From the sequence record NC_100371.1: 64,000 nt of DNA; one strand, 5' to 3'. Positions 1 through 64,000 of this stretch are shown here, piece by piece (within the stretch, counting starts at the first letter, position 1; every line of letters begins with the position of its first letter). The DNA is from a phage. Both the position numbers and the translations under genes were made by a program. The notes beneath the pieces were generated by a model. The model saw only the letters and a program-made list of their open reading frames with translations. It was not told the DNA's origin and made no database searches.

Positions 1-1554
1 ATTTTCCATGTTGGATATGGAATTATCTCTGGTTGATGACATCTTAGAAGTGCCGTTGCCAGTGGATCCTGCAGCCATTCCATCGCCAGCTCTACTGATG
101 TCCTGGCCCAAGAGCTTCATTAGCTCTTCCTGATCCATGTCCTCGTCAAATCTTTCATCAAACCCACCTACTTCAAGAATCTTATTAATTACTGCAGGAG
201 TTTTTGGCAAGTAACCTACAGCACCGATCCTCTGGACAAACTTGGAGAAGCTCTCCATGTCCACCTCTTCAATCAGGCCAGGTTTCAGTTTAGGCATATC
301 ATCATCTTCAAGGATGATACCATTCAATGCCAGAAGCTGTGGAATAAGATCTTTATTGAAGGCCTCAGTGATAATATCTATATCACGCTGAACAAAATGA
401 CCATGGATAGACTGTTTTGACTCAGACAGAGAGAAGGATCCAACGTTATCGTTACCGAGGTTAATAAAGCCAGCACCGAAACGGTCAAGAATCGCCTTCT
501 TACGGGCATCAATCAAATCTTTAGTGGAATACTGCTTACCCATACCGTCAACCCCCTTCAGGGTCATGGAGTAAAGCTCTTTACCAGACTTATCTCTATC
601 AGACGGAAGTATAAAGAAACTTTGCTCCCCACTATGGGCGTTTGCTGCGTCCAACATAAGATCTGCAACCATTCTCCCTTCCATCGAATTCGGGTCAATG
701 CTGGCCTTGTTCAAAATATTGGAAGGAATTTTCAGCTCAAGCACACCACCAAGGTCTTTGGAGCAGCCAACAACCTCAAGGTTTTCAATCAAAACTTTCT
801 CACGGAAAGATCTGTAGCAACCTATCATCGGTGACACACCTGCAGGATTAGATTCTGTTCCTGACAGAGTCATGAGCATAAGCTTTTTAGCAGGGATGAA
901 AATTTCAGGCTCATTAAAGCCTTTTGAAGGCATTGCAGCGAGAGGTCCAGCCCAGCGTGCATTCTGAGTGTTTAGAAATGCATTAGGTGACTGATAAATA
1001 CCTGTCAGTGTTCTGCTATTCTTGTCAAAGACAAACGGCTCTGATCTGGACAAACTGGCCTGTGGTCGGAATGCAATTTTATCAATAAGAAGCATCCCGG
1101 CATATTTACCTTCTTTCTCTCTGCGGTATACTTTCTCAAACAGTGAAAAACCATACTCGTTAAAGGTAGCTGCGCTTCTTGCAATATCTCGAAGAGTTTG
1201 TTGGTTTGCCAAATTACGCAAAGAATACTCTATAAGCTCGGCGGCTTTCTTAGAGTCTTCACTTTTAACATTATAAAGGATCTTAAAATCATTGAATGCT
1301 TTCGTGATGAAAACATATTTTGTATCTAAGGCAGTAGCAACTGTGGAATCACATTTCATAGTCTCCACTGTGGCAATCAGCTGAGGCCAACGCAATTCCT
1401 CAACCATCATAGATTGTGATTCTGCCATAATTTGGGAAAGTGCGCCAGAACCGATCTCACTCATACGAACATTATGAGTTGGTGCGCCTGCGTTCCCAGA
1501 TTTATTCACAGTTTTGGCTGTGGCGTTGTGTTTCCTGCGGTTCTTTTTGGACAC
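1..1554 (-). CDS. putative portal protein (C-terminal part lies outside the window)
   Basis: Minus-strand reading frame open from a GTG at 1554 (GAGGGG RBS upstream) to the window edge, about 518 codons; sits immediately downstream of terL. Identity inferred from position and size only. Confidence 0.35.
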   Translation of the reverse strand, partial: MSKKNRRKHNATAKTVNKSGNAGAPTHNVRMSEIGSGALSQIMAESQSMMVEELRWPQLIATVETMKCDSTVATALDTKYVFITKAFNDFKILYNVKSEDSKKAAELIEYSLRNLANQQTLRDIARSAATFNEYGFSLFEKVYRREKEGKYAGMLLIDKIAFRPQASLSRSEPFVFDKNSRTLTGIYQSPNAFLNTQNARWAGPLAAMPSKGFNEPEIFIPAKKLMLMTLSGTESNPAGVSPMIGCYRSFREKVLIENLEVVGCSKDLGGVLELKIPSNILNKASIDPNSMEGRMVADLMLDAANAHSGEQSFFILPSDRDKSGKELYSMTLKGVDGMGKQYSTKDLIDARKKAILDRFGAGFINLGNDNVGSFSLSESKQSIHGHFVQRDIDIITEAFNKDLIPQLLALNGIILEDDDMPKLKPGLIEEVDMESFSKFVQRIGAVGYLPKTPAVINKILEVGGFDERFDEDMDQEELMKLLGQDISRAGDGMAAGSTGNGTSKMSSTRDNSISNMEN

Positions 1555-1574
1555 AAGCTTTACCCCTCAAAACA

Positions 1575-1606
1575 GTATAACAAAATAGCCCTCGTGTCAG
1601 AGGGCT
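1575..1606 (-). terminator. rho-independent terminator after terL
   Basis: Hairpin AGCCCTC-loop-GAGGGCT followed by a T-tract on the minus strand. Confidence 0.5.
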
Positions 1607-1656
1607 AGTATCTCCGATTACTCTATTCTACCACATCTAATTAAGATTGGCAACAC

Positions 1657-2757
1657 TTAGATAAAACGCTTGAACATAGAAGGTGATGAGATTGATGGAA
1701 TCACACAAGGCAGCGCTACCTCCTCTTTCTCCAGGAAATTAATCGCAGAAGCTACACAGTCGGCCCAGTCGTCTTTTCTGTTAAATGTTGATCTTTCCCC
1801 GTTGAACTTTTCAAGTTCAGTCAGAAATGCTTCCAGAGTGTCAGGATGGAAACTGGATTTTACAATCCTCACCATTCCTTGTTGGGCAAGATTGGCAAAA
1901 GGTGAGAACCTTGTCAGTTTAGATTTGTTGGAAGGCATTGGATCTTCTTCAACCCTGAACCCTTCGGCGAGCAAGGATCTGGACGAGGTTAAGAATTCAC
2001 TCTTACCTGCCTGACCGGGGTCCACAGAAAATACGATTATGCAATCATCTCCATCAAACTGCGCCTGTTTCCTGATGATCACATCTCGTTCCCCAGCCTT
2101 TTTACAGAACTTACCTTCCAGACCTGTGGAATACCTACCGTCATCCACGTTCTCAGGACAATAATCTCCGGACAGGTAATAAAAGCCGTCGCTATCTTTA
2201 CTTACCTTAACACTGGCGGTAAAGTCAGGAAATTTATTACCGGAAGTTCTCTCGGTTCCTGCTTTATCCCATGCCCTGCAAGATACTGATCCAAGAGGTA
2301 CTCTATCGGCATCACGAAGGAAAGATCTTTGGAAATAGTTTGCACCCTCAGGTTTGGCAAACCAGTTGCCATGAAGAAGCTGGGCTTTTTCAAGCTCTGG
2401 CAGACCTTCAAGGAAAGCAAGGTATTCTGGGTTGTCTCTCAAGCAGACAGGGTTATCGAAAATTGTTGCTCCTATAAACGAGAATGACAACGGTCTTGGC
2501 TTGATCTCCACACCCAGTCCGTTAACCGTGGTGTATTTCTCTATTAACTCTTCTTTAGAGTCTCCCCAAATAAATTCACCGTCGCGTCGGATAAAATATC
2601 TTTTCTTACCACATTTCTCCGGATCTGGATACCCTTCATCGTCCAACCACCACCTGACCAGTTTGGCAAGCATGTGTTCTGAGTCGGGGTTACAACTGAT
2701 AACCATTCTTGATGGATACTTTGACTGAGATCGCAGACGAGACATCAAATAGTCTAT
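1657..2757 (-). CDS. terL: terminase large subunit, exon 2 (nuclease/C-terminal part)
   Basis: 363-aa ORF ending with a terminase-like nuclease region (DWADCVASAINFLEK); the frame stays open upstream to about 2781. The 5' boundary (3' splice site) is approximate. Confidence 0.65.
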   Translation of the reverse strand: MDYLMSRLRSQSKYPSRMVISCNPDSEHMLAKLVRWWLDDEGYPDPEKCGKKRYFIRRDGEFIWGDSKEELIEKYTTVNGLGVEIKPRPLSFSFIGATIFDNPVCLRDNPEYLAFLEGLPELEKAQLLHGNWFAKPEGANYFQRSFLRDADRVPLGSVSCRAWDKAGTERTSGNKFPDFTASVKVSKDSDGFYYLSGDYCPENVDDGRYSTGLEGKFCKKAGERDVIIRKQAQFDGDDCIIVFSVDPGQAGKSEFLTSSRSLLAEGFRVEEDPMPSNKSKLTRFSPFANLAQQGMVRIVKSSFHPDTLEAFLTELEKFNGERSTFNRKDDWADCVASAINFLEKEEVALPCVIPSISSPSMFKRFI

Positions 2758-3661
2758 CTGCTCCCATTCGAATTGCGTCGTTTATGTTCGGGCAAGGTCG
2801 CTAGTCTTGCCCCGCCATTTTCAGGCAGCTGCATGTCTCCATGCAGACCAGACTATATCTTATGAATGTGCAAATACTCTGCTGCTCTAAGAATGGTTTC
2901 CTCATCCTCTTGGAAGAAACCTAAAGCTCTGTTGCATTTATCACAAAGCAACCCTCTTACAGCACCAGTTTTATGGTCATGATCAACACAAAAGAAATCT
3001 CTGTACCCTTGCGTCCTATACTCATCAAGAGATATTCTACAAATGGCACACTTATGATCTTGATCTGAGAGTAAGCGATAGTATTCATCTTTTGTTATGT
3101 GAAATTTCTTCTCAATCTGATAAAACTTTTCACACATCTTACACCTGTTCGTAACCAGATACACTTTACCATAGTCACGTTTTGTGTAAAAACTATCAGC
3201 AAGCATACTTTCATGACAAGATTTACATTCAAAAAGCTCACCTTTCTTCAGTAAGTCTTGAATAAAAGATGCTGCATCATCTCTCTTAACCATATTTTTG
3301 TTTCTACGAGATCCATTCTTCCTGTAGTACATATAGCATTCCTTGCATGTACCGGAGTATCCATCCTTGCTCTTAGATGATAAAAAGAAATCATCAAGAG
3401 GTAGAACTCTTTGGCAATCCATACATTTTTTAGTATTACACATTCACCCTCCCGTTTCGAATCGCTTGATTCTACGTCTTTCGACTAGTCGTTGAACGTT
3501 CATCCTTTCGGATGCTTCGCTGCGGATTATCTAAATTAACACACTGTTACCATACCTTCGATCTCTCTTCGAAGCCTCTATCATGTTACCATGACAGGTT
3601 GGTGGTGTCAATAATAAAGATTTCCCCGCAATTAGGGAGGTTTTACGAGAGCTACAAATTA
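2758..3661 (-). mobile_element. group I self-splicing intron with embedded homing endonuclease gene
   Basis: Minus-strand matches to group I core elements P (AATTGCGGGGAAA), Q (AATCCGCAGC), R (GTTCAACGACTA) and S (AAGATATAGTC), in canonical order, sit between the two terL ORFs. Exon 1 ends ...GAT GAG GGT followed by TAA. Boundaries are approximate. Confidence 0.7.
2853..3443 (-). CDS. intron-encoded homing endonuclease, EndoVII/HNH-like with N-terminal zinc fingers
   Basis: 196 aa; motif DHDHKTGAVRGLLCDKCN resembles T4 endonuclease VII; several CxxC pairs; GGGAGGG RBS; the stop codon overlaps the intron S element. Confidence 0.7.
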   Translation of the reverse strand: MCNTKKCMDCQRVLPLDDFFLSSKSKDGYSGTCKECYMYYRKNGSRRNKNMVKRDDAASFIQDLLKKGELFECKSCHESMLADSFYTKRDYGKVYLVTNRCKMCEKFYQIEKKFHITKDEYYRLLSDQDHKCAICRISLDEYRTQGYRDFFCVDHDHKTGAVRGLLCDKCNRALGFFQEDEETILRAAEYLHIHKI

Positions 3662-4087
3662 ACCCTCATCGAAGCAAACCATGGTGTACTCAAGTCCTTG
3701 ATGGTTAAGCTTATCTTGGACATACTCCATGTGGCAGTATTTTACAACAGCTCCTTTTTTGCTCCTGTCCCACTTGCCAGTGCTCGGATCAAACCGTGGA
3801 AAAATAAACTTATGATCCTTCTCTCTGAACTTTGGTTTAATGTTTTCAGGCAGATCACTGTAAATAGCTACTGCTTTAGGCCATAGCCCACCCTCACCTT
3901 CCAACTGTGGAGTTGTTCTTCGGAACATAACCACAGAGCTGTGTGGGTCATCAATAATTTTAAGCGGCATCAACTGCAGGAGGAACGACTTACCTGACCC
4001 AGCCGCACCACCAATGACAAGAATGTCTGCATCGTTTTCCAGGATCATCTTCTGCTTTTCAGAACACGGTCCGTAAATCTTAGACAT
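3662..4087 (-). CDS. terL: terminase large subunit, exon 1 (ATPase N-terminal part)
   Basis: Walker A GGAAGSGKS and Walker B-like VCFDE; the ORF is cut by a stop codon right after the Walker B region, where the intron begins. Confidence 0.7.
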
Positions 4088-4374
4088 TAACCTCTCTCCT
4101 TTGGAAACAGTGTTCTAATATAGTCTTGCAAAATGATCAATTTAGCCCTATCATTACTGCAAGACAGGTTATTATCCCTCATAATGCCAGAATTCACCGC
4201 ATCAGGCGCACCTTTCTTTAAAGGTATAGCTTTAGCAGGAGGCTTCATAGCACCCTCGGGAGGTTTAACAATCAACCTTCCTACATCCGGAGGGTCAATC
4301 TTGTATTCTCTCTCAACGCTGGTTGCACACCCACACAATAACAAGCACAAAACAACCAGTGCAGTAACTCTCAT
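4087..4374 (-). CDS. o-spanin (Rz1-like outer-membrane lipoprotein)
   Basis: Signal peptide with lipobox-like LLCGC, Pro-rich mature part; strong RBS CAGGAGG; start overlaps the stop of the upstream i-spanin (ATGA). Confidence 0.55.
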   Translation of the reverse strand: MRVTALVVLCLLLCGCATSVEREYKIDPPDVGRLIVKPPEGAMKPPAKAIPLKKGAPDAVNSGIMRDNNLSCSNDRAKLIILQDYIRTLFPKERG

Positions 4375-4769
4375 CGAACCTCCTGATTGATACTCTCATT
4401 ATAAATATCTATTAGCTGATCAGGAAGTGTTGACTTCTTACCTTCAGGAGATTGGAGGTAGATAATCTGCTTTTCTTTGCCTGCCTTCTCAGCCATATTT
4501 AATTTATCCTGTAGATCAGAAAGAGATTTTTCAAGGTTTTTAACCTCCTCTGCGTGGCCCATTTTAATTTTGTCGGCCTGCTTTTGTTGTTGGTCAAGGA
4601 TCCGTTCCCACTTTAACTCTGTTGCTGACACACCTTCTTGATAAGCATCATTGAGCTTAGAGTTAAACCAATACACGGCCCCAAGATAAGCCATACCTAT
4701 AGCCGCTGCAAAAACTAAACCTTTTATGATCCCTCTGTGTTTACTCATCAATGTTAAAACTGAAATCAT
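4371..4769 (-). CDS. i-spanin (Rz-like)
   Basis: N-terminal transmembrane segment followed by a charged coiled-coil-like region; GGAG RBS. Confidence 0.5.
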   Translation of the reverse strand: MISVLTLMSKHRGIIKGLVFAAAIGMAYLGAVYWFNSKLNDAYQEGVSATELKWERILDQQQKQADKIKMGHAEEVKNLEKSLSDLQDKLNMAEKAGKEKQIIYLQSPEGKKSTLPDQLIDIYNESINQEVR

Positions 4770-4786
4770 TTTTAAGGCTCCAGAAA

Positions 4787-4823
4787 CGAAAAAACCCCGC
4801 AGCTATACAGCTAACGGGGCGGG
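4787..4823 (-). terminator. rho-independent terminator
   Basis: Minus-strand hairpin CCCCG...CGGGG followed by TTTTTT. Confidence 0.5.
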
Positions 4824-4875
4824 TTAAAATTGAGTAACCTAAATAGATCGAAACTAACTAAAAGGAGACTAATAC

Positions 4876-5145
4876 TTATCGAGGCACTCGGTGGATGATT
4901 CTGACAGTAACCGCATTCTCATTCATCAAGTAAGCATCCACATCTCTGTAAATATAAAACTTCTGCTCGCTATCAACAACACAAGCTACTGCCCCTTCAG
5001 AGTTGTCTTCAAAGAAGACCACAACTGCATCGCAGCTTAGTTCATGATACGACTCTCGAAGATTTACAGCAAGAGGGTTGAAATCGTCACGAAGATCTAA
5101 AGTATGGGTTGGATTTACACGTTCTACAATTTTAAGTGTATACAT
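4876..5145 (-). CDS. hypothetical protein
   Basis: 89-aa ORF between the tRNA cluster and the terminator. Confidence 0.4.
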   Translation of the reverse strand: MYTLKIVERVNPTHTLDLRDDFNPLAVNLRESYHELSCDAVVVFFEDNSEGAVACVVDSEQKFYIYRDVDAYLMNENAVTVRIIHRVPR

Positions 5146-5191
5146 TTTAAAGGTTCCTTTTGTGTGTATATATTTAAAGTATAACTAAAGG

Positions 5192-5268
5192 TGGTCTCCA
5201 CGGAGTGATTCGAACACTCGACCTCCTGATCCCAAATCAGGCGCTCTACCAAGCTGAGCTACGCGGAG
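5192..5268 (-). tRNA. tRNA-Pro (anticodon UGG)
   Basis: Hand-folded cloverleaf: 7-bp acceptor stem, GTTCGAAT T-loop, anticodon loop TTTGGGA, encoded CCA. Confidence 0.75.
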
Positions 5269-5279
5269 TATTTATTATT

Positions 5280-5354
5280 TGGTGGCCCTGGGTGGAATTG
5301 AACCACCGTCTGGCGATTATGAGTCGCTTGCTTGAACCTTCCAGCTACAGGGCC
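5280..5354 (-). tRNA. tRNA-Met (anticodon CAU; could be initiator or Ile-lysidine type)
   Basis: Acceptor GGCCCTG/CAGGGCC, T-arm GGTGGTTCAATTCCACC, anticodon loop CTCATAA, encoded CCA. Confidence 0.7.
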
Positions 5355-5355
5355 A

Positions 5356-5431
5356 TGGTGCTGATGGCAGGACTTGAACCTGCAACCTATTGATTACAAA
5401 TCAATTGCACTGCCAATTGTGCTACATCAGC
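5356..5431 (-). tRNA. tRNA-Thr (anticodon UGU)
   Basis: Perfect 7-bp acceptor stem, D-stem GCAC/GTGC, anticodon loop TTTGTAA, T-arm GCAGGTTCAAGTCCTGC, CCA. Confidence 0.75.
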
Positions 5432-5435
5432 AAAA

Positions 5436-5534
5436 GGTGCTAGGTGATGGAATCGAACCATCTATGTATTCAACGACTACCTCGTCTATTTTCAGGATTA
5501 AAAATCCTCGCCCTTGCCAAAGGGCTTACCTAGC
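5436..5534 (-). tRNA. atypical tRNA-like gene (long variable region; anticodon not assignable by eye)
   Basis: Perfect acceptor pairing GCTAGGT/ACCTAGC and canonical T-arm GATGGTTCGATTCCATC, but about 99 nt long with an unusual anticodon-arm region (AGGAT-TTTTA-ATCCT); no complete encoded CCA. Confidence 0.4.
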
Positions 5535-5632
5535 TCAGCATGTTGACCATGTTGCTAGTCGGCGATGACGACTGTAACATTTGATAATCCGGTTCTGCTT
5601 CCGGCTTTCGCTTAATTACAAGGTCAACAATA

Positions 5633-5723
5633 TGGCAGAGGATAATGGAATCGAACCATCATCGAGTCATCCTCAACGGGACGGTTTTCAAGACCGCTTG
5701 AGCACCATTGCTCCCTACCCTCT
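5633..5723 (-). tRNA. tRNA-Ser (anticodon UGA), type II
   Basis: Acceptor AGAGGGT/ATCCTCT, anticodon loop CTTGAAA, long variable arm, T-arm GATGGTTCGATTCCATT, CCA. Confidence 0.7.
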
Positions 5724-5837
5724 TTTATAAACAATACTGATAATGACACTGATTTTCGAGCAGTTAGTGACTAGTATAAACGACGATAAATATCAATGCC
5801 ATTATCTGTATGATTTATGCATTTAAAAATATAAATT

Positions 5838-5925
5838 TGGTGGTGAGTGATGGAGTCGAACCACCCGAATCGCAATGATAACAGATTTACAGTCTGCCCC
5901 GCTACCCCTACGGAATTAACTCACC
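5838..5925 (-). tRNA. tRNA-Tyr (anticodon GUA), type II
   Basis: Acceptor GGTGAGT/ACTCACC, anticodon loop CTGTAAA, long variable arm, CCA. Confidence 0.7.
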
Positions 5926-6055
5926 TAAATACTAATATTTAAATTCTTTTTAAAATAGCTAGTGTTCTAACCACTAACTATGAGGTATCGGTAAAGTGGT
6001 TACCGCCACTTGCCGAAGATTTACTCTGCTAAAGTAAGCTACATTAAAAAGAACT

Positions 6056-6130
6056 TGGCACCCCGTACTGGACTCGAACCAGTGTCAACGGCTTAGAAGG
6101 CCGCTGCTTTATCCACTAAGCTAACAGGGC
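6056..6130 (-). tRNA. tRNA-Arg (anticodon UCU)
   Basis: Acceptor GCCCTGT/ACGGGGT, anticodon loop CTTCTAA, T-arm ACTGGTTCGAGTCCAGT, CCA. Confidence 0.75.
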
Positions 6131-6188
6131 ACTGGGTGGCTTTCTTTTACACCTGAGCCGCCAGAAAAGGTGGGAGACCATGTTTATA

Positions 6189-6217
6189 ATATTACACTGT
6201 TAGGCAAAGTTTGTCAA
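6189..6217 (-). promoter_or_regulatory. sigma70-like promoter for the tRNA cluster
   Basis: Minus strand TTGACA-N17-TAATAT, about 55 nt upstream of tRNA-Arg. Confidence 0.55.
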
Positions 6218-6226
6218 GAAAATATT

Positions 6227-6565
6227 TTAACTATTGCCAACAGGCTGTATTTCTGTGGTAAATGGCATAAAAGGTGCTGGTTTTTCAGCCTCTTCCACTA
6301 CCACCTCTTCCTCTTCACCAAACATCTCATCATATTCTTCCTGCATTCTGTCTGCCTTATCAAGAACATACTCTGCAATGCTTTGACGAATATTTTGTTT
6401 GGTTTTCGGGTCCAACATCAGCTCTCTTAAAACTTTGTGAGCTTCTGGAACCATCGCTATAAAAGATTCCTTCATATCAAGAATGTTCTTCTCTAGCTGA
6501 ATGGCGTTGGACTCCTCTTTCAGAGGTCTGCCTCTACGGCGACGCTTTTTAGTTGTATCCGCCAT
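6227..6565 (-). CDS. hypothetical protein (basic N-terminus, acidic C-terminus)
   Basis: ATG at 6565 preceded by GGAGGAAAC RBS; the 152-aa track ORF is probably an over-extension. Confidence 0.5.
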   Translation of the reverse strand: MADTTKKRRRRGRPLKEESNAIQLEKNILDMKESFIAMVPEAHKVLRELMLDPKTKQNIRQSIAEYVLDKADRMQEEYDEMFGEEEEVVVEEAEKPAPFMPFTTEIQPVGNS

Positions 6566-6593
6566 GTTTCCTCCATTATCACGTGATAGGTGG

Positions 6594-6622
6594 ATTTTAT
6601 CACGGCAAATACTGATTGTCAA
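6594..6622 (-). promoter_or_regulatory. sigma70-like promoter
   Basis: Minus strand TTGACA-N17-TAAAAT just upstream of the 6565 start. Confidence 0.5.
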
Positions 6623-6910
6623 GTTCGCCGCAGGGTGGTATTCCCTGCGACTTGCCCAGCGTCCTGGACCAGCAAGACCCAACAAGTGGGTTACCAGATA
6701 CCCATTACCGCGCTCTGGCTCGACCTTATTACAGGTTGGCTGGGGTCACATCGTCATGTGCTGGCTGCCCCTACCATTTTAAGTGTGGTGCACTATCAAG
6801 CCCTCTAAGGGGAACTCAGCCTTCTCCGAACCCTGTTTCAAAGCATCCGGAGATAAAGCCATCAAACTCATCTTTAAATTGGATATTCATCATGATACAC
6901 GAAAACAACC

Positions 6911-7153
6911 TCATTGTAAAGCACAAATAAATAAAACATACTTAATTTGTTTGTTATCAGGCTCAGGGTAGAAGTAGAAGATCTTGCTATCACCGATCTG
7001 AACACCACCATCCCAACAGCATAACCCATAACCAGTATTCATACAAGCTAAGTCGTTGGCAAAATCTATTGCATCATCTAGTGCACGAAATTCACCTTCA
7101 TCTTCTAAATAATCCTCATTCATGGAACGGAAAACGAGCTTAACCTTAAACAT
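6911..7153 (-). CDS. hypothetical protein
   Basis: 80-aa ORF in a same-strand gene array. Confidence 0.4.
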   Translation of the reverse strand: MFKVKLVFRSMNEDYLEDEGEFRALDDAIDFANDLACMNTGYGLCCWDGGVQIGDSKIFYFYPEPDNKQIKYVLFICALQ

Positions 7154-7229
7154 AGCATTACCTGTAGACCTCGTAAGTTAAAATTGTATCACATCATATT
7201 GCAGATCTTATCAGGTAACATTATTTTTG

Positions 7230-7418
7230 TCAACAGATTCCGGCCTTATCCCTCCTGTCTGCGTATTCTTTAATCGCAACCTCACCTGCATTGGTAACCA
7301 GATCTTCAAAGTAATTCTCAAGCTCCTCGTCAATGTCCGGTGACCAGCTCTTTTTCCTGTCAGTGTGAATTGCAGACTTGTTGAACTTATTACAATTCTT
7401 TGCTACCGGATTGTTCAT
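7230..7418 (-). CDS. hypothetical protein
   Basis: 62-aa ORF. Confidence 0.35.
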   Translation of the reverse strand: MNNPVAKNCNKFNKSAIHTDRKKSWSPDIDEELENYFEDLVTNAGEVAIKEYADRRDKAGIC

Positions 7419-7428
7419 TAAGCTCTCC

Positions 7429-8007
7429 TCAACGTTCGTAGTAAATCTTATTCAACATTACCTCATCGTTTGCAGAAAGGATATCAAGATATGCATCACC
7501 AAATCTGCCTGCAACAACCTCTGCATGATACATCACTTCGTTAACATCGTCAAGAGTGATAACCGGATGACCATATCTTTCTGAATATTGTCTCAGTGTG
7601 CGATGTAACGAGTCGTCATCATATGCAGACTTTTTAATATCACAAACACGACGAATGGCCTTGATGTCGAAAAAACCTGTGCGATACCACCCAAGAAAAA
7701 AGTTCCGTGTAGTGTCAACATCTACATCAATACCATTAAGAACCTTATCTACAAGATAGCTGTCATCCTTTGGACTAGCGTCCTTAGTGCGAATGTAGTT
7801 GCCATCTTTTCCAGGTGATAGCTCCTTCTCATCACCAACCTGCATGCCATCATTTGGCGGTGTTAGCCACTTATCAGGATGCTTACGATCACGAGCGTTA
7901 GAATGATTACGCTGGAAACCTGGCTTCCACTTGAAAGTTTTCTCCATCTGTTCTTCATTCTGATAACGTTTTGCAATCTTTTCACTGGCATCTTTGCGTG
8001 AACTCAT
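7429..8007 (-). CDS. hypothetical protein
   Basis: 192-aa ORF; GAGGAG-type RBS upstream. Confidence 0.5.
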   Translation of the reverse strand: MSSRKDASEKIAKRYQNEEQMEKTFKWKPGFQRNHSNARDRKHPDKWLTPPNDGMQVGDEKELSPGKDGNYIRTKDASPKDDSYLVDKVLNGIDVDVDTTRNFFLGWYRTGFFDIKAIRRVCDIKKSAYDDDSLHRTLRQYSERYGHPVITLDDVNEVMYHAEVVAGRFGDAYLDILSANDEVMLNKIYYER

Positions 8008-8510
8008 AGCAGACTCCTCTTCAAGTTATAGAAAAACTCACTGTATCGCTTTGTAACGAGCTTTTCTATCAAACTGGTGCGATTGCCTTACTTGGTATAG
8101 TTTATATAGCTGTGGAGCGATTTAGGGGCCTTCTTGTCAGTTTCCACACATAAACTTTATCCGAACTCGCGCGGGAGGCTCTCAACCGACTCCTTCCGGC
8201 GCTGGCAAGCTTTCGTCGGTGGTCCACATTAGTGCTCGGCCTTTGGCCTGCGCTATCGCTTCGCTCCCACACATGTTAACAGTCCTGCATGTATGCACTT
8301 CTGTTATTGTGTGCACTATGGAGGCCCGGCATCTCGCCCCTCGTAGGCGAGTGCCAATGAAGGGCCGACACTACCCATAATAAGTAATAAATTTAAAACA
8401 TGGTACTTAGGATCTAGTATATTCTACATAAGTTAAGTATATGTACTTTAGTACCATAAGTACTAGATCTTTTATTTTTTATTATTTAGTTATTTTAGTT
8501 ATATTCTTTA

Positions 8511-8594
8511 TGTGTCCGTATCACGGACAGTTAGTGTCCGTATTACGGGCAGATGTGTCCGCGTGACGGACAGTAGTGTCCGTATCACGGACAG
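8511..8594. promoter_or_regulatory. array of four tandem palindromic operator-like sites
   Basis: Four ~21-bp units with consensus GTGTCCGTATCACGGACAG (inverted half-sites TGTCCGT / ACGGACA) at 8511-8530, 8532-8552, 8553-8573 and 8574-8594, inside a 660-bp intergenic region. Confidence 0.6.
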
Positions 8595-8668
8595 TTACTA
8601 ACCTCTGTTCCAGAGTGAACATAAAACATACAAATCCTTATAGTACAGATGTTTAAGTTTTTACTGGT

Positions 8669-9019
8669 CTAACCAGTTGTTGACATTCGAATAACTTCTT
8701 CTGGTGGCAAAACTTTGGAAAATGTGCATCTTTTACCTCTCCCTTGTGTGGATATTTCAACCACTCCTGCACATTCTAAAGTTTTAACGCACGCTGCTGC
8801 TTTTGTTTTCTTTATCCCAACATCTGCTGCAATTTTCCTGGTGCTGGGTGTGAAGCGTGAATTTTCTCCAAGCTTATACCAGTTGTGCAGGTAGCAGTAT
8901 ACGATCTTGTCATATAAGTCAAGAACAATAACCTCCCCAGTTGTGCCATTCAAAACTTTTGACATAGACAGTATTTCAAGGGGGACTTTAAGATATAGCA
9001 GCTTATCCCCATCTTTCAT
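8669..9019 (-). CDS. hypothetical protein, possible helix-turn-helix DNA-binding protein
   Basis: 116 aa; segment RKIAADVGIKKTKAAACVKTLECAGVV looks HTH-like; lies next to the operator array. Confidence 0.4.
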   Translation of the reverse strand: MKDGDKLLYLKVPLEILSMSKVLNGTTGEVIVLDLYDKIVYCYLHNWYKLGENSRFTPSTRKIAADVGIKKTKAAACVKTLECAGVVEISTQGRGKRCTFSKVLPPEEVIRMSTTG

Positions 9020-9066
9020 ATCTCCTGATTCTCCTTGTGTGGCAATTTTCTTTAAAATAGCAGGGA

Positions 9067-9621
9067 TTACTCCCCGCTGTCAATAGCAAGACTCATTGCA
9101 ATACGGTATGCCTCTTCTAATGGTAAGAGTCTCCCCCACACATCCCAACCGACATCAAACTGCCTGCCAAACAACTGCTGTGTGGTTCCGTGAGCATGAC
9201 CGAACAGTTGGACTGATCCGTGAGGCTTTCTGTTCCACTTTGCAAACTGGTAATGGCTCATACAGATCAAATTCTTGTTGTGGCGAAGCTCGTAATAATC
9301 TACAACCTCATGACCGAACTCTTTCATAATTCTGACAGTCGTCCTTGTGTCATGGTTACCACGAACAAGAATAATATGTCCGTTCAACATATTTAGAACA
9401 TCTGGAAGCAATTTGTTGATATTCTTATCATTAGTGCACGCAATATCCCCCAAGTGAAACACAGTGTCTGCAGGTGACACAACAGAGTTCCACTTGGTGA
9501 TGATTCCCGCATTCATACTGTCAAGATTGTGATCATACTGAGATCTGTGTTTTTGACATGAGTCGAACTCCATTACCCGCTGGTGGAGAAAGTGTGTGTC
9601 GCTTGTTACAAAGTATTTCAT
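9067..9621 (-). CDS. calcineurin-like metallophosphoesterase
   Basis: MKYFVTSDTHF...GDIACTNDK...VRGNHDT motifs. Confidence 0.6.
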   Translation of the reverse strand: MKYFVTSDTHFLHQRVMEFDSCQKHRSQYDHNLDSMNAGIITKWNSVVSPADTVFHLGDIACTNDKNINKLLPDVLNMLNGHIILVRGNHDTRTTVRIMKEFGHEVVDYYELRHNKNLICMSHYQFAKWNRKPHGSVQLFGHAHGTTQQLFGRQFDVGWDVWGRLLPLEEAYRIAMSLAIDSGE

Positions 9622-9628
9622 ACATTCC

Positions 9629-10039
9629 TCATTTAAGTTTAATGCAGTTTTTAAGCTGGCGTTCCATACGATCCACAACCCTGTCTGGAACATCATGAAT
9701 GCTTTTATTACCATGGCGGTTTTCAACCACGATCACGGTATAACTATATCCATGACTGATCGCCATGTCAATATATTCTTGCACATATTTTTCTTTTGTA
9801 AACGTATTACTTACCACGATACGGTCGTAGCCCATACGCATCATATCTTCTACGTTATCTTTGCACCATTTTGCTGCAAGTGTTACTTTACTTGCATCCC
9901 AATTGTAATTGCCGTCATCGTCGTACCAGAACATATCGTTCTCAAAATGTGGATACAGACCTTCTAAAGATAGCGCATTTGCCAGTGTTGATTTGCCAGA
10001 CCCTGGTAGACCACGCACGATATATAGCATTTTAGACAT
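9629..10039 (-). CDS. P-loop kinase, polynucleotide-kinase-like
   Basis: ATG at 10039 with GGAGAG RBS; Walker A GLPGSGKST; about 136 aa. Confidence 0.55.
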   Translation of the reverse strand: MSKMLYIVRGLPGSGKSTLANALSLEGLYPHFENDMFWYDDDGNYNWDASKVTLAAKWCKDNVEDMMRMGYDRIVVSNTFTKEKYVQEYIDMAISHGYSYTVIVVENRHGNKSIHDVPDRVVDRMERQLKNCIKLK

Positions 10040-10139
10040 AGTAACTCTCCGTTTTAATTTTAATGATAGTATACCTAACTGTTTTGTTAATTTCAAGTGT
10101 TGACACCAGGTTATTTGTGTGGCAGAATAAAGGGACAAA

Positions 10140-11075
10140 ATGACAAATGAGGAATGTATGATGAAGTATTTTAATGCAGACGACCTGGTTGACAAAGGTC
10201 TTGTAACCAGCAGATATTACCCAGATCTTGGATTAAAGATCTACAAATATGCCAGAAAAGTATTCTACAACAATTTATGGCATTTGTCTCCGCGTTTACT
10301 AGAGTGCCGAGGCATTGTTGTCGGTAATGAAGGAAATGTTGTGGCATGGCCCTTCACAAAAGTGTTTAATTTGGGAGAAAACTCCACCAACCTGCCTGAC
10401 AATAAACTTGTGACGGCGGTAGAGAAAAAGAACGGATTCCTTGGTGTGGTATCATCTCATAAAGGTGAACTATTGTTTTCAACAACCGGGTCTCTTGATT
10501 CTCCATATTGTAACCTTGCAAAGGAAACCATCCAGGAGCAATGTGGTAATTTAGATCTTATCAAGAAGGTTATGGGCCATGAAAACATGACATTCATGTT
10601 TGAAATTTGTCACCCTTCAGATCCGCATATTGTTCAGGAAGATCATGGCGCATATTTGATAGGTTGCAGATATAATGATTCTGGAATAATGCTACCAGAA
10701 GCAGCTTTAGATGGGATTGCCAAATACCTTGGTGCAAAACGTCCTCACACTGTGCGTGAAATTCCGTTCAGCTATGCAAAAGAATTAGCTGCAGAAACAA
10801 GGGGTGAAGGGTATATGATCCGTAAGCCTTACTACCCTTATGACCTGCAACTAAAGATCAAGTCTCCCTACTATCTGGCACGGAAGGCCGTAATGAGGTG
10901 TAGAGCTTGGAAGATTTGGGATGATGATATCTTTAAACGTGTTGACGAAGAGTTTTACGGCATGGTAAACTTCATTCGTAGGAACTACACAGAAGATGTG
11001 TGGAATTGCCTCCTGGAGCAGGAACGCCGTGAGATACTTGACTGCTATTTCCACAACGAGGACTATATGCAATGA
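10140..11075 (+). CDS. RNA ligase, T4 Rnl1 (RnlA)-like
   Basis: Blocks LLECRGIVV, KVFNLGEN, EKKNGFLGVV and FSTTGSLDS parallel T4 Rnl1 ECRGIMF / KFFNLNEN / KEDGSLVS / FKSKGSIKS, including the nucleotidyl-transferase lysine. Confidence 0.6.
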   Translation: MTNEECMMKYFNADDLVDKGLVTSRYYPDLGLKIYKYARKVFYNNLWHLSPRLLECRGIVVGNEGNVVAWPFTKVFNLGENSTNLPDNKLVTAVEKKNGFLGVVSSHKGELLFSTTGSLDSPYCNLAKETIQEQCGNLDLIKKVMGHENMTFMFEICHPSDPHIVQEDHGAYLIGCRYNDSGIMLPEAALDGIAKYLGAKRPHTVREIPFSYAKELAAETRGEGYMIRKPYYPYDLQLKIKSPYYLARKAVMRCRAWKIWDDDIFKRVDEEFYGMVNFIRRNYTEDVWNCLLEQERREILDCYFHNEDYMQ

Positions 11076-11422
11076 AGAAGTTGATTGTGTGGCTTGATGA
11101 TTTTAGAGATCCGTCAGATTATGGACTACCAGACGCTCTGTGGCTGAAGAATTCTTCTGAGTTTATGGATTTTCTTAATGATAAGAGAAAGCTCTACAGA
11201 CGCGTATCTGAGTGGTATTTTGACAATGATCTAGGGGAAGTGCTTGAAGGGTACGACTGCTTCTCTGCGCTAGAGGAGAAACTTGTATTCGGAAAGCCAC
11301 CACTTATTGACAACGTGATTATTTTCGTGCATACTTCTAATCCATCGGCAGCTCGTAAATTTATGCTTGCTGCTGACTCATTCAAGAAGTTTGGAATAGA
11401 GATCAAACAAAACATCTACTAA
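11072..11422 (+). CDS. hypothetical protein
   Basis: 116 aa; ATGA overlap with the RNA ligase stop. Confidence 0.45.
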   Translation: MKKLIVWLDDFRDPSDYGLPDALWLKNSSEFMDFLNDKRKLYRRVSEWYFDNDLGEVLEGYDCFSALEEKLVFGKPPLIDNVIIFVHTSNPSAARKFMLAADSFKKFGIEIKQNIY

Positions 11423-11430
11423 GGACATTT

Positions 11431-12192
11431 ATGCGACGACTTATTGTTATTTCTGGTGCTGGCTTGAGCGCAGAATCTGGGATCCCAACTTTTCGTTCTG
11501 GTCAAACTGCAATGTGGGAGAATTTCAGCATCGATGAGGTGTGTAACATCCACACCTTTGCCAAGAACTACTATAAGGTGCATGACTTTTACAATGCACG
11601 GCGTGTAGCTCTGGGCAGTGTTGATCCTAACCTTGCACATCTCCGGATCGCTGAGTGGTATTCACGTTGGTCTGGTCGTGTGATCAACCTGACAACCAAT
11701 GTAGATGATTTGCTGGAGCGTGCTGGTGTTAAACATGAAGATATCTTACATGTCCACGGGTATTTGCCTGAAATCACCTACGAAGATGCTGAAGGTAATG
11801 ATGTAATTAAAAATATCGGATACACGGAGGTAGATACAGGCAAGTATACTTGGGTTAAGCCCAATGTGGTGTTCTTCGGTGAGGTTGCTCCTAAGTATAC
11901 AGACATGTATGACCTATTGACATCTCTTACCAGCAATGATATGGTGATCCTGGTGGGTTGTTCTAACACAGTTATTAATTTTAACTGGGAATTGTTTCCT
12001 GCTACTTGTAAAGGCACAAAACTACTGATTGTAAACAAGTATGATTCGCAGAGTGCAGATGGAAGCGGCATTTCACGTAGCGACCTTTATCAATATGAGG
12101 ATCGCGGGATCCCGGTTTGGTTTAACGGGGCGGTTGATGCTTTCTCTGATAAAACATTCATTGAGACCGTAGAAAACTTTATGGAACTTTAA
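11431..12192 (+). CDS. Sir2-family (sirtuin-like) NAD-dependent protein
   Basis: GAGLSAESGIPTFR, TNVDDL and VHG motifs; no obvious zinc-ribbon cysteines. Confidence 0.55.
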   Translation: MRRLIVISGAGLSAESGIPTFRSGQTAMWENFSIDEVCNIHTFAKNYYKVHDFYNARRVALGSVDPNLAHLRIAEWYSRWSGRVINLTTNVDDLLERAGVKHEDILHVHGYLPEITYEDAEGNDVIKNIGYTEVDTGKYTWVKPNVVFFGEVAPKYTDMYDLLTSLTSNDMVILVGCSNTVINFNWELFPATCKGTKLLIVNKYDSQSADGSGISRSDLYQYEDRGIPVWFNGAVDAFSDKTFIETVENFMEL

Positions 12193-12205
12193 AAGGAGAC
12201 CTTTA

Positions 12206-12919
12206 ATGCTGAATACCAAATTAATTGACAACCTGGAAAAACTGTCCCAGCCTGAAAACTACCTTTGGTCTGCCAACTGGGTGGAAAACTGGAACCGTGT
12301 AGCAGCTAAAGTGAAAAAATCATACACACCATTCGAACTTCAGCTGAGTTTCATTGAGGAAGAGTTCAATGAGGTTTTGGAAGAGTTGGAGAAAGGTGAT
12401 GGTGGGGATCATCTCCTAAAAGAGGCCTGCGATCTTCATGTTGTCACAAGTTATGCCGCTTATCTTGTTAACGATAACCATGAAAAGTGGTCAAACCTGT
12501 TTGATAATCCGCGAGGTCTTAAGTTTAAGATCGGTGAATTTTATGATACACTGATCGCTGCGAAAAATACCTCTAAGCAAAGAGCGTCTGCTTACCGCTT
12601 AGCAGAGTTGTCAACAGCTTTGCTGTTCCAGCTTCGCGGTGATGTGTGCGGGATGATGCGGAAGGTTCTAAAATCTAATGACAGCAAGTTTGCACGCGTC
12701 AACCATCTGCGGTATTCACACGGTGCCAGTGCAGATATGCCTGCTGAACAACTCATCGAGTTGGAGATTAAAGATCTTGAGCGACGCTTTGATGGTCGCT
12801 ATGAAGGTTTTGTTGCTAAAGAAGAATTCTACAACGGAAATAAAGTTATCATATTCCTTGACAGTAAAGGTAAGATTATGAAGCCTTCAAGCTTCAAAGA
12901 TGTAACAGAATATATTTAA
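12206..12919 (+). CDS. possible MazG-like all-alpha NTP pyrophosphohydrolase
   Basis: EEEFNEVLEELEKGD ... KEACDLHVV resembles the EExxE...ExxD metal-binding pattern; weak call. Confidence 0.35.
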   Translation: MLNTKLIDNLEKLSQPENYLWSANWVENWNRVAAKVKKSYTPFELQLSFIEEEFNEVLEELEKGDGGDHLLKEACDLHVVTSYAAYLVNDNHEKWSNLFDNPRGLKFKIGEFYDTLIAAKNTSKQRASAYRLAELSTALLFQLRGDVCGMMRKVLKSNDSKFARVNHLRYSHGASADMPAEQLIELEIKDLERRFDGRYEGFVAKEEFYNGNKVIIFLDSKGKIMKPSSFKDVTEYI

Positions 12920-12925
12920 TAACAT

Positions 12926-12952
12926 AGCCGGGGCGATCCCGGCTTTACTTGT
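12926..12952 (+). terminator. rho-independent terminator
   Basis: GCCGGGG-CGAT-CCCGGC hairpin followed by a T-rich tail. Confidence 0.5.
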
Positions 12953-12983
12953 TTCGGAAAGTATGCAAGTGAGGTAGAAAGTT

Positions 12984-13292
12984 ATGTACAAGCACTCCAG
13001 AGATCTTGAAAACGATGATGTGTTTGGGGATCAGATGAAAGAATTGGTTAAACTTATAGGTAGGATAGAGGATAAGTTTGACACTAAGATCTACATCGAC
13101 AGTAAAGTATTCAACCACAAAATATGGACAAATCTGTGTGTTGGACTGCATGGAGATAAAGATGTGGTAAATTTGGTTGTAATTAAGTTCATAGTGTGGC
13201 AGAATAAAACTATAAATTATTACGATCCACACCCACTTGTTTACCCGATAAAAGACCTATTAGAGAAGGAGGACTGCAATGCAGTTATTTAA
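12984..13292 (+). CDS. hypothetical protein
   Basis: 102 aa; GAGGTAGAAAG RBS. Confidence 0.45.
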   Translation: MYKHSRDLENDDVFGDQMKELVKLIGRIEDKFDTKIYIDSKVFNHKIWTNLCVGLHGDKDVVNLVVIKFIVWQNKTINYYDPHPLVYPIKDLLEKEDCNAVI

Positions 13293-13548
13293 TCTTGCTA
13301 AACCTGTAGAAGCACACCAGTTTGACGGAAGCTCTTCATCAGTATCTGATCTGCAACGGTGGATTGATACAGGTGTGTTTACACCGTCACCTGTTCGGAC
13401 CAGAGATATTCTTCGCATGTGTGAGCTTGTCGAGCCGTTTGGTAACCTGGTCTTGTACCAAGGGGATTGGTTAGTTGACTTTATGGGAGACTGGTTGGTA
13501 ATTAGCAAAGAAGAGATGTTTAAAATTTTTAAGGAAGAGGCTGAGTAA
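13279..13548 (+). CDS. hypothetical protein
   Basis: 89 aa; AGAAGGAGGA RBS. Confidence 0.45.
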   Translation: MQLFNLAKPVEAHQFDGSSSSVSDLQRWIDTGVFTPSPVRTRDILRMCELVEPFGNLVLYQGDWLVDFMGDWLVISKEEMFKIFKEEAE

Positions 13549-14831
13549 TGCATCAGATCAAAACAACACTGTACGCACTGAACAAAGATGGCAGCTACCA
13601 ACAGTGGAAAGTATTCACGGATGGTGATAAGGTTATCGTAGAGTTTGGCAAGCTTGATGGTAAACTGCAATACAAAGAGACGATCTGCACACCTAAGAAC
13701 GTGGGTCGTGCCAATGAAACTACAGCTGAGCAACAGGCTGAGCTGGAAGCGATCAGTAAGTGGGAAAAACAAGTCCGTCTGGGGTATGTTGAAAATATGG
13801 AAGATTGCGAGCAGGGTGTTGACCTTTTACCCATGTTGGTGCATGACTACCTGAAGCGTGGAAAGGCACTTAAATTACCTTGCTGGATTTTGCGTAAGTT
13901 AGATGGCCTTCGTCTACTGGTTGTTTTCCAAAACGGTGAGCCTAAATTTATTTCCCGTGGTAATAAGTCCTACCCTATTCAAGGAAAGCTTCTGGAGCAA
14001 CTTCGTTCTTTCCACTTCACCACCGGGATTAAACAGCTCGACGGAGAGATCTATATTCATGGTCTGCCTCTGCAGAAAATAGTGTCTCTTGCTAAACGGT
14101 GGCGCACACAGGAAGAGATTCAGGCCGAGATCGATAAAGACTACGAGGCAGATAAAAAACGCCGTCATGCCGCAATTAAGGCAGGCTTATCAACATACAA
14201 AAACTTCAATAAGGTAGATATTCCTGTTGATGTTGAGCCTGTTCGTGATGATTTGCGTTACGGAGGGTACTGTAGCTATGACTTAGAGTATCATATTTTC
14301 GACATCCCTAGTGACAAGGTATGGTGGGATCCAGAAACAGAATCTGGACGATGCAAGGATCTTATGGATGCAGAAGATACCATTACCACCCTGATGCTTG
14401 ACCATATCAAGGTTGTTGACGCAGAGCTTGCGTACACAGTTGATCATTGCGAAGAATCTGTTGGTGTATTCATGTCCGAAGGATATGAAGGTACTATCAT
14501 GCGTAACTTCTGTGGTAAATATGAATATGGTCAGCGAACATCTGAAGCATTGAAATGGAAAAAGTTCAACGATGCTGAGGTGAAAGTTATTGACGTTGAG
14601 AAAGATAAGAATGATGAAGGTGTTCTTATCTGCGTTGACAAGGAAGGTATCGTTGTTAAAATGAAGATGAAAGGCACGCACGAGGAGCGTAGCTATGACA
14701 GGATGCAGGAAATGATCGGCAAGTTTATCACCTTCAAATATCAAGCAAGGACAGAAGACAACAACTACCAATTCCCTGTCGGCATCTGCGTCCGAAATGT
14801 TAACCCTGACACTTGGGAGGTTCTGGAATGA
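13548..14831 (+). CDS. ATP-dependent DNA ligase
   Basis: 427 aa; nucleotidyl-transferase motif I KLDGLR (KxDG). Confidence 0.6.
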   Translation: MHQIKTTLYALNKDGSYQQWKVFTDGDKVIVEFGKLDGKLQYKETICTPKNVGRANETTAEQQAELEAISKWEKQVRLGYVENMEDCEQGVDLLPMLVHDYLKRGKALKLPCWILRKLDGLRLLVVFQNGEPKFISRGNKSYPIQGKLLEQLRSFHFTTGIKQLDGEIYIHGLPLQKIVSLAKRWRTQEEIQAEIDKDYEADKKRRHAAIKAGLSTYKNFNKVDIPVDVEPVRDDLRYGGYCSYDLEYHIFDIPSDKVWWDPETESGRCKDLMDAEDTITTLMLDHIKVVDAELAYTVDHCEESVGVFMSEGYEGTIMRNFCGKYEYGQRTSEALKWKKFNDAEVKVIDVEKDKNDEGVLICVDKEGIVVKMKMKGTHEERSYDRMQEMIGKFITFKYQARTEDNNYQFPVGICVRNVNPDTWEVLE

Positions 14832-14955
14832 TGTAGGAATGTTTAGTAGATAATGGTAGCCAATTGAATGATGGTTTTTCAATTGGCACCTACATAACCA
14901 CATTATGCAGTGTTGTTGATCTGGTTAGTTATGAGTAAACTGGAGAGTATGAAAA

Positions 14956-15426
14956 ATGAAACTTGATAAAAATGTTCAACGAAAAGCTTTCTTGGATATG
15001 ATCGCATATTCAGAAGGTACAGATAATGGTAGACAACCTACCAAGGATCGGGGCTATGATGTCATAGTCGGTGGCAAGCTGTTTAGCGATTACAGTAAGC
15101 ATCCAGGTGTTTACGTTAAGCTAAATGCTAAACTTACCTCCTCTGCTGCTGGGCGTTACCAGATTTTGGAGAAGTTTGCTAAACACTATATGGAACAGTT
15201 AGGATTACCAGATTTTGGCCCTGCCAGTCAGGACAAGATTGCATTGCAACTGATCCGTGAGTGTAAGGCTCTCACTGACATTGACGAAGGTCGCATCCAC
15301 GAAGCTATCCGCAAATGCCGTTCCCGCTGGGCTTCGTTACCCGGTGCCGGATACGGTCAGCATGAACAGAAGATTGAGAAGTTGATCGAGGTGTTTAAAA
15401 AGGCAGGCGGCATTGTCCTAGATTAA
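14956..15426 (+). CDS. endolysin, lambda R-type lytic transglycosylase
   Basis: Near-collinear with lambda R: QRKAFLDMIAYSEGTDNGRQ...YDVIVGG...AGRYQ...WASLPGAGYGQ. Confidence 0.8.
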   Translation: MKLDKNVQRKAFLDMIAYSEGTDNGRQPTKDRGYDVIVGGKLFSDYSKHPGVYVKLNAKLTSSAAGRYQILEKFAKHYMEQLGLPDFGPASQDKIALQLIRECKALTDIDEGRIHEAIRKCRSRWASLPGAGYGQHEQKIEKLIEVFKKAGGIVLD

Positions 15427-15489
15427 TCATTGACATGACCACATGGACGTGGTATTGTTACCTAGTAAAATGTTAAGAAGGGTTTAACC

Positions 15490-15696
15490 ATGAAAGATTT
15501 TCTGTTGGCAATTTTGTTCATGGCAGCATGTCTGGCCTGTGGTGTCGTGTTTGCAGGTGAAACAGCGTATCTTGTCGATGTATATCGGGACAATGGTAAA
15601 CGTATTTGCCTTTATGAAACAAGCCAAGGTGAGCTCTACGAGCTTGTTAAACAAGGCGAGGCTGGATCTTGTCCTCGGACTCACTTCTTCGAATAA
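15490..15696 (+). CDS. small secreted or membrane protein (possible lysis accessory)
   Basis: 68 aa with N-terminal hydrophobic signal-like segment; AAGAAGGG RBS; directly after the endolysin. Confidence 0.45.
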   Translation: MKDFLLAILFMAACLACGVVFAGETAYLVDVYRDNGKRICLYETSQGELYELVKQGEAGSCPRTHFFE

Positions 15697-15706
15697 GGTT
15701 GGTAGT

Positions 15707-15925
15707 ATGGCTTTAGAAGGCACTGATTATATTCACGATTACCGTGGGAGTGCAGTGTATGTGGGCGATACTGTTGCAGTATACTACGGTTATGGTTCCC
15801 TAGAAACAGCGAAGGTCATACAGATCAAGAATGACCGTGCTAAGCTTGAAGTTTATTACTCTAATGGTGAAAGATCGATTTCTAAGTGGAAAGATGGTCA
15901 TTGTATGGTCAAATTGGAGGGCTGA
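15707..15925 (+). CDS. hypothetical protein
   Basis: ATG at 15707 (AAGG upstream); the longer track ORF overlaps the previous gene. Confidence 0.4.
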   Translation: MALEGTDYIHDYRGSAVYVGDTVAVYYGYGSLETAKVIQIKNDRAKLEVYYSNGERSISKWKDGHCMVKLEG

Positions 15926-16389
15926 TGGAAGACGGACGTTTAATGAAGTCTGAACGCAGGCTTATTGTGCAGCTGATCCCAGAAACAGCTTGGTATAATA
16001 ATCTCCGAAACGCTGTGAAGAAGAGTGAGTGGGATAAGATCCGTAAGAAGTGCTACAGAGAAGCCAACTATACTTGTGAGGTGTGCGGCGGTAAAGGCAG
16101 CAAACATCCGGTGGAGTGTCATGAACTTTACACTTTCGAAGAGGGAGTGATCCGGCTTGTCGGACTGATAGCGTTGTGCCCAGATTGTCACACATCGGTG
16201 CATCCTGGGTTAGCAAATATCCGTGGAAAGTATGCTCAGGCAGTTAATCAGTTGGCTAAGGTGAATAAGATCACCAAGGGTATGGCAGAGGCCTATTACC
16301 GAGACTGCTTTGCAGAATGGCGGGAGCTTAGCAAAGTTCCTGAATGGAGAACTGACTTTTCGTGGATAGAGGGTTACCTTGATGGCTAA
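15925..16389 (+). CDS. zinc-binding protein, possible HNH-type nuclease
   Basis: CEVCGG...HPVECHE...CPDCH cysteine/histidine pattern; ATGA overlap with upstream stop. Confidence 0.35.
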   Translation: MEDGRLMKSERRLIVQLIPETAWYNNLRNAVKKSEWDKIRKKCYREANYTCEVCGGKGSKHPVECHELYTFEEGVIRLVGLIALCPDCHTSVHPGLANIRGKYAQAVNQLAKVNKITKGMAEAYYRDCFAEWRELSKVPEWRTDFSWIEGYLDG

Positions 16390-16672
16390 GAAACCTGTAA
16401 AAGAGAAATTTGATAAGACAGCTTTTGTATTCGATACACCTCTGGACGACATTATTAGAGGTATGCAAGCACTGTATCGAAAGGCTGAATCTGAGCAGTT
16501 GTCTGAATCAGAACTTTACTGGCTTGGTTGGTGGGAGTTAAACCTGCCTAAAGCTGAAAGTTCTTGTCTGAGAACTGTTAAAACGTGCGCCCAAGAAAAC
16601 GCCGCACTTGGAATCTACCACAAAAGGAAAAGATCAACAAAAAGCTCTCCAAGAAAGACTAAAAAGTCTTGA
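16379..16672 (+). CDS. hypothetical protein
   Basis: 97 aa, basic C-terminus. Confidence 0.4.
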   Translation: MMAKKPVKEKFDKTAFVFDTPLDDIIRGMQALYRKAESEQLSESELYWLGWWELNLPKAESSCLRTVKTCAQENAALGIYHKRKRSTKSSPRKTKKS

Positions 16673-16698
16673 CAAAAGTGCTATTAATCTGATATTAT
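16669..16698 (+). promoter_or_regulatory. sigma70-like promoter
   Basis: TTGACA-N18-TATTAT upstream of the 16732 gene. Confidence 0.5.
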
Positions 16699-16731
16699 CA
16701 GTCAGATATTTATAAACTAGGAGAACTAGAC

Positions 16732-17040
16732 ATGCTTAAAATTTTTATTGTTGAAGATAAAGATATTGTCCAGTTGTATGCAAACGAGAATCATAAAGGT
16801 ATGATCCTGAAGAAGGCAAGCAACCTTCATGAAAACACCATTCAACCTGGCGATGTAATTAAGATCTGTGGCTATCTGATACCAGACTCCTTGATGAAAA
16901 TAACCCACCACTGGGGGTCTAATCCGTTCCTTTTTGAAAAATATTGGGATGTTGAGTCGCTTATTGCAGAGAGTGATGATGCATTCCATTACAGCATCCA
17001 ACCATCTTGCAGAGTAACTAACAGGAGGGTCTTTGAGTAG
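16732..17040 (+). CDS. hypothetical protein
   Basis: 102 aa; AGGAGAA RBS. Confidence 0.45.
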   Translation: MLKIFIVEDKDIVQLYANENHKGMILKKASNLHENTIQPGDVIKICGYLIPDSLMKITHHWGSNPFLFEKYWDVESLIAESDDAFHYSIQPSCRVTNRRVFE

Positions 17041-25520: not shown

Positions 25521-27832
25521 TCACCAAGGTAATTAAAAGCAACGGATGTGAAGTGGCATTCGATCCGGAACGTTTAAATAAGGCAGCTATTTTCGGTGAC
25601 GACGGTAACGGCAATTGGTCACATATTGCACTTGATGCATACAAACGGCTGTATGATGGATGCACAACCAAAGAAGTTAACCAAGCTATTATAGACTCCT
25701 GTGTTAGCCGTAAGGACGAAGCACATTCTCGTATGGCTGGTCGTGTTCTTATCGGTCAGATTTATAAAGAGGCTTTTGGAGGATTCACAAAGATCCCTTC
25801 CTTACCATCATTTTACAATACCATGGTTGATAAAGGGTATTGGGAGGATATGGGCTATAGCTTTACCGAGTTAAACACTTTAGACACTGTTATTGATCAC
25901 AGTAAAGACCTTGGTTATGGCTATGCAGTCCTTAAACAGTTTCGAGACAAATACGGGATCAAGGATACTCTTAAAGACACCCTGTTCGAATCTCCACAGA
26001 TGATGTTTATGGGGATAGCGATGGCTGTCATGAAAAATATGCCGAAAGAACGCCGTATTGACGATGTTGTAAAATTATACACTTATCTGTCAGACTTAAA
26101 GATCAATGCCCCGACACCGTACTTAAACGGTCTACGCACAGGCAAGACAGGGTATGCATCTTGTTGTGTAATAAAAGCTGACGATACAGCAAAATCTATT
26201 GGTGTGGCACGTGAAGTTGCATACACAATGACGGTTAACCAAGCAGGTATTGGCTACTATTTATCATCAAGATCTGCAGGTGATGGTGTTCGTGGTAACA
26301 CTATTAAACATATGGGCAAGATTCCATATTATCGAGGTATTGATGCTGGGGTTAAGGAGAACAGACAACAATCACGTGGCGGTTCTGCAACAGTATCATT
26401 CCTTGCACTGGACCCGCAGATTGATGAGCTAATCCGTTTGAGAAACCCTATGACTGTTGCTTCAAAAAGAATCAACACCATGGACTACTCTATAGGTATT
26501 AATAGGTCGTTTATCAACCGTGTGGCTAAGAATTTAGATTGGATGCTTGTTTCTTATAAGCACGCGCCTCAACTGCATGAGGGTATCTTCACCATGTCTA
26601 TGGAGGAGTTTGATGCAGAGGTTGATCGTATCGCTAAAGATGACAGTATTCCTAAAACATGGATCCGAGCTAGAGATCTTGCTGTTGAGCTGATCACTCA
26701 GCGTACCGAGGTTGGAAGGCTGTACGTATACTGGACAGATGAGATGAATAGACATACACCTTTTAAAGATGTAATCTATTCAAGTAACCTGTGTGCAGAA
26801 ATAGCCCTCCCGACAAAAGGCTATTCAGATATGCGTAATATCTTCAAGTACGATGTTGATGATGGCGAAGTTGCATTGTGCTTCCTGTCATCTCTTGTAG
26901 CCGGAAGGGTTACCCCAGAGGAGTATGAGGATGTTGCATACTACACGGTGCTTATGATTGACAATGTTATGGAAATCATGACATATCCGTATGAAAATAT
27001 GGAGAGCACTGTTAAAAAACGCAGATCCATTGGGGTTGGCCTTACTAATGTTGCACATTTTATTGCCAGCCACAAGGTTACTTACGGATCTCCTGAAAGT
27101 AAACAGCTTGTTCACGATCTTGCAGAACTTCACAGCTACAGCTTGCATAAGGCAAGTTTACGATTGGCAAAAGAGCGTGGTGTCTGTGAGTGGATGCATA
27201 AAACAAAATACCCGGAGGGTTGGTTACCAATCGACACCTATAACAAAGAGGTCGATAGTGTGGTGAAAGATCCTTCTCTTAAGCAGGATTGGGAAGGGTT
27301 ACGTAAAGAAATCATTGAAAATGGTGGGCTACGTAATAGCGTTCTTGAAGCATATATGCCTAATGAAAGCTCTTCGCTGGCAACAAACACCACTAACGGG
27401 GTTTATCCTGTCCGTGAACACATTATCTTTAAAAAGTCACCACAAGGGCAGGTGCTGTTTATCGTTCCTGAATATGATGAACTGAAAGAGTATTATACCT
27501 CGGCTTGGGACGTTGATACTAACGACATGATTGATATGTATGCTGTGATTCAAAAATTCACAGGACAGGCAATCAGTGCTGACCTATATATTGATTACAC
27601 CAAGTTGAAAGATGGTAAAATTTCAATGAAAGAGCAGCTGGGGTATCTTATCCGTGCTACTAAATTCGGGATGAAGACATGGTATTACTTAAACTCTCGG
27701 GTTGGTGCTGGTGACTCTTTGACAGAGGAGCTTCACGCGAAGAAACAGGCTGAAGATGAAACCAGAAAGAACTATCCTTTGATTGCAGATAGTTCAGTTG
27801 AAGATCCGTATTGCGAAAGTTGTGCACTGTAA
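25517..27832 (+). CDS. nrdA: ribonucleotide reductase class Ia alpha subunit
   Basis: 771 aa; N-terminal ATP-cone-like region, catalytic SSNLCAEI, C-terminal cysteine pair YCESCAL; TTG start. Confidence 0.8.
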   Translation: MITKVIKSNGCEVAFDPERLNKAAIFGDDGNGNWSHIALDAYKRLYDGCTTKEVNQAIIDSCVSRKDEAHSRMAGRVLIGQIYKEAFGGFTKIPSLPSFYNTMVDKGYWEDMGYSFTELNTLDTVIDHSKDLGYGYAVLKQFRDKYGIKDTLKDTLFESPQMMFMGIAMAVMKNMPKERRIDDVVKLYTYLSDLKINAPTPYLNGLRTGKTGYASCCVIKADDTAKSIGVAREVAYTMTVNQAGIGYYLSSRSAGDGVRGNTIKHMGKIPYYRGIDAGVKENRQQSRGGSATVSFLALDPQIDELIRLRNPMTVASKRINTMDYSIGINRSFINRVAKNLDWMLVSYKHAPQLHEGIFTMSMEEFDAEVDRIAKDDSIPKTWIRARDLAVELITQRTEVGRLYVYWTDEMNRHTPFKDVIYSSNLCAEIALPTKGYSDMRNIFKYDVDDGEVALCFLSSLVAGRVTPEEYEDVAYYTVLMIDNVMEIMTYPYENMESTVKKRRSIGVGLTNVAHFIASHKVTYGSPESKQLVHDLAELHSYSLHKASLRLAKERGVCEWMHKTKYPEGWLPIDTYNKEVDSVVKDPSLKQDWEGLRKEIIENGGLRNSVLEAYMPNESSSLATNTTNGVYPVREHIIFKKSPQGQVLFIVPEYDELKEYYTSAWDVDTNDMIDMYAVIQKFTGQAISADLYIDYTKLKDGKISMKEQLGYLIRATKFGMKTWYYLNSRVGAGDSLTEELHAKKQAEDETRKNYPLIADSSVEDPYCESCAL

Positions 27833-27840
27833 TTTAAAAA

Positions 27841-27863
27841 AAGGGGCTTCGGCCCCATTTTAG
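27841..27863 (+). terminator. rho-independent terminator (probably partial read-through)
   Basis: GGGGC-TTCG-GCCCC hairpin followed by ATTTTA. Confidence 0.5.
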
Positions 27864-27873
27864 AGGTAGAATA

Positions 27874-28962
27874 ATGGCAGTATTTAATACTGAGAACACT
27901 GCTCATAAAACTGGTGATTATCCGCTGTTTTTAGGACAGCAGATGGGGATGTACGACTCTATTAACAAAAAGTACCCACAGCTGTTTGAACTATACAAAA
28001 AACAAAAAGAACAAGATTGGGCAGAGGACGAAGTAGATTTGTCACAGTCTATTTCGGATTTCGTAACATGCTCAAAGTCAACTTACGATGTAATGGTGCA
28101 GACACTGATGTGGCAATGGGAGGCAGACAGTGTTGCAGCAAGATCTATCATTTGTCTGTTTTCACCATTTATCACTAATAGTGAACTTTTCACCTTGTTG
28201 ATGAAGCAGTCTGAGATCGAGGTTCTTCATGCACTAACTTACTCAGAGATTGTTAGACAATGCCTTCCTAATGCTCGTGAGATTATAGAAGAGATTCAGG
28301 AAAACCAGAACGTGCTAAGCAGGTCTGGAGTTATTGTCAAATATATGCAAGAGCTTGAGGTTATTGGTGCAAAATACCGACTGGATCCTTCCAGTGTTGA
28401 AGAAGATGTTGTACGGAAATGTATCCTTAGAGCACTTTTTGCACTTTTAGCTCTAGAGAGTATTGAGTTTATTGCAAGTTTTGCATGTACGTTCGCAGTA
28501 GCTGAGCAAGGTATTTTTGTTCAAGTTGCACAACTCGTTCAAAAAATTATGCTTGATGAGATGCTGCATTCGAAAGGTGATTTTGCTATCATCGATATCC
28601 TGCTTGATGATCCTACATGGGAGCAAAGCTTTCTTGAGATTAAGGGAGAGTTAAAAGAGATTCTTGACGAAGTACGGATCAAGGAGTACGGTTGGAGTGA
28701 CTATATTTTCAGCGAAGGAAGGGCGATTATAGGGCTTAACTCACCATTACTTAAAGAATGGGTTGACTATAACTGTTCACCGATTTATGATTATTATAAC
28801 ATCGACAAAGACTTTGTGCCGCCAACAAAAGACCCGTTACCGTTTATGCAGGTGTGGATGAAACCTTCACTGCAACAGACGGCTAACCAGGAAATGTCTA
28901 ACACCGACTATCGCGTCAACACAACTGTTAATGACGCTGAAGAAGAAATTTGGGAGTTTTAA
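27874..28962 (+). CDS. nrdB: ribonucleotide reductase class Ia beta subunit
   Basis: 362 aa immediately downstream of nrdA; acidic C-terminal tail; call rests on context and size. Confidence 0.6.
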   Translation: MAVFNTENTAHKTGDYPLFLGQQMGMYDSINKKYPQLFELYKKQKEQDWAEDEVDLSQSISDFVTCSKSTYDVMVQTLMWQWEADSVAARSIICLFSPFITNSELFTLLMKQSEIEVLHALTYSEIVRQCLPNAREIIEEIQENQNVLSRSGVIVKYMQELEVIGAKYRLDPSSVEEDVVRKCILRALFALLALESIEFIASFACTFAVAEQGIFVQVAQLVQKIMLDEMLHSKGDFAIIDILLDDPTWEQSFLEIKGELKEILDEVRIKEYGWSDYIFSEGRAIIGLNSPLLKEWVDYNCSPIYDYYNIDKDFVPPTKDPLPFMQVWMKPSLQQTANQEMSNTDYRVNTTVNDAEEEIWEF

Positions 28963-28965
28963 TAT

Positions 28966-29244
28966 ATGAGCTGTGAAAAATCTTTTTTCATTATCATCTA
29001 CGGTAAGGATAACTGCCCACATTGTGTAAGAGCAAAAGAATTTGCAGCAAGCAAAGGTATACCTTTCGTATACAAGACGCTCGGTGAAGGATACACAAAA
29101 GAAGAGCTTATTGAGAAGTGTAGTCCATTTGTTCCCAGAACGTTGCCTCAGATCTTCTTGGAAAGCAACCTTGATAGTGTCCACATAGGTGGTGCTGACG
29201 ATTTCATCTCTTTTGTTAAGAATGGTTTTGGAGAGAAAAAGTGA
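28966..29244 (+). CDS. glutaredoxin/thioredoxin-like protein
   Basis: CPHC redox motif near the N-terminus; sits between the nrdAB and nrdDG pairs. Confidence 0.6.
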   Translation: MSCEKSFFIIIYGKDNCPHCVRAKEFAASKGIPFVYKTLGEGYTKEELIEKCSPFVPRTLPQIFLESNLDSVHIGGADDFISFVKNGFGEKK

Positions 29245-31364
29245 AAGTTGTAAAACGGGACGGTAGAGAAGAGGTCTATAACGGAGTTAAGGTAATCAAG
29301 GCGGCAGAGTCCGCCTTACTTGAGTCTGGGCATACTGAAGAAGAAGCTTACCGGATCGCTTGTGCGGTTAATGAAGTTGTTGCCAACAATCTACCAACCG
29401 ACCAGTGCACGATCTCTGTAAAAAATATCCATATCCTTGTTGAAGATGCTCTTATGGATATGGGTTTAAAATGTGCAGCCAGAGAATATATCCAGTATAG
29501 ACAGACAAGAGATAATAACAGAGAGGCAGGTGGAAAACTGCTTGCAGATATTAGTGGCTTCTTGGATCGAACTTGTGATGAATTTACAAAAGAAAACGCA
29601 AATAAGCCCACTAATCATGTACATACTCATCGTGACCTGCTTGCAGGTATCCTTAGCAAACACCTTGCATCAACACAGATACTGCCAGATCGTGTCTCCG
29701 AAGAGCACAACAAGGGATTCATCCATGTGCATGATCTTGACTATCTGATCAGTCCGTTAACAAACTGCTGTTTGGTGAATTATCCGGATATGCTGGAAAA
29801 CGGATTCAACATTGGCAACGCCCATGTCAGTAAGCCGAAGTCAATAGGGGTTGCAACAACAATCCTCAGCCAAATCTCTAGTGCAGTAGCTAGTGCTCAA
29901 TATGGTGGTCAGACCATGAGCCATATTGATCATTATCTGGCGCAGTATGCTGAAGCAACCTATGAGAAGAATCTTAAATTTTGTCAGGAACATTGGTTGC
30001 CGGATGCTGAGACTGTTGCAATGCAAATGACGGATAAAGACGTGTTTGATAGTATGCAAACTTTGCTATACCAAATCAATACGTTAACTTCTGTCAACGG
30101 GCAAACCCCATTCATCACATTAAGTTTAGGACTGGATACCTCAATCTTTGGTAGAATGATTACCAAAAACTACCTGAAAGTCCACAAAATGGGTCTTGGT
30201 GAAGAACGTATCACACCTGTGTTCCCTAAGGTGCTGTTCTTCCTGGAGGAAGGTATCAACATGAACCCCGGGGATCCTAACTATGATTTGAAACGATTAG
30301 CTCTGGAATGCTCTGCAGAGCGGATTTATCCTGACTTCGTATCTGTACCACTAAATAGAAAAGTGACAGGTTCAACAGAAGGTAATGTCACAAGCATGGG
30401 TTGCCGGAGTTTTCTTAGCAAATACAATGACTTGGAAACAGGAGAGGAGAAATACCTTGGCAGATTTAACTTAGGTGTTGTTAGCCTTAACCTACCAATG
30501 ATTGCGGCAAAAGCTAAAACGGAAGGTGTTGATTTCTTTGCAGTTCTTGACGAGTACTTGGATCTGGCATACGAGGCTCACCTTGTAAGGGTTAACCGTC
30601 TAAAAGGAACAAAGGCAGGGCAGAACCCCATCATGTGGTGTGAAGGAGCTCTTGCTCGCCTGGATCCTGAAGAGAGTATTGATAAACTCTTCTATGACGG
30701 GTATGCTTCCATAAGTATTGGATATATTGGTGTGTATGAAACCTGCCAGATTTTAGGCAGAGAGGGAGACAAGTCCTTAGCTCTTGGGATCCTTCAGCAC
30801 ATGAAAGACGCTTGTGATCGGTACAAAAAAGAAAGTGGTCTGGCATTCAGCTTGTACGGCACTCCTTCAGAGAGCTTGTGCTATAAGGCTGCAACATGTC
30901 TAGATCGTGAATATCCTGAAGTGTTGAAGCACGAGCACGAATACCTTACCAACAGTTTCCACCAGCCCGTGTGGATCAATAGCTCACCTTTTGACAAGTG
31001 GAAGTATGAGGAAGGTTTTGCTATGATCTCTTCTGGCGGTAACATTGGATACATAGAAACACCTAACCTGAAAAACAACCTGGATGCTTTGGAATCCCTT
31101 GTCGATTTCGGGTATAAACACATTATGTATTTTGGTATTAACCAACCTGTGGATAAATGTCTTAAGTGCGGATTCTCTGGTGAGTTCAGTGCAACAGCTA
31201 AAGGCTTTGTATGCCCAGAGTGCGGAAACCATGAAGAGGGAACGATCAGTGTGATTAGACGTGTATCTGGGTATCTGTCCAGTCCAAACTCCCGACCTTA
31301 CAACAAAGGTAAGCAAGCGGAAGTTATAGAACGGGTTAAGCACTACGGAAGCTGTGGTTGCTGA
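29241..31364 (+). CDS. nrdD: anaerobic ribonucleotide reductase (class III)
   Basis: 707 aa; C-terminal glycyl-radical motif RRVSGYLSS and Zn-ribbon CLKCGF...CPECG; GTG start. Confidence 0.75.
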   Translation: MKVVKRDGREEVYNGVKVIKAAESALLESGHTEEEAYRIACAVNEVVANNLPTDQCTISVKNIHILVEDALMDMGLKCAAREYIQYRQTRDNNREAGGKLLADISGFLDRTCDEFTKENANKPTNHVHTHRDLLAGILSKHLASTQILPDRVSEEHNKGFIHVHDLDYLISPLTNCCLVNYPDMLENGFNIGNAHVSKPKSIGVATTILSQISSAVASAQYGGQTMSHIDHYLAQYAEATYEKNLKFCQEHWLPDAETVAMQMTDKDVFDSMQTLLYQINTLTSVNGQTPFITLSLGLDTSIFGRMITKNYLKVHKMGLGEERITPVFPKVLFFLEEGINMNPGDPNYDLKRLALECSAERIYPDFVSVPLNRKVTGSTEGNVTSMGCRSFLSKYNDLETGEEKYLGRFNLGVVSLNLPMIAAKAKTEGVDFFAVLDEYLDLAYEAHLVRVNRLKGTKAGQNPIMWCEGALARLDPEESIDKLFYDGYASISIGYIGVYETCQILGREGDKSLALGILQHMKDACDRYKKESGLAFSLYGTPSESLCYKAATCLDREYPEVLKHEHEYLTNSFHQPVWINSSPFDKWKYEEGFAMISSGGNIGYIETPNLKNNLDALESLVDFGYKHIMYFGINQPVDKCLKCGFSGEFSATAKGFVCPECGNHEEGTISVIRRVSGYLSSPNSRPYNKGKQAEVIERVKHYGSCGC

Positions 31365-31427
31365 TACTTGACAAAAGCCACAAGGATGTGGCATATTGTT
31401 GTTACACAGTAAACTAGGAGGTGCAGT

Positions 31428-31544
31428 ATGTCGTCAGGTATTTATAAAATTTGCAAGTGTGGTTGTCATTGCAATCTTCGTTGGTGCAAGGCACTGGATG
31501 ATTTTATTTGGCATTGTCCTAAATGTGATGCGGAGTACTTATGA
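31428..31544 (+). CDS. small Cys-rich zinc-ribbon-like protein
   Basis: 38 aa MSSGIYKICKCGCHCNLRWCKALDDFIWHCPKCDAEYL; strong AGGAGGTG RBS; stop overlaps the nrdG start. Confidence 0.45.
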   Translation: MSSGIYKICKCGCHCNLRWCKALDDFIWHCPKCDAEYL

Positions 31545-32014
31545 ATATTGTCGGATACACAGAAATATCCTACACCGAAGGGCCAGGTCTCAGGACGGCC
31601 TTGTGGGTATCTGGGTGCCCACACGCTTGTCCTGGTTGCTTTAATCAAGCATTTTGGTCCAAAGATAAGGGAAGAGAATTCACCGAAGAAGATTTGCAGA
31701 GAATTTTGTCAGATTTGGACAATGAATCTATATGCGGTATTTCTTTGCTTGGTGGAGAGCCTTTGGCTACGTATAATGAGCCCGGTATTATTAAACTTAT
31801 GAGGAGAATTAAGGAAAAGTTTGGTGACAAGAAAACTATTCTTGTGTATACTGGGTTCACATTTGAGCATATCTCTAGTGATGTTCTTGAGCTGGCTGAT
31901 ATCATCATTGATGGCAAGTATGTAAAAGATTTACCAACAAAGAAATCATTCCGAGGCAGCGATAACCAAAGAATGTTTAAAAAGGTAGCAGGCGGTTGGG
32001 TTCAGGTTGACTAA
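31541..32014 (+). CDS. nrdG: anaerobic ribonucleotide reductase activating protein (radical SAM)
   Basis: CPHACPGC (Cx3Cx2C) radical-SAM cluster motif; about 157 aa. Confidence 0.7.
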   Translation: MNIVGYTEISYTEGPGLRTALWVSGCPHACPGCFNQAFWSKDKGREFTEEDLQRILSDLDNESICGISLLGGEPLATYNEPGIIKLMRRIKEKFGDKKTILVYTGFTFEHISSDVLELADIIIDGKYVKDLPTKKSFRGSDNQRMFKKVAGGWVQVD

Positions 32015-32017
32015 TCG

Positions 32018-32047
32018 TTGACAAAGCTTTGGTAAGTTGGTTATAAT
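32018..32047 (+). promoter_or_regulatory. sigma70-like promoter
   Basis: TTGACA-N18-TATAAT. Confidence 0.55.
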
Positions 32048-32076
32048 TATCGTAATGAAAGCAGAGGAGGTGCCAA

Positions 32077-32190
32077 ATGGCTAAAAAAGCCTTGAAGAAG
32101 GCGTACAAGAAAGAGATTGCGCTTGAGCTTAAGAAAAAACACAAGCGTGAAAAGAAATATCATGAAGATGTAGAGGGGGTGCAACAGTGA
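32077..32190 (+). CDS. small basic protein
   Basis: 37 aa MAKKALKKAYKKEIALELKKKHKREKKYHEDVEGVQQ; GAGGAGG RBS. Confidence 0.4.
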   Translation: MAKKALKKAYKKEIALELKKKHKREKKYHEDVEGVQQ

Positions 32191-32537
32191 CACAAGAGCG
32201 TATTGATTTAGCCAGTAAGTTTGTAGATCTCATTTTGCCACGGTTGGTTACTCAACATGCAGACGCTATTTCTACTAATCTTGATGGCTTACGCCTAATG
32301 CTGAACCGAACAGATGACCCACGTATTCGGGCCGATTTAGAGGCCTCTGCCAACAAACTGGAAAAGTTCTTGCAAGTAGACACGCAAGAAGCCTTGCACA
32401 AGATTATGGTGGAAGGTTTCTCTAAAGAATTCACCGTTAAAGAGCTTAAGGAGCTGATCCGCCAAGAAGAGATGAATATCCGAGTTCAGGCTGTTGCAAG
32501 CAGCATGGAAGCGGCTATTGAAAAACTGTTGCAGTAA
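32187..32537 (+). CDS. hypothetical protein
   Basis: 116 aa, GTG start overlapping the upstream stop. Confidence 0.4.
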   Translation: MTQERIDLASKFVDLILPRLVTQHADAISTNLDGLRLMLNRTDDPRIRADLEASANKLEKFLQVDTQEALHKIMVEGFSKEFTVKELKELIRQEEMNIRVQAVASSMEAAIEKLLQ

Positions 32538-32575
32538 AAGTCCTTGACACATCTCAATCTGAAAGGAGTCCCAAC

Positions 32576-33364
32576 ATGGGTCGAGCTAAAGAAACAAAAC
32601 GCATGCGTGATGAAGCCAGAGAGGCTCGCAAATCTGATCGCCTGCGTAAGGCTGCTGAGAAATTTGCTGACGAACGAGAGCACACAGCTCCAGCTCTCCG
32701 ACCAATGAACAAAAAGCAGCAAAAGTATCTTGATTATCTAGGATCGCGTAAGATTATTATTGTAAACGGTGTGTTTGGATCCGGTAAGACATTCATGGCA
32801 TCCGCATATGCAGGTGATCTTTTGCGTAAGAACGAGATTGATAAGATCATTGTTGCACGCCCTTACGTTCAGACAGGAAAGACTTCAGGGTTTAAACCTG
32901 GAAACGCAATGCAGAAACTGTGGCCCTATCTCCGAAGCATGATGGACACGATTTGTCGTCGTGTTGGCAAAGGTGCTTTTGCCGCAATGCTGGGAGATGG
33001 TCAGAACAGTCGTATCGAGATCTGTGAAGTTGAAAGCATTCGTGGTCGTAGTTTCGATGAGCGGTGCTTTGTCCTAATTGACGAGGCACAGCAAACTAAC
33101 CCTGAAGAAATGTTGTCAATTATCACAAGGATCTCTGATCAGGCCACACTTGTAATCATGGGTGATAATAGCCAACGTGACATCCCTGGTAAGTCTGGAC
33201 TTGCATGGGTAACGGATTTCTTTACTCGTCATCCAGATCCTGAGGTTGGGATGATTAGCTTTGATAGCCCAGATGATGTCGTTCGTTCCGGGTTGGGTCG
33301 TCAGATTGCACTCAATCTTATCGAGGATCGTGCAAATCATATTTGGACCCCTGTTTCCGAGTAA
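32576..33364 (+). CDS. phoH: PhoH-like ATPase
   Basis: Walker A GVFGSGKT; typical size; AAAGGAG RBS. Confidence 0.65.
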   Translation: MGRAKETKRMRDEAREARKSDRLRKAAEKFADEREHTAPALRPMNKKQQKYLDYLGSRKIIIVNGVFGSGKTFMASAYAGDLLRKNEIDKIIVARPYVQTGKTSGFKPGNAMQKLWPYLRSMMDTICRRVGKGAFAAMLGDGQNSRIEICEVESIRGRSFDERCFVLIDEAQQTNPEEMLSIITRISDQATLVIMGDNSQRDIPGKSGLAWVTDFFTRHPDPEVGMISFDSPDDVVRSGLGRQIALNLIEDRANHIWTPVSE

Positions 33365-33369
33365 TACAG

Positions 33370-33395
33370 AAGGGTGGTTATTCCACCCTTAAATA
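33370..33395 (+). terminator. rho-independent terminator
   Basis: GGGTGG-TTATT-CCACCC hairpin. Confidence 0.5.
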
Positions 33396-33408
33396 TCTAA
33401 AACAATTA

Positions 33409-33437
33409 TTGACAAACAGATAAGTTTTAGGTATTAT
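33409..33437 (+). promoter_or_regulatory. sigma70-like promoter
   Basis: TTGACA-N17-TATTAT. Confidence 0.55.
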
Positions 33438-33462
33438 CGAACAAAACAAGGAGAATGACAGT

Positions 33463-33774
33463 ATGGCTACAATACAAGAGAGACTGAATAAGATATACTG
33501 CCTATTTGTCTATAACGGTGAGACAATTTTGGCAAACAAAGGATACAAGAATGTGTGGATTAAGGACAGCGGTGGTAACATAATCAACTTGGCGCTACTA
33601 CGTGAGCGAAGACACCGATTCTTCACTGAGTCCCGTGTTATTGAAAGCAACACATTTTACAGAACAGGGGATAAAGTAATTGTTGACAATGACACGTGGT
33701 ATGTGGTAGACTGGCAATCGTTGACCTGTGATGCTTCTGACAATTGTAAGTATTCCATGGTAATTGCTAAATAA
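33463..33774 (+). CDS. hypothetical protein
   Basis: 103 aa; AAGGAGAA RBS. Confidence 0.45.
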   Translation: MATIQERLNKIYCLFVYNGETILANKGYKNVWIKDSGGNIINLALLRERRHRFFTESRVIESNTFYRTGDKVIVDNDTWYVVDWQSLTCDASDNCKYSMVIAK

Positions 33775-33835
33775 AGGCAAATGAGAATCAGGTTTAAATA
33801 GATCGCTTTTAACTTTCCAACATTAAGGACCTCAC

Positions 33836-34885
33836 ATGAATTTAACACCTCGCAGCACCATGGTACACGGCATGAAAGAAAAACAGAACGGCTTCGAACC
33901 GATGAGTAATAAAATGTTTGGTATGCCTGGTGGTATTATGGAAACATACAGCTACCCAACGCCAGTTGTTGACCACGTGCTTTATATTGACGATCTTGAT
34001 GATTTGCAGGATCATATGTCCCGTTTGCAAACAATTCGTATGGCACAGCCGGAAGAAAGTATCCGTGTAATTGTTAACAGCCCTGGTGGTTGCGTCCACA
34101 TTGCCATGGCGTATTTGCAGGCATTCCGCGAGTCTCAGGCAAGCGTTGTTGTACACGCTGAAGGAATGTGCTGCTCAGCAGGAACAATCTTATGGCTGGG
34201 TTGCAAAGAACGAACTGTGGCTCCGGACACAGAGTTTATGTTCCACTACTATCAAGGTGGCACCTATGGCAACGGTGTGAACATGAATACTCAGGTCAAC
34301 TACTGGAAGAAACGTTTTGAACGCCTGATCGAAAAATACTACGGTGGGGTTCTGACAGAAGATGAGATCGCATCCATCACGGCTGGTGGGGAAGTGTGGT
34401 TGGATGGAGAAGAGCTGGCAGCTCGAACTGGTGCTATCATTCTGGACGATGAAAACATTCAGCGTATTCAGAATGGGCAGAAACCGAAAAAGCTTTTGGC
34501 AAAAAGTGATGAAGAAGGTGTGCTAGGCGAAGCAGGCCTGCCAGAGATTCACCAATGCACATCTCTGGACGAGCTGGTTCACGCTGTTGAGTCTGCAAAA
34601 GCAAATGGTCTGAAAGGTGATGTTCACACTGTGTTCCTGAATCTGCAGATGGAGAGTGGTGAGACCGTTAAGATTGCACTGGGTGAGATTACCTCGGAAG
34701 ATCTGCAGCGATTCTCTGTGGTAGAGCTTCAGGACATTTTGTCCCAATTGAAAACCACCCTGAACGGAGGTGAAGAAGTTCAGGTTAAAGATAAGACCCG
34801 CAAGCGTCTGGTGGACAATATTATTAAAACAGCAAAAGAGCTCAATGAAAAAATCCTGGGCGCAGGAATTATCGAAGAAGCTTAA
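33836..34885 (+). CDS. ClpP-like serine peptidase with C-terminal extension
   Basis: VNSPGGCVHIAMAYLQ and GMCCSAGT resemble ClpP/S14 signatures; acidic C-terminal extension. Confidence 0.45.
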   Translation: MNLTPRSTMVHGMKEKQNGFEPMSNKMFGMPGGIMETYSYPTPVVDHVLYIDDLDDLQDHMSRLQTIRMAQPEESIRVIVNSPGGCVHIAMAYLQAFRESQASVVVHAEGMCCSAGTILWLGCKERTVAPDTEFMFHYYQGGTYGNGVNMNTQVNYWKKRFERLIEKYYGGVLTEDEIASITAGGEVWLDGEELAARTGAIILDDENIQRIQNGQKPKKLLAKSDEEGVLGEAGLPEIHQCTSLDELVHAVESAKANGLKGDVHTVFLNLQMESGETVKIALGEITSEDLQRFSVVELQDILSQLKTTLNGGEEVQVKDKTRKRLVDNIIKTAKELNEKILGAGIIEEA

Positions 34886-34897
34886 ACATTAATCTTA

Positions 34898-34921
34898 AAG
34901 CCCTCTTCGGAGGGCTTTTAT
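34898..34921 (+). terminator. rho-independent terminator
   Basis: AGCCCTC-TTCG-GAGGGCT hairpin followed by TTTTA. Confidence 0.55.
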
Positions 34922-34936
34922 GATCTGGAGATTTGC

Positions 34937-35470
34937 ATGACTTGTGCTAGAAAACCTGACGAACAACGTAACGCCTATGATGAATATGTGACACCAGAGT
35001 GGTGTGCAGAAGGGTTGTATGACCTCATTCCGTTCCCAGAAGATTGGACCTATTTGGAGCCTTGCAGGAATAGCGCCTCAGGTGTGTTCTACTCCCGTAT
35101 GCCGTTAGGATCTGCATGGGGAGAAATCCAAGAAGGTGTTGACTATCTGAATACAGAATACAACCATGTTGACTGTATTATCACCAACCCGCCGTACAGC
35201 CTGGCTCGTGAGTTTGTGGACAAGGCGTTGAAAGATGCCGACGTAGTTATTATGCTTTTGCGTCTTAATTTTCTGGAAAGCAAGGCCAGATTTGAATGGT
35301 GGCTTGATAATGCCCCTACCACTGTGATCACAATATCTAAGCGTCCATCATTCCAATCGAATGGCAGAACTGACGGGCAAGCATATGCATATTTTGTGTG
35401 GGACAAGAAGAACCGTTTAGACCTACCACCATTTATGTGGTTGGCACCTCCGGAGGCAGACTTGAAATGA
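34937..35470 (+). CDS. DNA N6-adenine methyltransferase, small phage Dam-type
   Basis: 177 aa with ITNPPYS motif IV. Confidence 0.5.
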   Translation: MTCARKPDEQRNAYDEYVTPEWCAEGLYDLIPFPEDWTYLEPCRNSASGVFYSRMPLGSAWGEIQEGVDYLNTEYNHVDCIITNPPYSLAREFVDKALKDADVVIMLLRLNFLESKARFEWWLDNAPTTVITISKRPSFQSNGRTDGQAYAYFVWDKKNRLDLPPFMWLAPPEADLK

Positions 35471-35751
35471 AAATGAGTGCTAAGGACAAGTTGCACCAGT
35501 TAGCGCTAAAACGTCCTGTAACTCTCCCTGACGAGCTTAACTCCATTTATGATGCGATTGTAGGGGAGATACAAAATAAGGCGTTAGCAGGCTTTCTGGG
35601 ATGCGGATTTTCGATAAATCTTCCATCACACCTCTCAGACTACTTCCCACACATCGTTGGGGATTTGAGGGCAGGAGGTCTGCAGGTGGATGTTGTTGGC
35701 ATCTCCCCGGAGAAAAATAACACAGTTGCCTACTTGACAGTGACCTGGTAG
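35467..35751 (+). CDS. hypothetical protein
   Basis: ATGA overlap with the upstream stop. Confidence 0.4.
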   Translation: MKMSAKDKLHQLALKRPVTLPDELNSIYDAIVGEIQNKALAGFLGCGFSINLPSHLSDYFPHIVGDLRAGGLQVDVVGISPEKNNTVAYLTVTW

Positions 35752-35786
35752 TAGTGTATTTTGTTTTCAACAAGAGGGGGTCATCT

Positions 35787-36026
35787 ATGTATAAGTCATT
35801 TTCAATTTACTCAAGACAGGCAAAACACTACACAGAGATTCTGATCACTCAGAAAAAATCTGTGGAAGGTGAGTGGGAATATCATCATAAAATGTTGCGT
35901 CCAGACTGGGTTTTTGATAGGCTTATTGCTATGATCCCTCTTGGAGAAGTATACCCTCTGACAGGTCATAGGGATGCTTGGGATTTAATTGACTATATAG
36001 ATTCATTTAAGGAGCCTAGATTATGA
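35787..36026 (+). CDS. hypothetical protein
   Basis: ATG with AGAGGGGG RBS. Confidence 0.4.
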   Translation: MYKSFSIYSRQAKHYTEILITQKKSVEGEWEYHHKMLRPDWVFDRLIAMIPLGEVYPLTGHRDAWDLIDYIDSFKEPRL

Positions 36027-36421
36027 AGATTGAGATTACTGAAGAAGGTAAGAAAGTCTCTGGTAACTATGCAACAGTTATCCGTGATGTAATGTTCGAA
36101 GTCACTAAGATTGGCACATCCAAGGTTGGTCAAACGGTGAGTGTGCAAGGTAATATCACCTCAGGAGAGAAGATATTCATCGTGATAAAAGGCCAGGATC
36201 CTGTAGAAGGGACAGTTGGACGTGGTGGATACTTGTGTATCTCTGAAGAGCCTCGCATGCTAGTTGCTGATAACTCCACAGGTAAAAAGCGAGTATGTAA
36301 CACGGACGAGGTGATGATTATCTATCCAGTCAACCCGGATGATCCGGCAACATGGATTGTGGGAAATGAAATCTTCTCTTTAGAAGAGTTATCCTTCCCA
36401 GCTCCGCGATCTGTTCAGTAA
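36023..36421 (+). CDS. hypothetical protein, MKIEIT-type N-terminus
   Basis: 132 aa; N-terminus resembles members of the small acidic family downstream. Confidence 0.45.
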   Translation: MKIEITEEGKKVSGNYATVIRDVMFEVTKIGTSKVGQTVSVQGNITSGEKIFIVIKGQDPVEGTVGRGGYLCISEEPRMLVADNSTGKKRVCNTDEVMIIYPVNPDDPATWIVGNEIFSLEELSFPAPRSVQ

Positions 36422-36460
36422 TAATTTATCTTACCAGGGACGGTAAAAGCAGGAGGTAGC

Positions 36461-36694
36461 ATGAAAGTTAAATTTCTTACAGATTTAGGGTACCCTTCCT
36501 TGGTTGACTGCGTTGGTAAAATTGTGGAAGCAAAACGGCTATCTGCAAACGATAATGTTGTCATGGTTAAGGGAAAAGATTTACTAGCTGCAGGTGCAGA
36601 GTCTGGCAGGATCTCTCCTGACTATACGTATTACCTGTCTTTAAGTAATCTACCAGAACGAGGCGGCAAAGGCCTTGAAGTTGTGGAGGAGTGA
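36461..36694 (+). CDS. small acidic protein, paralog family A
   Basis: MKVKFLTD...KGKDLLAAGA...EVVEE; clear paralog of 40118 and 40332. Confidence 0.5.
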   Translation: MKVKFLTDLGYPSLVDCVGKIVEAKRLSANDNVVMVKGKDLLAAGAESGRISPDYTYYLSLSNLPERGGKGLEVVEE

Positions 36695-36699
36695 CAGGT

Positions 36700-37236
36700 A
36701 TGCTTCTGATTAACTGGGAAGACCTCTATGGGGACAAAGACCCTGTTGCGTTTGTTGATCGTAGGTGGAGGTACACTGAAGAACAACTGGCTGCAAAAAA
36801 TTTAACTGCAAAACGCAGAAAGATCATCCAGTGCAAGTACAAATACGCACAGTTTGCTGCAAAAGTGTCTCCACAAATCGAGAGTTTTGTACTTAAATTG
36901 TATGACGAGTACCTCAAATTCAAATTGGATTTTGTACAGGTATACCGTGCACAGGTACGTCCAGATACCAACATCTGCAGATGGAAGGTTGTTTGTGATG
37001 GTAAAGATTTGCCGCTCAGTTTGACAATTGAGTGGCGTTGGGGGTATCATGAGTGCGGTTTGTATGATATTTGGGATGTCATTGTAGATCCTGCTAAGTA
37101 CCTGAACACAGAGGAGCTGGAATATATCAATAAGGTTATTCTAGATATGTTTTTCAGCTACACCCATGAAAACTCTGAGAAAGAACGGGATAATTTTCTT
37201 GACACCCTCGGCAACCACCTGCAGTGTACAATTTAA
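36700..37236 (+). CDS. hypothetical protein
   Basis: ATG 9 nt after a GGAGGA RBS. Confidence 0.45.
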   Translation: MLLINWEDLYGDKDPVAFVDRRWRYTEEQLAAKNLTAKRRKIIQCKYKYAQFAAKVSPQIESFVLKLYDEYLKFKLDFVQVYRAQVRPDTNICRWKVVCDGKDLPLSLTIEWRWGYHECGLYDIWDVIVDPAKYLNTEELEYINKVILDMFFSYTHENSEKERDNFLDTLGNHLQCTI

Positions 37237-37254
37237 CCTACAAAGGAGGAGCCA

Positions 37255-37491
37255 ATGAGTATAGATGCTGTGCTGATAGGTTACCTGGTAGTAGCTGTTA
37301 TAACAGCAGTAATCTTGGCAGGTATATGCATCGTGTCTACACGAAGGGTGAAGTTTGATGATTTTATCACCATCATCACTGCTGCGCCCTTTTGGCCTGT
37401 TGTTATCTTCATCGTAATAATGTGCCTAGTTGATTACCACAAGAATATCCGTAAGGAGAAAAAGGAGAGTAGGGATGGATACCGCACCTAA
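37255..37491 (+). CDS. small membrane protein
   Basis: Two hydrophobic segments; AAGGAGGAG RBS. Confidence 0.5.
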   Translation: MSIDAVLIGYLVVAVITAVILAGICIVSTRRVKFDDFITIITAAPFWPVVIFIVIMCLVDYHKNIRKEKKESRDGYRT

Positions 37492-37710
37492 AACTGTTTA
37501 TACTGTTCTTAAAGAGATTGCGTTCTACGCAGATCTTAGCCGGGCACCTTTATGGGAAAAGAATATGTATTTAAAATGGTGCGTGAAATTAGGGGGGCCT
37601 TCTAATGTTTCAAGCCATGTTTATTGAAATGCTCTCTGGGGTATTACTGCTGGTAGCCATTTTGGGTGGCGCGGCACTGATGTATAATTATCTTGAAAAA
37701 GGGGACAGTA

Positions 37711-37896
37711 ATGACAAAAAATAAATCCTTAGAACAGGCTGAAAACCTTCTCCACGAGCTGGTAAAGGAGTGGAAAGTTGAATACTCAGATTTTAATGCA
37801 AGAGAGGGGGAAGATTATTGGCCTACAGAGCGCTCAGAGGGAGAGTGGTATCAAGATTTCATAGAATGGCTATATCAGACGTGCGATGAGGGGTGA
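37711..37896 (+). CDS. hypothetical protein
   Basis: AAAGGGGA RBS. Confidence 0.4.
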   Translation: MTKNKSLEQAENLLHELVKEWKVEYSDFNAREGEDYWPTERSEGEWYQDFIEWLYQTCDEG

Positions 37897-38354
37897 CGAT
37901 GTTTGTTAAATATGTAAAAACGTGCCTCAACAACCTTGGTAGAGAGCATTGGTACACACTGCTTGAAAAAGGAGAAATTTTAACAAAATCTGGAAAGATA
38001 ACTTTGATACCTTTGGACGATAAAGACCCGTCACTACTTGTCATAGATGATTACGTTACAGGTGTGTCGTACGAGGTATCTGTGGAGAGGTTAATACGCA
38101 GATCTGGAGGTCCTTATGACCGAAGAGAGTATGTTTTCGATTCCGTTACAGAGAAGGAAGATCCGTCCCTAATGTTTAGAATGGTAATCAGGGATATGAA
38201 ATCATCTATAAATAGGATCGTAAAGGACATTAAGGAGCCTTTTAGGGTAAAAGTTAAGAAGTTTTTTGATTCTAAGATCAACATACTCGCCGTTGTGCTA
38301 GGCGTAATTCAACTTCTGTTAATTTTGCACTATTTTGAACTGTTGTTTAAGTAA
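37893..38354 (+). CDS. hypothetical protein
   Basis: 153 aa; hairpin after the stop. Confidence 0.45.
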   Translation: MTMFVKYVKTCLNNLGREHWYTLLEKGEILTKSGKITLIPLDDKDPSLLVIDDYVTGVSYEVSVERLIRRSGGPYDRREYVFDSVTEKEDPSLMFRMVIRDMKSSINRIVKDIKEPFRVKVKKFFDSKINILAVVLGVIQLLLILHYFELLFK

Positions 38355-38414
38355 TGTGCATTATGGCACAAAGGATGTGCCATAATTAAATAAACTAAGA
38401 AAGAGGTAGAGAGA

Positions 38415-38762
38415 ATGTCAAAGATTAAATCGATATTAATGTGGGTGGCTGTTGTAGCTTTTGTAGGATACTGGACTTGGGAAACTGAATTAAAAGATAT
38501 TGGGTATACCAGCCTTGAGAGCAAGGCGTGCATTGGCATAACCGATGCATTCAGGCAGAATGCTATGGATCACGAATGTGTCGATGCAGATATAGATGAG
38601 AAACTGTCTAAGGACAAAGATTTTTACCATGGTCATGCCTTGCTTGATAGTGGTGACACTGTGGAATTCTGGTCGTGGTTCCGTGAAGATGGGACAATAA
38701 AGACAGCAGTAAAGATTTCCAACAAAGAGTTGATGCTGTTGCAGCAGAAGGAGGTGCAATGA
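38415..38762 (+). CDS. hypothetical protein with N-terminal transmembrane segment
   Basis: 115 aa; AAGAGGTAGAGAG RBS. Confidence 0.45.
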   Translation: MSKIKSILMWVAVVAFVGYWTWETELKDIGYTSLESKACIGITDAFRQNAMDHECVDADIDEKLSKDKDFYHGHALLDSGDTVEFWSWFREDGTIKTAVKISNKELMLLQQKEVQ

Positions 38763-39046
38763 TCTGGATATCCTACGCTGATGGCACCATGCTGTATACT
38801 GCAGGTACTAGATATGAAGTTAAGGAGGACGATAAAAAATTTATCGTAAAAACATTTGACAAGGACGACAACCTTTTGCTAGAATTGACTTACAAGGTTG
38901 GGGATGTATCTAGCATCCAATTAGATTGCGGTCATAAAGATAACCCGCTCAAGAAACCTGGGGTAGGTAAAGCTTCAGAAGAACGCCTGTCTCGTATTGC
39001 AGAAAGCGTTTCTGCACAAAAATCTAAAAAGGGGACTAGAAAATGA
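38759..39046 (+). CDS. hypothetical protein
   Basis: 95 aa. Confidence 0.4.
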   Translation: MIWISYADGTMLYTAGTRYEVKEDDKKFIVKTFDKDDNLLLELTYKVGDVSSIQLDCGHKDNPLKKPGVGKASEERLSRIAESVSAQKSKKGTRK

Positions 39047-39237
39047 AAAACTTACATTTTAACACTTATTACTACAACACTTTGAATGATTTGTATTATA
39101 TTGTTCGAAGTAAAAATCCTGAAACAGTCCTATTCTGCCGCGAACCTTTCAAAGGAGAGGAAGTGGAGTCTGAGATGAATGTTAGCCAGATTACCTCTTT
39201 GTTGCTCTCAGGTGCAATGGAAGAAGCAATATTCTAA
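39043..39237 (+). CDS. hypothetical protein
   Basis: 64 aa. Confidence 0.35.
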   Translation: MKNLHFNTYYYNTLNDLYYIVRSKNPETVLFCREPFKGEEVESEMNVSQITSLLLSGAMEEAIF

Positions 39238-39255
39238 ACCAGGCGGGAGGGTTTT

Positions 39256-39441
39256 ATGAAGCACTATTGTCTGTCTGGTAGGATGGGGGTGGATTGTGAT
39301 TGGGTTTTCTTAAAACTTGTCAGCGTTCGAGAGTCCATCCCAGAGGAAGAGCAAGAAAGTGAGCTGATGTCATGGATCAACTATTACGGCAACACTTTCC
39401 GGCATGTCAAAATGGAAGAGCTGCCAAACGAGGCTGATTGA
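39256..39441 (+). CDS. hypothetical protein
   Basis: 61 aa; GGGAGGG RBS. Confidence 0.35.
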   Translation: MKHYCLSGRMGVDCDWVFLKLVSVRESIPEEEQESELMSWINYYGNTFRHVKMEELPNEAD

Positions 39442-39536
39442 TTATGGTCGCATCAATATTAACGTTTATGGGTGGCGTGGCATTCGGATTCATTCTTTGT
39501 CTGTTTATAGTTATCATGGCTATGCGAGGCTGAATT

Positions 39537-39821
39537 ATGAAACTGTTCGAGTGGTTTAAAAAGTTTAAATACCAGGCTGTTGCTGTATCGAAATGGACCG
39601 TCCGCTGGGTGGACGATGATGGAACACAAATTCCCGGTGATCAGGATACCGGATACTGGGTTATGATGGAGAACGGATTTGGGAAAAGGAAGTTTAAATG
39701 TGTTGGTGCTCCTACTCTTTTAAATGTTAGAAGTGTGCCAGGGTACAGCACTATGGTTGTTTGGGAGCTATCCGGTGTTCCTCCTGCTAATGTGCAATAT
39801 CTGCCAAACCAAGAAAAATAA
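39537..39821 (+). CDS. hypothetical protein
   Basis: 94 aa. Confidence 0.4.
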   Translation: MKLFEWFKKFKYQAVAVSKWTVRWVDDDGTQIPGDQDTGYWVMMENGFGKRKFKCVGAPTLLNVRSVPGYSTMVVWELSGVPPANVQYLPNQEK

Positions 39822-39833
39822 AAGGAGAAGATA

Positions 39834-40118
39834 ATGAGCAATGGTGTTAGCAATAGTGCTGCAGAGTTTAAAGTGATCTGTAAAGGAACTTATTGGATAG
39901 TGAAACAGAAAGTGTACCTATTCGGTTTCATACCGTTTTGGCAGAGATTTTGCTGGGGAGCTAACGAGCTTAAGAGATACGCAACCAAGGCTATGGCACT
40001 TATTGGTATAGCTGAATACATTGCTGCCAGGGACAGAGAGGGTAAAACTTGTTACTACACTGCTGACGAGATTCGTAACAGTGTTTACGTTCCACAACCG
40101 CCCGATGGAGACCGCTGA
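39834..40118 (+). CDS. hypothetical protein
   Basis: 94 aa; AAGGAGAAG RBS. Confidence 0.4.
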   Translation: MSNGVSNSAAEFKVICKGTYWIVKQKVYLFGFIPFWQRFCWGANELKRYATKAMALIGIAEYIAARDREGKTCYYTADEIRNSVYVPQPPDGDR

Positions 40119-40342
40119 TGAAAGTTAAAGTTTTAGATTCAAGCTTCTATATTGGTCAGGAGCCCTTAGTGGGGAAAGTGTTTACCGCTATCCCTAACGA
40201 AGATTATCCTGACCTTTTAAAAATAAAAGGTGCAGATCTTATTGCCGCTGGTGCATCCCAGGAATGCTTTGACAGTCAGTGGACCTACAACTTTGCCCTA
40301 GGAGAGGATGTGGAGATAGTGGAGGACGATCATGAAGGTTAA
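40118..40342 (+). CDS. small acidic protein, paralog family A
   Basis: MKVKVLDSSFYIGQ...KGADLIAAGA...EIVEDDHEG. Confidence 0.5.
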   Translation: MKVKVLDSSFYIGQEPLVGKVFTAIPNEDYPDLLKIKGADLIAAGASQECFDSQWTYNFALGEDVEIVEDDHEG

Positions 40343-40586
40343 AATTCTTGACTCTAACGTCTACTTGGGACAATCCTTCCTGAAAGGAAAGGTAGTACCT
40401 GCTGTATACTTCGAAGGGTTGCCGTGGGACGATCCTGTGCGGCAAAATCACAGCCATGTAGGCCACAATGTGGTGTTCATCTTGGGATCAGACCTGATCG
40501 CGGCTGGTGCCCCGGAATATTATTTCGGAGAGGACTCGTATTATGCCTTTGGGGCAGGGTCAGATGCAGATATTTTAGAGCTGTGA
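40332..40586 (+). CDS. small acidic protein, paralog family A
   Basis: MKVKILDSNVYLGQ...GSDLIAAGA. Confidence 0.5.
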   Translation: MKVKILDSNVYLGQSFLKGKVVPAVYFEGLPWDDPVRQNHSHVGHNVVFILGSDLIAAGAPEYYFGEDSYYAFGAGSDADILEL

Positions 40587-40598
40587 TGGGGAACTGTT

Positions 40599-40997
40599 GT
40601 GAAAAATAAACTGTTCAAAGTTACAATGAAAATTCGCGGAGCTTGGAGCGTAAAGCAAGGGCGTATCCCCGAATTTGAGAAAGACTTCTACGTAGTCTCC
40701 ACCTCGGAGGAGGCTGCATGCTGGCAGGCTGGCTATGCCTATGCAAGAACCTGGTACGAAGGATACCAGACTGGAGGCTATGACGGAGAAATTGTCAGTA
40801 AGGGTGTGGAAGAAATTAATGTGTTGACAAGTGAAAAAGTTTTTGTTATAGTGCATCCAGATTCCAGAGTGAAGCATTACTGGAATGCCAGAACAAAAAC
40901 CTGGACACCGTTTGCAGATTCTGCTACACCACTTTTAAACCAGAAAGCTCTTGACTCTGCCCCAAGCTATGGGGTTGTTGAAGAAAAGATAAGCTGA
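40599..40997 (+). CDS. hypothetical protein, paralog family B
   Basis: ...VIVHPDSRVKHYWNARTKTWTP... is paralogous to 42804-43199. Confidence 0.45.
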   Translation: MKNKLFKVTMKIRGAWSVKQGRIPEFEKDFYVVSTSEEAACWQAGYAYARTWYEGYQTGGYDGEIVSKGVEEINVLTSEKVFVIVHPDSRVKHYWNARTKTWTPFADSATPLLNQKALDSAPSYGVVEEKIS

Positions 40998-41014
40998 AAT
41001 AGTGGGGTGCTTAC

Positions 41015-41305
41015 ATGATGGATTTAGTTTTGGACGCTGATAACACCGGATCGTTTAAAAAAGATGGTGTAATAAGCATGGACCAATCCTGCGATGTCAA
41101 GATTGACTCAAAATGGACCTACAAGTTTGACGGTGAGATCTTCGCAAATGATGAGAAGGTCGTGGATGCTGTAGCCATTTTAAACGCTTTAGGGTATGAC
41201 CCTGTGAACTCATTGATCAAGGATCCTGTTGAGTTTGCAGAGTATGTTCGTAAAATGGCAGATCTTGCAGTAGATATTTTAAAAACTATCGACAACAAGT
41301 TGTAA
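41015..41305 (+). CDS. hypothetical protein
   Basis: 96 aa. Confidence 0.4.
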   Translation: MMDLVLDADNTGSFKKDGVISMDQSCDVKIDSKWTYKFDGEIFANDEKVVDAVAILNALGYDPVNSLIKDPVEFAEYVRKMADLAVDILKTIDNKL

Positions 41306-41310
41306 AAACT

Positions 41311-41339
41311 GTTGACACAACGCTTCAGATTTAGTATCA
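41311..41339 (+). promoter_or_regulatory. sigma70-like promoter
   Basis: TTGACA-N17-TATCAT upstream of the HPF-like gene. Confidence 0.55.
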
Positions 41340-41386
41340 TTGTTTTCAAAGAGGGGTTGGTCCCTCTTCTTTAAAAGGAACACATT

Positions 41387-41704
41387 ATGCAAATTGAAAT
41401 CACTGGCAACGTAGAGATCACTGAAGGTATGGTGTCTTTCATTTCCAACAAAATGTCCAAGCTGGAGCGTTTGCACCCCTCTGCCAACTATGCACGTGTG
41501 AGTGTAAAAGTTGAAAATGATCACCAGGAAGTTATGGCTTTCATTTTTGACACTTCTGGAAAAGAAGTTATCGCCAAAGCTAAAGGTAGTGATGCTTACG
41601 AGGCAACTGACCGTATGGTAGATGTTGCAGCACGCCAGTTGGCTAAGTGTGGTGGAAAGAAAGGTAAGGGAAAAGGCAAAGTAAAGATTGACTTTTTAGA
41701 TTAA
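41387..41704 (+). CDS. ribosome hibernation promoting factor (HPF/RaiA/YfiA)-like protein
   Basis: MQIEITGNVEITEGM...KLERLHP...RVSVKVE...AKAKGSDAYEATDRMVDVAARQLAK parallels bacterial HPF (MQLNITGNNVEITEAL...); Lys/Gly-rich tail. Confidence 0.6.
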   Translation: MQIEITGNVEITEGMVSFISNKMSKLERLHPSANYARVSVKVENDHQEVMAFIFDTSGKEVIAKAKGSDAYEATDRMVDVAARQLAKCGGKKGKGKGKVKIDFLD

Positions 41705-41841
41705 GGTGCTACAATGGGCACGATTAAGAAATTAATCCCAAATGTGGAGATTGCATGCTTTGAAATTATGTTTGCAATCGCAGTTGTAGTTAATGTGTTA
41801 GGTTACGGCTATTAATATCAAATAATTGAGGAGACCTCTAA

Positions 41842-42111
41842 ATGAAAATTAAATTATTCCAAACTGAGCTGGCAGACAAAAACTGTGGACTGGTTGAAGG
41901 CATGATCGTTGAAGCACAACCAGTTGACTACATGAAGGTGGTTCGTGATGCCCTGGGTGAAGGTTTTGATCTGATGGAGCCAGCTCTGCGAGAAGATGTC
42001 ATCGAAATGGCTAAAAAGCACACACCGGAAGGTTTGGTAGTGTTTGTTGCTCCAGGTAATGGAGAGGAGTTGATTGTAACTCCGGATGTGTATGAGGTTG
42101 TAGAAGAGTAA
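41842..42111 (+). CDS. small acidic protein, MKIK-type
   Basis: 89 aa ending EVVEE. Confidence 0.45.
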   Translation: MKIKLFQTELADKNCGLVEGMIVEAQPVDYMKVVRDALGEGFDLMEPALREDVIEMAKKHTPEGLVVFVAPGNGEELIVTPDVYEVVEE

Positions 42112-42203
42112 TCCTGCTTGGGTTGGAATACTTTCCTCGACAAGAAAGGTTTATAATTATTTGTGGGAAAGGAATCCCCATCTCTTACCAGAGGTGATAC
42201 TAT

Positions 42204-42467
42204 ATGATTGTTTATTTTAAAACTTCAGGTGGATACCCTGATTCTCAAAGCTTGATTGGAAAAACGTGCACAGCATACTCACCTCTTGATGAGGAGGTAA
42301 GTGGTATCCTACGAGATATGTATCGGATTGATCCACAAGAAGCTTTTGATCAAAACCTTGTATTTGTCAAGGGATCAGACATAAAGTCTTTGGGGGCATT
42401 CCCTGAAGCAGATGATGATGCTGTTTATTCGTTTATGACACCTTTTGAAGCTATGGTTGTGGGGTAA
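42204..42467 (+). CDS. small acidic protein
   Basis: 87 aa. Confidence 0.45.
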   Translation: MIVYFKTSGGYPDSQSLIGKTCTAYSPLDEEVSGILRDMYRIDPQEAFDQNLVFVKGSDIKSLGAFPEADDDAVYSFMTPFEAMVVG

Positions 42468-42471
42468 GAAT

Positions 42472-42804
42472 ATGAAAGTACGCTTTATTGGTGAAACAAT
42501 TCCTGTGCATCTCCGGTCTCCTGAAGACTCTGCAGATCTTGCATCTCAAAAGGCGAGAGGGTATGATAAGAAAGTGATCTCAAGCAATGTAGAGCTTGAG
42601 GCCACCAGTCTGCCTGACCCAGCTGCATTCTTCAATCATTATGGCTACTATTTTAGCAATCTGATGAATATTGGTGAGCTTGTGTTTATTAGTGGTGGAG
42701 AGATAGTTAGCAAGCTTGGTGGAGATCCGGATATCTTTCATGAAACCTGTCCTTTTGCATTTGTGGTGGGTTCAGATGTGGAAGTTATTGAGGAGGTTCG
42801 GTAA
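42472..42804 (+). CDS. small acidic protein, MKVR-type
   Basis: Internal ATG at 42472 chosen; ends VIEEVR. Confidence 0.45.
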   Translation: MKVRFIGETIPVHLRSPEDSADLASQKARGYDKKVISSNVELEATSLPDPAAFFNHYGYYFSNLMNIGELVFISGGEIVSKLGGDPDIFHETCPFAFVVGSDVEVIEEVR

Positions 42805-43199
42805 TGGTAAGTCTATACCGTGTTGAGTATAGCTCGGATACTGTATACAACGTAAGAAGCAAAGATCGCAGTGATAGAGTGCAAGAAATGTATGTTCTTG
42901 CAGATAGTCCGTTATCTGCAGCGTTCAAGGCAGGAGCTCTTGCATCTCGTTGGAAATTTGAGGGTGGATCTTTCTATGAAGAAACCCTTGAAGATTCTGT
43001 TGTTATTTCTTCTGTAGAGGTTTCAACCGACTACGAAGGGAAAAAGTTCGTAATGCGGCACCCACACAGCAATATTGCGTACTACTGGGATGTTCTGAAC
43101 AATGAGTGGACCCCTGATCTTCAGAAGGCCACTGTTCTAACCCCATTCCTGGCAGATAAGTTCCCACCAGAAGGTAATTTATCTGCACTGTTTCAGTAA
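42804..43199 (+). CDS. hypothetical protein, paralog family B
   Basis: ...VMRHPHSNIAYYWDVLNNEWTP... is paralogous to 40599-40997. Confidence 0.45.
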   Translation: MVSLYRVEYSSDTVYNVRSKDRSDRVQEMYVLADSPLSAAFKAGALASRWKFEGGSFYEETLEDSVVISSVEVSTDYEGKKFVMRHPHSNIAYYWDVLNNEWTPDLQKATVLTPFLADKFPPEGNLSALFQ

Positions 43200-43275
43200 T
43201 TTTATGCCACACAGGTGTTGACAACACCAACCCTGTGTGCAATAATACCTTCATCTTAACAAGATAGGAGACCGA

Positions 43276-43536
43276 TTGATGAAGATTAAATTGAAAAACC
43301 TTGAAACGGCAGAGATTCAGGAAGGTGTTGATTTCCGTTCTAAAGATGGAGACATCCTAGAGGCGAATGTCCCGACATATAAGTTGATTAAAGGTTTTGG
43401 CAACGTTCCGGAGGAGGATATTACAGACATTCTTATGATGTTGATCCTTGACGGGACTGTGTTTGTAGGTGAAGGTGAGAACGCTATTGCAATCCCGAGC
43501 CATTTTTATGAAGTAGTTGACGAAGAGGTGCTGTAA
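43276..43536 (+). CDS. small acidic protein, MKIK-type
   Basis: 86 aa ending EVVDEEVL. Confidence 0.45.
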   Translation: MMKIKLKNLETAEIQEGVDFRSKDGDILEANVPTYKLIKGFGNVPEEDITDILMMLILDGTVFVGEGENAIAIPSHFYEVVDEEVL

Positions 43537-43887
43537 ATGAAAGTAGAGATCACAGGTTTTGATATGAATGCGGTTCCGGAAGATATTTTAGCTAAACTCC
43601 CGGAAGGTTTTGGTAACGGTGTTGTGGTTGATGCTGTTCCTCCTACCAAAGACATCCTGCTGCAGTATGGTGTGGCAGAGGAAGATGTTGATAAAGTTCT
43701 TACAATGATGGCAATCGACCGTGTTGTCGTTGTTAAAGGTCTTGAAGGTTTTGATAACGATCCTCTGATTATTCGTGGTGATGACTATCGCATCATCGAC
43801 AACGAAGGCCAAGAGTTCTACGAACCTTCTGCTGAAGATGTTCTTAACTTACTACTGGAAGCAGGCACCGAAGAGGAGGAAGAATAA
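43537..43887 (+). CDS. small acidic protein, MKVEIT-type
   Basis: 116 aa with poly-Glu C-terminus. Confidence 0.45.
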   Translation: MKVEITGFDMNAVPEDILAKLPEGFGNGVVVDAVPPTKDILLQYGVAEEDVDKVLTMMAIDRVVVVKGLEGFDNDPLIIRGDDYRIIDNEGQEFYEPSAEDVLNLLLEAGTEEEEE

Positions 43888-44216
43888 TGAAAATTGATCC
43901 GTTACTGAAGGCTCGTGCAGAAAAAGCATACACTATCAAGCTGACCTCTCTGGTCCCTACTTGTCATCCGGATGTAGGTTGGCCTGAAGGCTTGGTAGAG
44001 GGGACTGTAACAGCTGCATACCTTCCTAACATCAAATACCTCATGGAGATCTTGGAGATGGATGAGGAAACGGCAGAACAGTTCCAGTTAGACATGAAGC
44101 AAAGTGGGACTCTGGTTATTCACGGGTGGTATAATACTAAAGATGCAGAAGATCCCCTGGTAACTTCTAATCTGGCATATGAGATCTTAGGGCCTTTGAA
44201 CTTGGGGGAAGACTAA
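43887..44216 (+). CDS. hypothetical acidic protein
   Basis: 109 aa. Confidence 0.4.
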   Translation: MKIDPLLKARAEKAYTIKLTSLVPTCHPDVGWPEGLVEGTVTAAYLPNIKYLMEILEMDEETAEQFQLDMKQSGTLVIHGWYNTKDAEDPLVTSNLAYEILGPLNLGED

Positions 44217-44503
44217 TGAAAGATTTGGTTAAGATCAAGATTAAAGACACCAATGGAGAACTCAGCCATTTTGGAATTAACGATGGTGACGAGCTGATCG
44301 CCCACCTGCCTACCAAGGAAGTTGTAAGCAAAGCGGTTGCCGGAGAAGAAGATGCAATGCAGGCTGCAGGTGTGGATGAAAACTATGTAGCAATGTGTAT
44401 GTGCCGAGATCAGGTTGTTCTGTATAAAGCGTATCGACCAAATGGAGCACCTGAGTGGCTTGTTTTCCGACCAGAAGGGTATGAAATTTTAGAGACGCTA
44501 TGA
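44216..44503 (+). CDS. hypothetical acidic protein
   Basis: 95 aa. Confidence 0.4.
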   Translation: MKDLVKIKIKDTNGELSHFGINDGDELIAHLPTKEVVSKAVAGEEDAMQAAGVDENYVAMCMCRDQVVLYKAYRPNGAPEWLVFRPEGYEILETL

Positions 44504-44592
44504 TAAATCCTGCCAAGGTTGCAACGGCACTGTTAATTATTTGCTGGATAGTGACCTTGGCACTATGTCTTGTATTTCATTAAGGGGGCTGT

Positions 44593-44856
44593 ATGAACAT
44601 CTTGGTGTGGGTTGTAGCAGTAGCGTTTGTTGCGTGCCTCTCTTGTTGGGTTGCTGTGAGGATTTCTATAGCCACTCTTCGGAAATTAGGGTTCTCAGAG
44701 TGGGATATTGATATCCTTTCTTTTCGCAATGAGACAATCTCAGCCGCCCTGCTGTGTAAGAAGTTTAAGTGGGAACCTTGTGAGGTCATGAACTATCTAA
44801 GAACAGGAGATATTCCTGAGAGATTTAAAAAAGTTCTTGACGGCAAAGACAAATGA
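44593..44856 (+). CDS. membrane protein
   Basis: N-terminal transmembrane helix. Confidence 0.45.
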   Translation: MNILVWVVAVAFVACLSCWVAVRISIATLRKLGFSEWDIDILSFRNETISAALLCKKFKWEPCEVMNYLRTGDIPERFKKVLDGKDK

Positions 44857-44884
44857 TAGTATAGTGACTAACAAGAGGTGAGGA

Positions 44885-45025
44885 ATGACTGATTTTACTG
44901 AAGCTTTAATGATGGCCTTATCTGTTTTAGCGCTATCGGTGTGTTTTGGGGCGTTATTCACATCTCTAGTTAAAGTTTTACATACCATATTCTCACCCAA
45001 GGAGCACAGTAATGACGAAGATTGA
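44885..45025 (+). CDS. small hydrophobic peptide (46 aa)
   Basis: Strong RBS AAGAGGTGAGGA; hydrophobic core; not in the ORF track (shorter than 60 aa). Confidence 0.4.
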   Translation: MTDFTEALMMALSVLALSVCFGALFTSLVKVLHTIFSPKEHSNDED

Positions 45026-45263
45026 CTTAAATGCTGGCGACCATGTTGTTGTCAAATGCATCGGGGATTATCTTGGATTCACAATCGGCAATACTTACGA
45101 GGCAGTGGTGGCGAAGGTTTATCATGATAAAGTCCTTAGCCTTGTATTTGACTGCGATGATGACGGAGATGACCGTTACGTCTGTGAGGTGCTGGCACGT
45201 GACGATAGTGAAGACCAGAAATTCCTGGTTATCGAACTGAACGGTATTTTTGTAGAACGTTAA
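45012..45263 (+). CDS. hypothetical acidic protein
   Basis: 83 aa. Confidence 0.4.
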   Translation: MTKIDLNAGDHVVVKCIGDYLGFTIGNTYEAVVAKVYHDKVLSLVFDCDDDGDDRYVCEVLARDDSEDQKFLVIELNGIFVER

Positions 45264-45291
45264 TTTAAAACAATATAAGGAGACTCTTACT

Positions 45292-45597
45292 ATGGCTAAA
45301 TCTAAAGTTGAACTGTTCACCTCTCTTCCTTCTGACATTGCAGAGCGTGATCGCCTCCGTAAAACAATTGAAGAGCTGGTGGAACTTCAGCTTCAGATTA
45401 AAGATCTGAAAGACGCTATCAAGGATATTATTCTTGTCGAGAAACAGGATCACCTGTACTCTCCTAAGTTTATCAAGTCTTTGGTGGCTACCGAATTCGA
45501 TATCCGCTACGAAGCTGAAAAACGTCGGGCTAAAATCGAAGAAGAGGTTGAGCACATGTCTGAAGCAGACATTCTGTTCAAACGCTCTGCAGAATAA
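45292..45597 (+). CDS. hypothetical coiled-coil protein
   Basis: 101 aa; AAGGAGA RBS; terminator follows. Confidence 0.5.
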   Translation: MAKSKVELFTSLPSDIAERDRLRKTIEELVELQLQIKDLKDAIKDIILVEKQDHLYSPKFIKSLVATEFDIRYEAEKRRAKIEEEVEHMSEADILFKRSAE

Positions 45598-45603
45598 CGA
45601 CAA

Positions 45604-45629
45604 AGAGGGGCCTTGGCCCCTCTTTTTTA
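45604..45629 (+). terminator. rho-independent terminator
   Basis: AGAGGGGCC-TT-GGCCCCTCT hairpin followed by TTTTTT. Confidence 0.6.
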
Positions 45630-45651
45630 CTATCTATGAAGGAGATCAGAG

Positions 45652-45978
45652 ATGCTAATGCCGGTTACTGTAAAAGAGCTAAATGAACGTGATGCAGGGG
45701 GCCTGTGGCCTGCACGGAAAATACGCTGCGTCTATATGAAAGAGAATCTTGAGCACCTTGATCAGCAGATTGCGGTTGGTGATATTTTCGAAGTTCTCTA
45801 TTCTAATCGTCGCAACTGGGAAACCATTCAACCTTCCGGTTTTGTTCTTGCCAGACTTGATACTGGAGAAGTGATTATCCCTGGGCTGGACATTGTCTTC
45901 GAAATTATCCAGGAGTGGGATCCTGATAAGATTAAATATGAAGAGTTATTCGGTGAAGGTATTATCAAACCTGTGTGA
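45652..45978 (+). CDS. hypothetical protein
   Basis: 108 aa; AAGGAGA RBS. Confidence 0.45.
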   Translation: MLMPVTVKELNERDAGGLWPARKIRCVYMKENLEHLDQQIAVGDIFEVLYSNRRNWETIQPSGFVLARLDTGEVIIPGLDIVFEIIQEWDPDKIKYEELFGEGIIKPV

Positions 45979-45986
45979 GGTGGATT

Positions 45987-46286
45987 ATGTCTACAACGAC
46001 AGCTAAATACTCCTATATGCCAGCAACCTCAGCAGAAATAGACTTCAGTTTCGATGTGTTTCCATTGTTTGAGGTGGTTCTGGCATACCCAACAATACTA
46101 TCTACTCCTGAATCCCTTGTACCTGTTAAGTTGCAGAACGCTATGCACTCCATGCACTACAACAATAAATGTAGGCACAGATGGTGTCAAGACGAGGAAA
46201 AAGATCTGGAGAGTTTGAAAGATTTTGACAGTCACCTTTTGACACCTTTTAGTTACTCAAACCTAGACAAGCCTTCATGGGTATAG
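45987..46286 (+). CDS. hypothetical protein
   Basis: ATG at 45987 with GAGGTGG RBS. Confidence 0.4.
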   Translation: MSTTTAKYSYMPATSAEIDFSFDVFPLFEVVLAYPTILSTPESLVPVKLQNAMHSMHYNNKCRHRWCQDEEKDLESLKDFDSHLLTPFSYSNLDKPSWV

Positions 46287-46310
46287 CAAAGTATCAAATT
46301 TAAGGCACAT

Positions 46311-46338
46311 AGGACGCTCTGTGGCGTCCTTTTCTTTA
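46311..46338 (+). terminator. rho-independent terminator
   Basis: AGGACGC-loop-GCGTCCT hairpin followed by TTTTCTTT. Confidence 0.55.
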
Positions 46339-47022
46339 TCCGGTGAACGATTCCATACCTTAAGCAGTTAATCTCATTACAGAGCGTTTAAGGGCGGCTT
46401 ACAAGCAACTCTCTATTTCGAGCGTAGCGAGAACGCACGTCCGTTTTGACCAAAATCACCATACGCTCGGATTTTAACCAAACCCTCGCGGCGCTTCTGT
46501 TGACACATTACCGCTCCTGTGATAGTATCCGCACATCGTTTGAAGAATATGGGATACACAATGAAAACATTGTCAGAGGTTTTAGTGGTGATCCTGATAA
46601 TCATTGCGTCCATAGCGGCTGTTGCCGGAATATGCTTATAGCATCGACACGTTCCAGCCATATGTCGATAAAGTCTTATTTTTTAAACATGTTGCCGGAA
46701 TACTCACGGGTGGAACATGACCAACACACATGCATCTAAAGAGACATCTGAAGGGGTGACAGAGGAAAACTTCAATTCTGAGGATTCTCTATCTCCGTCC
46801 CAGGTGGACCCTGAGGCTGATGACCTGACGTGGGAGGATATCATAGCCATCTGGTTCTCTATTATGCCTGAGCACGAAGAGTTCAGAGGTGGGAGACTAT
46901 GAAGCACCGAGCCCACATAAGTTTATCATGCTAAAGCATGGCCTGAAGGGGCAAACGTGTATAATTCTAGCGTATTGGAACGTATAAACCCTGTTCACAC
47001 TCTCATTTCCAGAGGAGATTTC

Positions 47023-47238
47023 ATGAAAATAGAGATATTTGGTGGGGCTGACAACACTCGTGGCCTGATTTACCTTGAATTTGATGAATCTTATCTGCCA
47101 GAGGTGTTAAATATAGATGCTGTTGCGGAAGCCCTTGATGTAGACCCTAAAGATCTCTACTCTGGTGCTGAGATTGATGGTTGGGAAGAGACTCTGAACA
47201 TTGATTTCAGTGAAGTAGTGGGTGAACCTTTGGACTGA
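47023..47238 (+). CDS. small acidic protein, MKIEIF-type
   Basis: ATG with AGAGGAGA RBS; last plus-strand gene before the ORF-free region. Confidence 0.45.
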   Translation: MKIEIFGGADNTRGLIYLEFDESYLPEVLNIDAVAEALDVDPKDLYSGAEIDGWEETLNIDFSEVVGEPLD

Positions 47239-47377
47239 CACACAAGTCTGCTTTGCAGGTTTAGCTGCCCAGCTAAGGTTCTGGAGGCACCTATAACATC
47301 TTTCAACTAAATTTCCTACCAACACAGTTACTTACCCACCACACATAACTGTTTGCTTGTTTAGTGAGCAGTCATCC

Positions 47378-47405
47378 CTTGACATTCTTGCCTATCTTGA
47401 TAAAA
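47378..47405 (+). promoter_or_regulatory. sigma70-like promoter with no ORF downstream
   Basis: TTGACA-N16-TAAAAT reading into a purine/GC-rich stretch with no credible ORF. Confidence 0.4.
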
Positions 47406-48766
47406 TTAAGTTCTTCTCTTTTCTTTTACCGAGTAATTCGGGTTTTCTGTTCTCTTCGGTTTGAAGGGGTATGGAGATACACCTGAGTGAACAGGGTGAA
47501 CAACCGAACATTTGGCTATGGCATTAGCATGGCGAAGCGGACGGGTGACGAAAGAGGGGCCGGAGGACACCAGTCACTGCCATATAGTATATGGGTGATA
47601 ACCTGAAGAGTCTGAATAAGTGTTTAAGTACCAGTCAGAGGAAAAGGTGAATGGTAGCCGAAGGGGGAGAGGGGGTTTCTTATATCTTTAATTTGTATAT
47701 TATGTATACACTTGTAAACCAATTCAATTAGGATCTGTTTACCACACAAAGTGGATGGAGACAAATATCACCTATTAAACTTGAATTATTTATAGAAAAT
47801 ACCACAACACCTCTTAAGTATTTGATTTTACACACAAATCTTACAAATATCCTACCTCCATATTTAACATACTTGTAACATATTCCATATCCTACCTGCC
47901 TGATCAATTTACTCCCACCACATCCCCACATTTTCCCTGTCTGTACTACCCCTGCCCCGCCGGGAGTCCCGTCATATCTGGCTTTCCAGCAAATATCGCA
48001 CCCACAAATATCATCACCTGAAGAGGGTTTCATCCCATAATACCTGCCTTACCTGAAGAGCGCTTCATACACCACGTAAATTTTTTAATTGACCCCTCCC
48101 CGCCGCCGGAGAGGTTGGCTTTTCCCACACAGGCCTGAAGAGTCAGCCAGAAATATCTGAACAGGTCCAGTTATACCCCGATTTTGTGCCTGTCCTACAG
48201 GAGTGCTGCCCTGTCAGGAGCCGGTAGCGACTGGAGTGCTGCCAGGCGGACGGAATGGGAATACTTCTCATTTTTATAATAATTCTCAAATATCGAGGCA
48301 GTGAGGCAAATTAATAGGCCAGGCCGTTCACACAGTGGCACAACATTTGCAATCTATCTTGTGGGAGTGAATGAGAATACCTATCATTGTGAGAATGGTT
48401 ATCATTACGGGCAATTTAACATAATACCCATTATGCGCACCACTGGCGATACATACAGGGATTGATAACATGGGTTACTGTTTACGCATATAACAATTAT
48501 ATTTCTTACTATTTGTGTGGGATATAGTTAGCAACCAATAGATTAGATATTGACCTGCAGACTTCTGACCGTCCAGACGTCTAAACGCCCACACAGCAAG
48601 GATTATACATACACTCCTGCATGTAAACAGGACCGCAAAAATGCTACCATACCAGTTTGTAAATTTTTCATGCAGCACTTGACAAAGAGGAGAAAAACTT
48701 GTCTGACACACTGGACACAATGTCCCACAATATGACACAATAACGGCTGTTACTATTCCATATCTC

Positions 48767-48824
48767 ACTGTTTACGCATAGACTGTTTACGCCTGAATAG
48801 TTTACGCAAAAACTGTTTACACAG
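48767..48824. repeat. four tandem iteron-like direct repeats (ACTGTTTACGC)
   Basis: Copies at 14-17-bp spacing; further copies near 48477, 49231 and 49267. Confidence 0.55.
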
Positions 48825-48833
48825 AGATGATAA

Positions 48834-49066
48834 GCCATGCCATTCGTTTGCATGAAAACAATTAACAAGCTAACAATCTATGACATAATATAAAAGCAGG
48901 GCAACTATTAGAAGATCTATAGTTGCCTTGCTTGTTATGTCATGATTAACTAAATACAAGGCAACTATGATCTGAATAATAGATTGCAGACAAACTATCA
49001 CGGGGGTGATTGTTACTGCTTTTATATTATGTCGCGACTCCGTCGCGCCATGCCATTCGTTTGCAT
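48834..49066. repeat. dyad-symmetric element bounded by a 20-bp direct repeat
   Basis: GCCATGCCATTCGTTTGCAT at 48834-48853 and 49047-49066; inverted 18-mers GACATAATATAAAAGCAG / CTGCTTTTATATTATGTC; several GGCAACTAT/ATAGTTGCC palindromes. Confidence 0.5.
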
Positions 49067-49681
49067 AGTTGCCTTATTGTTACAGGTAAAACAATTACAT
49101 TATTAATTATTTCTTATCTTTCTCTTAGTCATCTAATGATTCCAGTCAGTATAGTAATGTACAGTAAACATTAGACGACTAAAGATTTCTCTGTGTATAA
49201 TAACTTATCGTGACAATTTCGAACTGTTTACGAAAAATGTTGACACCTGAGCTGATTTATGTTATGCAGTTTACACGAATAATTATTTTATGCAGGTATT
49301 GACTATTCCGTTATTCTGTGGTTGGAATAAATACTTTGCAGACTATAGAATGGCGTGCGTACGTGAATTCTGAGATCTGGCGGCTATAGTTATACTCGAT
49401 TTTTCGCGTAGAACACGCTTTCGATGCTGTGTAAGTGTATGACTTATAAAGATTTTTAGTTGTTGACAAGATATTGGAGATGTGCATCAGGTTAAAATTT
49501 GTGCAATAGCGGCATTACGTGCACTTTTGGGAGAGAAAACGGGTAAAAATGGCCCTGCTACCACACAATGAAAGATTATGCAATAGTTATTTTCCATGTA
49601 TATTTGTACAGTATGTGGGATTGATGGCTAGTCAATTATTCCACTTGCCAGGTAGGGCCGTTTATGGTAGGAGAAGAGCAG

Positions 49682-49709
49682 ACAAAAAGAAAGGGGCCTT
49701 TAAGCCCCT
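49682..49709 (-). terminator. rho-independent terminator ending the minus-strand gene block
   Basis: AGGGGC-loop-GCCCCT hairpin followed by a T-tract on the minus strand. Confidence 0.55.
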
Positions 49710-49728
49710 TGATAATTCAGTTAAGAAA

Positions 49729-50148
49729 TTATAATGATTCGTATATTTCAAAAATCCGATTTGCCAGGTCGTTACGGTAGCGGAATTTTTCATCGCGCTT
49801 GATCATTAAATCCTTATAGCCGTACTCTTTAAGCACTTCATTAACTTTATAGCGGCATACCTGCATATTATCTTGAGCGTCACCAATAAACTTGTTGCTG
49901 TGGTGCATTGCTTTAATTTCTTCTTCCAGGACCAGGGCAACTACCCGGACCGGATCAAGCTGATAGGCGGTAACATCTATGCGGCATTGTAGACGGCTTT
50001 TAACGTCTGCCACCGGATATACTGCAACCTCTTCCCCGTCAACATTGACAATAATTAGTTTACCATCGATTTCGAATCCTTTCGCCGCCGGACCGTGACA
50101 AAAAGCGTTATCAAAGCTATATGCCGGATTATCAGATTTAATGTTCAT
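49729..50148 (-). CDS. hypothetical protein
   Basis: 139 aa; AAGAGGTAAAAAC RBS. Confidence 0.5.
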   Translation of the reverse strand: MNIKSDNPAYSFDNAFCHGPAAKGFEIDGKLIIVNVDGEEVAVYPVADVKSRLQCRIDVTAYQLDPVRVVALVLEEEIKAMHHSNKFIGDAQDNMQVCRYKVNEVLKEYGYKDLMIKRDEKFRYRNDLANRIFEIYESL

Positions 50149-50197
50149 GGTGTTTTTACCTCTTAGTTAATTTTCTTACAACTTCCCTTCAAAAAAG

Positions 50198-50226
50198 AAT
50201 ATAGCAAAACTGCCGATCCCTGTCAA
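50198..50226 (-). promoter_or_regulatory. sigma70-like promoter
   Basis: Minus strand TTGACA-N17-TATATT. Confidence 0.5.
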
Positions 50227-50292
50227 CAAGGGATAGCATAATTTTTATGTGATCAAGGGGCTTTATCGCCCCTGACCATGCAACCTGTTGTA

Positions 50293-50556
50293 TTATTTGT
50301 TGCTCATCCAGTTTTCCCAAGCTGCCTGATAATCTGCCTCACTACGGCGGATCTCTTCTTGTTCTTCAAGCCGGATCTCTTCTTCCAGGTACCCCAAGAT
50401 ATCGGCTTTTTTGGTCTGGCGTAACATCCAATCGTCTTTTTTGCGAGTAAAGATCTTGTACGCTTTCTCGCAAACTTCTTTTTTGCTACCTTTTTGGACT
50501 TCAAGAATTCTGTAAGCCATGTACTGAACTAGTTTGAGCTGGTCAAGACGTTTCAT
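50293..50556 (-). CDS. hypothetical protein
   Basis: ATG at 50556 with AAGAGGAAAAC RBS. Confidence 0.45.
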   Translation of the reverse strand: MKRLDQLKLVQYMAYRILEVQKGSKKEVCEKAYKIFTRKKDDWMLRQTKKADILGYLEEEIRLEEQEEIRRSEADYQAAWENWMSNK

Positions 50557-50617
50557 GATGTTTTCCTCTTTATGTGGTCCTGGTTTAGTGGGCCTTTTGG
50601 CCCGTGTCATTATCTTA

Positions 50618-50890
50618 TTACTTACGGCGGCAGAATTCAAGCGTTTTTAATTGATAATCTTCCTCAGCCTGGAGTACAACCGCCTCGATCATTTCGTTGG
50701 CATTGTTGAAGCCATACCCTTTAGCGAACTCGTCCGCACCACCTTCGTGATCATGTTCTGCGTTCATCGCTTCCACGAAATGGAATTCAAGATTATTGAG
50801 ATAAGGGCTTGATGTTCCGTCCTCTTTTTCGATGAGATCCCAAATAGTATTAAAACGTGATTCGACTTCTTGGTTAATCCAGCTTAACAT
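50618..50890 (-). CDS. hypothetical acidic protein
   Basis: 90 aa; AGAGAGGAAAAC RBS. Confidence 0.45.
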   Translation of the reverse strand: MLSWINQEVESRFNTIWDLIEKEDGTSSPYLNNLEFHFVEAMNAEHDHEGGADEFAKGYGFNNANEMIEAVVLQAEEDYQLKTLEFCRRK

Positions 50891-50996
50891 GGCGTTTTCC
50901 TCTCTTCTGGTTGTTGTGTGGGCACTTTTGCCCCTTCAAGATAAATGTTACCCTACCACCTGGCAGGTGTCAACGGTTTTTATAGTTTTTTATATG

Positions 50997-51043
50997 ACAG
51001 GCACCCCCGGTGATTGTCTCCCCCCGTCACCAGGTGCCTGCCG
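50997..51043. repeat. GC-rich long-hairpin repeat element (inverted copy of the 59318 family)
   Basis: GACAGGCACCCCCGGTGATTGTCTCCCCCCGTCACCAGGTGCCTGCC; preceded on the minus strand by a TTGTAA-N16-TATACT promoter-like sequence. Confidence 0.45.
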
Positions 51044-51102
51044 TGAAATAAGTATAACAAAAAACAGGACCATTACAAGCCCTGTTTTATGGTTTATAAA
51101 GA

Positions 51103-51294
51103 TTATATTTTTTCGCCTATATAGTCCGGTCGGTTTTTCTCTGTCATACGCTTAAGCAATTCTTGCATGTTGCTTATGGCTTGTAGTGTATCCTCTTCAA
51201 GGGATGAATCGAGATAATCAGGATCATTCTTCACCTTGCAATGATTATGGTAACGTAGTACTGCCAGTACTTTTTTAACTTCTTCTGCTGTCAT
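51103..51294 (-). CDS. hypothetical protein
   Basis: 63 aa. Confidence 0.4.
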   Translation of the reverse strand: MTAEEVKKVLAVLRYHNHCKVKNDPDYLDSSLEEDTLQAISNMQELLKRMTEKNRPDYIGEKI

Positions 51295-51302
51295 TATTCC
51301 AC

Positions 51303-51437
51303 CTAAAACAATGAGTTAATATATAACATTAGATCGCTGACTACCAGGACAACACTGATCAGCACATACCTAACCATAAGTGGAAAGATCGCCAACATTG
51401 CCACCACGATCCCCATGGTAATAATTATCTTTCTCAT
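51303..51437 (-). CDS. small hydrophobic membrane peptide (44 aa)
   Basis: MRKIIITMGIVVAMLAIFPLMVRYVLISVVLVVSDLMLYINSLF; tightly packed after the upstream gene; not in the ORF track. Confidence 0.35.
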   Translation of the reverse strand: MRKIIITMGIVVAMLAIFPLMVRYVLISVVLVVSDLMLYINSLF

Positions 51438-51439
51438 GG

Positions 51440-51724
51440 TTAACGGTTCACGTAAGTTTTCCCGTTTACGGTTATCGGCAGATCCTCCAGGTCTGGATCT
51501 TCTTTAAGGTCGCGAGCAAGTTCACCGCACCGGACGCCCTCGAATCCGTAGTACTCTGTAGTGCCGTCCTTAAAAGTTTTTGCGGCAAGGCATAGGCGAT
51601 AAGTAACCCCGATTTGATTGACGGCATGGATATCAGTTAGATCTACCTCTTTTGCCAACTCTTTAGCCATTACAGGCGCATTAAGTCCAACAACCAGGGC
51701 AACCACTGCGATCATCTTTTTCAT
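51440..51724 (-). CDS. secreted protein with signal peptide
   Basis: MKKMIAVVALVVGLNAPVMA signal-like N-terminus; AAGAGGATAG RBS. Confidence 0.5.
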   Translation of the reverse strand: MKKMIAVVALVVGLNAPVMAKELAKEVDLTDIHAVNQIGVTYRLCLAAKTFKDGTTEYYGFEGVRCGELARDLKEDPDLEDLPITVNGKTYVNR

Positions 51725-51815
51725 TGTGTCTATCCTCTTTCTGCTACGTTTAAGGCGGCAGTAACCGCCTGTTTATGCTTTGTTGGTTAATTTTCGGGTA
51801 TCTGTATAAATTAAA

Positions 51816-52031
51816 CTATGCTGTACGCTCAACTATAACAACGGCTTGAGGGATCTCACCTTCAACCACTATCAAGGCTTTTTTCTGCGTGATAGATATC
51901 TTTACCCGCTTCAGCGTGGCGGTAAAATCTTTCATTTCGTCACGTGGTGTTTTAGTGCAATACCAGATCTCAGGCTTGCCGATCTGCAAGTTGCGTAAAA
52001 ATTCTGTTTTGCCTGTTTTGTTGGTGATCAT
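51816..52031 (-). CDS. hypothetical protein
   Basis: 71 aa; AAGGTGG RBS. Confidence 0.4.
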   Translation of the reverse strand: MITNKTGKTEFLRNLQIGKPEIWYCTKTPRDEMKDFTATLKRVKISITQKKALIVVEGEIPQAVVIVERTA

Positions 52032-52040
52032 TTGCCCACC

Positions 52041-52145
52041 TTATCCGATACCGTTGGAAGACAAGATCATATTAGCCATGGTTGCAATCAGGCCAATACC
52101 TAGGGCAATAACCAGGATCATCGCATCAATTAATTTCTGTTTCAT
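52041..52145 (-). CDS. small hydrophobic membrane peptide (34 aa)
   Basis: MKQKLIDAMILVIALGIGLIATMANMILSSNGIG; GAGGAAAAC RBS. Confidence 0.35.
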   Translation of the reverse strand: MKQKLIDAMILVIALGIGLIATMANMILSSNGIG

Positions 52146-52237
52146 CTTGTTTTCCTCTTCTTGCTCCAGGTGGCGGACCATTCCACCACCTTATGTATTA
52201 TGCTTTGTTAGATAGTGTTGTTTGTTGTCAAACTATT

Positions 52238-52417
52238 TTAACGATAGTCATCATATGCTTTATTAACCTGGCGAATATAACATTCAAAAGCTAGATCAAT
52301 AGACTTATACTCACGGATATACTCGCCATAGGAAACCACATACATTTCTATAGCTTCCTCATATGCCAGGAGAATAGAATCTAACCCTACAATCTCGGTC
52401 TTTGCAATAATAGCCAT
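52238..52417 (-). CDS. hypothetical protein (59 aa)
   Basis: AAGAGGATAAAAATC RBS; just under the track's 60-aa cut-off. Confidence 0.4.
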   Translation of the reverse strand: MAIIAKTEIVGLDSILLAYEEAIEMYVVSYGEYIREYKSIDLAFECYIRQVNKAYDDYR

Positions 52418-52492
52418 GATTTTTATCCTCTTTGTGGTTGGTGGGGCTTGCCCCTTTGATTTATATACTACAGTCTTATACGGTCATGTCAA

Positions 52493-52726
52493 CTATTTTT
52501 CAAAAAATTTTTCTGCTGTGATATTCTTCCCGGTCGGATTAGCTACTTTTAAAATTCTATCATGCACCGGACGCCCAAAAGAATACGATCCGTATACAGT
52601 AAACCAATAATCCCCGTTCGGTTGAACTGTTACCGCAGCGTACGGTGTCCCTCTTTCATTATCACCAATAAAGTGAGAAACATTGCCGTTAACGTTCGGT
52701 TTAGTGCTTTTAATTTGTTCAATCAT
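52493..52726 (-). CDS. hypothetical protein
   Basis: 77 aa; AAGAGGGG RBS. Confidence 0.45.
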   Translation of the reverse strand: MIEQIKSTKPNVNGNVSHFIGDNERGTPYAAVTVQPNGDYWFTVYGSYSFGRPVHDRILKVANPTGKNITAEKFFEK

Positions 52727-52788
52727 GATGATTTACCCCTCTTTATTTTTTCATAATTTCAGGAGGGGCCTTTTCGGCCCCGCCAGGC

Positions 52789-53073
52789 TTATTTATTGAT
52801 GGCGTGCAACGGGAAAGGTACGCCAGGTTGATAGATAACTTTTACAACCTCATCAGGGCAAAAGAAGTTGCAAAATTCACCGCAATAGGCTTCGTCTTCT
52901 TTTAGCTCTTCATCAACATACTCAAAAAAGTAGTCGATGCTTGGATAATCCTGGCCGGGATTATAGTCGACCATTGTCAGGACTAGCTCAAGATCGTTGC
53001 GTAGGATATGCATACCCGCTTTTAAGTATTTGGCTTCCATTTCTACTACATCGCCAACGGTAACAATAGCCAT
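52789..53073 (-). CDS. hypothetical acidic protein
   Basis: 94 aa; TAGGAG RBS. Confidence 0.45.
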   Translation of the reverse strand: MAIVTVGDVVEMEAKYLKAGMHILRNDLELVLTMVDYNPGQDYPSIDYFFEYVDEELKEDEAYCGEFCNFFCPDEVVKVIYQPGVPFPLHAINK

Positions 53074-53274
53074 AGTTTTAACTCCTATCTATCCGGTTAA
53101 TGATTGGGGGCCGCCCCCTGACACGTCCTATTATCCATATTGTAGGACTTGATGCAAGTACTTCTTTAAAAAAATTTTTAAGCGCCTTGGGGCCGCTGTA
53201 ACGCCAAAATAATAAAGGCCATGCGGTTGCATAGCCTTTAGATGATTATATCGCTGTAGGCCCTGCTGGGGGCC

Positions 53275-53625
53275 TTATTTTGCATTATTTCCTATATTGC
53301 CGCCACGGTACCAGCGTTTACGGTGAAAATGGTAATAATCGCCATCGGCATTGAACATCAGATGGTTTTCAATAACCAGCTTACGAAGGTGGGCCGGATC
53401 TTGTTCCATTCTTGCCAGACTCTGGCGGCTGTTACGTAAGCGGATAAATTCCATATTCAGGCCGTTGATTGCAGCATGGATGTCAAAGTAACCACCTTTG
53501 AGACGTTCACGCATGGCGTTAATCTCAACACAATATACAGATTTCTCACAAATCAAGGTATTAGCCAGGGCGCGGACCTGGGCAAGGGGGTTAAGCTCAT
53601 TAAGGTAATATAGTTTTACTTTCAT
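53275..53625 (-). CDS. hypothetical protein
   Basis: 116 aa; weak RBS. Confidence 0.4.
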   Translation of the reverse strand: MKVKLYYLNELNPLAQVRALANTLICEKSVYCVEINAMRERLKGGYFDIHAAINGLNMEFIRLRNSRQSLARMEQDPAHLRKLVIENHLMFNADGDYYHFHRKRWYRGGNIGNNAK

Positions 53626-53642
53626 AAAATAACCTGCTGAAA

Positions 53643-53942
53643 CTAGTTTGAGAAAACATCGTTCACAATAGCGATCACAATGCCGTTCACCTTGTCACGG
53701 TCAACAATGCACAAATCGCCATAGATCATGTGGTAGTCTGGATGATCTTTCACGGAATAATCAATGAGTGTTTTCTTATCGTCCAGCTTACTAACTTCCA
53801 TTCTCATAACGATATGAGAATCATCGAAGACATTATTCCGAAAAGTCATAACCTGACCGCCAGGGCACCCTGTGATCTCTACTTCCACGCCGTCTACGAT
53901 CTGACCATCAAAGAAATAAAGATTATTAGCCTGGATAAACAT
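53643..53942 (-). CDS. hypothetical protein
   Basis: ATG at 53942 placed 8 nt after an AAAGGAG RBS. Confidence 0.45.
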   Translation of the reverse strand: MFIQANNLYFFDGQIVDGVEVEITGCPGGQVMTFRNNVFDDSHIVMRMEVSKLDDKKTLIDYSVKDHPDYHMIYGDLCIVDRDKVNGIVIAIVNDVFSN

Positions 53943-53986
53943 GATCATTACTCCTTTTTGCACTGATTATTTTAACAGGGTTTAAA

Positions 53987-54031
53987 TTTACTTTATTGAT
54001 GGCCCTGGAGTCAAGGCCATCTAAAAATAAA
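53987..54031. repeat. 45-bp repeat, copy 1 (promoter-like with hairpin)
   Basis: Identical to 57724-57768; the minus strand reads TTGACT-N18-TAAATT with an upstream GATGGCC...GGCCATC hairpin. Confidence 0.55.
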
Positions 54032-54033
54032 TT

Positions 54034-54234
54034 TTACAGGCCTACAATCTCTTTAATTCGTTTTACTGCTGCCTCAGCGCCTTGAGGGTAAAAATTATGG
54101 TAACCAATCACGCGGGTAATACTGATCGCCACTTGATGATCTTCATAATCGCCTTTGAAGATTTCTTGACCGTCAATCAACACGGCAATTTTTTCTTCTT
54201 TTTTGAAGTTAATAACGCGGATATTGTTGCTCAT
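54034..54234 (-). CDS. hypothetical protein
   Basis: 66 aa; AAAGGAGAAAC RBS. Confidence 0.45.
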   Translation of the reverse strand: MSNNIRVINFKKEEKIAVLIDGQEIFKGDYEDHQVAISITRVIGYHNFYPQGAEAAVKRIKEIVGL

Positions 54235-54376
54235 TTTGTTTCTCCTTTTGGAACTTTGTCTATGTGGTGAGGAGTGTCTCCCCGTTGATTGTTATTATCC
54301 ATATTCTGGATCGGATTGCAACACCCAGGGAGAAAAAAATTTAAAAAGTTAGGCCCCCAGGGATCAGGGGCCGTTA

Positions 54377-54496
54377 TCAGTTACTTACAGCGATAAAATA
54401 CATCCCTACGCCTAACAATATTTCAAGGGCGATGATCTCAAGCCATACCATAGCACGGCTTGCCTTATCGGTGCGGGGCTTATCCTTGGGTGTCAT
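54377..54496 (-). CDS. small hydrophobic peptide (39 aa)
   Basis: MTPKDKPRTDKASRAMVWLEIIALEILLGVGMYFIAVSN; AGGGGGAG RBS. Confidence 0.35.
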   Translation of the reverse strand: MTPKDKPRTDKASRAMVWLEIIALEILLGVGMYFIAVSN

Positions 54497-54516
54497 CGTC
54501 TCCCCCTTTCCTCCTG

Positions 54517-54738
54517 TTAGCAGTTACGTGGTTTGCAATGGTCCCCAGGAGTATTATCACCACGCACATTACAAGAAAAATTATCTCTGTCGTTGTTCGA
54601 TCCATTGTTATAAAATTCCTTAAGATCAGGCCTGAAAATAAAGCTTTCGTTATTGAATCCATCCCGCCAGGCGGCTGGCTTCAAATCTTCACTAAATGGA
54701 TTAATTAACGTGGCATTATTTAAACGGCTGGCCCACAT
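54517..54738 (-). CDS. hypothetical protein
   Basis: ATG at 54738 with GAGAGGAA RBS. Confidence 0.4.
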   Translation of the reverse strand: MWASRLNNATLINPFSEDLKPAAWRDGFNNESFIFRPDLKEFYNNGSNNDRDNFSCNVRGDNTPGDHCKPRNC

Positions 54739-55087
54739 ATTTTCTATTCCTCTCAAATAAGCGATCCGCCTCAGTTAAACAAATCTCATGGGCGTGATCT
54801 CTGGTTTTAGCTTCATCGAAAACCTGTTGTGCAAGGCTGCAACGTAGGGAGACTGGAAGATCACTATAATAGGCGTTGACAAACGTTTGAGCGTCGTACA
54901 GGTCTGAAAATACTTTACCCTTTCTATTATTCCCCTTGTCAACAATTGCAAGGATAACCAATACAATAGTTGCAACCACTCCCAGGAAGATAGATATAAT
55001 AAACCATAAAAAGGCGGATCTCCCCATCTTGCCAGCGATCCAGGCGTTAAACAAGGCAACCAATACAGCCAAAATAATAAATTCCAT
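54716..55087 (-). CDS. membrane protein (two predicted TM helices)
   Basis: ATG at 55087 with AAGAGGT RBS; hydrophobic N-terminal half. Confidence 0.45.
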   Translation of the reverse strand: MEFIILAVLVALFNAWIAGKMGRSAFLWFIISIFLGVVATIVLVILAIVDKGNNRKGKVFSDLYDAQTFVNAYYSDLPVSLRCSLAQQVFDEAKTRDHAHEICLTEADRLFERNRKYVGQPFK

Positions 55088-55151
55088 TCTATGTACCTCT
55101 TTTACAGTTCTGATTAACAATAAGGCGGCAAATATGCCGCCTGTTACCTGA

Positions 55152-55532
55152 TTAAAAATTATCGCCGTAAATCTTTCCGCTTTCTACCCATACCACCACG
55201 CGAGGCATACTATCCCACACGTCTTGTTTTAGATTGAGCGCGTGCAATTCTTCGGTGGTGCTCATACCGGGCACGGGCTGATTGTATACTGCAAAACGAC
55301 CGCCTGCATAATCATAGGCCAGGGTTAAATCACACTGGATCATCTTTTTGATCATGGCATTAAGCATGGCGTTAGCCGCGTACTGATCTCGTTTTAATGG
55401 CAACTCTTTAATCAGTTTGCGATAGTTTTCGATATGGTCGCACACTGTTTCACGCGGAAGATCTTTCATATCTTCACGGAATGTAACCAGGTTAAACATA
55501 ACGGTGTCAATAGCTTTAGTAGTGTTTTTCAT
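55152..55532 (-). CDS. hypothetical protein
   Basis: ATG at 55532 with AAGAGGAAAAC RBS. Confidence 0.45.
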   Translation of the reverse strand: MKNTTKAIDTVMFNLVTFREDMKDLPRETVCDHIENYRKLIKELPLKRDQYAANAMLNAMIKKMIQCDLTLAYDYAGGRFAVYNQPVPGMSTTEELHALNLKQDVWDSMPRVVVWVESGKIYGDNF

Positions 55533-55623
55533 GATGTTTTCCTCTTTGTTTTGTGGGAGGCAAGTCATCTCACCCCCTTGAGTTTTAAATATAGCAGGTT
55601 TTTAGATTATTGCAACACTTTAT

Positions 55624-56247
55624 TTATGAAAAACTCATCTCACCATATTCATCCACATCAAACCGCCAATCATTGGCTTCAATAAGGCCGATCAGGTTTT
55701 CGGTAGTAAACTGTTCAAGATAGGACTCCTCCAGGTCTACATAAACCTTGCGGGATAGCTCCCGTACCGTCTCGGTGATCAGCTCTTCCAGGTCTTCCAC
55801 TTTGTTTTCTTGTTTGGCGGTCAGATCTAGCCAGGTGGTATCAATGTATCCGCTTACAGTGTTTTCATGGCTGTAATGGCTGTACTTGTCGCGTTCAATA
55901 CTGGCTGATAACTCGCCATCGTGCATTGTGCCGAACAAGTGACGAATTGATCGGAACTTGGTCAGGGCCTTTACTTTACGCAAGAATTTTTCTAAATCCA
56001 CGTTTTCAGCACTGATTGACGCGCCGTCACCCTGGCACCAAAAGCCGGACCAATGTACTTCGGTATCTTCAAGGCCGTACTCTGGAAAAACTTGTTCTTT
56101 ATAATATTCAATTACACTTTCTGCGAAAAAATCCTCTCCGCTGTGTTCTTCTCTTTCGCGGACCATTTCAATAGCTTTTTCTTTTTGTTCGTCGGTCAGC
56201 ACGTTGAAAGATAAATTGCAACCTGTGGTAATGTTAACGGTGGTCAT
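55624..56247 (-). CDS. hypothetical protein
   Basis: 207 aa; AGGAGAAAA RBS. Confidence 0.5.
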   Translation of the reverse strand: MTTVNITTGCNLSFNVLTDEQKEKAIEMVREREEHSGEDFFAESVIEYYKEQVFPEYGLEDTEVHWSGFWCQGDGASISAENVDLEKFLRKVKALTKFRSIRHLFGTMHDGELSASIERDKYSHYSHENTVSGYIDTTWLDLTAKQENKVEDLEELITETVRELSRKVYVDLEESYLEQFTTENLIGLIEANDWRFDVDEYGEMSFS

Positions 56248-56321
56248 GATATTTTCTCCTATTTTCTTTGTTAGTGGCGGGAAGTTTTCCCGTTTACGTG
56301 TTTAAGTATACTTATCGAGAT

Positions 56322-56582
56322 TTACTTGTCAACACTATTTTTTAAATTATTGTGGCGCAAAATGTTTAAAATCTCTTCAACGTCATCAACACGGCGGCAA
56401 TTTTTAAACGCTACCAATTGCCCCATGATTTTAATCACTGGACGGCCTTGCCAGTGCCCCTGGAGAAAGCGCGCCTTGACTTTATCGGTGGAACTATCAC
56501 GCCACCAAATGGCCTTGTTGTTGCAGTAGTAAAAATTATTCAGGATAACATCAACTTTATCAAAATTTTTTAATTTACGCAT
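56322..56582 (-). CDS. hypothetical protein
   Basis: 86 aa; AAAGGAG RBS. Confidence 0.45.
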   Translation of the reverse strand: MRKLKNFDKVDVILNNFYYCNNKAIWWRDSSTDKVKARFLQGHWQGRPVIKIMGQLVAFKNCRRVDDVEEILNILRHNNLKNSVDK

Positions 56583-56784
56583 GGCGTTTACTCCTTTCTC
56601 TCTTTGATGTGGTTAGTATAGCTAACCTGTTTAAGATGTCAAGCTTTAAATAAAATCACTGCCAATAATATTTTTAACGCCATAAAACGGCCCTGGGCGA
56701 TGTTTTCAGGTTAAAGGGGCGATTGCATAGGTGGGGGCCTTTTTGGCGCTTACAGGGCCAACCAGGGGCGCTATTCGTAGAATA

Positions 56785-56814
56785 GAAATAAAAAGCCCCG
56801 CACAATGGCGGGGC
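56785..56814 (-). terminator. rho-independent terminator
   Basis: Minus strand GCCCCGC-loop-GCGGGGC hairpin followed by TTTTTATTT. Confidence 0.55.
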
Positions 56815-56822
56815 GTTGGTTG

Positions 56823-57020
56823 TTATTTGTCTTTATGGCGGTATCGTTCTGCCTGTCGTTCACGTTCCAAAAGTAGGCCAGGCAATTTACGATCATAATG
56901 ATTTCGCCAGATCTTTCCAAATCTTTTTGGCTTATTCAGTTTATTGTTACGCTGGCGGCGTTCCGGCAACTCTTCGGAATCATGAGATCGCTTTACAATC
57001 TTCTCAAAATTAATCTTCAT
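56823..57020 (-). CDS. small basic protein
   Basis: ATG at 57020 with AGGGGGGAA RBS. Confidence 0.4.
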   Translation of the reverse strand: MKINFEKIVKRSHDSEELPERRQRNNKLNKPKRFGKIWRNHYDRKLPGLLLERERQAERYRHKDK

Positions 57021-57363
57021 ATATTCCCCCCTTGCTAACTTCAATATTGGCCTGAATAGCCCGGATACGGCGCTTTATAACTTCCTGATCTGTGTGATCG
57101 TATCCCCAAAAGTCCACAATTTTTGCGCCCCCCGCCTCCAGGCGGTATAGTGTTTCCTGCATCTTGTAAGCCGGGATCGGTCGCGGTGTTACTTGGTCAC
57201 CTTCTTTATTTTTATACTTTATAATATAATCTTCGTTATCGTTGAATGCCCAAAATGGATATTCTGCAAGGGCGGTGCTTCCTCTTTCCTTTTTATCCTG
57301 GATCTTGTTTACAATTAAAGCCGTAGCAATAGCGCCAATAATAAAACTAGCCCCGCTGATCAT
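57010..57363 (-). CDS. membrane-anchored protein
   Basis: N-terminal TM segment; AAAGGAGAAAG RBS. Confidence 0.45.
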   Translation of the reverse strand: MISGASFIIGAIATALIVNKIQDKKERGSTALAEYPFWAFNDNEDYIIKYKNKEGDQVTPRPIPAYKMQETLYRLEAGGAKIVDFWGYDHTDQEVIKRRIRAIQANIEVSKGGIYED

Positions 57364-57437
57364 ATACTTTCTCCTTTCATGGTGTTAATAAATTATCTTT
57401 ATAGATGGCCCTGCAGCCAGGACCACCGAAAAAATAA

Positions 57438-57683
57438 CTATTTCACAATGCCCACAAAACAGATCCCGCCTTCCCCGACGTAGGCAATATCGGTCACTTT
57501 GTAGTCGGTTAAGATCTGTTTATTCAGATCATTAATAAAATCGGTCATTGCGTTGGTGTAGTTGTCTTCCATATCTAAGGCATAATCCCAGGTGTAGACC
57601 TTTTTACGTCCGAAGCCTTTTACCATGATACGGGCGCTTTTGGTGTTGGTAGGCGCATAATATTTGGTGATTAGTGCTGCCAT
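57438..57683 (-). CDS. hypothetical protein
   Basis: 81 aa; GAGGAG RBS. Confidence 0.45.
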   Translation of the reverse strand: MAALITKYYAPTNTKSARIMVKGFGRKKVYTWDYALDMEDNYTNAMTDFINDLNKQILTDYKVTDIAYVGEGGICFVGIVK

Positions 57684-57723
57684 GGTTTTAACTCCTCATT
57701 AGTTCAGTGTTAACAGTGTAAAG

Positions 57724-57768
57724 TTTACTTTATTGATGGCCCTGGAGTCAAGGCCATCTAAAAATAAA
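57724..57768. repeat. 45-bp repeat, copy 2 (promoter-like with hairpin)
   Basis: Identical to 53987-54031. Confidence 0.55.
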
Positions 57769-57769
57769 C

Positions 57770-58174
57770 TTAGTAAGTTTTCAGTACTTTACCGTCCAAC
57801 CTGTCAAGCTGGATCTCGATAGCTGCAGAAAACCTATTGTACACCACGTCGCCCATGGAATCCAACCAGTCTATGACGTTATACACCTGCTCTTTGTTCT
57901 TGCAGGTCCGGATCCGTTTCATGATGTAAGCCGGATCAATATTGGTACTTTCGTTGGTGTTCCCCTGTACCTGATTTGCCGTATTAGTTACATCTTTAAT
58001 GGCCTTTACCACCACCTGGAAGGGCTTTAAGGTGCCTTTTGCGTTCATCTCACGCGCTTTTGCGGCGCGGTTGTTATATGTTACACAACGGCGGCAAATG
58101 TTGATCAAATGCATGTCAATAATTTTTTCATCGTTTGCCAGTTCATTCATGATGCGGCGTACGTTCTTATTCAT
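57770..58174 (-). CDS. hypothetical protein
   Basis: 134 aa; AAGGAAAAAG RBS. Confidence 0.45.
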   Translation of the reverse strand: MNKNVRRIMNELANDEKIIDMHLINICRRCVTYNNRAAKAREMNAKGTLKPFQVVVKAIKDVTNTANQVQGNTNESTNIDPAYIMKRIRTCKNKEQVYNVIDWLDSMGDVVYNRFSAAIEIQLDRLDGKVLKTY

Positions 58175-58256
58175 GATCTTTTTCCTTTGTGTTGGCGGGA
58201 AACATTCCCGCCTTTTGTGATTAGTTTACTTGAATTTTGCAGCGTGTCAACAATTT

Positions 58257-58655
58257 TTATTCGTGGGCGCATGTTACAATGTGCTTTTTATAGCCCAGGT
58301 GGTTAGCAAGTGCCGACAAAAACTCTTCTTCATAGATCCAGCCGTTGGCAGTGATCCCCATAGCATTTAATGCGCTCTCAAGTGCTGCATTAGCTTTATC
58401 GTAACCGTGACCGCTCGCCTTCCCGCCAGTATAACCGTACTTATTGTTCTTGTTGTCGTGAATCCAAAAAACACAGTATTGAGTGTTCCCGCTGGCGGCG
58501 GCATAATACCGGATCTCAGCTACTTCGTGCAAATTATTGTCATCGTCCAGGCCCACCAGATTATAAGCCTTGTAAAATCCACGATCACGGCGGCAGTTCT
58601 TGACATCAGAAAAAGAAAAGTCCGCATTATCAAAATTAAAGGTAGTGGTTTTCAT
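58257..58655 (-). CDS. hypothetical protein
   Basis: 132 aa; AAGAGGATAAAATC RBS. Confidence 0.5.
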   Translation of the reverse strand: MKTTTFNFDNADFSFSDVKNCRRDRGFYKAYNLVGLDDDNNLHEVAEIRYYAAASGNTQYCVFWIHDNKNNKYGYTGGKASGHGYDKANAALESALNAMGITANGWIYEEEFLSALANHLGYKKHIVTCAHE

Positions 58656-58719
58656 GATTTTATCCTCTTAGTGTCTTTTGTGCTTTTAGTGTATTTGGTG
58701 TCAGACTGTATGTCAATAC

Positions 58720-58917
58720 TTATTTTTTATTAAACCAGTGGTTGATCTGGCCTTTTGTCAGGGCGCAACGATTAAGCTGTTGCCGGGTGTAGCTCTGACC
58801 GCGACGGAATTTATAAAGGCCTTGCCCGTTGTTGATGGTTACGTCCACCTGGCAAATCATTTGATCGGTGACGGCCTGGCGAGTGTTGCGACGTACTTTA
58901 ATTCCGTAGGCGTTCAT
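58720..58917 (-). CDS. hypothetical basic protein
   Basis: 65 aa; GAGAGGATAAAATC RBS, near-identical to the upstream gene's RBS context. Confidence 0.45.
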   Translation of the reverse strand: MNAYGIKVRRNTRQAVTDQMICQVDVTINNGQGLYKFRRGQSYTRQQLNRCALTKGQINHWFNKK

Positions 58918-59000
58918 GATTTTTATCCTCTCTGTTAATTAGTGTGGTGTTGTTCACCTTGCGAGGATAAGAATAACAGAACTATCCGAGCTGTCAACCA

Positions 59001-59162
59001 TTAGTTAGAATTATTTTTTGGGCAGAATTCTCCAGCCGCCGCCCCTGCCAGGTTAACCATCATTTTTTCGTACTCTTCTTTATGTTCCAACGCTCCCGCC
59101 ATAGCCTTTTCAACCAGGGCGATAGCCTCAGCGTCATTAATCGCTACATTTCCAGGGATCAT
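59001..59162 (-). CDS. hypothetical protein (53 aa)
   Basis: GAAGAGGAGG RBS region; not in the ORF track. Confidence 0.35.
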   Translation of the reverse strand: MIPGNVAINDAEAIALVEKAMAGALEHKEEYEKMMVNLAGAAAGEFCPKNNSN

Positions 59163-59271
59163 ATTACCTTTTATTTTTGTACCTCCTCTTCAGTTGTTGC
59201 CTACCCTATAGCATAGCCCCGCCAGGTTGCAACGGTTAGCGCATCAGGTTAGAATTTTTTTTTGAAAAGTG

Positions 59272-59540
59272 TTGACAGCGGCCCCGCCAGGTGGCACAAT
59301 ATACCTATCGAAAGGACGGCAGGCACCGGTGACGGGGGAGACAACCACCGGGGATGGGCGCTGCATAAAATGAGAACGGTTATCATTATCATTTAAAAAT
59401 TTATGCAAAAAATCCTTGCTTTCTTTGTCCTGTGTGATACTATAATAACAAGCCGGGGCAACAGGGGCCGGGAGACAATCACCGGGGGTGCCCGTTATTC
59501 TGCAAACGAGAATGATTATCATTCAAAATTCTAAATGAGA
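59272..59540 (+). ncRNA. candidate small RNA units (two tandem promoter plus GC-hairpin modules)
   Basis: TTGACA-N17-CACAAT at 59272-59300 and a TATAAT box near 59441, each followed by a GGCAGGCACC...GGTGCC-type hairpin and the shared tail GAGAA(C/T)G(G/A)TTATCATT; no ORF. Speculative. Confidence 0.25.
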
Positions 59541-59726
59541 CCTTTTCGCATTTCATAAATTTAGTTAGCATGCTAATTACCTACCGTGACAATTCTATAT
59601 AAAATAATACCTCCTTAAGTATTTCCATATACAAATTTTAAAAATCCATTTCCGAAAACGAAAAATCGATTTCGTCCCCAAAAATTTCAGGTCGAGCTCC
59701 GGAACGATTTCCAGAAAATCTGATTC

Positions 59727-59820
59727 AGAAAACGAAAAACAGATCGAGTACTAAGAAATTTATCGAGAAAAATTTTCAGAAAATTCAATCTTTGGAACGA
59801 AAAACAGATCGAGTACTGAG
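59727..59820. repeat. direct repeats AACGAAAAACAGATCGAGTACT(A/G)AG
   Basis: Copies at 59727-59754 and 59794-59820, with a partial copy at 59652-59677; TCCATTTT motifs recur at 59641-60090. Confidence 0.5.
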
Positions 59821-60128
59821 AGAGATGTATCAAAACCTACTGAGAATAATGGGTTTATTGTTATAAAGGGTCAAAGGTAAGCTGGGAAAGTTCTGGTAGA
59901 AGGGTGAGAGTATGTGCGGAAAATCTGGAATAGTAACTTAAAGTACGGTGCGAACGATAGAATGAGCAGCACATCTTATCGCGCCTGTCTTGAAAAATCC
60001 ATTTTAGTTTTCGATCCATTTTCTGATTTTCTAAGAATTTTAAAATATCCGGCCAGGTAAAATATCAAAAGGAGGAAGTCCATTTTAGAAATCCTCCTTA
60101 TACTTGATGTGCCAGGGATTTTCAAGTA

Positions 60129-60458
60129 TCAACTGTCTTTGTTTTTAGGCTTGTGCATACGTAGAGGTATGGTCTTTATAACATTCCATCTACCCAACCC
60201 CTCCCAGTTCCAATTGTGAGCGTGATACCCGGTTATGCATGCACTGCTGGCGTGATCATAAGCATAAGAGAACGCTATGCGAACCAGGTGGGGCCAGTCC
60301 CTCCACGGCTGTGGACCGTAAGCCTTTCTCCAACACCGACACAAACTAATTGTCTCAAGAATAGGTAGAATAACAAATCCATATACCGCCACCAAAATGG
60401 TCAGAGCAATGATTGTCAGGAATACATACCCTGCAGTTGAAATAATGATCTCTGTCAT
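60129..60458 (-). CDS. membrane protein
   Basis: Hydrophobic N-terminal region; AAGGGGATGACA RBS. Confidence 0.45.
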   Translation of the reverse strand: MTEIIISTAGYVFLTIIALTILVAVYGFVILPILETISLCRCWRKAYGPQPWRDWPHLVRIAFSYAYDHASSACITGYHAHNWNWEGLGRWNVIKTIPLRMHKPKNKDS

Positions 60459-60658
60459 TTGTCATCCCCTTTCTTACGGATATAGATGTGAGAGCCCGCT
60501 TGTACATAAATTTCCCGACCATCTTCTGCAAAGATGTGGAATACACGGTCGCCTTCGTATTCAATACGAGATATCTTCATAACGGTCTTCCCACCAGGGA
60601 TGCGGATCTCATCACCCACAGCAATGTTCCATGCAGATTTAAGCTTAAACATCTGCAC
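60455..60658 (-). CDS. hypothetical protein
   Basis: 67 aa; AAAGGAGGG RBS. Confidence 0.45.
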   Translation of the reverse strand: MQMFKLKSAWNIAVGDEIRIPGGKTVMKISRIEYEGDRVFHIFAEDGREIYVQAGSHIYIRKKGDDK

Positions 60659-60890
60659 CCTCCTTTGGGAGCTCTAACTCTGGCATAGCCATATACGCCA
60701 CAACAGGGTTGTAATCAAAGTAGAAATGACCGTTAATTATCCCAGTTTTGTGGGCATAGTCACCAGATCCTGCAAGAACAATCTCGCAAACTCCGAAATC
60801 CACCTTGCCATTCTCATCTGCCATGGCTACAATATACTTTCCTAGAGGCATGTTTTTAACGCCGTCTACAAATGTCCACCCTTTGTTCAT
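60645..60890 (-). CDS. hypothetical protein
   Basis: 81 aa; AGGAGATAAAGT RBS. Confidence 0.45.
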   Translation of the reverse strand: MNKGWTFVDGVKNMPLGKYIVAMADENGKVDFGVCEIVLAGSGDYAHKTGIINGHFYFDYNPVVAYMAMPELELPKEGADV

Positions 60891-60910
60891 ACTTTATCTC
60901 CTGCGTTTTA

Positions 60911-61243
60911 TTAAGGTAACCAGTAAACAATCTCACCTTTCAGCTTCATGTCGTTTCCAACATAAATTTCCCAGCCATCCATCTTAGCAACTGCAGGCCC
61001 AAAGTCATCAGCACCCCTTACTTCTTTCCAGGTCCCGTAGTCAGGCTGCCAGATATAGAAACCACCTTCCTTATCCCATGCACCTGCAACTACACCCAGC
61101 AGGCTACCCATTGCAACAATGGTGGGCCGTGGGAATAATACATCTACAGATGCGCCGCAATATCGGGTATCTTTTAAATTGCAATCCCAAAAGATGTCTG
61201 CCAGTGTGGCGGCGATAGCTTTACGTCTTTCTAATGTTACCAT
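60911..61243 (-). CDS. hypothetical protein
   Basis: 110 aa. Confidence 0.4.
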   Translation of the reverse strand: MVTLERRKAIAATLADIFWDCNLKDTRYCGASVDVLFPRPTIVAMGSLLGVVAGAWDKEGGFYIWQPDYGTWKEVRGADDFGPAVAKMDGWEIYVGNDMKLKGEIVYWLP

Positions 61244-61253
61244 AGTATAATAC

Positions 61254-61445
61254 TCACTTGTTGTTAAGAAGTTCTAAGACTTTCTGTTTTACTTTATCAA
61301 GATCTGTTGATTCAAAAACTGTGCGATATCCCCAACTTTGCCCATAGGAATGACTGCAATCACCGTAACACCATTGCTCAACCTGATAGTATTCAAGGAA
61401 TGGGTGCTGTCTAACTATGATACCGTCTCGATTAAAAATTACCAT
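61254..61445 (-). CDS. hypothetical protein
   Basis: 63 aa; GAGAGGGATAAATT RBS. Confidence 0.4.
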   Translation of the reverse strand: MVIFNRDGIIVRQHPFLEYYQVEQWCYGDCSHSYGQSWGYRTVFESTDLDKVKQKVLELLNNK

Positions 61446-61508
61446 AATTTATCCCTCTCTACTAGTTTATGTTTATATTATATACCGCAGTTTTCAGATG
61501 TCAACCTT

Positions 61509-61703
61509 TTACAGGTTACTCCAGTATACTCGGCATTTACACTTCGGGCAATGAGGTTCTTTTATGTAATAACCGTCAGTCTTTGGAACACTTTTTGGTG
61601 CAGTTTTAAGATTGTACCGAGTAAAGCAACGGAAGCAGGTTACCTCTCCTACCTGTTGATCGTTTATCCACTCGCCAGAGTAAAGCTCTTTCTTGTTTCT
61701 CAT
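61509..61703 (-). CDS. zinc-ribbon protein
   Basis: ATG at 61703 with GGGGAGATAATT RBS; CFRC...CPKC cysteine pairs. Confidence 0.4.
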   Translation of the reverse strand: MRNKKELYSGEWINDQQVGEVTCFRCFTRYNLKTAPKSVPKTDGYYIKEPHCPKCKCRVYWSNL

Positions 61704-61705
61704 AA

Positions 61706-61900
61706 TTATCTCCCCAAGCCTCTGCAATCTTCTACCAGAATCTCCAGCCAGAAAGCACACGGGAACACTTTGATGATTGAATCTTTACTCGGCTCGGAAG
61801 TTCTTTTTCCGTAGGGCAGGTAGAAATACCCTCCTGCAGATTCAAACATGGCTCCTTCTGTTGTATCTATCACAGCTAGAATTAAGATTTTAGTCTCCAT
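61706..61900 (-). CDS. hypothetical protein
   Basis: 64 aa; AGGGGAG RBS. Confidence 0.4.
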   Translation of the reverse strand: METKILILAVIDTTEGAMFESAGGYFYLPYGKRTSEPSKDSIIKVFPCAFWLEILVEDCRGLGR

Positions 61901-61954
61901 AGTGCTCCCCTGTCTTAATCGTTGTGGTGACTATACCACCTTAAAATATAGCTG

Positions 61955-62413
61955 TCAACACTCTTTGTACTCCACCACGATAATATCTATATCAAAAGTG
62001 GCAAGGTTAATAATGTCCTCTACATGTTCCCACTTCAAACCGCCTATGCCGCACCCGATCTTAGGGATGTAGAATGGTAAAATCGACCCCTCAAATACTT
62101 CATTGACTCGCTCAAATCCTTTCAGTATTGAGAAATATTCAGCATTAGGCCCTGGGTAGAACTGAGTATACAGATTTATTCCGTAGACAATACCTCTCGG
62201 AGATAAGTGCTCCCAGCGGGAGAACGCGCCCAGTTTACTTAGGCAACCGTGCATAGTCATTTTATCAGCTTCCAATGCTTGAGGGAACTCACGGGCAATC
62301 TGTTTTGCTACACCCTTACCCATTGTGTGGAAGCAGTTACAACCGTGGATCAGGTGACCAGCACCGCTCTTAAAAAGGGAGATTAAATCTCCCTCTACAG
62401 TATCAATAATCAC
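61955..62413 (-). CDS. macrodomain protein, TARG1/OARD1/DarG-like
   Basis: GDLISLF...HLIHGCNCFHTMGKGVAKQIAREFP...IPKIGCGIGGLKWEHVEDII parallels the TARG1 blocks GDLF...[21 protein letters not shown]...PRIGCGLDRLQWENVSAMI; GTG start at 62413 with GAGGAG RBS. Confidence 0.5.
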   Translation of the reverse strand: MIIDTVEGDLISLFKSGAGHLIHGCNCFHTMGKGVAKQIAREFPQALEADKMTMHGCLSKLGAFSRWEHLSPRGIVYGINLYTQFYPGPNAEYFSILKGFERVNEVFEGSILPFYIPKIGCGIGGLKWEHVEDIINLATFDIDIIVVEYKEC

Positions 62414-62828
62414 GATATTCCAGCTCCTCTTCCACAATTTCAAAAAACTCAGTCCAGCACTGTGGCATATTGGAGTTACCGAAGTGGCTTTCATAGTAAA
62501 GGTTTTTACCGCTCGGAAGATAGAAATCTGTTACCTCATAAAATCCACAATCGTCGCACTCTCCCTCTTCAAACTTGGCCTTAATCTTAATACCAAGGAA
62601 GGTGAAAAGTTTATGGATATCTTCGGTCTCGAACTCCCAACTAATGTTGTTTTCCGCATCGGTGTAAAACTGGATCAGTAGGCCATCATCCATTTTTCCA
62701 AAATATTCTGTGAAGTAGCTCCCTTCCCAGAAGTCTTTGTGACAAATAATATCCATGCGCTTGCCCATAATAAAGGTGTGGGCGTTTCGTGCATCGTCAC
62801 GAATCAGTTTTGGCATTTCATAAATCAT
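62403..62828 (-). CDS. hypothetical protein upstream of and overlapping the macrodomain gene
   Basis: 141 aa with a CDDC pair; GGAGAA RBS. Confidence 0.45.
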   Translation of the reverse strand: MIYEMPKLIRDDARNAHTFIMGKRMDIICHKDFWEGSYFTEYFGKMDDGLLIQFYTDAENNISWEFETEDIHKLFTFLGIKIKAKFEEGECDDCGFYEVTDFYLPSGKNLYYESHFGNSNMPQCWTEFFEIVEEELEYRDY

Positions 62829-62893
62829 CGTAGTTCTCCAGGATCAATAGGTGGTGCTACAGGAAGATCATAAAACATGGCGATCACATTCTC

Positions 62894-63091
62894 TTACGCA
62901 GGAATTGCTTCAAACAGGCCGTTATCGATACCATCTTTCAAGTAAAGATTATACTCTATGTCGGTATCTGTGTAAAGGGCAGCATCCAGCATTCTATCTG
63001 TGAGTCCATCCATTGGGTGGAGAAACCACCACCCACGCCAGTCAAAGTAACAACCTGGTGCATCTTCTCTCACACGGATTCGATAAATCAT
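62894..63091 (-). CDS. hypothetical protein
   Basis: 65 aa; AGGAGG RBS. Confidence 0.45.
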   Translation of the reverse strand: MIYRIRVREDAPGCYFDWRGWWFLHPMDGLTDRMLDAALYTDTDIEYNLYLKDGIDNGLFEAIPA

Positions 63092-63187
63092 GGGCAGTGG
63101 CCTCCTGTTAGTTACACATCCCAGTTTTCTTCGTTCATCACATCCTCCAGCTCTACAAGGTTATAATTGCACACCTTACAACCTGTG

Positions 63188-63604
63188 TCAACAGAAAACT
63201 TCAACAAATTCTTCCACAGTTTTAATGTCGTGGGAAAAAGGTTTACGGCTATAACGAGTAATAGCACTGTCAACCACCGCCCGGTACTCCAAATCTTCAG
63301 AATATTTCATGAAGCATTGCAATGTCTCTGGACAGATAGCCAGATAGCTCCACCACCCCTCTTCAGATTGGTAGTCAAATCCCATACTCTCTAGCCACGA
63401 AGCGTATACACCTGCACCTTCCAGCCAGTGAGTATTTTCATCAAGGAACTTGTTCACAGTCATGTGAGCTTCTAAGCATTTATCCAACTCTTTTCCGTTA
63501 ACCAGCCACGCACTGACAGTGGCGCATCCAAGGTCCACAGATTGGGTTGATAGATTGTATTGGTTATAGTTCTCAGGTTTAACAATGATATCTTCTAATG
63601 TCAT
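63188..63604 (-). CDS. hypothetical protein
   Basis: 138 aa; GAGAGGA RBS. Confidence 0.45.
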   Translation of the reverse strand: MTLEDIIVKPENYNQYNLSTQSVDLGCATVSAWLVNGKELDKCLEAHMTVNKFLDENTHWLEGAGVYASWLESMGFDYQSEEGWWSYLAICPETLQCFMKYSEDLEYRAVVDSAITRYSRKPFSHDIKTVEEFVEVFC

Positions 63605-63666
63605 TTTTCAGTCCTCTCTATACAAAAATGCCCCACCCTTTCGGGTAGGGCTATGTTAACTAGATG

Positions 63667-64000
63667 TTAAAAAGGTATGTCATCATCAAAGGCGTACTGT
63701 GCCGGATTCTGATCCATCGGGTCGTCTTCCGCATCATCTACAGGAGGAGCGTCTACAGTGTTTTGCTGTGGGGCGGCTTCCTGTTTGGCAGCTTGAGGCT
63801 CTTGATGGTCAGTGGCTCCAGCACCGTTCTTGATCCAATCATACAACGGTTCAGCAAGATTAGTCAAGACATCTTTTGCCTCTGCAGTAATTGCTACTGC
63901 AAAATCATCAACTTTCGTTTTCTTGTCAATACGGCGACAAGCGTTCAATACCGCATTACCAACACTGGCACCTACTTCATCTTCAGTTCGGTTAGTGGCT
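63667..64000 (-). CDS. single-stranded DNA-binding protein, C-terminal part (N-terminus outside the window)
   Basis: Frame open to the window edge; Gln/Pro/Ala-rich linker and terminal acidic tip ...FDDDIPF, typical of bacterial and phage SSBs. Confidence 0.5.
   Translation of the reverse strand, partial: ATNRTEDEVGASVGNAVLNACRRIDKKTKVDDFAVAITAEAKDVLTNLAEPLYDWIKNGAGATDHQEPQAAKQEAAPQQNTVDAPPVDDAEDDPMDQNPAQYAFDDDIPF

What the first reader, a model, noticed from the sequence alone, without database searches (positions are those of the whole stretch)
48834..49066. Dyad-symmetric element bounded by a 20-bp direct repeat
GCCATGCCATTCGTTTGCAT occurs at both ends, and the interior holds inverted 18-mers (GACATAATATAAAAGCAG / CTGCTTTTATATTATGTC) and several GGCAACTAT/ATAGTTGCC palindromes. 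The architecture resembles recombination or resolution sites, origins, or footprints of a small mobile element.
Basis: seen in the sequence. Interest (0 to 1): 0.6.

Follow-up and report, generated by a model that had tools for sequence, protein, structure and literature searches.

The report
Conserved hairpin element beside phage terminal repeat
The repeats are real and form a folded, gene-free DNA element just inside the terminal repeat of an rV5-like E. coli phage; two phage subfamilies preserve its base-pairing, so it is probably a signal for processing or copying the genome ends, not a mobile-element scar.

Summary
Observation confirmed. The window holds an exact 20-nt direct repeat (48834-53 / 49047-66), an exact 18-nt inverted repeat (48882-99 / 49016-33) and four GGCAACTAT sites, the only four in 64 kb.

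The window is a Vequintavirus (rV5-like myophage). By homology to PhageTerm-mapped relatives, its 459-bp direct terminal repeat (DTR) is 48245-48703. The element therefore lies in ORF-free DNA 131-179 bp inside the left genome end. It is present in all 117 matching records. The core 48875-49075 is 98-100% identical across 13 relatives, while the spacer between the DTR and the core is variable and indel-rich.

Other genera lack nucleotide similarity but carry the same architecture at the same position:
- Mydovirus and Seunavirus (KPP-1 type)
- Septuagintavirus
- Phapecoctavirus and Justusliebigvirus, in a different subfamily

In these, pairing is kept by compensatory changes (9 of 49 and 8 of 64 pairs). 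A covariance model built only from the other subfamily finds window 48880-49053 and nothing else in the window.

Best reading (unproven): a cis-acting fold-back or cruciform element used in terminal-repeat-linked DNA processing, like T7's inverted repeat 190 bp from its repeat. Rivals are an end-proximal origin or primosome site, a structured RNA, or a terminase-binding site. A mobile-element footprint is rejected.

The parts
48245..48703 (.). Direct terminal repeat (DTR, 459 bp) of the phage genome. In virion DNA this is the left physical end.
   Evidence: Phage LL12's PhageTerm-defined DTR (PMC6658697) maps onto these window coordinates. Record MT884008.2 starts exactly at the base equivalent to 48245 and ends with the sequence that precedes it. 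DTRs of 458-459 bp are also reported for HdK5/EdH4 and Gotham.
48679..48703 (+). Purine-rich motif at the inner (right) DTR boundary: TTGACAAAGAGGAGAAAAACTTGTC, followed by the boundary.
   Evidence: Similar AAGAGRAGA-type tracts end the DTRs of KPP-1, Mt1B1_P17 and, by inference, A73.
48704..48833 (+). Variable spacer of short repeats: GACACAAT twice (48714, 48734), CTGTTTACRC at 48768, 48783 and 48813, plus a near-copy at ~48798.
   Evidence: This is the least conserved part of the region (73-82% identity, indel-rich) in 13 relatives. In phage isim, one annotated repeat_region maps onto this stretch and a second onto the adjacent 48854-48881 spacer.
48834..48853 (+). Left copy of the 20-nt direct repeat (DR-L).
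   Evidence: Conserved with 0-1 substitutions in all 12 aligned genomes.
48854..48881 (+). Spacer with an ACAAGYTAAYAAT-type repeat. In relatives it carries extra repeat copies or a 46-61 bp GC-hairpin insert.
   Evidence: Alignment A1. Match lengths in relatives range from 189 to 314 bp.
48882..48899 (+). Left arm of the exact 18-nt inverted repeat, which forms the closing stem of the dyad. It contains TGACATAAT, an extended -10-like sequence.
   Evidence: Matched to the closing stem of covariance model R1.
48894..48933 (+). Hairpin formed by GGCAACTAT sites 1 and 2 (AAGCAGGGCAACTAT / ATAGTTGCCTTGCTT). 14 of 15 positions are Watson-Crick; the remaining one is a G.T wobble on the + strand.
48958..48968 (+). 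GGCAACTAT site 3 (AAGGCAACTAT). It can pair with site 2 (closed dyad) or with site 4 (alternative fold).
48997..49010 (+). Small hairpin ATCAC-GGGG-GTGAT.
   Evidence: An ATCAC-containing hairpin also occurs inside the dyads of KPP-1, A73 and Mt1B1_P17.
49016..49033 (+). Right arm of the 18-nt inverted repeat.
49034..49046 (+). GC hairpin GCGAC-TCC-GTCGC directly after the right arm. It is part of the junction motif TGTCGC...TCGCGCCA.
   Evidence: The same junction motif occurs in A73 and in KPP-1, Mydovirus and Seunavirus phages, where it is invariant. The homologous terminal hairpin in Stephanstirmvirinae covaries at 3 pairs.
49047..49066 (+). Right copy of the 20-nt direct repeat (DR-R), invariant in relatives.
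49065..49075 (-). GGCAACTAT site 4 (reads ATAGTTGCCTT on the + strand), overlapping the end of DR-R.
49067..49140 (.). AT-rich stretch (76% A+T) directly after the element.
48880..49053 (+). Extent of the structured element as matched by covariance model R1, which was built only from Stephanstirmvirinae homologues.
   Evidence: 30.5 bits, E about 1e-5, full model length, the only hit in the 64-kb window.
49691..49710 (-). Intrinsic-terminator-like hairpin ending the leftward gene block. It marks the right limit of the ORF-free region.

Best explanation
The block is the core of a multi-hairpin dyad of about 175-200 nt: an 18-bp closing stem, internal hairpins, and a GC hairpin followed by an invariant 3' flank. 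It lies in gene-free DNA 131-179 bp inside the left copy of the phage's 459-bp direct terminal repeat.

I propose it is a cis-acting DNA element that works by intrastrand pairing (fold-back hairpin or extruded cruciform) during terminal-repeat-linked DNA processing. Concatemers of phages with a T7-type DTR carry one repeat per junction. That repeat must be nicked and re-synthesised so that each packaged genome gets two copies. A nearby inverted repeat can supply a hairpin intermediate or primer, as proposed for T7.

The invariant junction (TGTC|GCGAC..GTCGCG|CCATGCC...) and the four GGCAACTAT sites would be recognition sites for the phage's nicking, terminase or resolving proteins.

Shown: position relative to the DTR, conservation, and selection for pairing. 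Inferred: the process it serves, and any protein partner.
For: 1. Vequintaviruses and their relatives have short exact DTRs with T7-type packaging. The DTR maps to 48245-48703.
2. The dyad occupies the same position in independent lineages that share no nucleotide similarity. Its left arm starts 179 bp after the DTR in the window, 188 bp in Mt1B1_P17 (DTR verified at both record ends) and 309 bp in KPP-1. There is no counterpart on the other side of the DTR.
3. T7 has a 19-nt-arm inverted repeat centred at 39,588, which is 190 bp from its right terminal repeat. A hairpin-ended DNA containing the terminal repeat has been reported in T7 infection (summarised in PMC4281155).
4. Pairing is under selection.
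   - Stephanstirmvirinae alignment: 99.3% of cells paired against 93.1% in shuffles (0/500) and 25-56% when partners are slid. 9 of 49 pairs have compensatory changes, spread over the closing stem, the ATCAC hairpin and the terminal hairpin.
   - Mydovirus/Seunavirus alignment: 8 of 64 pairs are compensatory, 3 of them in the 21-bp closing stem.
5. Extreme fold z-scores in all four lineages.
6. No convincing promoter or terminator brackets the element. Both strands fold about equally in Vequintavirinae. This favours DNA over an RNA gene.
7. A 20-nt direct repeat flanking a palindrome-rich 193 bp should delete easily. Yet all 117 genomes keep it, which points to purifying selection.
Against: - There is no experimental evidence in any rV5-like phage.
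- The element is far more elaborate than T7's simple inverted repeat. Its four repeated sites, flanking direct repeats and adjacent AT-rich tract fit an origin equally well.
- In Stephanstirmvirinae one strand folds clearly better (-64.6 vs -49.7 kcal/mol, with 7 G.U positions). That is more typical of an RNA or a strand-specific ssDNA signal than of a cruciform.
- The distance to the DTR boundary varies by tens of bases among close relatives, so it cannot act as a ruler for the cut.
- The detail that T7's hairpin end maps to this particular inverted repeat rests on my memory of Chung, Nardone & Hinkle 1990. Only the repeat's existence and position were checked here.
Confidence: 0.35

Rival explanations
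1. End-proximal replication origin or primosome-loading (single-strand initiation) signal. Transcription or recombination-primed synthesis enters from the terminal repeat. The displaced inward-reading strand folds into the multi-hairpin structure and recruits the phage's T7 gp4-like helicase-primase. The neighbouring AT-rich tract melts.
For: - A 76% A+T 74-bp tract lies directly after the element.
- Iteron-like arrays lie upstream, and four repeated sites lie in alternating orientation.
- The inward strand folds better in Stephanstirmvirinae.
- rV5 encodes a PolA-type polymerase and a gp4-like primase-helicase whose homologues include phage ICP1 (PMC3606486). In ICP1 a late origin lies beside the terminus in a 1.3-kb ORF-less region (PMC7145576).
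- T7 has secondary origins at its end-proximal promoters (established knowledge).
Against: - No DnaA-box or IHF-site cluster.
- No recognisable initiator gene nearby. The flanking proteins have no Pfam domain above threshold and belong to PHROGs of unknown function.
- The upstream 'iterons' are the least conserved part of the region.
- The GC-skew switch here coincides with a change in transcription direction, so it is uninformative.
Confidence: 0.25
2. A structured non-coding RNA of about 175 nt, transcribed inward from the genome end, acting in trans or as a replication pre-primer.
For: - Structure is conserved with compensatory changes while sequence diverges.
- There are 7 G.U positions and a 15 kcal/mol strand bias in Stephanstirmvirinae.
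- Mutually exclusive pairings exist (site 3 with site 2 or with site 4), which would allow a conformational switch.
- Promoter-like hits between 48700 and 49350 are all on the + strand, including TTAACA-16-CATAAT preceded by TG.
Against: - No Rfam match even at E<=5.
- The best -10-like sequence lies inside the left arm, so a transcript starting there would lack the closing stem, which nevertheless covaries.
- No conserved promoter or terminator in Stephanstirmvirinae loci.
- There is no strand bias in the window's own subfamily.
- Perfect 18-21 bp Watson-Crick stems are unusual for a stable RNA.
- The -35 region is interrupted by indels in relatives.
Confidence: 0.15
3. A double-stranded protein-binding array that needs no DNA folding. 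It could be a terminase small-subunit recognition site (like lambda cosB, or a pac site), or an end-proximal roadblock or injection-stop region like the T5 iss repeat region.
For: - It lies just inside a packaging cut site.
- It has four identical 9-11-mers in alternating orientation, found nowhere else in 64 kb.
- It has an invariant 3' flank.
- T5 has an untranslated region of nested direct repeats, inverted repeats and palindromes straddling the inner boundary of its terminal repeat (10.1101/866236).
Against: - Compensatory substitutions preserve pairing rather than sequence. A fixed protein-DNA code does not predict this.
- Spacing to the DTR boundary is not fixed.
- It lacks the paired DnaA boxes that characterise the T5 iss region.
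- No terS gene is adjacent.
Confidence: 0.12
4. Footprint or copy of a small mobile element whose target-site duplication is the 20-mer, or a site-specific recombination or telomere-resolution site.
For: A direct repeat flanks an inverted-repeat-rich block. Small GC-hairpin inserts are polymorphic in this region among relatives.
Against: - Present in 117 of 117 matching genomes with no empty site.
- Single-copy in the window and absent from E. coli genomes.
- The arms do not abut the repeats.
- The right repeat copy is part of an invariant functional core.
- The same architecture, with different sequence, sits at the same position in other genera.
- No recombinase, transposase or protelomerase domain was found in the seven flanking ORFs scanned.
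Confidence: 0.03

Closest known systems
Phage T7 inverted repeat near the concatemer junction (centre about nt 39,588, 190 bp from the right terminal repeat), linked to a hairpin-ended processing intermediate
   Same: Both phages have a short exact terminal repeat. In both, the inverted repeat lies in unique DNA about 170-190 bp from the inner boundary of only one repeat copy. Short repeat arrays flank the terminal repeat in both (for T7, from established knowledge).
   Different: T7's repeat is a simple imperfect hairpin: 19-nt arms, 79% complementary, 3-nt loop. Here there is an 18-21 bp perfect closing stem around 2-4 internal hairpins, plus repeated sites, flanking direct repeats and an invariant 3' flank. 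The hosts of the element are large myoviruses that use host RNA polymerase, and there is no sequence similarity. A functional link in T7 is itself only a model.
Phage T5 untranslated 'Repeat Region 3' / injection stop signal at the inner end of the left terminal repeat
   Same: Both are gene-free regions at the inner boundary of a terminal repeat, packed with nested direct repeats, inverted repeats and palindromes. Both are more conserved than the neighbouring ORFs across the phage group.
   Different: The T5 region is mostly inside a 10-kb repeat and is marked by about eight paired DnaA boxes with a fixed 52-bp spacer. No DnaA-box cluster exists here. Two-step injection is not known for rV5-like phages.
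Hairpin-based initiation signals on single strands: ColE1/phiX174 primosome assembly sites, G4-type ssi, and the parvovirus T-shaped terminal hairpin with an adjacent nick site
   Same: A multi-hairpin fold conserved as structure rather than sequence. A conserved sequence lies immediately 3' of the closing stem. One strand is preferred in one subfamily.
   Different: Those signals act in ssDNA replicons or on lagging-strand templates with known host or viral partners. Here no partner or single-stranded stage is known, and the window's own subfamily shows no strand preference.
Lambda cosB (terminase small-subunit binding sites just inside the left end)
   Same: It lies just inside the left chromosome end and has several copies of one short motif in mixed orientation.
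   Different: cosB sits at a fixed distance from the nick site, next to the terminase genes, and includes an IHF site. Here the spacing is variable, no terS gene is adjacent, and there is no IHF site. The covariation points to pairing.

Membership tests
T7-type concatemer-junction hairpin element | The phage has short, exact, non-permuted direct terminal repeats. | tested here: met
   The LL12 DTR maps to 48245-48703. An independent record starts at the same base. 458-459 bp repeats are reported for HdK5/EdH4 and Gotham.
T7-type concatemer-junction hairpin element | The inverted repeat lies in unique DNA within about 200 bp of the inner boundary of one repeat copy only. | tested here: met
   The left arm starts 179 bp after the DTR. 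No comparable dyad lies on the other side. The T7 repeat spans 39,568-39,608, 170-190 bp from its terminal repeat.
T7-type concatemer-junction hairpin element | Hairpin-ended or nicked DNA intermediates map to the repeat during infection. | not testable with these tools
   This needs analysis of intracellular DNA.
Replication origin (iteron or promoter+DUE type) | An AT-rich unwinding element lies adjacent to repeated binding sites. | tested here: met
   49067-49140 is 76% A+T. There are 4 GGCAACTAT sites.
Replication origin (iteron or promoter+DUE type) | An initiator gene or host initiator boxes (DnaA, IHF) are at the site. | tested here: not met
   There is no DnaA-box or IHF cluster. The flanking proteins have no Pfam domain above threshold and belong to PHROGs of unknown function.
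Replication origin (iteron or promoter+DUE type) | A copy-number peak or fork initiation occurs at the site. | not testable with these tools
   This needs read-depth time courses of infected cells.
Small mobile element with target-site duplication | Presence/absence polymorphism, or multiple copies. | tested here: not met
   All 117 matching genomes carry it. It is single-copy in the window and has no match in E. coli genomes.
Small mobile element with target-site duplication | Terminal inverted repeats directly abut the duplicated target. | tested here: not met
   The arms lie 28 nt inside the left repeat and 13 nt inside the right repeat.
Site-specific recombination / telomere-resolution site | A cognate recombinase, resolvase or protelomerase gene is nearby. 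| tested here: not met
   No such domain was found in the seven flanking ORFs scanned. The rest of the genome was not examined.
Known RNA family (Rfam 15) | A match to a curated covariance model. | tested here: not met
   Only tRNAs reach gathering score in the window. Across 47300-49750 the only hits at E<=5 are chance-level miRNA models.
T5 iss-type repeat region | An untranslated region of nested repeats and palindromes at the inner end of the terminal repeat. | tested here: met
T5 iss-type repeat region | Paired DnaA boxes inside the inverted repeats. | tested here: not met
   There is no TTWTNCACA inside 48704-49140.
Lambda cosB-type terminase binding site | Fixed spacing to the cut site and an adjacent terminase small-subunit gene. 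| tested here: not met
   The spacing between the DTR boundary and the core varies through repeat-number changes and 46-61 bp inserts. The neighbouring genes are of unknown function.

The most novel reading that the evidence does not exclude
The element is a previously undescribed class of structured nucleic acid, either an RNA or a strand-specific single-stranded DNA signal. It is shared by Vequintavirinae and Stephanstirmvirinae, encoded at the genome end, and acts in genome-end replication or packaging. It would be loosely comparable in position and 'structure not sequence' conservation to the phi29 packaging RNA, with two mutually exclusive folds (site 3 pairing with site 2 or with site 4) working as a switch.
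Probability: 0.15. Interest if true: 0.8.

Novelty: new variant of a known kind. Interest (0 to 1): 0.55.

Why it matters
rV5-like and phAPEC8/phi92-like myoviruses are among the coliphages, Klebsiella phages and Salmonella phages most often isolated for therapy and biocontrol. How they replicate, form concatemers and regenerate their short terminal repeats is unknown. How any T7-type phage duplicates its terminal repeat is itself unsettled.

A conserved, covarying, single-copy element at a fixed place beside the repeat gives a concrete, mutable target for testing hairpin-primed or nick-dependent models. It also helps in finding the origin or packaging signal needed for engineering and transduction vectors, and in annotating the roughly 2.5-kb 'non-coding' box that has been left blank in these genomes since 2013.

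Tried and rejected
- **Rfam:** only tRNAs at gathering score. A permissive scan of 47300-49750 gave only chance-level miRNA hits.
- **Host-factor sites:** no DnaA-box or IHF cluster, and no Chi site in the region.
- **Promoter and terminator scans:** the window has weak + strand hits. Two Stephanstirmvirinae loci show nothing conserved around the element.
- **Flanking proteins:** Pfam and PHROGs gave no function.
- **E. coli genomes:** no copy of the element.
- **IMG/VR exact-pattern scan:** only 2 loci, not used further.
- **Direct nucleotide comparison with KPP-1, A73 and Mt1B1_P17:** no similarity in the core. Only short patches inside the DTR match.
- **Other side of the DTR:** no equivalent dyad.
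- **Covariance model R1 on other genera:** it did not find A73, and it placed a weak, mis-registered hit on KPP-1 (E=0.028). Homology with those two rests on architecture and the junction motif, not on the model. The reverse strands of the model's own training loci score 36-40 bits, so part of the window's 30.5 bits may reflect generic dyad character.
- **Literature searches:** nothing on transcriptomes, origins or palindromes in these phages.
- **GACAYAAT motif:** not enriched window-wide.
- **Covariation within Vequintavirus itself:** cannot be tested because the core is invariant.

Full report
**1. The observation**

- The 20-mer GCCATGCCATTCGTTTGCAT sits at 48834-48853 and 49047-49066. No third copy exists in 64 kb even at 3 mismatches, and none is expected in shuffles.
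- An exact 18-nt inverted repeat sits at 48882-48899 / 49016-49033.
- GGCAACTAT occurs at 48900(+), 48919(-), 48960(+) and 49065(-). These are the only four copies in the window, against 0.55 expected, and all lie within 174 bp.
- The block folds far better than dinucleotide shuffles: z = -8.2 as DNA, -9.45 as + strand RNA and -8.3 as - strand RNA.

Two mutually exclusive folds compete. In one, the 18-mers close a large dyad and site 2 pairs with site 3. In the other, site 1 pairs with site 2 and site 3 pairs with site 4.

**2. Where it sits**

The window is a Vequintavirus, an rV5-like E. coli myophage. 119 phage records match the 1.4 kb around the block; the listed hits are 91-97% identical.

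The block lies in an ORF-free gap of about 2.5 kb, from about 47240 to 49728, between convergent gene blocks. The original rV5 paper drew this gap as a blank 'non-coding' box and could not find the terminators it expected there (PMC3606486).

Vequintaviruses have 458-459 bp direct terminal repeats (DTRs).
- HdK5 and EdH4 (PMC6563267).
- Gotham (PMC7471380).

Aligning the LL12 repeat to the window gives a DTR of 48245-48703. An independently deposited genome, bov10K2, begins at the base equivalent to 48245 and ends with the sequence that precedes it.

The left 20-mer therefore starts 131 bp inside the left physical end of the virion DNA, and the left arm of the dyad starts 179 bp inside it. No comparable dyad exists on the other side of the repeat.

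**3. Conservation within the genus**

All 117 records that match the 233-bp block cover at least 80% of it. No empty site and no deletion between the 20-mers was seen.

The 13 fetched relatives were compared with the window position by position; alignment A1 holds the window and 11 of them.
- The DTR and the right-hand non-coding DNA are about 90-97% identical.
- The 130-170 bp between the DTR and the core are the least conserved part: 73-82% identity, with changing numbers of GACAYAAT, TGTTTACRC and ACAAGYTAAYAAT repeats and optional 33-61 bp GC-hairpin inserts.
- The core 48875-49075 is 98-100% identical.
- The right 20-mer is invariant. The left one carries 0-1 substitutions.

A 20-nt direct repeat around a palindrome-rich 193 bp should delete readily. 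Its universal retention argues for purifying selection (inference).

**4. The same architecture in other genera, with different sequence**

*KPP-1 (Mydovirus).* Its 514-bp DTR is published (PMC9862379). It has no nucleotide similarity in the core. Even so, 309 bp inside its DTR it carries the following:
- an exact 21-nt inverted repeat 164 nt apart;
- internal hairpins;
- a direct repeat with one copy just 3' of the dyad;
- the junction ...TGTCGC..CGCTCGCGCCAC...;
- a DNA-fold z-score of -9.8.

*A73 (Septuagintavirus).* It has a 21-nt inverted repeat (90% complementary), the junction TGTCGC..GGTCGCGCCAC, and three copies of a direct repeat, two upstream and one just after the dyad. Its z-score is -4.4.

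*Mt1B1_P17 (Phapecoctavirus, subfamily Stephanstirmvirinae).* Its record carries an exact 328-bp DTR at both ends. A 24-nt-arm dyad starts 188 bp inside it, with z = -9.1.

The 139-aa gene next to the region in the window (49729-50148, - strand) is 89% identical in Phapecoctavirus, where it is also the first gene inside the left end.

**5. Is the pairing selected?**

*Stephanstirmvirinae.* The Mt1B1_P17 dyad is the only part of its non-coding end that is conserved (73-81%) in phi92-like, Citrobacter and Klebsiella members of the subfamily. Seven sequences were aligned.
- RNAalifold predicts 53 pairs, 11 of them with compensatory double changes and almost none broken.
- On a fixed 49-pair structure, 99.3% of cells pair. 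Column shuffles give 93.1% (0 of 500 reach the observed value), and sliding the partners gives 25-56%.
- Nine pairs show changes on both sides: three each in the closing stem, the ATCAC hairpin and the terminal GC hairpin.

*Mydovirus and Seunavirus.* The KPP-1-type dyad is conserved at 77-86% across Mydovirus and Seunavirus phages, including SSE121, GAP31 and 4MG. There, 8 of 64 pairs are compensatory, three of them in the 21-bp closing stem. The 3' flank GTCGCTCGCTACGCTCGCGCCAC...CGCGAACGAT is invariant.

Compensatory change that keeps symmetry while altering sequence is what intrastrand pairing predicts. A fixed protein-DNA code does not predict it.

**6. Homology with the window's element**

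Covariance model R1 was built only from the seven Stephanstirmvirinae sequences. It matches window 48880-49053 on the + strand over its full length, at 30.5 bits and E about 1e-5. This is the only hit in 64 kb. The model aligns its closing stem to the 18-mers and its terminal hairpin to GCGAC-TCC-GTCGC. Two other vequintaviruses score 34 bits.

Caveats:
- The calibration is short, so E-values are rough.
- The reverse strands of the training loci score 36-40 bits, so part of the window's score may reflect generic dyad character.
- A73 is not found, and the KPP-1 hit is weak and out of register.

I regard homology between the two subfamilies as likely but not proven.

**7. DNA or RNA?**

*For a strand-specific fold (RNA or ssDNA).* In Stephanstirmvirinae the strand reading inward from the genome end folds at -64.6 kcal/mol against -49.7 for its complement, with seven G.U positions. 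For the single Mt1B1_P17 sequence the values are -76.8 and -60.9.

*Against an RNA gene.*
- The window's own subfamily shows almost no strand bias: -71.7/-69.1 for the window, -100.1/-94.3 for KPP-1, and -83.0/-80.0 for the Mydovirus/Seunavirus alignment.
- The closing stems are perfect 18-21 bp Watson-Crick duplexes.
- Rfam finds nothing.
- The best -10-like sequence (TGACATAAT) lies inside the left arm, so a transcript starting there would lack the covarying closing stem.
- Indels in relatives destroy any -35 region.
- No conserved promoter or terminator surrounds the element in Stephanstirmvirinae.
- The leftward gene block ends at a good terminator, 49710-49691, well before the element.

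I lean towards DNA, with RNA kept as a rival.

**8. What it most likely does**

T7-type DTR phages must regenerate the single repeat present at each concatemer junction. For T7, a hairpin-containing DNA that includes the repeat has been reported and built into models of repeat duplication (summarised in PMC4281155).

T7 does carry an inverted repeat (19-nt arms, 79% complementary) at 39,568-39,608, centred 190 bp from its right repeat. I recall that the hairpin end maps to this repeat (Chung, Nardone & Hinkle 1990), but that point is from memory.

Because 'left' and 'right' are conventions, T7's topology is the same as here: a dyad about 180-190 bp inside one repeat copy. I therefore favour a cis-acting fold-back or cruciform element in repeat-linked end processing, at confidence 0.35. 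In this reading the invariant TGTC|GC...CGCGCCA junction and the four GGCAACTAT sites are recognition sites for proteins not yet identified.

An end-proximal origin or primosome-loading signal is nearly as good, at 0.25. A 76% A+T tract lies directly after the element. Repeat arrays lie upstream. In ICP1, whose replication proteins are related to rV5's, a late origin lies beside the terminus in an ORF-less 1.3 kb. Against it, there are no DnaA or IHF sites and no recognisable initiator among the flanking genes.

The other rivals:
- A structured RNA: 0.15.
- A purely duplex protein-binding array, such as a cosB-like site or a T5 iss-like region: 0.12. It fits the location, but not the covariation, the variable spacing or the lack of DnaA boxes.
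- A mobile-element footprint or recombination site: 0.03. It is effectively excluded by universal presence, single copy, absence from E. coli genomes, arms that do not abut the repeats, and no recombinase domain in the flanks scanned.

**9. Novelty**

The DTR and the blank non-coding region are already published. The phage isim GenBank record marks two short repeat arrays here without comment.

I found no description of the dyad, of its conservation across Vequintavirinae and Stephanstirmvirinae, or of its covariation. I class it as a new variant of a known kind: inverted-repeat cis-elements next to terminal repeats. Its function is unproven.

Noticed in passing
window 47379-47441 and on to ~47700: A near-consensus sigma-70 promoter (TTGACA-16-TAAAAT preceded by TG, 11/12 matches) points toward the terminal repeat in ORF-free DNA. 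A terminator-like hairpin at 47429-47441 follows almost at once, then a purine-rich stretch that folds only weakly better than shuffles (z = -1.67). In position it resembles T7's phiOR promoter upstream of the right repeat.
   Followed up: partly
window 48373-48406 and 59372-59523: The motif GAGAAT-N3-TATCATT occurs twice in tandem inside the terminal repeat. The only other copies in the window are two at 59372 and 59508, each at the end of a promoter-like plus GC-rich unit in another small non-coding region (about 59260-59530; fold z = -1.76). Similar AATGAGAAT..TATCATT motifs occur in the DTRs of KPP-1 and Mt1B1_P17.
   Followed up: partly
relatives aligned to window ~48877 and ~48931 (alignment A1); L028 (Proteus phage Mydo): Small GC-rich hairpin inserts of 33-61 bp, often with a GGCTATGCC core, are present or absent among close relatives inside the spacer and inside the dyad. 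Phage Mydo has a 53-nt hairpin insert in a loop of its dyad. In the window, GGCTATGCC occurs only at 40731 and 60682. These could be tiny mobile hairpins or terminator-like modules.
   Followed up: partly
window 49729-50148 (- strand): The 139-aa protein next to the non-coding end (PHROG 12277, function unknown) is 86-89% identical in Septuagintavirus and in Phapecoctavirus, a different subfamily, where it is also the first gene inside the left end. Most neighbouring genes are not shared at that level. This suggests either exchange of the gene or a conserved end-proximal role.
   Followed up: partly
window 48679-48703; L016 ~3005-3030; Mt1B1_P17 record ~305-328: The inner boundary of the terminal repeat is preceded by a purine-rich tract (AAGAGGAGAAAAAC / AAGGAGAGAGAA / AAGAGAAGA) in three lineages that are otherwise unalignable. 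This is a candidate for the terminase cut-site context.
   Followed up: partly
window 5192-6130 (- strand): A tRNA cluster (Pro, Met, Thr, Ser, Arg) includes a 99-nt tRNA-like gene that ARAGORN reads with a four-base anticodon (5436-5534). Rfam matches that locus to the tRNA model and also reports a further tRNA hit at 5841-5925 that ARAGORN did not.
   Followed up: no
phage collection records MG0656xx: Eighteen records named 'Campylobacter phage' match this E. coli vequintavirus region at about 84-98% identity. At least one is flagged UNVERIFIED. They look like mislabelled or contaminant coliphage genomes.
   Followed up: no
window 48768-48822, 49224-49276: CTGTTTACRC-type repeats lie on both sides of the dyad, all on the + strand. 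Their reverse complement (TGTGTAAAC) is one mismatch from the relaxed DnaA-box consensus, but none is a consensus box. Their number and sequence vary among close relatives.
   Followed up: partly

What the first reader, a model, noticed from the sequence alone, without database searches (positions are those of the whole stretch)
53987..57768. Two identical 45-bp promoter-hairpin repeats 3.7 kb apart
TTTACTTTATTGATGGCCCTGGAGTCAAGGCCATCTAAAAATAAA occurs at 53987-54031 and 57724-57768. On the minus strand each reads as a hairpin followed by TTGACT-N18-TAAA(T/C)T upstream of a small gene. Perfect identity suggests recent duplication or gene conversion, or a co-regulated promoter family with an operator; such repeats could also mediate deletions.
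Basis: seen in the sequence. Interest (0 to 1): 0.5.

Follow-up and report, generated by a model that had tools for sequence, protein, structure and literature searches.

The report
Phage hairpin-promoter repeats that shuffle genes
The two identical 45-bp repeats belong to a small family of palindromic intergenic elements in rV5-like coliphages that sit between small early genes, probably act as an RNA hairpin with an embedded promoter, and demonstrably serve as crossover points where gene cassettes are lost or swapped; this is the same kind of element as the PeSL cassettes of T4-like phages.

Summary
The 45-nt sequence occurs exactly twice (53987-54031, 57724-57768), with none expected by chance. 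A third, degenerate copy lies at 57393-57437.

The window is a Vequintavirus (rV5-like E. coli myovirus). All copies lie on the coding (minus) strand, 0-2 nt after a stop codon and 30-45 nt before the next start codon, among small genes of unknown function.

Each copy is a 51-nt imperfect palindrome. It folds as a 10-bp GC stem on an 11-bp AU stem, with TTGACT in the apical loop and TAAAYT 18 nt downstream. It has no U-tract, so it is not a canonical terminator.

- **Recombination is shown.** Most relatives carry three good copies (A, B, C) plus the degenerate copy D. The window's second copy is a C/B hybrid left by loss of a 621-bp two-gene cassette. Phage 241Ecol014PP has a B/D hybrid that lost the 81-aa gene.
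- **Transfer between subfamilies.** One Justusliebigvirus acquired a cassette whose homology ends at the repeat.
- **Gene conversion.** Loop variants are shared between paralogous copies within a genome.
- **The predicted deletion was not found.** No record among 120 lacks 54032-57723.

Promoter activity is plausible but untested. The closest known kind is the PeSL of T4-like phages. I found no description of such elements in rV5-like phages.

The parts
53984..54034 (-). Copy A of the 51-nt palindromic element. It lies between the stop codon of the 66-aa gene (54034..54234) and the 5' UTR of the ~99-aa gene (53643..53942).
   Evidence: Exact 45-nt core. 51-nt family D1. Minus-strand RNA fold -25.2 kcal/mol, z = -4.4. 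Covariance model score 84.4 bits.
57721..57771 (-). Second copy, a C/B hybrid. Its upstream flank (sense orientation) matches copy C of relatives (after the 134-aa gene). Its downstream flank matches copy B (before the 81-aa gene). It marks the site where a 621-bp cassette (39-aa and 113-aa genes) is missing.
   Evidence: Flank alignment with EdH4 copies B and C. Copy table. 634-column gap at window 57721 in window, ECP32 and phiWec189. Fold -25.6 kcal/mol, z = -6.0. 87.3 bits.
57390..57440 (-). Copy D, degenerate (75% identical). Both stems are kept through compensatory and wobble changes. The loop lacks TTGAC. It lies between the 81-aa gene and the 117-aa gene.
   Evidence: fold -24.6 kcal/mol, z = -4.4; 70.6 bits.
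53998..54021 (-). Upper GC-rich stem-loop of copy A (sense GATGGCCTTG-ACTC-CAGGGCCATC: 10 bp with a 4-nt loop).
   Evidence: The upper helix is paired in 100% of 29 distinct copies.
57735..57758 (-). Upper GC-rich stem-loop of the second copy.
54009..54014 (-). -35-like TTGACT of copy A, lying in the 5' arm and apical loop.
   Evidence: TTGACT-18-TAAATT, 9 of 12. TTGA is invariant in A/B/C copies of all phages examined, and TTGAC in all but one divergent copy.
53985..53990 (-). -10-like TAAATT of copy A, in the 3' AT-rich arm.
   Evidence: Homologous to the -10 region of the EC.P2 promoter TTGCAA-N16-TAAACT.
57746..57751 (-). -35-like TTGACT of the second copy.
57722..57727 (-). -10-like TAAACT of the second copy.
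57438..57683 (-). 81-aa gene of unknown function, bounded by the second copy (upstream) and copy D (downstream). This cassette is deleted in 241Ecol014PP.
   Evidence: ORF list. PHROG family of unknown function. Present in 117 records. 338-column gap in 241Ecol014PP.
57770..58174 (-). 134-aa gene of unknown function whose stop codon abuts the second copy.
54034..54234 (-). 66-aa gene of unknown function whose stop codon abuts copy A.
57010..57363 (-). 117-aa gene of unknown function downstream of copy D.

Best explanation
The repeats are members of a four-position family (A, B, C and a degenerate D) of PeSL-type composite intergenic elements in the early, small-gene region of rV5-like phages (Vequintavirus).

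Anatomy (shown). Each element starts at the stop codon of one small gene and ends 30-45 nt before the next start codon. It is a 51-nt imperfect palindrome. In the sense (minus-strand) transcript it forms a 21-bp interrupted hairpin: a 10-bp GC-rich upper stem, a 2/3-nt internal loop and an 11-bp AU lower stem.

Function (inferred). It carries a sigma-70-like promoter, with an AT-rich upstream arm, TTGACW in the apical loop and TAAAYT 18 nt downstream in the 3' arm. The likely working is twofold. The hairpin acts on transcripts arriving from the upstream gene, either attenuating them or protecting or processing their 3' ends. The embedded promoter re-initiates transcription for the downstream gene.

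Recombination (shown by comparison). Because the copies are long, near-identical direct repeats, the phage's homologous recombination uses them as crossover points. This homogenises the copies by gene conversion and deletes, inserts or exchanges the gene cassettes between them. The window's second copy is itself such a product: a C/B hybrid left by loss of a 621-bp two-gene cassette.
For: Identity and context: the window is a Vequintavirus (97.8% identical to vB_EcoM-ECP32). The element occurs in 120 phage records, typically at 3 places, all within about 4.4 kb. The flanking genes are of unknown function.

Structure:
- Fold z-scores are -4.4 to -6.0.
- On 29 distinct copies 96.6% of cells are paired, against 35-56% when partners are slid.
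- The upper helix is 100% paired, and its four one-sided changes all pass through G-U pairs valid only on the sense strand.
- Three lower-stem pairs changed on both sides.

Not a terminator: there is no U-tract on either strand. It is absent from the terminator scan, which does find canonical terminators at 56814-56795, 55142-55123, 54372-54352 and 53240-53213 that bound the operons. It is absent from the terminator annotations of EdH4 and Alma and from rV5's 33 promoters and 20 terminators.

Promoter:
- TTGACT-18-TAAAYT.
- TTGA is invariant in all A/B/C copies and TTGAC in all but one divergent copy (TTGATA), while loop positions 3-4 and the closing pair vary.
- The 3' arm AATAAAGTAAAYT is homologous to the -10 region of the native EC.P2 promoter TTGCAA-N16-TAAACT, which serves the same downstream gene.
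- The B/D hybrid creates TTGACA-17-GATAAT.

Recombination:
- C/B hybrid in the window, ECP32, phiWec189 and an IMG/VR contig, with three different junction haplotypes.
- B/D hybrid in 241Ecol014PP.
- In 11 phages over window 53800-58600, the only indels of 25 bp or more are these two.
- KKE7M, from a different subfamily, carries a 436-bp replacement. Its two crossover zones are the element's 3' arm and a conserved promoter core.

Conversion: B and C share ACC in EdH4 and V18, TTC in contig UADI01, and TCC in FV3. A and B share TTC in rV5.

The architecture matches the published definition of PeSLs (PMC2839356).
Against: - No transcript data exist for any Vequintavirus that I could find, so neither promoter nor RNA-level activity is shown.
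- The promoter match is weak: 9 of 12, an 18-nt spacer and a -10 of TAAAYT. Matches of that quality are common by chance here.
- Copy D keeps the hairpin but has no -35, so at least the hairpin has a role independent of the promoter.
- The covariation rests on few independent events, mainly D against A/B/C and A against B/C. Only four informative one-sided changes support the strand assignment (roughly p = 0.06).
- The family has only 3-4 near-identical copies per genome, unlike the dozens of degenerate PeSLs in RB49 and phi1.
- Sequence divergence between alleles of the neighbouring 134-aa gene does not change sharply at the repeat. Not every mosaic boundary in the region lies at these elements; for example the 701-bp indel at 52035-52735 is bounded by RBS/start-codon microhomology.
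Confidence: 0.7

Rival explanations
1. A purely RNA-level intercistronic element with no promoter activity. The 21-bp interrupted hairpin would be an RNase III processing site, or a 3'-end stabiliser, inside polycistronic early mRNAs, as at the T7 early RNase III sites. The TTGACT/TAAAYT match would be coincidental and the recombination a by-product of repeat identity.
For: - Two coaxial stems of 10 and 11 bp are separated by a small asymmetric internal loop.
- Pairing is preserved in copy D although the -35 is lost.
- The G-U pairs are valid only on the sense strand.
- The elements lie inside operons bounded by canonical promoters and U-tract terminators.
- The promoter match is no better than chance level.
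- The resemblance to T7 RNase III sites comes from general knowledge and was not tested.
Against: - TTGA is invariant (TTGAC in all but one copy) in all A/B/C loops while neighbouring loop bases vary.
- The 3' arm is homologous to a promoter -10 region in EC.P2.
- No Rfam family matches.
- RNase III cleavage cannot be predicted reliably from sequence.
Confidence: 0.2
2. A DNA operator. The palindrome GATGGCC-N10-GGCCATC would bind a dimeric phage or host regulator that co-regulates the downstream genes by occluding the -35 in its centre.
For: Perfect dyad symmetry of the 7-bp half-sites in A/B/C copies, with the -35 at the centre. A 2026 preprint notes that terminator palindromes can double as transcription-factor sites.
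Against: - Copy D has two changes in one half-site yet keeps RNA pairing through G-U.
- The AU-rich lower stem also co-varies, which a 7-bp half-site operator does not explain.
- The U-G pairs in the upper and lower stems are mismatches at the DNA level.
- No candidate regulator was identified; the neighbouring genes have no known domains.
Confidence: 0.07
3. An intrinsic (Rho-independent) terminator ending the upstream gene's transcript.
For: A stable GC-rich hairpin lies directly after a stop codon. PeSL stem-loops were reported to terminate as well as rrnB T1 in a reporter.
Against: - No U-tract follows the stem on either strand. The arrangement is U-rich before and A-rich after, the reverse of a terminator.
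- It is not called by the scan here nor by the annotators of EdH4, Alma or rV5, all of whom do call nearby canonical terminators.
Confidence: 0.05

Closest known systems
PeSLs (promoter-early stem-loops) of T4-like phages RB49, phi1, PST and nt-1 (Arbiol et al. 2010, PMC2839356; Comeau et al. 2014, PMC4122927)
   Same: - An intergenic composite running from the upstream stop codon, through an AT-rich stretch, a sigma-70-like -35 and -10 and a stem-loop that may overlap the -35, to the Shine-Dalgarno sequence and ATG of the next gene.
- Located in a variable region of small genes of unknown function.
- G-U pairs occur in the stem.
- Indels between close relatives are bounded by the motifs and leave a single hybrid motif.
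- Crossovers fall at different points within the motif, including the AT-rich part and the promoter.
   Different: - The host phage belongs to an unrelated lineage (Vequintavirinae), and there is no sequence similarity to PeSLs.
- There are only 3-4 copies per genome, 96-100% identical to one another, rather than dozens of degenerate ones.
- The stem is a 21-bp interrupted palindrome with AU-rich arms, not a polyG/polyC stem.
- The promoter match is weak rather than consensus.
- Promoter and terminator activity and mini-circles are untested here.
Promoter-coupled terminators of bacteria (Fletcher et al. 2026 preprint, doi 10.64898/2026.08.19.745784)
   Same: The DNA that encodes a stem-loop also supplies the -35 hexamer of a promoter for the next transcription unit, with the -10 just downstream.
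   Different: Those elements have a terminator T-tract in the spacer. Here the spacer is CCAGGGCCATCAATAAAG with no T-tract, so termination is doubtful.
RNase III processing hairpins between early genes of phage T7 (general knowledge, not tested here)
   Same: An intercistronic position in early polycistronic mRNA. The hairpin has two roughly 10-bp stems separated by an internal loop.
   Different: No cleavage evidence. No sequence or Rfam match. T7 sites are not known as repeated recombination junctions and do not carry promoters.
Conserved linker or boundary sequences of modular phage evolution, and morons (as discussed in PMC2839356)
   Same: Short conserved intergenic sequences serve as crossover points for exchange of gene modules between phages, including the exchange between subfamilies seen in KKE7M.
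   Different: Here the linker is a defined structured palindrome that is repeated within one genome, so it also causes intragenomic deletion and conversion.

Membership tests
PeSL (promoter-early stem-loop) cassettes | Intergenic, spanning from the stop codon of the upstream gene to the Shine-Dalgarno sequence and start codon of the downstream gene | tested here: met
   All copies start 0-2 nt after a stop codon and end 30-45 nt before an SD plus ATG.
PeSL (promoter-early stem-loop) cassettes | [quoted passage not shown] | tested here: inconclusive
   TTTATTTTTA, then TTGACT/A, N18, TAAAYT, scoring 9-10 of 12. This is weaker than the consensus-identical PeSL promoters. Copy D lacks a -35. Conservation of TTGA(C) and homology to an EC.P2 promoter -10 region are supportive.
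PeSL (promoter-early stem-loop) cassettes | A stable stem-loop within or next to the promoter (it may overlap the -35) | tested here: met
   Folds of -25 kcal/mol with z = -4.4 to -6.0. 96.6% of cells paired, with compensatory changes. The -35 lies in the loop.
PeSL (promoter-early stem-loop) cassettes | Located in a hyperplastic region rich in genes of unknown function | tested here: met
   All flanking genes fall in PHROG families of unknown function with no Pfam match. Similarity rankings are mosaic from gene to gene. Further indels lie nearby.
PeSL (promoter-early stem-loop) cassettes | Insertions and deletions between close relatives are bounded by the motifs and leave one hybrid motif | tested here: met
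   C/B hybrid (621-bp cassette) and B/D hybrid (81-aa gene). The KKE7M replacement has a crossover in the element.
PeSL (promoter-early stem-loop) cassettes | Promoter and terminator or attenuator activity in reporter assays | not testable with these tools
   Needs lacZ or GFP fusions, as in PMC2839356.
PeSL (promoter-early stem-loop) cassettes | Formation of excised cassette mini-circles during infection | not testable with these tools
   Needs inverse PCR on infected cells or virions.
PeSL (promoter-early stem-loop) cassettes | Many copies with a degenerate consensus spread through the variable regions of a T4-like genome | tested here: not met
   Only 3-4 copies, all within about 4.4 kb, in a non-T4-like phage. 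This is a feature of how PeSLs were described rather than of how they work.
Intrinsic (Rho-independent) terminator | A GC-rich hairpin immediately followed by a U-tract | tested here: not met
   The hairpin is present, but it is followed by AAUAAAGUAAA on the sense strand and UAAAAAUAAA on the antisense strand. It is not reported by the terminator scan.
Promoter-coupled terminator (Fletcher et al. 2026 preprint) | The stem-loop DNA doubles as the -35, a T-tract lies in the spacer, and the -10 lies directly after the T-tract | tested here: not met
   The -35 lies in the stem-loop, which fits. There is no T-tract, which does not fit.
RNase III processing site (T7 early type) | About 20 bp of interrupted double-stranded RNA with an internal loop, in an intercistronic position, cleaved by host RNase III | tested here: inconclusive
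   The geometry and position fit. Cleavage cannot be tested, and no Rfam family matches.

The most novel reading that the evidence does not exclude
The palindrome may be more than a passive stretch of homology. It may be an active, structure-specific recombination hotspot. Its AT-rich arms would favour cruciform extrusion, and the extruded junction would be cut by the phage's endonuclease VII-type resolvase or recognised by a dedicated protein. The small-gene cassettes it bounds would then be excised as mini-circles and re-inserted at any copy, including copies in other phage subfamilies. That would be an integrase-free, integron-like cassette system in virulent phages.
Probability: 0.12. Interest if true: 0.75.

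Novelty: new member of a known kind. Interest (0 to 1): 0.45.

Why it matters
PeSL-mediated modular shuffling has so far been documented only in T4-like phages. All seven papers in the library that mention PeSLs concern T4-like phages or only cite the concept in passing.

Elements with the same architecture and the same behaviour in rV5-like phages suggest a general way in which virulent phages gain, lose and trade small early genes. Many such genes are thought to be host-takeover or anti-defence functions. One case here crosses into a different subfamily.

The Vequintavirus case is unusually tractable. It has only four positions, near-identical copies, discrete one- or two-gene cassettes and natural hybrid junctions in sequenced isolates. 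Promoter activity, RNA structure and recombination could therefore be separated by simple mutations.

There is also a practical point. These repeats predict which genes are unstable in therapeutic or typing phages of this genus.

Tried and rejected
- **Canonical terminator:** rejected. There is no U-tract on either strand, and neither the scan nor public annotations call it.
- **Known RNA family:** none in Rfam at E<=1 over 53000-59000.
- **More family members:**
  - The covariance model R1 with filters off finds only the three sites in the window.
  - Of the 18 IMG/VR stretches matching a 17-nt pattern, 15 were chance matches and not members.
  - The single bacterial-genome match, in a Methylibium MAG, is a GC-rich chance match without the AT arms.
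a synthetic junction query found no record covering it (0 of 120).
- **Sharp change of allele divergence at the repeat:** not supported. Divergence from EdH4 in the 134-aa gene is concentrated at 57925-58010, so I do not claim that every mosaic boundary lies at the element.
- **Published transcript maps for Vequintavirus:** none found. The rV5 paper's promoter and terminator lists do not include the element.
- **The 'repeat_region' annotated in phage isim:** it is a tandem repeat inside the 113-aa gene and is unrelated.
- **The C/B junction in 'Campylobacter phage A147':** it sits at the very start of an UNVERIFIED linear record whose end carries B, the cassette and C. I treat it as an assembly-end artefact or a mixed population and do not count it.
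- **Fuzzy regex scan:** the first attempt timed out and was replaced by a Hamming scan.

Full report
**1. The observation**

The 45-nt string occurs at 53987-54031 and 57724-57768 with no mismatch, and no match appeared in 100 dinucleotide-preserving shuffles. Similarity extends to 51 nt. A third copy, 75% identical, lies at 57390-57440. A covariance model of the family scores the three sites at 87, 84 and 71 bits on the minus strand, and nothing else in the window reaches E<1.

One detail needs correcting. The TTGACT is not 'after' the hairpin. It lies in the hairpin's 5' arm and apical loop.

**2. Context**

- The window is part of a Vequintavirus (rV5-like E. coli myovirus, about 136 kb). 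The best match is vB_EcoM-ECP32 at 97.8%.
- Around the repeats all genes are small and on the minus strand.
- They belong to PHROG families of unknown function and have no Pfam match. The exception is a 65-aa T7 gp1.1-like protein.
- In the rV5 paper this block belongs to the transcription unit of genes 10-1-238-164, and promoters are described as sigma-70-like.
- None of rV5's 33 predicted promoters or 20 terminators, and none of the terminators annotated in EdH4 or Alma, coincides with the element.

**3. Anatomy**

In sense (minus-strand) orientation every copy reads:

- the stop codon of the upstream gene, 0-2 nt before the element;
- TTTATTTTTA;
- GATGGCCTTG-ACTC-CAGGGCCATC;
- AATAAAGTAAA(Y)T;
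- 30-45 nt of unique 5' UTR with a Shine-Dalgarno sequence, then ATG.

The whole 51 nt is an imperfect palindrome. As RNA the sense strand folds into a 10-bp upper stem with a 4-nt loop, a 2/3-nt internal loop and an 11-bp AU lower stem. Free energies are -24.6 to -25.6 kcal/mol, with z-scores of -4.4 to -6.0. The antisense strand folds less well because two U-G pairs become A-C mismatches.

No U-tract follows the stem on either strand. The arrangement, U-rich before and A-rich after, is the reverse of a terminator. Canonical U-tract terminators do exist nearby, at 56814-56795, 55142-55123, 54372-54352 and 53240-53213. Together with consensus-like promoters such as TTGACA-16-TATACT at 56642 and 56332, they appear to bound the operons. 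The repeats therefore sit inside operons (the operon reading is inference).

The promoter-like match is TTGACT-18-TAAACT/TAAATT, 9 of 12. In this region such matches are frequent by chance: 57 promoter-like matches of at least 9/12 were found against 31.7 expected.

**4. Family and distribution**

- BLAST finds the element in 120 phage records. All are Vequintavirus except one Justusliebigvirus. Most records have 3 places.
- No member turned up in bacterial genomes. The single hit is a GC-rich chance match.
- Metagenome hits are Vequintavirus contigs.
- There are four positional classes, defined by their unrelated flanking genes:
  - A: 66-aa gene to ~99-aa gene;
  - B: 113-aa gene to 81-aa gene;
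  - C: 134-aa gene to 39-aa gene;
  - D, degenerate: 81-aa gene to 117-aa gene.

**5. Structure conservation**

On 29 distinct copies, 96.6% of pair cells form standard pairs, against 35-56% when partners are slid by 1-3 columns.

- The upper helix is paired in every copy. Its four variable pairs change on one side only, always through G-U pairs valid on the sense strand.
- Three lower-stem pairs changed on both sides: GC/AU/GU at columns 10-56, UA/AU at 13-53 and AU/UA at 14-52.
- Copy D keeps both stems but its loop (GCUG, GUUG or GUAA) has no TTGAC.
- A divergent copy C in a 137-kb metagenome contig has a 5-nt loop reading TTGATA and a re-paired lower stem.

The independent events are few, so this is moderate evidence. 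It does favour a selected hairpin, most simply in the sense transcript, that can persist without the -35.

**6. Evidence bearing on the promoter**

- Across all A/B/C copies TTGA is invariant. TTGAC is invariant except in that one divergent copy C (TTGATA). The sixth hexamer base (T/A/C/G), the next loop base and the closing pair vary.
- In the Justusliebigvirus EC.P2, which lacks the element, the orthologous downstream gene is preceded by TTGCAA-N16-TAAACT. Its -10 region, AATAAAGTAAACTATATTC, is homologous to the 3' arm of the element. In KKE7M the element has replaced the -35 half of that promoter.
- The B/D hybrid in 241Ecol014PP reads TTGACA-17-GATAAT.

These points make promoter function plausible, at about even odds. 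No transcript data were found.

**7. Recombination, the best-supported part**

(a) *The window's second copy is a hybrid.* EdH4, Alma, rV5, FV3, Mangalyan, V18 and isim carry copies B and C 621 bp apart, enclosing a 39-aa and a 113-aa gene. The window's second copy has the flank of C on one side and the flank of B on the other.

- The 575-bp cassette is present in 113-115 records.
- The full C/B hybrid junction is found in ECP32, phiWec189, ime and magaca and in an IMG/VR contig.
- Three junction haplotypes exist. Their downstream flanks are ctttacactg, ctttgtactg and ctttatactg, each matching the B haplotype of a different cassette-bearing phage (FV3, A12a, EdH4). The IMG/VR contig carries the other allele class of the 134-aa gene. 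This suggests more than one loss event.

(b) *A second hybrid.* 241Ecol014PP has a B/D hybrid with the crossover in AATAAAG|ATAA, and it lacks the 81-aa gene. That segment is present in 117 records.

(c) *No other large indels.* In a multiple alignment of 11 phages over window 53800-58600, the only indels of 25 bp or more are these two.

(d) *Transfer between subfamilies.* KKE7M (Stephanstirmvirinae) carries one copy at the end of a 475-bp patch that is 93% identical to the Vequintavirus 113-aa-gene cassette.

- Compared with its relative EC.P2, 436 bp replace 296 bp.
- One crossover zone lies in the element's 3' arm.
- The other lies in the conserved promoter core ATTGACAAGMTAACTWAAATC, which is of the rV5 P192 type.

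(e) *Gene conversion.* Paralogous copies share loop variants within a genome, and the shared variant differs between genomes.

- B and C both read ACC in EdH4, Alma and V18, TTC in contig UADI01, and TCC in FV3.
- A and B both read TTC in rV5, and both read ACC in the 137-kb contig.

This explains the perfect identity in the window.

**8. Limits**

- Allele divergence in the 134-aa gene does not switch sharply at the repeat.
- Other indels in the region use other microhomologies, for example 52035-52735 at RBS/start sequences.
- The A147 junction is ambiguous.

**9. Comparison with what is known**

PeSLs of T4-like phages are defined as follows. They are intergenic composites running from the upstream stop codon, through an AT-rich stretch and a sigma-70 promoter, to the SD and ATG. 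Their stem-loop can overlap the -35. They are concentrated among genes of unknown function in hyperplastic regions, and they mediate indels that leave a hybrid motif.

The present element meets the positional, structural and recombinational criteria. It differs in several ways:

- it lies in an unrelated phage lineage and has no sequence similarity to PeSLs;
- it has 3-4 near-identical copies instead of dozens;
- its stem is a long AU/GC interrupted palindrome instead of a polyG/polyC stem;
- its promoter is weak rather than consensus.

Promoter and terminator activity and mini-circles could not be tested. It also resembles the 'promoter-coupled terminators' in which stem-loop DNA supplies the -35, but it lacks their T-tract. 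The only papers in the library that mention PeSLs concern T4-like phages or cite the concept in passing.

**10. Verdict**

This is a real, non-random feature. The recombination part is demonstrated by comparison. The promoter and RNA roles are inferred. The specific predicted deletion is absent.

It is a new member of a known kind (PeSL-type regulatory cassette boundaries) in a phage group where it had not been described. Interest is moderate.

Noticed in passing
window 8512-8597: Four tandem 21-22-nt units (GTGTCCGTATCACGGACAGTTA and variants), each a small palindrome. They lie where gene orientation and GC skew switch from the minus to the plus strand. They could be iterons or an operator array.
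   Followed up: no
window 52035-52735: A 701-bp segment with three small ORFs is absent from the closest relative, ECP32. The indel is bounded by RBS/start-codon microhomology ATCATTT(G/A)CCC rather than by the hairpin repeat.
   Followed up: partly
L024 9448-9468; L001 ~6655-6675; L031 ~1807-1830: A promoter core ATTGACAAGMTAACTWAAATC (-35 plus spacer, of the rV5 P192 type) is shared by Vequintavirus and Justusliebigvirus. It is the second crossover zone of the KKE7M cassette replacement.
   Followed up: partly
window 53969-53977 (minus strand), and the 5' UTRs at ~57700-57712 and ~57372-57384: Downstream of copy A lies TGTTAAAAT, which looks like an extended -10. Downstream of the second copy and of copy D lies a shared (G)TTAACAC motif about 20-25 nt before the start codons. 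Its function is unknown.
   Followed up: no
window 56823-57020 (minus strand): A 65-aa protein matches Pfam Phage_1_1 (T7 gp1.1), E = 2e-11. This is a T7-type early gene in an rV5-like phage.
   Followed up: no
window 59641-59761 and 59648-59685: A 47-nt direct repeat (72% identical, 74 nt apart) and a long AT-rich hairpin lie in a stretch without convincing ORFs.
   Followed up: no
L041 1-146 and L042 5588-6297 (MG065644.1, 'Campylobacter phage A147'): The start of this UNVERIFIED record carries a C/B hybrid junction, while its end carries B, the cassette and C. This is either an assembly-end artefact or a mixed population of deleted and undeleted genomes. The 17 'Campylobacter phage' records are Vequintavirus by sequence and taxonomy.
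   Followed up: partly
window 53643-58700 compared with L001, L021, L027 and others: Gene-sized segments have discordant similarity rankings. The 117-aa gene is 97.7% identical to EdH4 but 83.3% to rV5, while the 134-aa gene is 87.8% identical to EdH4 but 97.0% to rV5. Alleles therefore reassort freely within this 5-kb block.
   Followed up: partly
L021 (rV5 ORFs 167, 205, 206, 209, 210): Several small early genes of rV5 are annotated as similar to hypothetical proteins of phage RB49, the T4-like phage in which PeSLs were discovered. This hints at gene flow between the two groups.
   Followed up: no

What the first reader, a model, noticed from the sequence alone, without database searches (positions are those of the whole stretch)
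59170..60128. Repeat-rich intergenic region with tandem promoter-hairpin units; one related copy 8 kb away
About 950 bp without a credible ORF contains two tandem modules (59272-59400 and 59430-59540), each with a promoter-like box followed by a GC-rich long hairpin (GGCAGGCACCGGTGACGGGGGAGACAA(C/T)CACCGGGG) and a shared tail. These are followed by direct repeats AACGAAAAACAGATCGAGTACT and recurring TCCATTTT motifs. A third copy of the hairpin lies inverted at 50997-51043, also behind a promoter-like sequence. The ORF-track peptides containing GTPGDCLP (59244-59522 and 50832-51155) are translations of this repeat, not genes. Candidate small-RNA family or protein-binding structured DNA.
Basis: seen in the sequence. 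Interest (0 to 1): 0.65.

Follow-up and report, generated by a model that had tools for sequence, protein, structure and literature searches.

The report
Phage promoter–motif cassettes with host Fur boxes
Inside a gene-free island of an rV5-like E. coli phage, two tandem cassettes each join a promoter, a conserved 24-30-base motif and, at a fixed distance, binding sites of the kind used by the host iron regulator Fur, which suggests the phage reads host iron status or ties up Fur there.

Summary
The window is a Vequintavirus (rV5-like coliphage). The repeats are real. The core GGGAGACAAYCACCGGGG occurs three times (59336+, 59470+, 51005-), against 0.05 expected.

Only the 51-kb copy folds unusually well. 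Across about 30 lineages the flanks do not co-evolve.

What is conserved is a strand-specific sequence motif. It starts about 23 nt downstream of a sigma70-type promoter, in Vequintavirinae, Phapecoctavirus, Pseudomonas Nankokuvirus and other phage contigs.

The "shared tail" is a Fur-type operator (AATGAGAATnATTCTCATT).
- A matrix built only from phage boxes picks out the three Fur-controlled ent/fep promoter regions of E. coli K-12.
- In bacteria the exact box sits next to fur, feoAB and ferric-iron transporter genes.
- The first box lies 31-33 nt after the motif start; further boxes usually follow at 29-nt steps.

Downstream lie an AT-rich stretch and three iterons that are homologous even in Pseudomonas phage PAK_P3. 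The overlapping ORFs are not genes.

Best reading (about 0.4): Fur-gated, promoter-proximal transcription running into an origin-like or insulator island. No transcript has been shown. PAK_P3 long-read data list no start site at the homologous promoter.

The parts
59205..59232 (-). Promoter-like site (TTGCAA-16-TATAGG) for the downstream early ORF 59001-59162. It marks the left edge of the island.
   Evidence: Read from the sequence. Its spacer motif CCCCGCCAGGTTGCA recurs in P1.
59272..59300 (+). P1: sigma70-type promoter TTGACA-17-CACAAT with an extended -10 TG, firing against the flanking genes.
   Evidence: It matches 10 of 12 plus TG. It is 99% conserved in Vequintavirus, and one relative carries CATAAT, a better -10.
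59334..59362 (+). Motif copy 1 (GGGGGAGACAACCACCGGGGATGGG), starting 37 nt after the -10.
   Evidence: E 5e-5. It folds only weakly (z -1.7).
59369..59387 (.). Fur-type box 1, AATGAGAACGGTTATCATT, 31 nt after the start of motif 1.
   Evidence: (PWM score 25.7).
59416..59446 (+). P2: TTGCTT-16-TACTAT, or TTGCTT-19-TATAAT.
   Evidence: It matches 8 of 12 here. The homologous promoter scores 9-10 of 12 in other genera at the same distance from the motif. It is 98% conserved.
59468..59499 (+). Motif copy 2 (CCGGGAGACAATCACCGGGGGTGCCCGTTATT).
   Evidence: E 6e-9. It is conserved at 80-90% identity in other genera. Its fold is no better than shuffled sequence (z 0.0).
59505..59523 (.). Fur-type box 2, AACGAGAATGATTATCATT, 33 nt after the start of motif 2.
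   Evidence: (score 26.1). It is 100% conserved in Vequintavirus.
59534..59552 (.). Fur-type box 3 (degenerate), AATGAGACCTTTTCGCATT, 29 nt after box 2.
   Evidence: family D3; score 18.0.
59553..59640 (.). AT-rich stretch (70-75% AT, against 57.6% for the window) containing the palindrome TTAGCATGCTAA (59565-59576).
59641..59826 (.). Three iteron units with core GAAAACGAAAAAcaGATCGAGTACT, at about 59657, 59731 and 59796.
   Evidence: (families D1 and D5). Homologous triplets occur in Seunavirus, Certrevirus, Mydovirus, TH18 and PAK_P3, and two copies in Aeromonas phage 2L372D.
59998..60067 (.). Short repeats at the right end of the island: TCCATTTT at 59998 and 60015 (a third copy lies at 60079, in the loop of the 60069-60099 hairpin) and AAATATC(A) at 60043 and 60060.
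   Evidence: AAATATCA repeats are also seen at this end in other genera.
60069..60099 (-). Stem-loop AAGGAGGA...TCCTCCTT followed by a T-rich tract on the minus strand. It is the likely terminator of ORF 60129-60458 and the right edge of the island.
   Evidence: Read from the sequence. The simple scan did not call it because the loop is 15 nt.
51051..51088 (-). Terminator-like hairpin of the upstream gene whose loop and T-run carry the promoter TTGTAA-16-TATACT with TG.
   Evidence: The same arrangement is seen in phAPEC8, PsgM04F and CR9.
50994..51043 (-). Motif copy 3. This is the only copy that forms a strong hairpin. It points in the direction of the genes and starts 30 nt after its -10.
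   Evidence: z -4.4; E 1e-7. No Fur box follows it here, but one does in CR9.

Best explanation
The two 'promoter-hairpin units' are three-part cassettes inside a conserved gene-free control island of about 0.9 kb.

Each cassette has three parts:
1. A host-type (sigma70) promoter that fires rightward, against the surrounding early genes.
2. A sequence motif of about 24-30 nt (GAGACAAHCACC, 4-5 nt, then TGCSYG) that begins about 23 nt into the transcript.
3. A 19-bp palindrome with the specificity of the host iron repressor Fur, starting exactly 31-33 nt after the motif start. Further boxes usually follow at 29-nt steps.

Proposed mechanism: Fur-Fe2+ bound at about +56 to +74 blocks RNA polymerase while its active centre and bubble are on or just past the motif. 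Iron-replete cells would then make only very short G-rich transcripts. Iron-poor cells, or cells in which Fur has been titrated, would let transcription run on through the AT-rich stretch and the three iterons. That downstream part looks like a replication-origin or transcription-insulator module.

Shown: the parts, their conservation, the rigid spacing, and the Fur specificity of the boxes.
Inferred: that the promoters fire, that Fur binds, that it stalls polymerase, and what read-through does.
For: - The motif has three copies in the window, and no others.
- In Vequintavirus the cassettes are 97-100% identical, against 89-97% for the flanking CDS and 80% for 59827-59985.
- The motif is tied to a promoter and to one strand. 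A site matching at least 9 of 12 lies within 100 nt upstream on the same strand in 23 of 32 unique instances. The figures are 5 of 32 for the opposite strand and 7 of 32 downstream. The median distance from the -10 to the motif is 30 nt.
- The instances include unrelated phages.
- Evidence that the boxes are Fur boxes:
  - A PWM built from 88 phage boxes puts its six best hits in 32 kb of E. coli K-12 in fepB|entC, fepA|fes and fepD|entS. These score 11.4-18.5, and the next hit scores 6.6.
  - The best E. coli match to a phage box array lies upstream of fhuE.
  - Of 75 ORFs next to the exact palindrome in bacterial genomes, 5 are fur and 7 are extracellular solute-binding proteins. Others include FeoA/B, FTR1, ZnuA, TonB Plug and ECF sigma.
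  - Half-sites vary independently between TGAGAAT and the canonical TGATAAT. At pair 6/14, 42 of 88 boxes are mismatched and only 3 of 88 boxes are fully complementary. This argues for a dimeric protein site rather than an RNA hairpin.
- Rigid spacing: 30 of 43 unique motif instances have a box within 300 nt downstream. The first box is at offset 31 or 33 in 25 of those 30, and the commonest later offsets are 62, 91 and 120/129.
- The island is bounded by a terminator-like hairpin (60069-60099) and the next minus-strand promoter (59205-59232).
- In PAK_P3 the homologous island lies between the mapped terminator T022, inside its iterons, and promoter P035.
Against: - No transcript has been observed.
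- In PAK_P3, ONT-cappable-seq lists no start site on either strand between 48439 and 51049, so the homologous promoter (predicted start about 50880, minus strand) was not detected. RNA-seq annotated no sRNA there. RNAs under about 100 nt may have been lost, and PAK_P3 has no Fur boxes.
- Classical Fur repression overlaps the -35/-10, whereas here the boxes lie 55-100 nt downstream.
- P2 is a modest match (8 of 12) in this phage.
- 13 of 43 motif instances, including copy 3 of this window, have no box. The motif must therefore have a function of its own that this model does not explain.
- No structure, target or binding partner for the motif was found.
Confidence: 0.4

Rival explanations
1. The island is the phage's lytic replication origin, or one of several. 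Iterons, Fur boxes and the motif would be DNA-level protein-binding sites. P1 and P2 would serve only to open the AT-rich region or to supply a G-rich primer or R-loop, as at T4 oriF/oriG, the T7 primary origin or ColE1. This can coexist with the best explanation.
For: - A CDS-free island of 0.9-1.2 kb with the same order of parts occurs in at least 6 genera.
- It carries three iterons with a conserved core and similar spacing (63-78 bp), homologous even in PAK_P3.
- A 70-75% AT stretch lies between the boxes and the iterons.
- The promoters point into it.
- In another phage contig (L016), two Fur-type boxes sit inside a cluster of DnaA boxes.
- The rV5 authors could not find an origin from skew.
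Against: - This window's island has no DnaA box.
- No initiator gene is recognisable next to it.
- GC skew only follows gene orientation.
- The iteron spacing is unlike classical origins.
- Copy 3 has the motif but no iterons.
- The fixed strand and distance of the motif relative to a promoter are not needed for a site on double-stranded DNA.
Confidence: 0.2
2. The units are genes for small, structured, trans-acting RNAs whose conserved loop sequence pairs with host or phage targets.
For: - Each copy has its own promoter and the orientation is strand-specific.
- The sequence is strongly conserved.
- Copy 3 is a stable hairpin with the motif in its loop and 3' arm.
- An outer helix is 74% paired against 29-49% in slid controls, with 5 pairs changed on both sides.
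- U- or AU-rich tracts follow the motif in several lineages.
Against: - No consensus structure was found, and the flanks do not co-evolve.
- The scan of 58500-60600 found no terminator-like site on the plus strand.
- There is no Rfam match.
- The window holds no complementary target, and pairing with the rRNA operon is at chance level.
- The homologue was not detected in PAK_P3 transcriptomes.
Confidence: 0.15
3. The Fur-box arrays act in trans as a sponge. Hundreds of replicating phage genomes, each carrying six boxes in this window, would titrate host Fur as multicopy plasmids do in the Fur titration assay. This would derepress iron uptake and iron-sparing functions to the phage's benefit.
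For: - The boxes come in arrays of 1-5, mostly phased at 29 nt.
- A second cluster lies at 48254-48406.
- Arrays also occur where no motif was found, as in L023 and L016.
- The box scores (18-26) exceed those of the natural ent/fep operators (11-18) under the phage-derived matrix.
- That multicopy Fur boxes derepress the regulon is established knowledge (the FURTA assay), cited here from memory.
Against: - Titration does not need a rigid 31-33-nt coupling to the motif.
- Some close relatives replace the boxes with other repeats (L184 and L179).
- The matrix was built from phage boxes, so the score comparison is biased.
Confidence: 0.1
4. The GC-rich elements work on the other strand as terminators or insulators. 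They would stop transcription of the upstream early genes before the next promoter.
For: - In PAK_P3 the longest gene-sense read-through reads end at 50872 and 50897, at the GC-rich motif/promoter segment. The main terminator T022 lies in the iterons.
- The complements of modules 1 and 2 are followed by moderately U-rich tracts.
Against: - A terminator would not need 24 nt of primary sequence conserved across phage families.
- A terminator would not need a promoter at a fixed distance on the opposite strand.
- Module 2 does not fold better than chance on either strand.
- Copy 3 lies downstream of a separate, canonical terminator.
Confidence: 0.1
5. The region encodes small proteins, as annotated in rV5 (ORF198/199) and FV3 (ORF182/183).
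For: - ORF 59244-59522 (92 aa) is open in the window, rV5 and some Certrevirus genomes.
Against: - The homologous ORF stops after 6-38 codons in 8 of 13 relatives, including another Vequintavirus.
- Its start codon lies inside Fur box 2 with no ribosome-binding site.
- Conservation is at the nucleotide level.
- B9-1 and several other records leave the gap unannotated.
Confidence: 0.02

Closest known systems
Fur box / Fur regulon operators of Gammaproteobacteria (for example iucA, fepA-fes, fepB-entC, fhuE)
   Same: Both are 19-bp palindromes with 7-1-7 half-sites TGAGAAT or TGATAAT. The two are cross-recognised: a phage-derived matrix finds the E. coli ent/fep operators, and the exact phage box flanks fur, feoAB and iron-transport genes in bacteria.
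   Different: Here the boxes sit in a virulent phage, 55-100 nt downstream of the promoters rather than over the -35/-10. They form phased arrays, mostly at 29-nt steps, and are locked at 31-33 nt from an unrelated motif. No downstream ORF is being controlled.
Promoter-proximal, strand-specific cis elements that act on the transcribing polymerase (RfaH ops, lambda nut, HK022 put, lambdoid Q pause sites)
   Same: Both are short conserved elements at a fixed short distance downstream of a promoter, in one orientation only, and conserved as sequence.
   Different: There is no sequence similarity to ops, boxA/boxB or put. No cognate factor is known, and no long operon lies downstream to be antiterminated. 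This comparison rests on position only and was made from memory.
Transcription-dependent and iteron-type phage or plasmid origins (T4 oriF/oriG, T7 primary origin, ColE1 RNA II, lambda ori, P1 oriR)
   Same: Both have promoter(s) firing into an AT-rich stretch, a G-rich early transcript, direct repeats, and host-factor sites.
   Different: Here the iterons are 63-78 bp apart. The window has no DnaA box and no adjacent initiator gene. Origin activity is untested.
PeSL cassettes (promoter-early stem-loop) of T4-type phages
   Same: Both are repeated promoter plus stem-loop modules lying between small early genes. Copy 3 is a terminator hairpin fused to a promoter.
   Different: PeSLs are recombination-prone cassettes placed in the gene direction. 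Here two of the three copies point against the genes, the conserved part is a transcribed motif, and Fur boxes are attached. This comparison is from memory.
Non-coding RNAs reported in related phages (pseudo-ToxI of Certrevirus PhiTE; sRNA1 and sRNA2 of PAK_P3)
   Same: All are non-coding loci of the same wider phage lineage.
   Different: They are different loci and sequences. No ToxI-like repeat (at least 24 of 36 nt) occurs in the 8.9-kb PhiTE locus examined, which contains this island. PAK_P3 sRNA1 and sRNA2 lie at 85.3 and 86.3 kb, not at the motif at 50.8 kb.

Membership tests
Fur operator (Fur box) | A 19-bp inverted repeat matching the consensus (GATAATGATAATCATTATC, or as 7-1-7 TGATAATnATTATCA) | tested here: met
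   The three island boxes match 14-15 of 19 to the classical consensus. By eye they match 16 of 18 to the shifted palindrome AATGATAATnATTATCATT. TGATAAT is the second commonest half-site among 88 phage boxes.
Fur operator (Fur box) | The same sequence specificity as sites at known Fur-regulated genes | tested here: met
   The six best hits of the phage-box PWM in 32 kb of E. coli K-12 all lie in fepB|entC, fepA|fes and fepD|entS. The best chromosomal match to a phage box array lies upstream of fhuE. In bacteria the exact box is next to fur, feoAB, FTR1 and solute-binding-protein genes.
Fur operator (Fur box) | Overlaps the -35/-10 or the start site of the repressed promoter | tested here: not met
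   The boxes are centred at about +62 to +91 from P1 and P2. A minus-strand site over boxes 2 and 3 (ATGAAA-17-TAGAAT) has a -35 that is not conserved.
Fur operator (Fur box) | Bound by Fur with Fe2+ or Mn2+ | not testable with these tools
   This needs EMSA or footprinting. No phage-encoded Fur homologue was found in these phage groups.
Trans-acting small RNA gene | Own promoter | tested here: met
   This rests on consensus matches and conservation only.
Trans-acting small RNA gene | A defined 3' end (intrinsic terminator) | tested here: not met
   The scan found no terminator-like site on the plus strand of 58500-60600. Only U- or AU-rich tracts appear in some lineages.
Trans-acting small RNA gene | A conserved secondary structure supported by covariation | tested here: inconclusive
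   RNAalifold found no consensus. A hand-drawn outer helix is 74% paired against 29-49% in slid controls. An alignment-free co-evolution test gave p 0.17.
Trans-acting small RNA gene | A transcript has been detected | not testable with these tools
   Published PAK_P3 data list no start site and no sRNA at the homologous locus. Short RNAs may have been missed.
Iteron-type replication origin | Three or more direct repeats next to an AT-rich region | tested here: met
Iteron-type replication origin | An adjacent initiator gene and/or DnaA boxes | tested here: not met
   The neighbouring genes have no known family. No DnaA box matching at least 8 of 9 lies in 59170-60128.
Iteron-type replication origin | Origin activity | not testable with these tools
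   This needs replication mapping or a plasmid assay.
Any Rfam family | A covariance-model match | tested here: not met
   Nothing beyond chance was found in the window region or in eleven related loci.

The most novel reading that the evidence does not exclude
A composite element (sigma70 promoter, then the GAGACAAHCACC motif about 23 nt into the transcript, then Fur boxes starting about 55 nt in, mostly at 29-nt steps) is a previously undescribed iron-sensing switch of virulent phages. On this reading host Fur stalls RNA polymerase exactly on a conserved motif. The motif recruits or releases a factor, or ends the transcript, and so sets replication or early-gene timing by iron status. In addition or instead, the arrays titrate Fur to derepress host iron supply. 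The motif alone would define a new promoter-proximal element shared by Vequintavirinae, Stephanstirmvirinae, Nankokuvirus and other phages.
Probability: 0.2. Interest if true: 0.8.

Novelty: new variant of a known kind. Interest (0 to 1): 0.62.

Why it matters
rV5-like, phi92-like and PAK_P3-like phages are widely used therapy candidates. Their replication origins and early regulation are unknown; the rV5 paper marks a 'non-coding' box and reports that skew analysis did not locate an origin.

If host Fur binds these arrays, a strictly lytic phage would read host iron status, or would manipulate it. Iron limitation is the normal condition in infected tissue, so this would bear on how well such phages perform there.

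The motif is a conserved, unannotated element present in several phage families and absent from Rfam. The full-text searches made here found no paper describing Fur boxes in virulent phages.

All the parts are short and cloneable, so the proposal can be tested directly.

Tried and rejected
- Rfam: searches at gathering and permissive thresholds, on the window and on eleven related loci, gave nothing.
- Coding: rejected, because the ORF is truncated in relatives.
- Conserved hairpin: not supported.
- Boxes as RNA hairpins: rejected, because changes in the two half-sites are not compensatory.
- Pairing of the motif with E. coli 16S, 23S, 5S or spacer tRNAs: the longest complement is 8-9 nt, the same as for shuffled motifs.
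- blastn of the hairpin against 5,426 E. coli genomes gave no match. This has little power for short seeds.
- ToxI or pseudo-ToxI identity: rejected.
- Identity with PAK_P3 sRNA1 or sRNA2: rejected, because they lie at other loci.
- Phage-encoded Fur: none found in these phage groups.
- DnaA boxes in the island: none.
- GC skew as a guide to the origin: it follows gene strand only.
- Minus-strand Fur-repressed promoter with a leaderless ORF (ATGAAA-17-TAGAAT, ATG at 59522): considered, but the -35 and the ORF are not conserved.
- Neighbouring proteins: all are of unknown function.
- One literature search was too broad and gave nothing useful.
Full report
**What the window is.** The target region matches about 120 Vequintavirus (rV5-like) coliphage genomes at 80-99% identity; the best is phage B9-1 at 98.7%. 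It lies inside a long array of small minus-strand early genes. Annotators disagree about it. rV5 and FV3 call ORFs across it, whereas B9-1 leaves it empty.

**Checking the observation.**
- The 18-nt core GGGAGACAAYCACCGGGG occurs three times in 64 kb (59336+, 59470+, 51005-), against 0.05 expected.
- A profile HMM built from 33 distinct instances in many phages finds the same three sites and nothing else.
- Modules 1 and 2 align over the promoter, core and tail. The direct repeats at 59731 and 59796 are real, and a diverged third copy lies at about 59657.
- TCCATTTT clusters three times in 59998-60086.
- The long hairpin is a property of copy 3 only (z -4.4). Module 1 gives z -1.7 and module 2 gives z 0.0.

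**Not coding.** The 92-codon minus-strand ORF (GTPGDCLP) starts at an ATG inside a palindromic box. Its homologue stops after 6-38 codons in 8 of 13 relatives, including another Vequintavirus. The neighbouring genes have no known function.

**A conserved island.** The same order of parts is kept on the window's plus strand in:
- Seunavirus SSE121;
- Certrevirus CR8, P7_Pc, F1M1E and PhiTE;
- Mydovirus BIS47;
- phage TH18;
- Phapecoctavirus anhysbys;
- in reduced form, Aeromonas phage 2L372D.

The order is: promoter, structured or GC-rich segment, a second promoter, GC-rich segment ending in CACCGGGGGTGCCYG..ATTC, one to four palindromic boxes, repeated iteron units (three in most lineages), then AAATATCA repeats.

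In Vequintavirus the first unit is a duplicate of the second type. In the other genera it is a different RNA-like segment.

Within Vequintavirus, the promoters, motifs and boxes 1 and 2 are 97-100% identical. Flanking genes are 89-97% identical and 59827-59985 is 80%. One relative changes the P1 -10 from CACAAT to CATAAT, which is a better match.

**The shared tail is a Fur-type operator.** The box AATGAGAATnATTCTCATT occurs six times in the window, against 0.6 expected. Three copies are in the island (59369, 59505, 59534) and three are at 48254-48406. Five independent tests bear on its identity:
1. The best match of a phage box array in 5,426 E. coli genomes lies 70-115 bp upstream of fhuE. 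The match is weak (E = 2), but the place is telling.
2. The exact palindrome occurs in more than 120 bacterial genomes. Of 75 ORFs next to it, 5 are fur itself and 7 are extracellular solute-binding proteins. Others include FeoA/B, FTR1, ZnuA, TonB Plug, ECF sigma and AhpC.
3. A weight matrix built only from 88 distinct phage boxes was scanned over 32 kb of E. coli K-12. Its six best hits all fall in the three Fur-controlled bidirectional promoter regions fepB|entC, fepA|fes and fepD|entS. These score 11.4-18.5, and the next hit scores 6.6.
4. The two half-sites vary independently between TGAGAAT and TGATAAT, the canonical Fur heptamer. At pair 6/14, 42 of 88 boxes are non-complementary. Only 3 of 88 boxes are fully complementary. 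This fits a dimeric protein site and does not fit an RNA hairpin.
5. No Fur homologue is found in any Vequintavirinae, Phapecoctavirus or Nankokuvirus record. The likely reader is therefore host Fur.

**The motif is a promoter-proximal, strand-specific sequence, not a conserved hairpin.**
- A degenerate pattern finds it in 32 viral contigs. These include Pseudomonas Nankokuvirus (PAK_P3, KPP10) and contigs of 27-94 kb unrelated to rV5.
- In 23 of 32 unique instances a sigma70-type site matching at least 9 of 12 lies within 100 nt upstream on the same strand. The figures are 5 of 32 for the opposite strand and 7 of 32 downstream. The -10 ends a median of 30 nt before the motif.
- RNAalifold finds no consensus fold, and folding z-scores are mostly near zero.
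- Cognate 5' and 3' flanks pair no better than non-cognate ones (p 0.17).
- A hand-drawn outer helix gets modest support: 74% paired against 29-49% in slid controls.
- There is no Rfam match.
- No target was found in the window or in the rRNA operon.

**Copy 3.** On the minus strand, the terminator of the upstream gene carries a promoter in its loop and T-run (TTGTAA-16-TATACT with TG). The motif follows 30 nt later, and after it comes the promoter of the next gene. The same arrangement is conserved in phAPEC8, in the phage deposited as Pseudomonas phage PsgM04F, and in Cronobacter phage CR9. In CR9 a Fur-type box follows the motif.

**Rigid coupling.** Of 43 unique motif instances, 30 have a box within 300 nt downstream. 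The first box starts 31 or 33 nt after the motif start in 25 of those 30. The commonest later offsets are 62, 91 and 120/129, which is a 29-nt phase. With the start site about 23 nt before the motif, the first box covers about +56 to +74.

From general knowledge of polymerase footprints, a polymerase halted by a protein bound there would have its active centre and bubble on or just past the motif. This geometry is an inference.

**Downstream parts.**
- A 70-75% AT stretch (59553-59640) follows the boxes.
- Next come three iterons. Their core is conserved in all the genera examined, and three copies are also present in PAK_P3 (GAAAATCTGTCGAGTACCTT).
- The island ends at a stem-loop with a T-tract that would terminate ORF 60129-60458.
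- In PAK_P3, long-read mapping places a gene-sense termination site (T022, 50625) inside the iterons, with the next gene-sense start at 51049. Read-through reads end at 50872 and 50897, at the GC-rich segment. No start site is listed on either strand between 48439 and 51049.
- The predicted motif promoter was therefore not seen in PAK_P3. The method and the earlier RNA-seq disfavour RNAs under about 100 nt, and PAK_P3 has no Fur boxes, so this counts against the model without excluding it. The two published PAK_P3 sRNAs lie elsewhere.

**Interpretation.** I commit, at about 0.4, to this model. P1 and P2 are active host-type promoters. Their transcription is gated just downstream by Fur bound to the phased boxes. 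Read-through enters an origin-like or insulator module.

The origin reading (0.2) is compatible with this model. It is helped by a contig in which Fur-type boxes sit among DnaA boxes. It is weakened by the lack of DnaA boxes and of an initiator gene here.

The other readings are a trans-acting sRNA (0.15), a Fur sponge (0.1), and gene-sense terminators (0.1). None of these is excluded.

**Novelty.** Fur boxes, promoters and iterons are each known kinds of element. New here are their fixed combination with an unannotated motif shared across phage families, and the presence of a host iron-regulator operator array in a virulent phage. The full-text searches made here found no paper describing Fur boxes in virulent phages. 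The rV5 paper only marks a 'non-coding' box and reports that skew did not reveal an origin.

Noticed in passing
window 48254-48406 (within about 48034-48474): A second cluster of three Fur-type boxes (48254, 48370, 48388) lies at the junction of the convergent plus-strand and minus-strand gene blocks, next to a minus-strand promoter-like site (48449..48421). The flanking ORFs 47728-48033 and 48475-48768 match no PHROG family, so the gene-free stretch may be larger. It may be the 'non-coding' box drawn in the rV5 paper.
   Followed up: partly
L006 1850-1990; L008 1290-1420; L009 1300-1440; L010 1290-1430; L013 1215-1360: In genera other than Vequintavirus, the first unit of the island is a different conserved segment of about 100 nt placed behind a near-consensus promoter. 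It shows apparent pseudoknot covariation (CGCC-ACCCCAC-GGCG...GGGG against ...CCAAC...TTGG) and ends in GATCGCCGGTAG, which resembles the RfaH ops element GGCGGTAG. It is absent from this window and has no Rfam match.
   Followed up: partly
L008 1410-1440, L009 1435-1460, L010 1425-1450, L013 1345-1370: A direct repeat GTAAA-N5-GTAAA sits just upstream of the -35 of P2 in the other genera. From memory this matches the CpxR consensus. It is not present in the window.
   Followed up: no
L016 1215-1370: An unrelated 5.8-kb viral contig has two Fur-type boxes embedded in a cluster of five to seven DnaA boxes (TTATCCACA and variants).
   Followed up: no
L023 7035-7135: A GC-rich viral contig carries four tandem Fur-type boxes at a 28-nt period, extended to 25-bp palindromes (TTGAATGCGAATGATTCGCATTCAA). 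Three copies of a repeat of about 50 nt precede them.
   Followed up: no
window 59217-59231, 59282-59296, 50954-50968: Three promoters share a spacer motif CCnGCCAGGTkG, partly palindromic (CACCTG-C-CAGGTG). Two lie on the minus strand and one on the plus strand. It could be an operator for another regulator.
   Followed up: partly
L184 (motif at about 12651 on the reversed strand) and L179 18-130: In two divergent Vequintavirus-like contigs the motif of the second unit is followed by a GTTATT...AATAAC palindrome and ACTATAAATAA repeats instead of Fur boxes. The module downstream of the motif is therefore exchangeable.
   Followed up: no
L187 1860-1960 (PAK_P3 record 50560-50660): The experimentally mapped terminator T022 of PAK_P3 lies inside its three iterons, which have no convincing hairpin. 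A protein bound to the iterons could be what stops transcription there.
   Followed up: partly
window 5192-6130: A cluster of six minus-strand tRNA genes. One of them, at 5436-5534, is called by ARAGORN with a four-base anticodon (atcc) and an unusual length.
   Followed up: no
window 61955-62494: A minus-strand ORF with a Macro domain (PHROG annotation 'phosphatase') lies among the small early genes.
   Followed up: no
phage collection records MG0656xx: Sixteen to eighteen records named 'Campylobacter phage' are about 90% identical to this E. coli phage region. This looks like a host mislabelling or contamination in the deposited records.
   Followed up: no

What the first reader, a model, noticed from the sequence alone, without database searches (positions are those of the whole stretch)
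61955..62828. TARG1/DarG-like macrodomain gene overlapping an upstream unknown gene
The protein at 61955-62413 aligns by eye with TARG1/OARD1-type macrodomains, which remove ADP-ribose from proteins or, as DarG, from DNA. A phage copy could reverse ADP-ribosylation imposed by host toxins or defense systems such as DarT. It overlaps the 3' end of an uncharacterised 141-aa gene (62403-62828), suggesting a co-expressed pair.
Basis: partly seen in the sequence, partly recalled or inferred. Interest (0 to 1): 0.75.

Follow-up and report, generated by a model that had tools for sequence, protein, structure and literature searches.

The report
Phage macrodomain, T4 AdfM-type anti-DarT enzyme
This E. 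coli phage gene encodes a small ADP-ribose-removing enzyme closely related to the phage T4 protein recently shown to defeat the bacterial DarTG2 defence, so it is a real but largely already-explained counter-defence gene, and the gene overlapping it is an unrelated neighbour of unknown function.

Summary
On the minus strand of a Vequintavirus (rV5-like E. coli phage) window, a 141-aa gene (62828-62403) overlaps by 11 nt a 152-aa gene with a GTG start (62413-61955).

The 152-aa protein is a genuine macrodomain of the ALC1-like class (TARG1, DarG, SCO6735, Poa1p). This holds by Pfam, by profile search against PDB sequences, and by a pLDDT-96 model whose best PDB match is TARG1.

It is 44% identical over its full length to T4 Tk.4, and 70% identical to the Krischvirus gene in the tk.4 position. 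A 2025 preprint named tk.4 adfM after showing that T4 needs it to resist DarTG2. The whole phage family has an invariant Gln where DarG and TARG1 have the catalytic Lys, as in SCO6735, which removes ADP-ribose from thymidine in DNA.

The most likely function is removal of DarT2-made ADP-ribose from phage DNA. The main rival is ADPR-1''-phosphate phosphatase activity (Adpp, 35% identical), but this genome lacks the NARP1 partner genes.

The upstream acidic protein has no recognisable fold or family. Its pairing with the macro gene is confined to Vequintavirus, so the two are probably co-expressed but there is no evidence that they work together.

Verdict: a new member of a known kind, of modest interest.

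The parts
61955..62413 (-). Macrodomain gene (GTG start, 152 aa plus stop). It is the Vequintavirus counterpart of T4 tk.4/adfM.
   Evidence: ORF and sequence. Pfam Macro E = 1.3e-7; PHROG 335 E = 1e-60; DarG models match the macro part only. 44% identity to T4 Tk.4 and 69.5% to the Krischvirus tk.4-position gene. AF2 pLDDT 96.1, with TARG1, DarG, Poa1p and SCO6735 as top PDB folds.
62306..62347 (-). Codons for H23-A36 (HGCNCFHTMGKGVA). This is the first ADP-ribose-binding loop and includes the invariant Asn26 (codon 62338-62336), which is equivalent to the ribose-contacting Asn of DarG and PhiKZ AdfM.
   Evidence: Invariant or nearly invariant columns H23, G24, N26, C27, M31, G32, G34 and A36 in the 75-sequence alignment A2. 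Aligned with DarG VNCVGVMGKG, SCO6735 HVCNDLGGWGKG and Poa1p HSCNCNGSWGGG.
62162..62164 (-). Codon for Gln84 in the NLYTQ motif. This position holds the catalytic Lys in DarG (K80) and TARG1 (K84), and the essential Gln85 in SCO6735.
   Evidence: Q84 is invariant in 75 family members. It aligns with the Q of SCO6735 'NMIGQH' (chain residue 105 minus a 20-residue tag gives Q85), and with 'PTKK' of DarG and 'ITKK' of TARG1. The role of SCO6735 Q85 is taken from PMC9411070.
62039..62059 (-). Codons for I119-G125 (IGCGIGG), the second diphosphate-binding loop. TARG1 Asp125 corresponds to a Gly here, as it does in DarG.
   Evidence: P117, G120 and G122 are invariant; I119 and G125 are nearly invariant. 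Aligned with TARG1 IGCGLDR, DarG LGVGNGG and SCO6735 IGCGLAG.
62403..62828 (-). Upstream 141-aa gene. It encodes an acidic protein (pI 4.4) of unknown function (PHROG 8157) with a conserved C-terminal motif EGxCDxCG..LPSG..HFGN.
   Evidence: ORF. No Pfam, NCBIfam or PADLOC hit. Homologues are found only in Vequintavirus, Krischvirus and about ten small phage-like clusters. AF2 pLDDT 90.5, but no PDB or BFVD fold match. dN/dS 0.05-0.14.
62403..62413 (-). The 11-nt overlap GTGATTATTGA, containing the macro start codon GTG and the upstream stop codon TGA. This is the probable site of translational coupling.
   Evidence: Sequence. The junction is conserved in ECP32, Bas56 and Bas57, and the same 11-nt overlap appears in the Bas54 coordinates.
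62424..62429 (-). GAGGAG Shine-Dalgarno-like motif, ending 10 nt before the GTG start and lying inside the upstream gene.
   Evidence: Sequence. Conserved in four Vequintavirus genomes even though neighbouring codons differ.
62948..62976 (-). Sigma-70-like promoter candidate (TTTACA-17-TATAAT, 11 of 12 matches), about 120 nt upstream of the 141-aa gene. It may drive transcription of the pair.
   Evidence: Consensus scan only. Fourteen sites were found in 3 kb against 6.5 expected. Function is not shown.
61930..61958 (-). Sigma-70-like promoter candidate (TTGACA-17-TATAGT with an extended TG). It overlaps the macro stop codon and probably serves the next small gene downstream.
   Evidence: Consensus scan. 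The hexamers are conserved in ECP32, Bas56 and Bas57. Function is not shown.

Best explanation
The 152-aa protein is a stand-alone macrodomain ADP-ribosyl-glycohydrolase of the ALC1-like class. It is the Vequintavirus member of the phage family that contains T4 Tk.4 (AdfM).

The most likely mechanism runs as follows. The gene is expressed from an early-type sigma-70-like promoter, together with the unrelated upstream gene. When a host DarTG2 system is triggered, the DarT2 toxin attaches ADP-ribose to thymidines in single-stranded phage DNA. The macrodomain binds the ADP-ribose through its two glycine-rich loops (HGCNCFHTMGKG and IGCGIGG) and Asn26. It then hydrolyses the ribose-thymine bond and restores replicable DNA.

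Catalysis would follow the SCO6735 pattern, in which an essential Gln positions the substrate and water is activated, rather than the Lys-based chemistry of DarG and TARG1.

What is shown here: the fold, the class, the conserved residues and the homology to T4 Tk.4. What is shown by others: the T4 tk.4 knockout becomes DarTG2-sensitive, and SCO6735, which has Gln at this position, removes ADP-ribose from thymidine in DNA. What is inferred: that this Vequintavirus protein has the same substrate and the same role.
For: - **Fold and class.** Macrodomain fold and ALC1-like class are supported.
- **DarG models.** The only hits in NCBIfam (2e-12) and PADLOC (2e-14) are DarG models, and they cover the macro part only.
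- **Homology to Tk.4.** Identity is 44% over the full length to T4 Tk.4, and 69.5% to the Krischvirus gene sitting in the syntenic regB-vs-tk.4-tk position. In a neighbour-joining tree the window protein groups with these two, separate from the NARP1-linked Vibrio protein and from DarG and PhiKZ gp104.
- **Genetics in T4.** tk.4 is the single HIDEN-SEQ hit on a DarTG2 host, and the clean knockout is sensitised.
- **Shared active site.** T4 Tk.4 carries the same HGCNCFHTMG, NLYTQ and IGCGI motifs, and Q84 is invariant in 75 homologues.
- **Gln-type chemistry works on DNA.** Q84 aligns with SCO6735 Gln85. That enzyme removes DarT-made ADP-ribose from thymidine in DNA, and its Q85A mutant is inactive.
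- **Accessory character.** The Bas54 genes of the same sizes and arrangement, bas54_0091 and bas54_0092, are non-essential on E. coli K-12. A natural deletion variant also exists.
- **Correlation with sensitivity.** T5, which is DarTG2-sensitive, has no homologue.
Against: - No experiment has been done on any Vequintavirus protein. The Bas54 transposon library was not reported on a DarTG2 host.
- The T4 evidence comes from a preprint and is genetic only. Identity to T4 Tk.4 is 44%.
- The only phage macrodomain shown biochemically to clean DarT2-modified DNA is PhiKZ gp104. It is only 24% identical and belongs to the Lys-type DarG branch.
- The same broad phage family includes an enzyme with a different proven substrate: Adpp, an ADPR-1''-phosphate phosphatase.
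- The catalytic Lys of DarG and TARG1 is absent.
- SCO6735's longer lysine-bearing mobile loop, which was proposed to clamp DNA, is also absent.
Confidence: 0.6

Rival explanations
1. The protein is an ADP-ribose-1''-phosphate phosphatase like phage Adpp or yeast Poa1p. Under this reading, RES-domain (aRES) defence degrades NAD+ to ADPR-1''-phosphate, and the enzyme converts that product back to ADP-ribose.
For: - PHROG 335, which the protein matches at 1e-60, is labelled 'phosphatase'.
- Poa1p is among the top PDB relatives by sequence (5e-15) and by fold.
- The macro gene of Vibrio phage Cody, 35% identical, sits between Adps and Namat.
- The equivalent protein of Vibrio phage Gary dephosphorylates ADPR-1P and is required to overcome aRES.
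- The Poa1p catalytic His23 position is conserved as H23.
Against: - No Adps or Namat homologue was found in the window or in the rest of the near-identical NHEP1 genome, either by tblastn at E <= 1 or in its annotation. The product ADPR could therefore not be fed into a phage NARP1 pathway.
- The NARP1-linked protein lies outside the T4/Krischvirus/Vequintavirus clade and carries a 7-residue insertion after the Gln, which the window protein lacks.
- The closer relative, T4 Tk.4, has a DarTG2 phenotype.
- The two activities need not be mutually exclusive.
Confidence: 0.15
2. The protein works with the phage's own Sir2-family enzyme. It would either deacetylate the O-acetyl-ADP-ribose that Sir2 produces or reverse Sir2-catalysed ADP-ribosylation.
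For: - The same phage encodes a Sir2-family protein (window 11431-12192, Pfam SIR2 E = 5.4e-28).
- Some GenBank records name the macro protein 'O-acetyl-ADP-ribose deacetylase'.
- TARG1-class macrodomains deacylate O-acetyl-ADP-ribose (established knowledge; the PDB name of TARG1 reflects this).
Against: - The two genes lie about 50 kb apart on opposite strands.
- T5 has two Sir2-like genes but no homologue of this macrodomain.
- In a spread sample of the 1022 phage records holding a Sir2 homologue, none of the listed records is a T4-like phage, although T4-like phages are the bulk carriers of the macro family.
- The two families therefore do not appear to travel together.
Confidence: 0.07
3. 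The protein removes ADP-ribose from proteins or RNA rather than DNA. Possible targets include modifications made by other host ADP-ribosyltransferase toxins or defence systems, or by phage-encoded transferases.
For: TARG1 and SCO6735, which are the same fold class, also act on ADP-ribosylated proteins. The ALC1-like class is broad in its substrates.
Against: - No ADP-ribosyltransferase is recognisable among the ten neighbouring genes by Pfam or PHROG.
- The only phenotype known for a close homologue is against DarTG2, which modifies DNA.
- Nothing specifically supports a protein or RNA target.
Confidence: 0.1
4. The 141-aa protein and the macrodomain form a two-component counter-defence unit. 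One version is a split DarG, in which the acidic partner binds and blocks the toxin while the macrodomain erases its product.
For: - The 11-nt overlap and the internal SD motif are conserved across Vequintavirus.
- The partner is strongly acidic (pI 4.4), as DNA-mimicking inhibitors often are. The C-terminal domain of DarG is described as a DNA mimic.
Against: - The pairing is not conserved. T4 tk.4 follows vs, while the Krischvirus homologue of the 141-aa gene precedes dam and lies away from the macro gene.
- Between the window and Bas57 the two genes have very different divergence, 72% against 95% amino-acid identity. This indicates separate histories.
- The model of the 141-aa protein does not match the DarTG structure 7OMU or anything else in the PDB.
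Confidence: 0.06

Closest known systems
T4 Tk.4 = AdfM (anti-DarT factor macrodomain; HIDEN-SEQ preprint 10.1101/2025.11.20.689424)
   Same: Both are stand-alone proteins of about 150-160 aa, and they are 44% identical over the full length. They share the motifs HGCNCFHTMG, NLYTQ (Gln in place of the catalytic Lys) and IGCGI(G/A)G. Both are non-essential accessory genes in large lytic E. coli myophages. The Krischvirus gene in the tk.4 position is 69.5% identical to the window protein.
   Different: The phage lineage differs (Vequintavirinae against Straboviridae), and so does the gene neighbourhood: the preceding gene is the 141-aa unknown here and vs in T4. No DarTG2 phenotype has been tested for the Vequintavirus protein.
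Chimallivirus AdfM (PhiKZ gp104; Cell Rep 2026, PMC13309987)
   Same: It is a phage-encoded stand-alone macrodomain that counters DarTG2 by removing ADP-ribose from DNA. It has the same fold class.
   Different: Identity is only 24% (blastp E = 6e-4). PhiKZ gp104 groups with bacterial DarG and keeps the catalytic Lys (PTK motif, K78), whereas the window protein has Gln. The PhiKZ protein is imported into the phage nucleus, and Vequintaviruses are not chimalliviruses (inference). The two proteins named AdfM are thus separate lineages of the macrodomain class.
SCO6735 of Streptomyces coelicolor (PDB 5E3B; PMC9411070)
   Same: It is an ALC1-like macrodomain with Gln at the catalytic-Lys position and without the TARG1 Asp. 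It is active on thymidine-linked ADP-ribose in DNA. The family profile matches it at E = 1.7e-17, with TM-scores of 0.75/0.77.
   Different: Identity is about 24%. SCO6735 has a longer mobile loop after the Gln carrying Lys89 and Lys93, which is absent here. It is a bacterial chromosomal gene rather than a phage gene.
DarG antitoxin macrodomain (PDB 5M3I, 5M31) and human TARG1/OARD1 (PDB 4J5R/4J5S)
   Same: They have the same fold and are the best structural and sequence matches in the PDB. The ADP-ribose-binding loops are shared. Like DarG, the window protein has Gly at the TARG1 Asp125 position.
   Different: The catalytic Lys (DarG K80, TARG1 K84) is replaced by Gln84. There is no C-terminal DarT-binding domain and no adjacent darT gene. 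The NCBIfam DarG score is 47 bits against a cut-off of 250.
Adpp, the NARP1-associated ADPR-1''-phosphate phosphatase of Vibrio phages (bioRxiv 10.64898/2026.01.28.702374), and yeast Poa1p
   Same: It belongs to the same broad phage macrodomain family (35% identity to the Cody protein) and shares the His-x-Cys-Asn and Gln motifs. Poa1p is among the top PDB relatives.
   Different: Adpp is embedded between Adps and Namat, and this genome has neither gene. Adpp has a 7-residue insertion after the Gln. It lies outside the T4/Vequintavirus clade.

Membership tests
Macro domain superfamily (Pfam PF01661) | The score against the curated profile exceeds the gathering threshold, and the protein has the three-layer alpha/beta/alpha macro fold. 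| tested here: met
   32 bits against a cut-off of 22, covering profile positions 1-118 of 118. AF2 model pLDDT 96.1. 174 PDB matches at E <= 0.001, and the top 50 are almost entirely macrodomains.
ALC1-like macrodomain class (TARG1, DarG, SCO6735, Poa1p, BT1257) | The closest relatives by sequence profile and by fold are members of this class, rather than MacroD, PARG or viral Mac1 types. | tested here: met
   In the profile search against PDB sequences, the top 15 distinct sequences are all DarG, SCO6735, TARG1, BT1257, Poa1p or DarTG (E = 5e-18 to 9e-12). In Foldseek, ranks 1-19 are all proteins of this class, while viral Mac1 and macroH2A types rank lower.
TARG1/OARD1 | Catalytic dyad of Lys84 and Asp125. 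| tested here: not met
   Lys84 aligns with Gln84 (ITKK against YTQF). Asp125 aligns with Gly (GCGLDR against GCGIGG).
DarG antitoxin (type II/IV TA system DarTG2) | Catalytic Lys (TaqDarG K80) in the PTK motif. | tested here: not met
   It aligns with Gln84, which is invariant in 75 family members.
DarG antitoxin (type II/IV TA system DarTG2) | Two-domain protein of about 330-350 aa with a C-terminal DarT-binding domain, encoded next to darT. | tested here: not met
   The protein has 152 aa. The NCBIfam DarG model matches only positions 3-143 of 338 and scores 47 bits against a cut-off of 250. PADLOC DarG matches positions 4-141 of 329. No DarT or other ADP-ribosyltransferase is found among ten neighbouring genes.
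SCO6735-type (Gln-type) ALC1-like hydrolases | Gln at the catalytic-Lys position (Gln85), with the His-x-Cys-Asn loop. | tested here: met
   Q84 aligns with the Q of NMIGQH, and HGCN aligns with HVCN (numbering checked against K34 and V25 of the paper).
SCO6735-type (Gln-type) ALC1-like hydrolases | An extended mobile loop with extra lysines (Lys89, Lys93) after the Gln. | tested here: not met
   There is no insertion after Q84: QFYPGPN here against QHGMKTGSKGAP in SCO6735.
T4-type AdfM (Tk.4) phage family | Full-length homology to T4 Tk.4 with shared active-site motifs, grouping with Tk.4 rather than with other macro lineages. | tested here: met
   44% identity over 151 of 152 residues, E = 9e-42. 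The motifs are shared. The neighbour-joining tree groups the window protein with the Krischvirus tk.4-position gene and T4/VR7 Tk.4.
T4-type AdfM (Tk.4) phage family | Confers resistance to DarTG2 and removes thymidine-linked ADP-ribose from DNA. | not testable with these tools
   This needs plaque assays on a DarTG2 host and an in vitro de-ADP-ribosylation assay. The only support available is indirect: T5 lacks the family and is DarTG2-sensitive.
Adpp (NARP1-AP ADPR-1''-phosphate phosphatase) | Encoded within or next to an Adps-Namat (NARP1) operon. | tested here: not met
   No Adps or Namat homologue was found in the window plus the remainder of the 99%-identical NHEP1 genome (tblastn at E <= 1; annotation).
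Adpp (NARP1-AP ADPR-1''-phosphate phosphatase) | ADPR-1''-phosphate phosphatase activity. | not testable with these tools
   This needs an LC-MS assay with purified protein. Sequence cannot exclude the activity, because H23 and Q84 are shared with the Cody protein.

The most novel reading that the evidence does not exclude
The Gln-type phage macrodomain may be a broad-spectrum eraser that both cleans DarT2-modified DNA and dephosphorylates ADPR-1''-phosphate, giving one small gene activity against two unrelated defences (DarTG2 and aRES). In addition, the translationally coupled acidic 141-aa protein, which has a confidently predicted fold with no match in the PDB or BFVD, may be a new anti-defence inhibitor acting on DNA-modification-based immunity. 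In Vequintavirus it sits upstream of a DNA de-ADP-ribosylase, and in Krischvirus upstream of a Dam methylase.
Probability: 0.1. Interest if true: 0.55.

Novelty: new member of a known kind. Interest (0 to 1): 0.3.

Why it matters
If it is confirmed, the Vequintavirinae, a group much used in phage-therapy work on E. coli, would join T4-like phages and chimalliviruses in carrying an enzymatic answer to DarTG2. That helps to predict host range on DarTG-bearing clinical strains.

The comparison also shows that the two published 'AdfM' proteins belong to different macrodomain lineages: T4 Tk.4 is Gln-type and SCO6735-like, whereas PhiKZ gp104 is Lys-type and DarG-like. The Gln-type family occurs in about 2,800 sequenced phage genomes and also contains the ADPR-1''-phosphate phosphatase Adpp. 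Annotation by homology alone ('phosphatase', 'O-acetyl-ADP-ribose deacetylase', 'macro domain protein') therefore cannot settle the substrate.

None of this is a new kind of system.

Tried and rejected
1. **Longer 179-aa ORF from ATG 62494.** Rejected, because all homologues start at the position of the GTG.
2. **Membership of DarG proper.** Rejected: only the macro part matches, the score is far below the cut-off, there is no darT gene, and the catalytic Lys is missing.
3. **Functional pairing with the upstream gene.** I looked for the pairing elsewhere and did not find it.
4. **Function of the 141-aa protein.**
   - Pfam, NCBIfam, PADLOC and PHROG gave nothing informative.
   - Two searches of the 5.8-billion-protein database and one full HMMER scan of 1.84 billion representatives found only a small family of phage-like proteins.
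   - The long eukaryotic hits in that scan are Cys-rich repeat artefacts (VWD, TIL and Ig proteins).
   - Foldseek against the PDB and BFVD gave no match with a TM-score above 0.4.
5. **NARP1 context.** I searched the whole genome for Adps and Namat and found none.
6. **Sir2 coupling.** The phyletic patterns do not match.
7. **Failed queries.** One literature query and one in-paper search failed because a search term was too short.
Full report
**Where the window comes from.** The 1.6 kb around the finding is 99% identical to Escherichia phages NHEP1, B9-1 and ECP32, and 92-93% identical to many other rV5-like myophages (Vequintavirus, about 137 kb). In those GenBank records the gene is already annotated as 'macro domain protein', 'phosphatase' or 'O-acetyl-ADP-ribose deacetylase', and its upstream neighbour as 'hypothetical protein'.

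**The observation.**
- Both ORFs are on the minus strand at the stated coordinates. The upstream gene runs 62828-62403 (141 aa) and the macro gene 62413-61955 (152 aa, GTG start).
- They share the 11 nt GTGATTATTGA, and a GAGGAG motif ends 10 nt before the GTG.
- The junction and this motif are conserved in ECP32, Bas56 and Bas57, although nearby codons differ. Bas54 has genes of the same sizes with the same overlap.
- The longer in-frame ORF from ATG 62494 is not supported, because every homologue, T4 Tk.4 included, starts at the position of the GTG.
- dN/dS is 0.05-0.27 for both genes, so both are real coding genes.
- A consensus scan places a sigma-70-like promoter (11 of 12 matches) about 120 nt upstream of the 141-aa gene. 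A second one overlaps the macro stop codon. No 9-of-12-or-better promoter match lies in the roughly 270 nt before the macro start codon, and no minus-strand terminator-like site lies in the pair; the only promoter match inside the pair is a 9-of-12 site within the upstream gene's coding sequence (62714-62685). The two genes are therefore plausibly one small early transcription unit with translational coupling. That step is inferred, not shown.

**What the 152-aa protein is.**
- Pfam Macro scores 32 bits against a cut-off of 22.
- The only NCBIfam and PADLOC hits are DarG models. They cover only the macro part and score far below the equivalog cut-off.
- A profile built from 75 homologues matches PDB sequences of Mtb DarG (5e-18), SCO6735 (1.7e-17), TARG1 (3.6e-17), BT1257, Thermus DarG (1e-15) and Poa1p (5e-15).
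- An AlphaFold2 model has pLDDT 96.1. Its best PDB matches are TARG1 (TM 0.78/0.85), then DarG, Poa1p, BT1257 and SCO6735.

**Active site.** In the 75-sequence alignment the invariant residues are G24, N26, G34, A36, N80, Q84, P117, G120 and G122.
- Q84, in the NLYTQ motif, occupies the position of the catalytic Lys of DarG (PTKK) and TARG1 (ITKK). It aligns exactly with Gln85 of SCO6735 (NMIGQH). I checked the numbering against Lys34 and Val25 of the SCO6735 paper.
- TARG1 Asp125 corresponds to Gly, as it does in DarG.
- According to PMC9411070, SCO6735 lacks both TARG1 catalytic residues yet removes DarT-made ADP-ribose from thymidine in DNA very efficiently, and its Q85A/E mutants are dead.
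- The protein is thus a Gln-type member of the class. It does lack SCO6735's longer lysine-bearing loop.

**Relatives with known function.** A tblastn search of 50,697 phage records finds homologues in 2,809 of them. They occur in T4-like phages, Felix-O1-like phages, Pakpunavirus, Kuttervirus, Acinetobacter and Vibrio phages and others. Three reference points matter.
1. **T4 Tk.4.** It is 44% identical over the full length and carries the same motifs. The Krischvirus gene in the syntenic regB-vs-tk.4-tk position is 69.5% identical to the window protein. The HIDEN-SEQ preprint reports tk.4 as the single T4 gene depleted on a DarTG2 host. It shows that the clean knockout is sensitised and names the gene adfM.
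2. **PhiKZ gp104.** This is the chimallivirus 'AdfM', shown biochemically to remove DarT2 modifications. It is only 24% identical, keeps the Lys (PTK motif) and groups with bacterial DarG in a neighbour-joining tree. The two proteins called AdfM are therefore different lineages of the class.
3. **The Vibrio phage NARP1-linked macro.** In Vibrio phage Cody a 35%-identical homologue lies between Adps and Namat. The equivalent protein of Vibrio phage Gary is Adpp, an ADPR-1''-phosphate phosphatase needed to overcome the aRES defence. The Cody protein falls outside the T4/Krischvirus/Vequintavirus clade and has a 7-residue insertion after the Gln.

**Weighing the functions.**
- The window plus the remainder of the NHEP1 genome covers a complete Vequintavirus genome and contains no Adps or Namat homologue. 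An Adpp-type role feeding NARP1 is therefore unlikely here, although the activity itself cannot be excluded from sequence.
- The phage does encode a Sir2-family protein (window 11431-12192), which raises an O-acetyl-ADP-ribose rival. However, T5 has two Sir2-like genes and no homologue of this macrodomain. No T4-like phage appears among the sampled records holding a Sir2 homologue, although T4-like phages are the main carriers of the macro family.
- T5 is also the standard DarTG2-sensitive phage, which fits the anti-DarTG2 reading.
- The Bas54 genes of the same sizes and arrangement are non-essential on E. coli K-12, with 21 of 23 and 31 of 31 TA sites disrupted. A natural in-frame deletion that removes half of each gene exists on a 135.5-kb contig. 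Both points are typical of accessory counter-defence genes.
- I put the anti-DarT2 DNA de-ADP-ribosylase explanation at about 0.6.

**The upstream gene.**
- The 141-aa protein is acidic (pI 4.4) and has no Pfam, NCBIfam or PADLOC match. It belongs to PHROG 8157, of unknown function.
- Homologues are confined to Vequintavirus, Krischvirus (36-39% identity) and a handful of small metagenomic proteins. They share the motif EGxCDxCG...LPSG...HFGN.
- Its AlphaFold2 model is confident (pLDDT 90.5) but matches nothing in the PDB or BFVD.
- In Krischvirus the homologue lies immediately upstream of dam, not of the macro gene. In T4 the gene preceding tk.4 is vs.
- Between the window and Bas57 the upstream gene is 72% identical and the macro gene 95% identical, so the two genes have separate histories.
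- The overlap supports co-expression but not a functional partnership.

**Verdict.** It is a new and untested member of a known kind. The modest added value is threefold: the family is Gln-type (SCO6735-like), it is distinct from the chimallivirus AdfM, and it also contains Adpp, so its substrate still needs a biochemical test.

Noticed in passing
window 11431-12192 (+), with neighbours 9067-9726 (-), 9629-10195 (-) and 10140-11075 (+): The phage encodes a Sir2-family protein (Pfam SIR2 E = 5.4e-28). It lies next to a T4-type RNA ligase, a calcineurin-like phosphoesterase and an AAA_33 kinase-like ATPase. Sir2 homologues occur in 1,022 phage records; those listed in the sample are mainly T5-like, Vequintavirus and large E. 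coli, Klebsiella and Vibrio phages.
   Followed up: partly
L014:1501-1866 (Logan contig ERR11560567_708, 135.5 kb); corresponds to window 61955-62828: This is a natural in-frame deletion. It fuses the first ~55 residues of the 141-aa gene to the macro gene from about residue 86, at a shared 'QFY' microhomology, and gives a 121-aa chimera lacking Asn26 and Gln84. It shows that both genes can be lost in the wild.
   Followed up: partly
window 61955-62828 compared with L005 (Bas57): The upstream gene is 72% identical at the amino-acid level between the window and Bas57, with saturated dS, whereas the adjacent macro gene is 95% identical. This suggests a recombination breakpoint at or near the gene junction.
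   Followed up: no
GenBank records MG065646, MG065655, MG065658, MG065661, MG065682 and others: Sixteen records named 'Campylobacter phage' with host C. jejuni are about 92-99% identical to this E. coli Vequintavirus across the loci searched. The host labels look doubtful.
   Followed up: no
L012:45046-48862 (NHEP1 52046-55862); roughly window 46,400-50,300 (mapping not verified): Where the plus-strand and minus-strand gene blocks meet, the NHEP1 annotation shows about 25 very small ORFs (30-60 aa) on mixed strands. The HIDEN-SEQ preprint reports a ~2 kb intergenic region in the related phage Bas54 that tolerates no transposon insertions. I did not check whether these are the same place.
   Followed up: no
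L004:3001-3432 (Escherichia phage kvi, Krischvirus): The Krischvirus homologue of the 141-aa protein ends exactly where the dam DNA adenine methylase gene begins. In two phage lineages, therefore, this small acidic protein sits directly upstream of an enzyme that acts on DNA modification.
   Followed up: no
window 61509-61760 (-): A small gene two positions downstream of the macro gene carries a Pfam 'Phage zinc binding domain' (PF23903, E = 1.5e-22). All the other neighbours belong to PHROGs of unknown function.
   Followed up: no
P0116 (142 aa, metagenomic): This protein joins an unrelated Cys/His/Lys-rich N-terminal half to the conserved C-terminal motif of the 141-aa family (DDCGDY...LPSG...HFGN). 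That suggests the C-terminal ~55 residues form an independent module.
   Followed up: no
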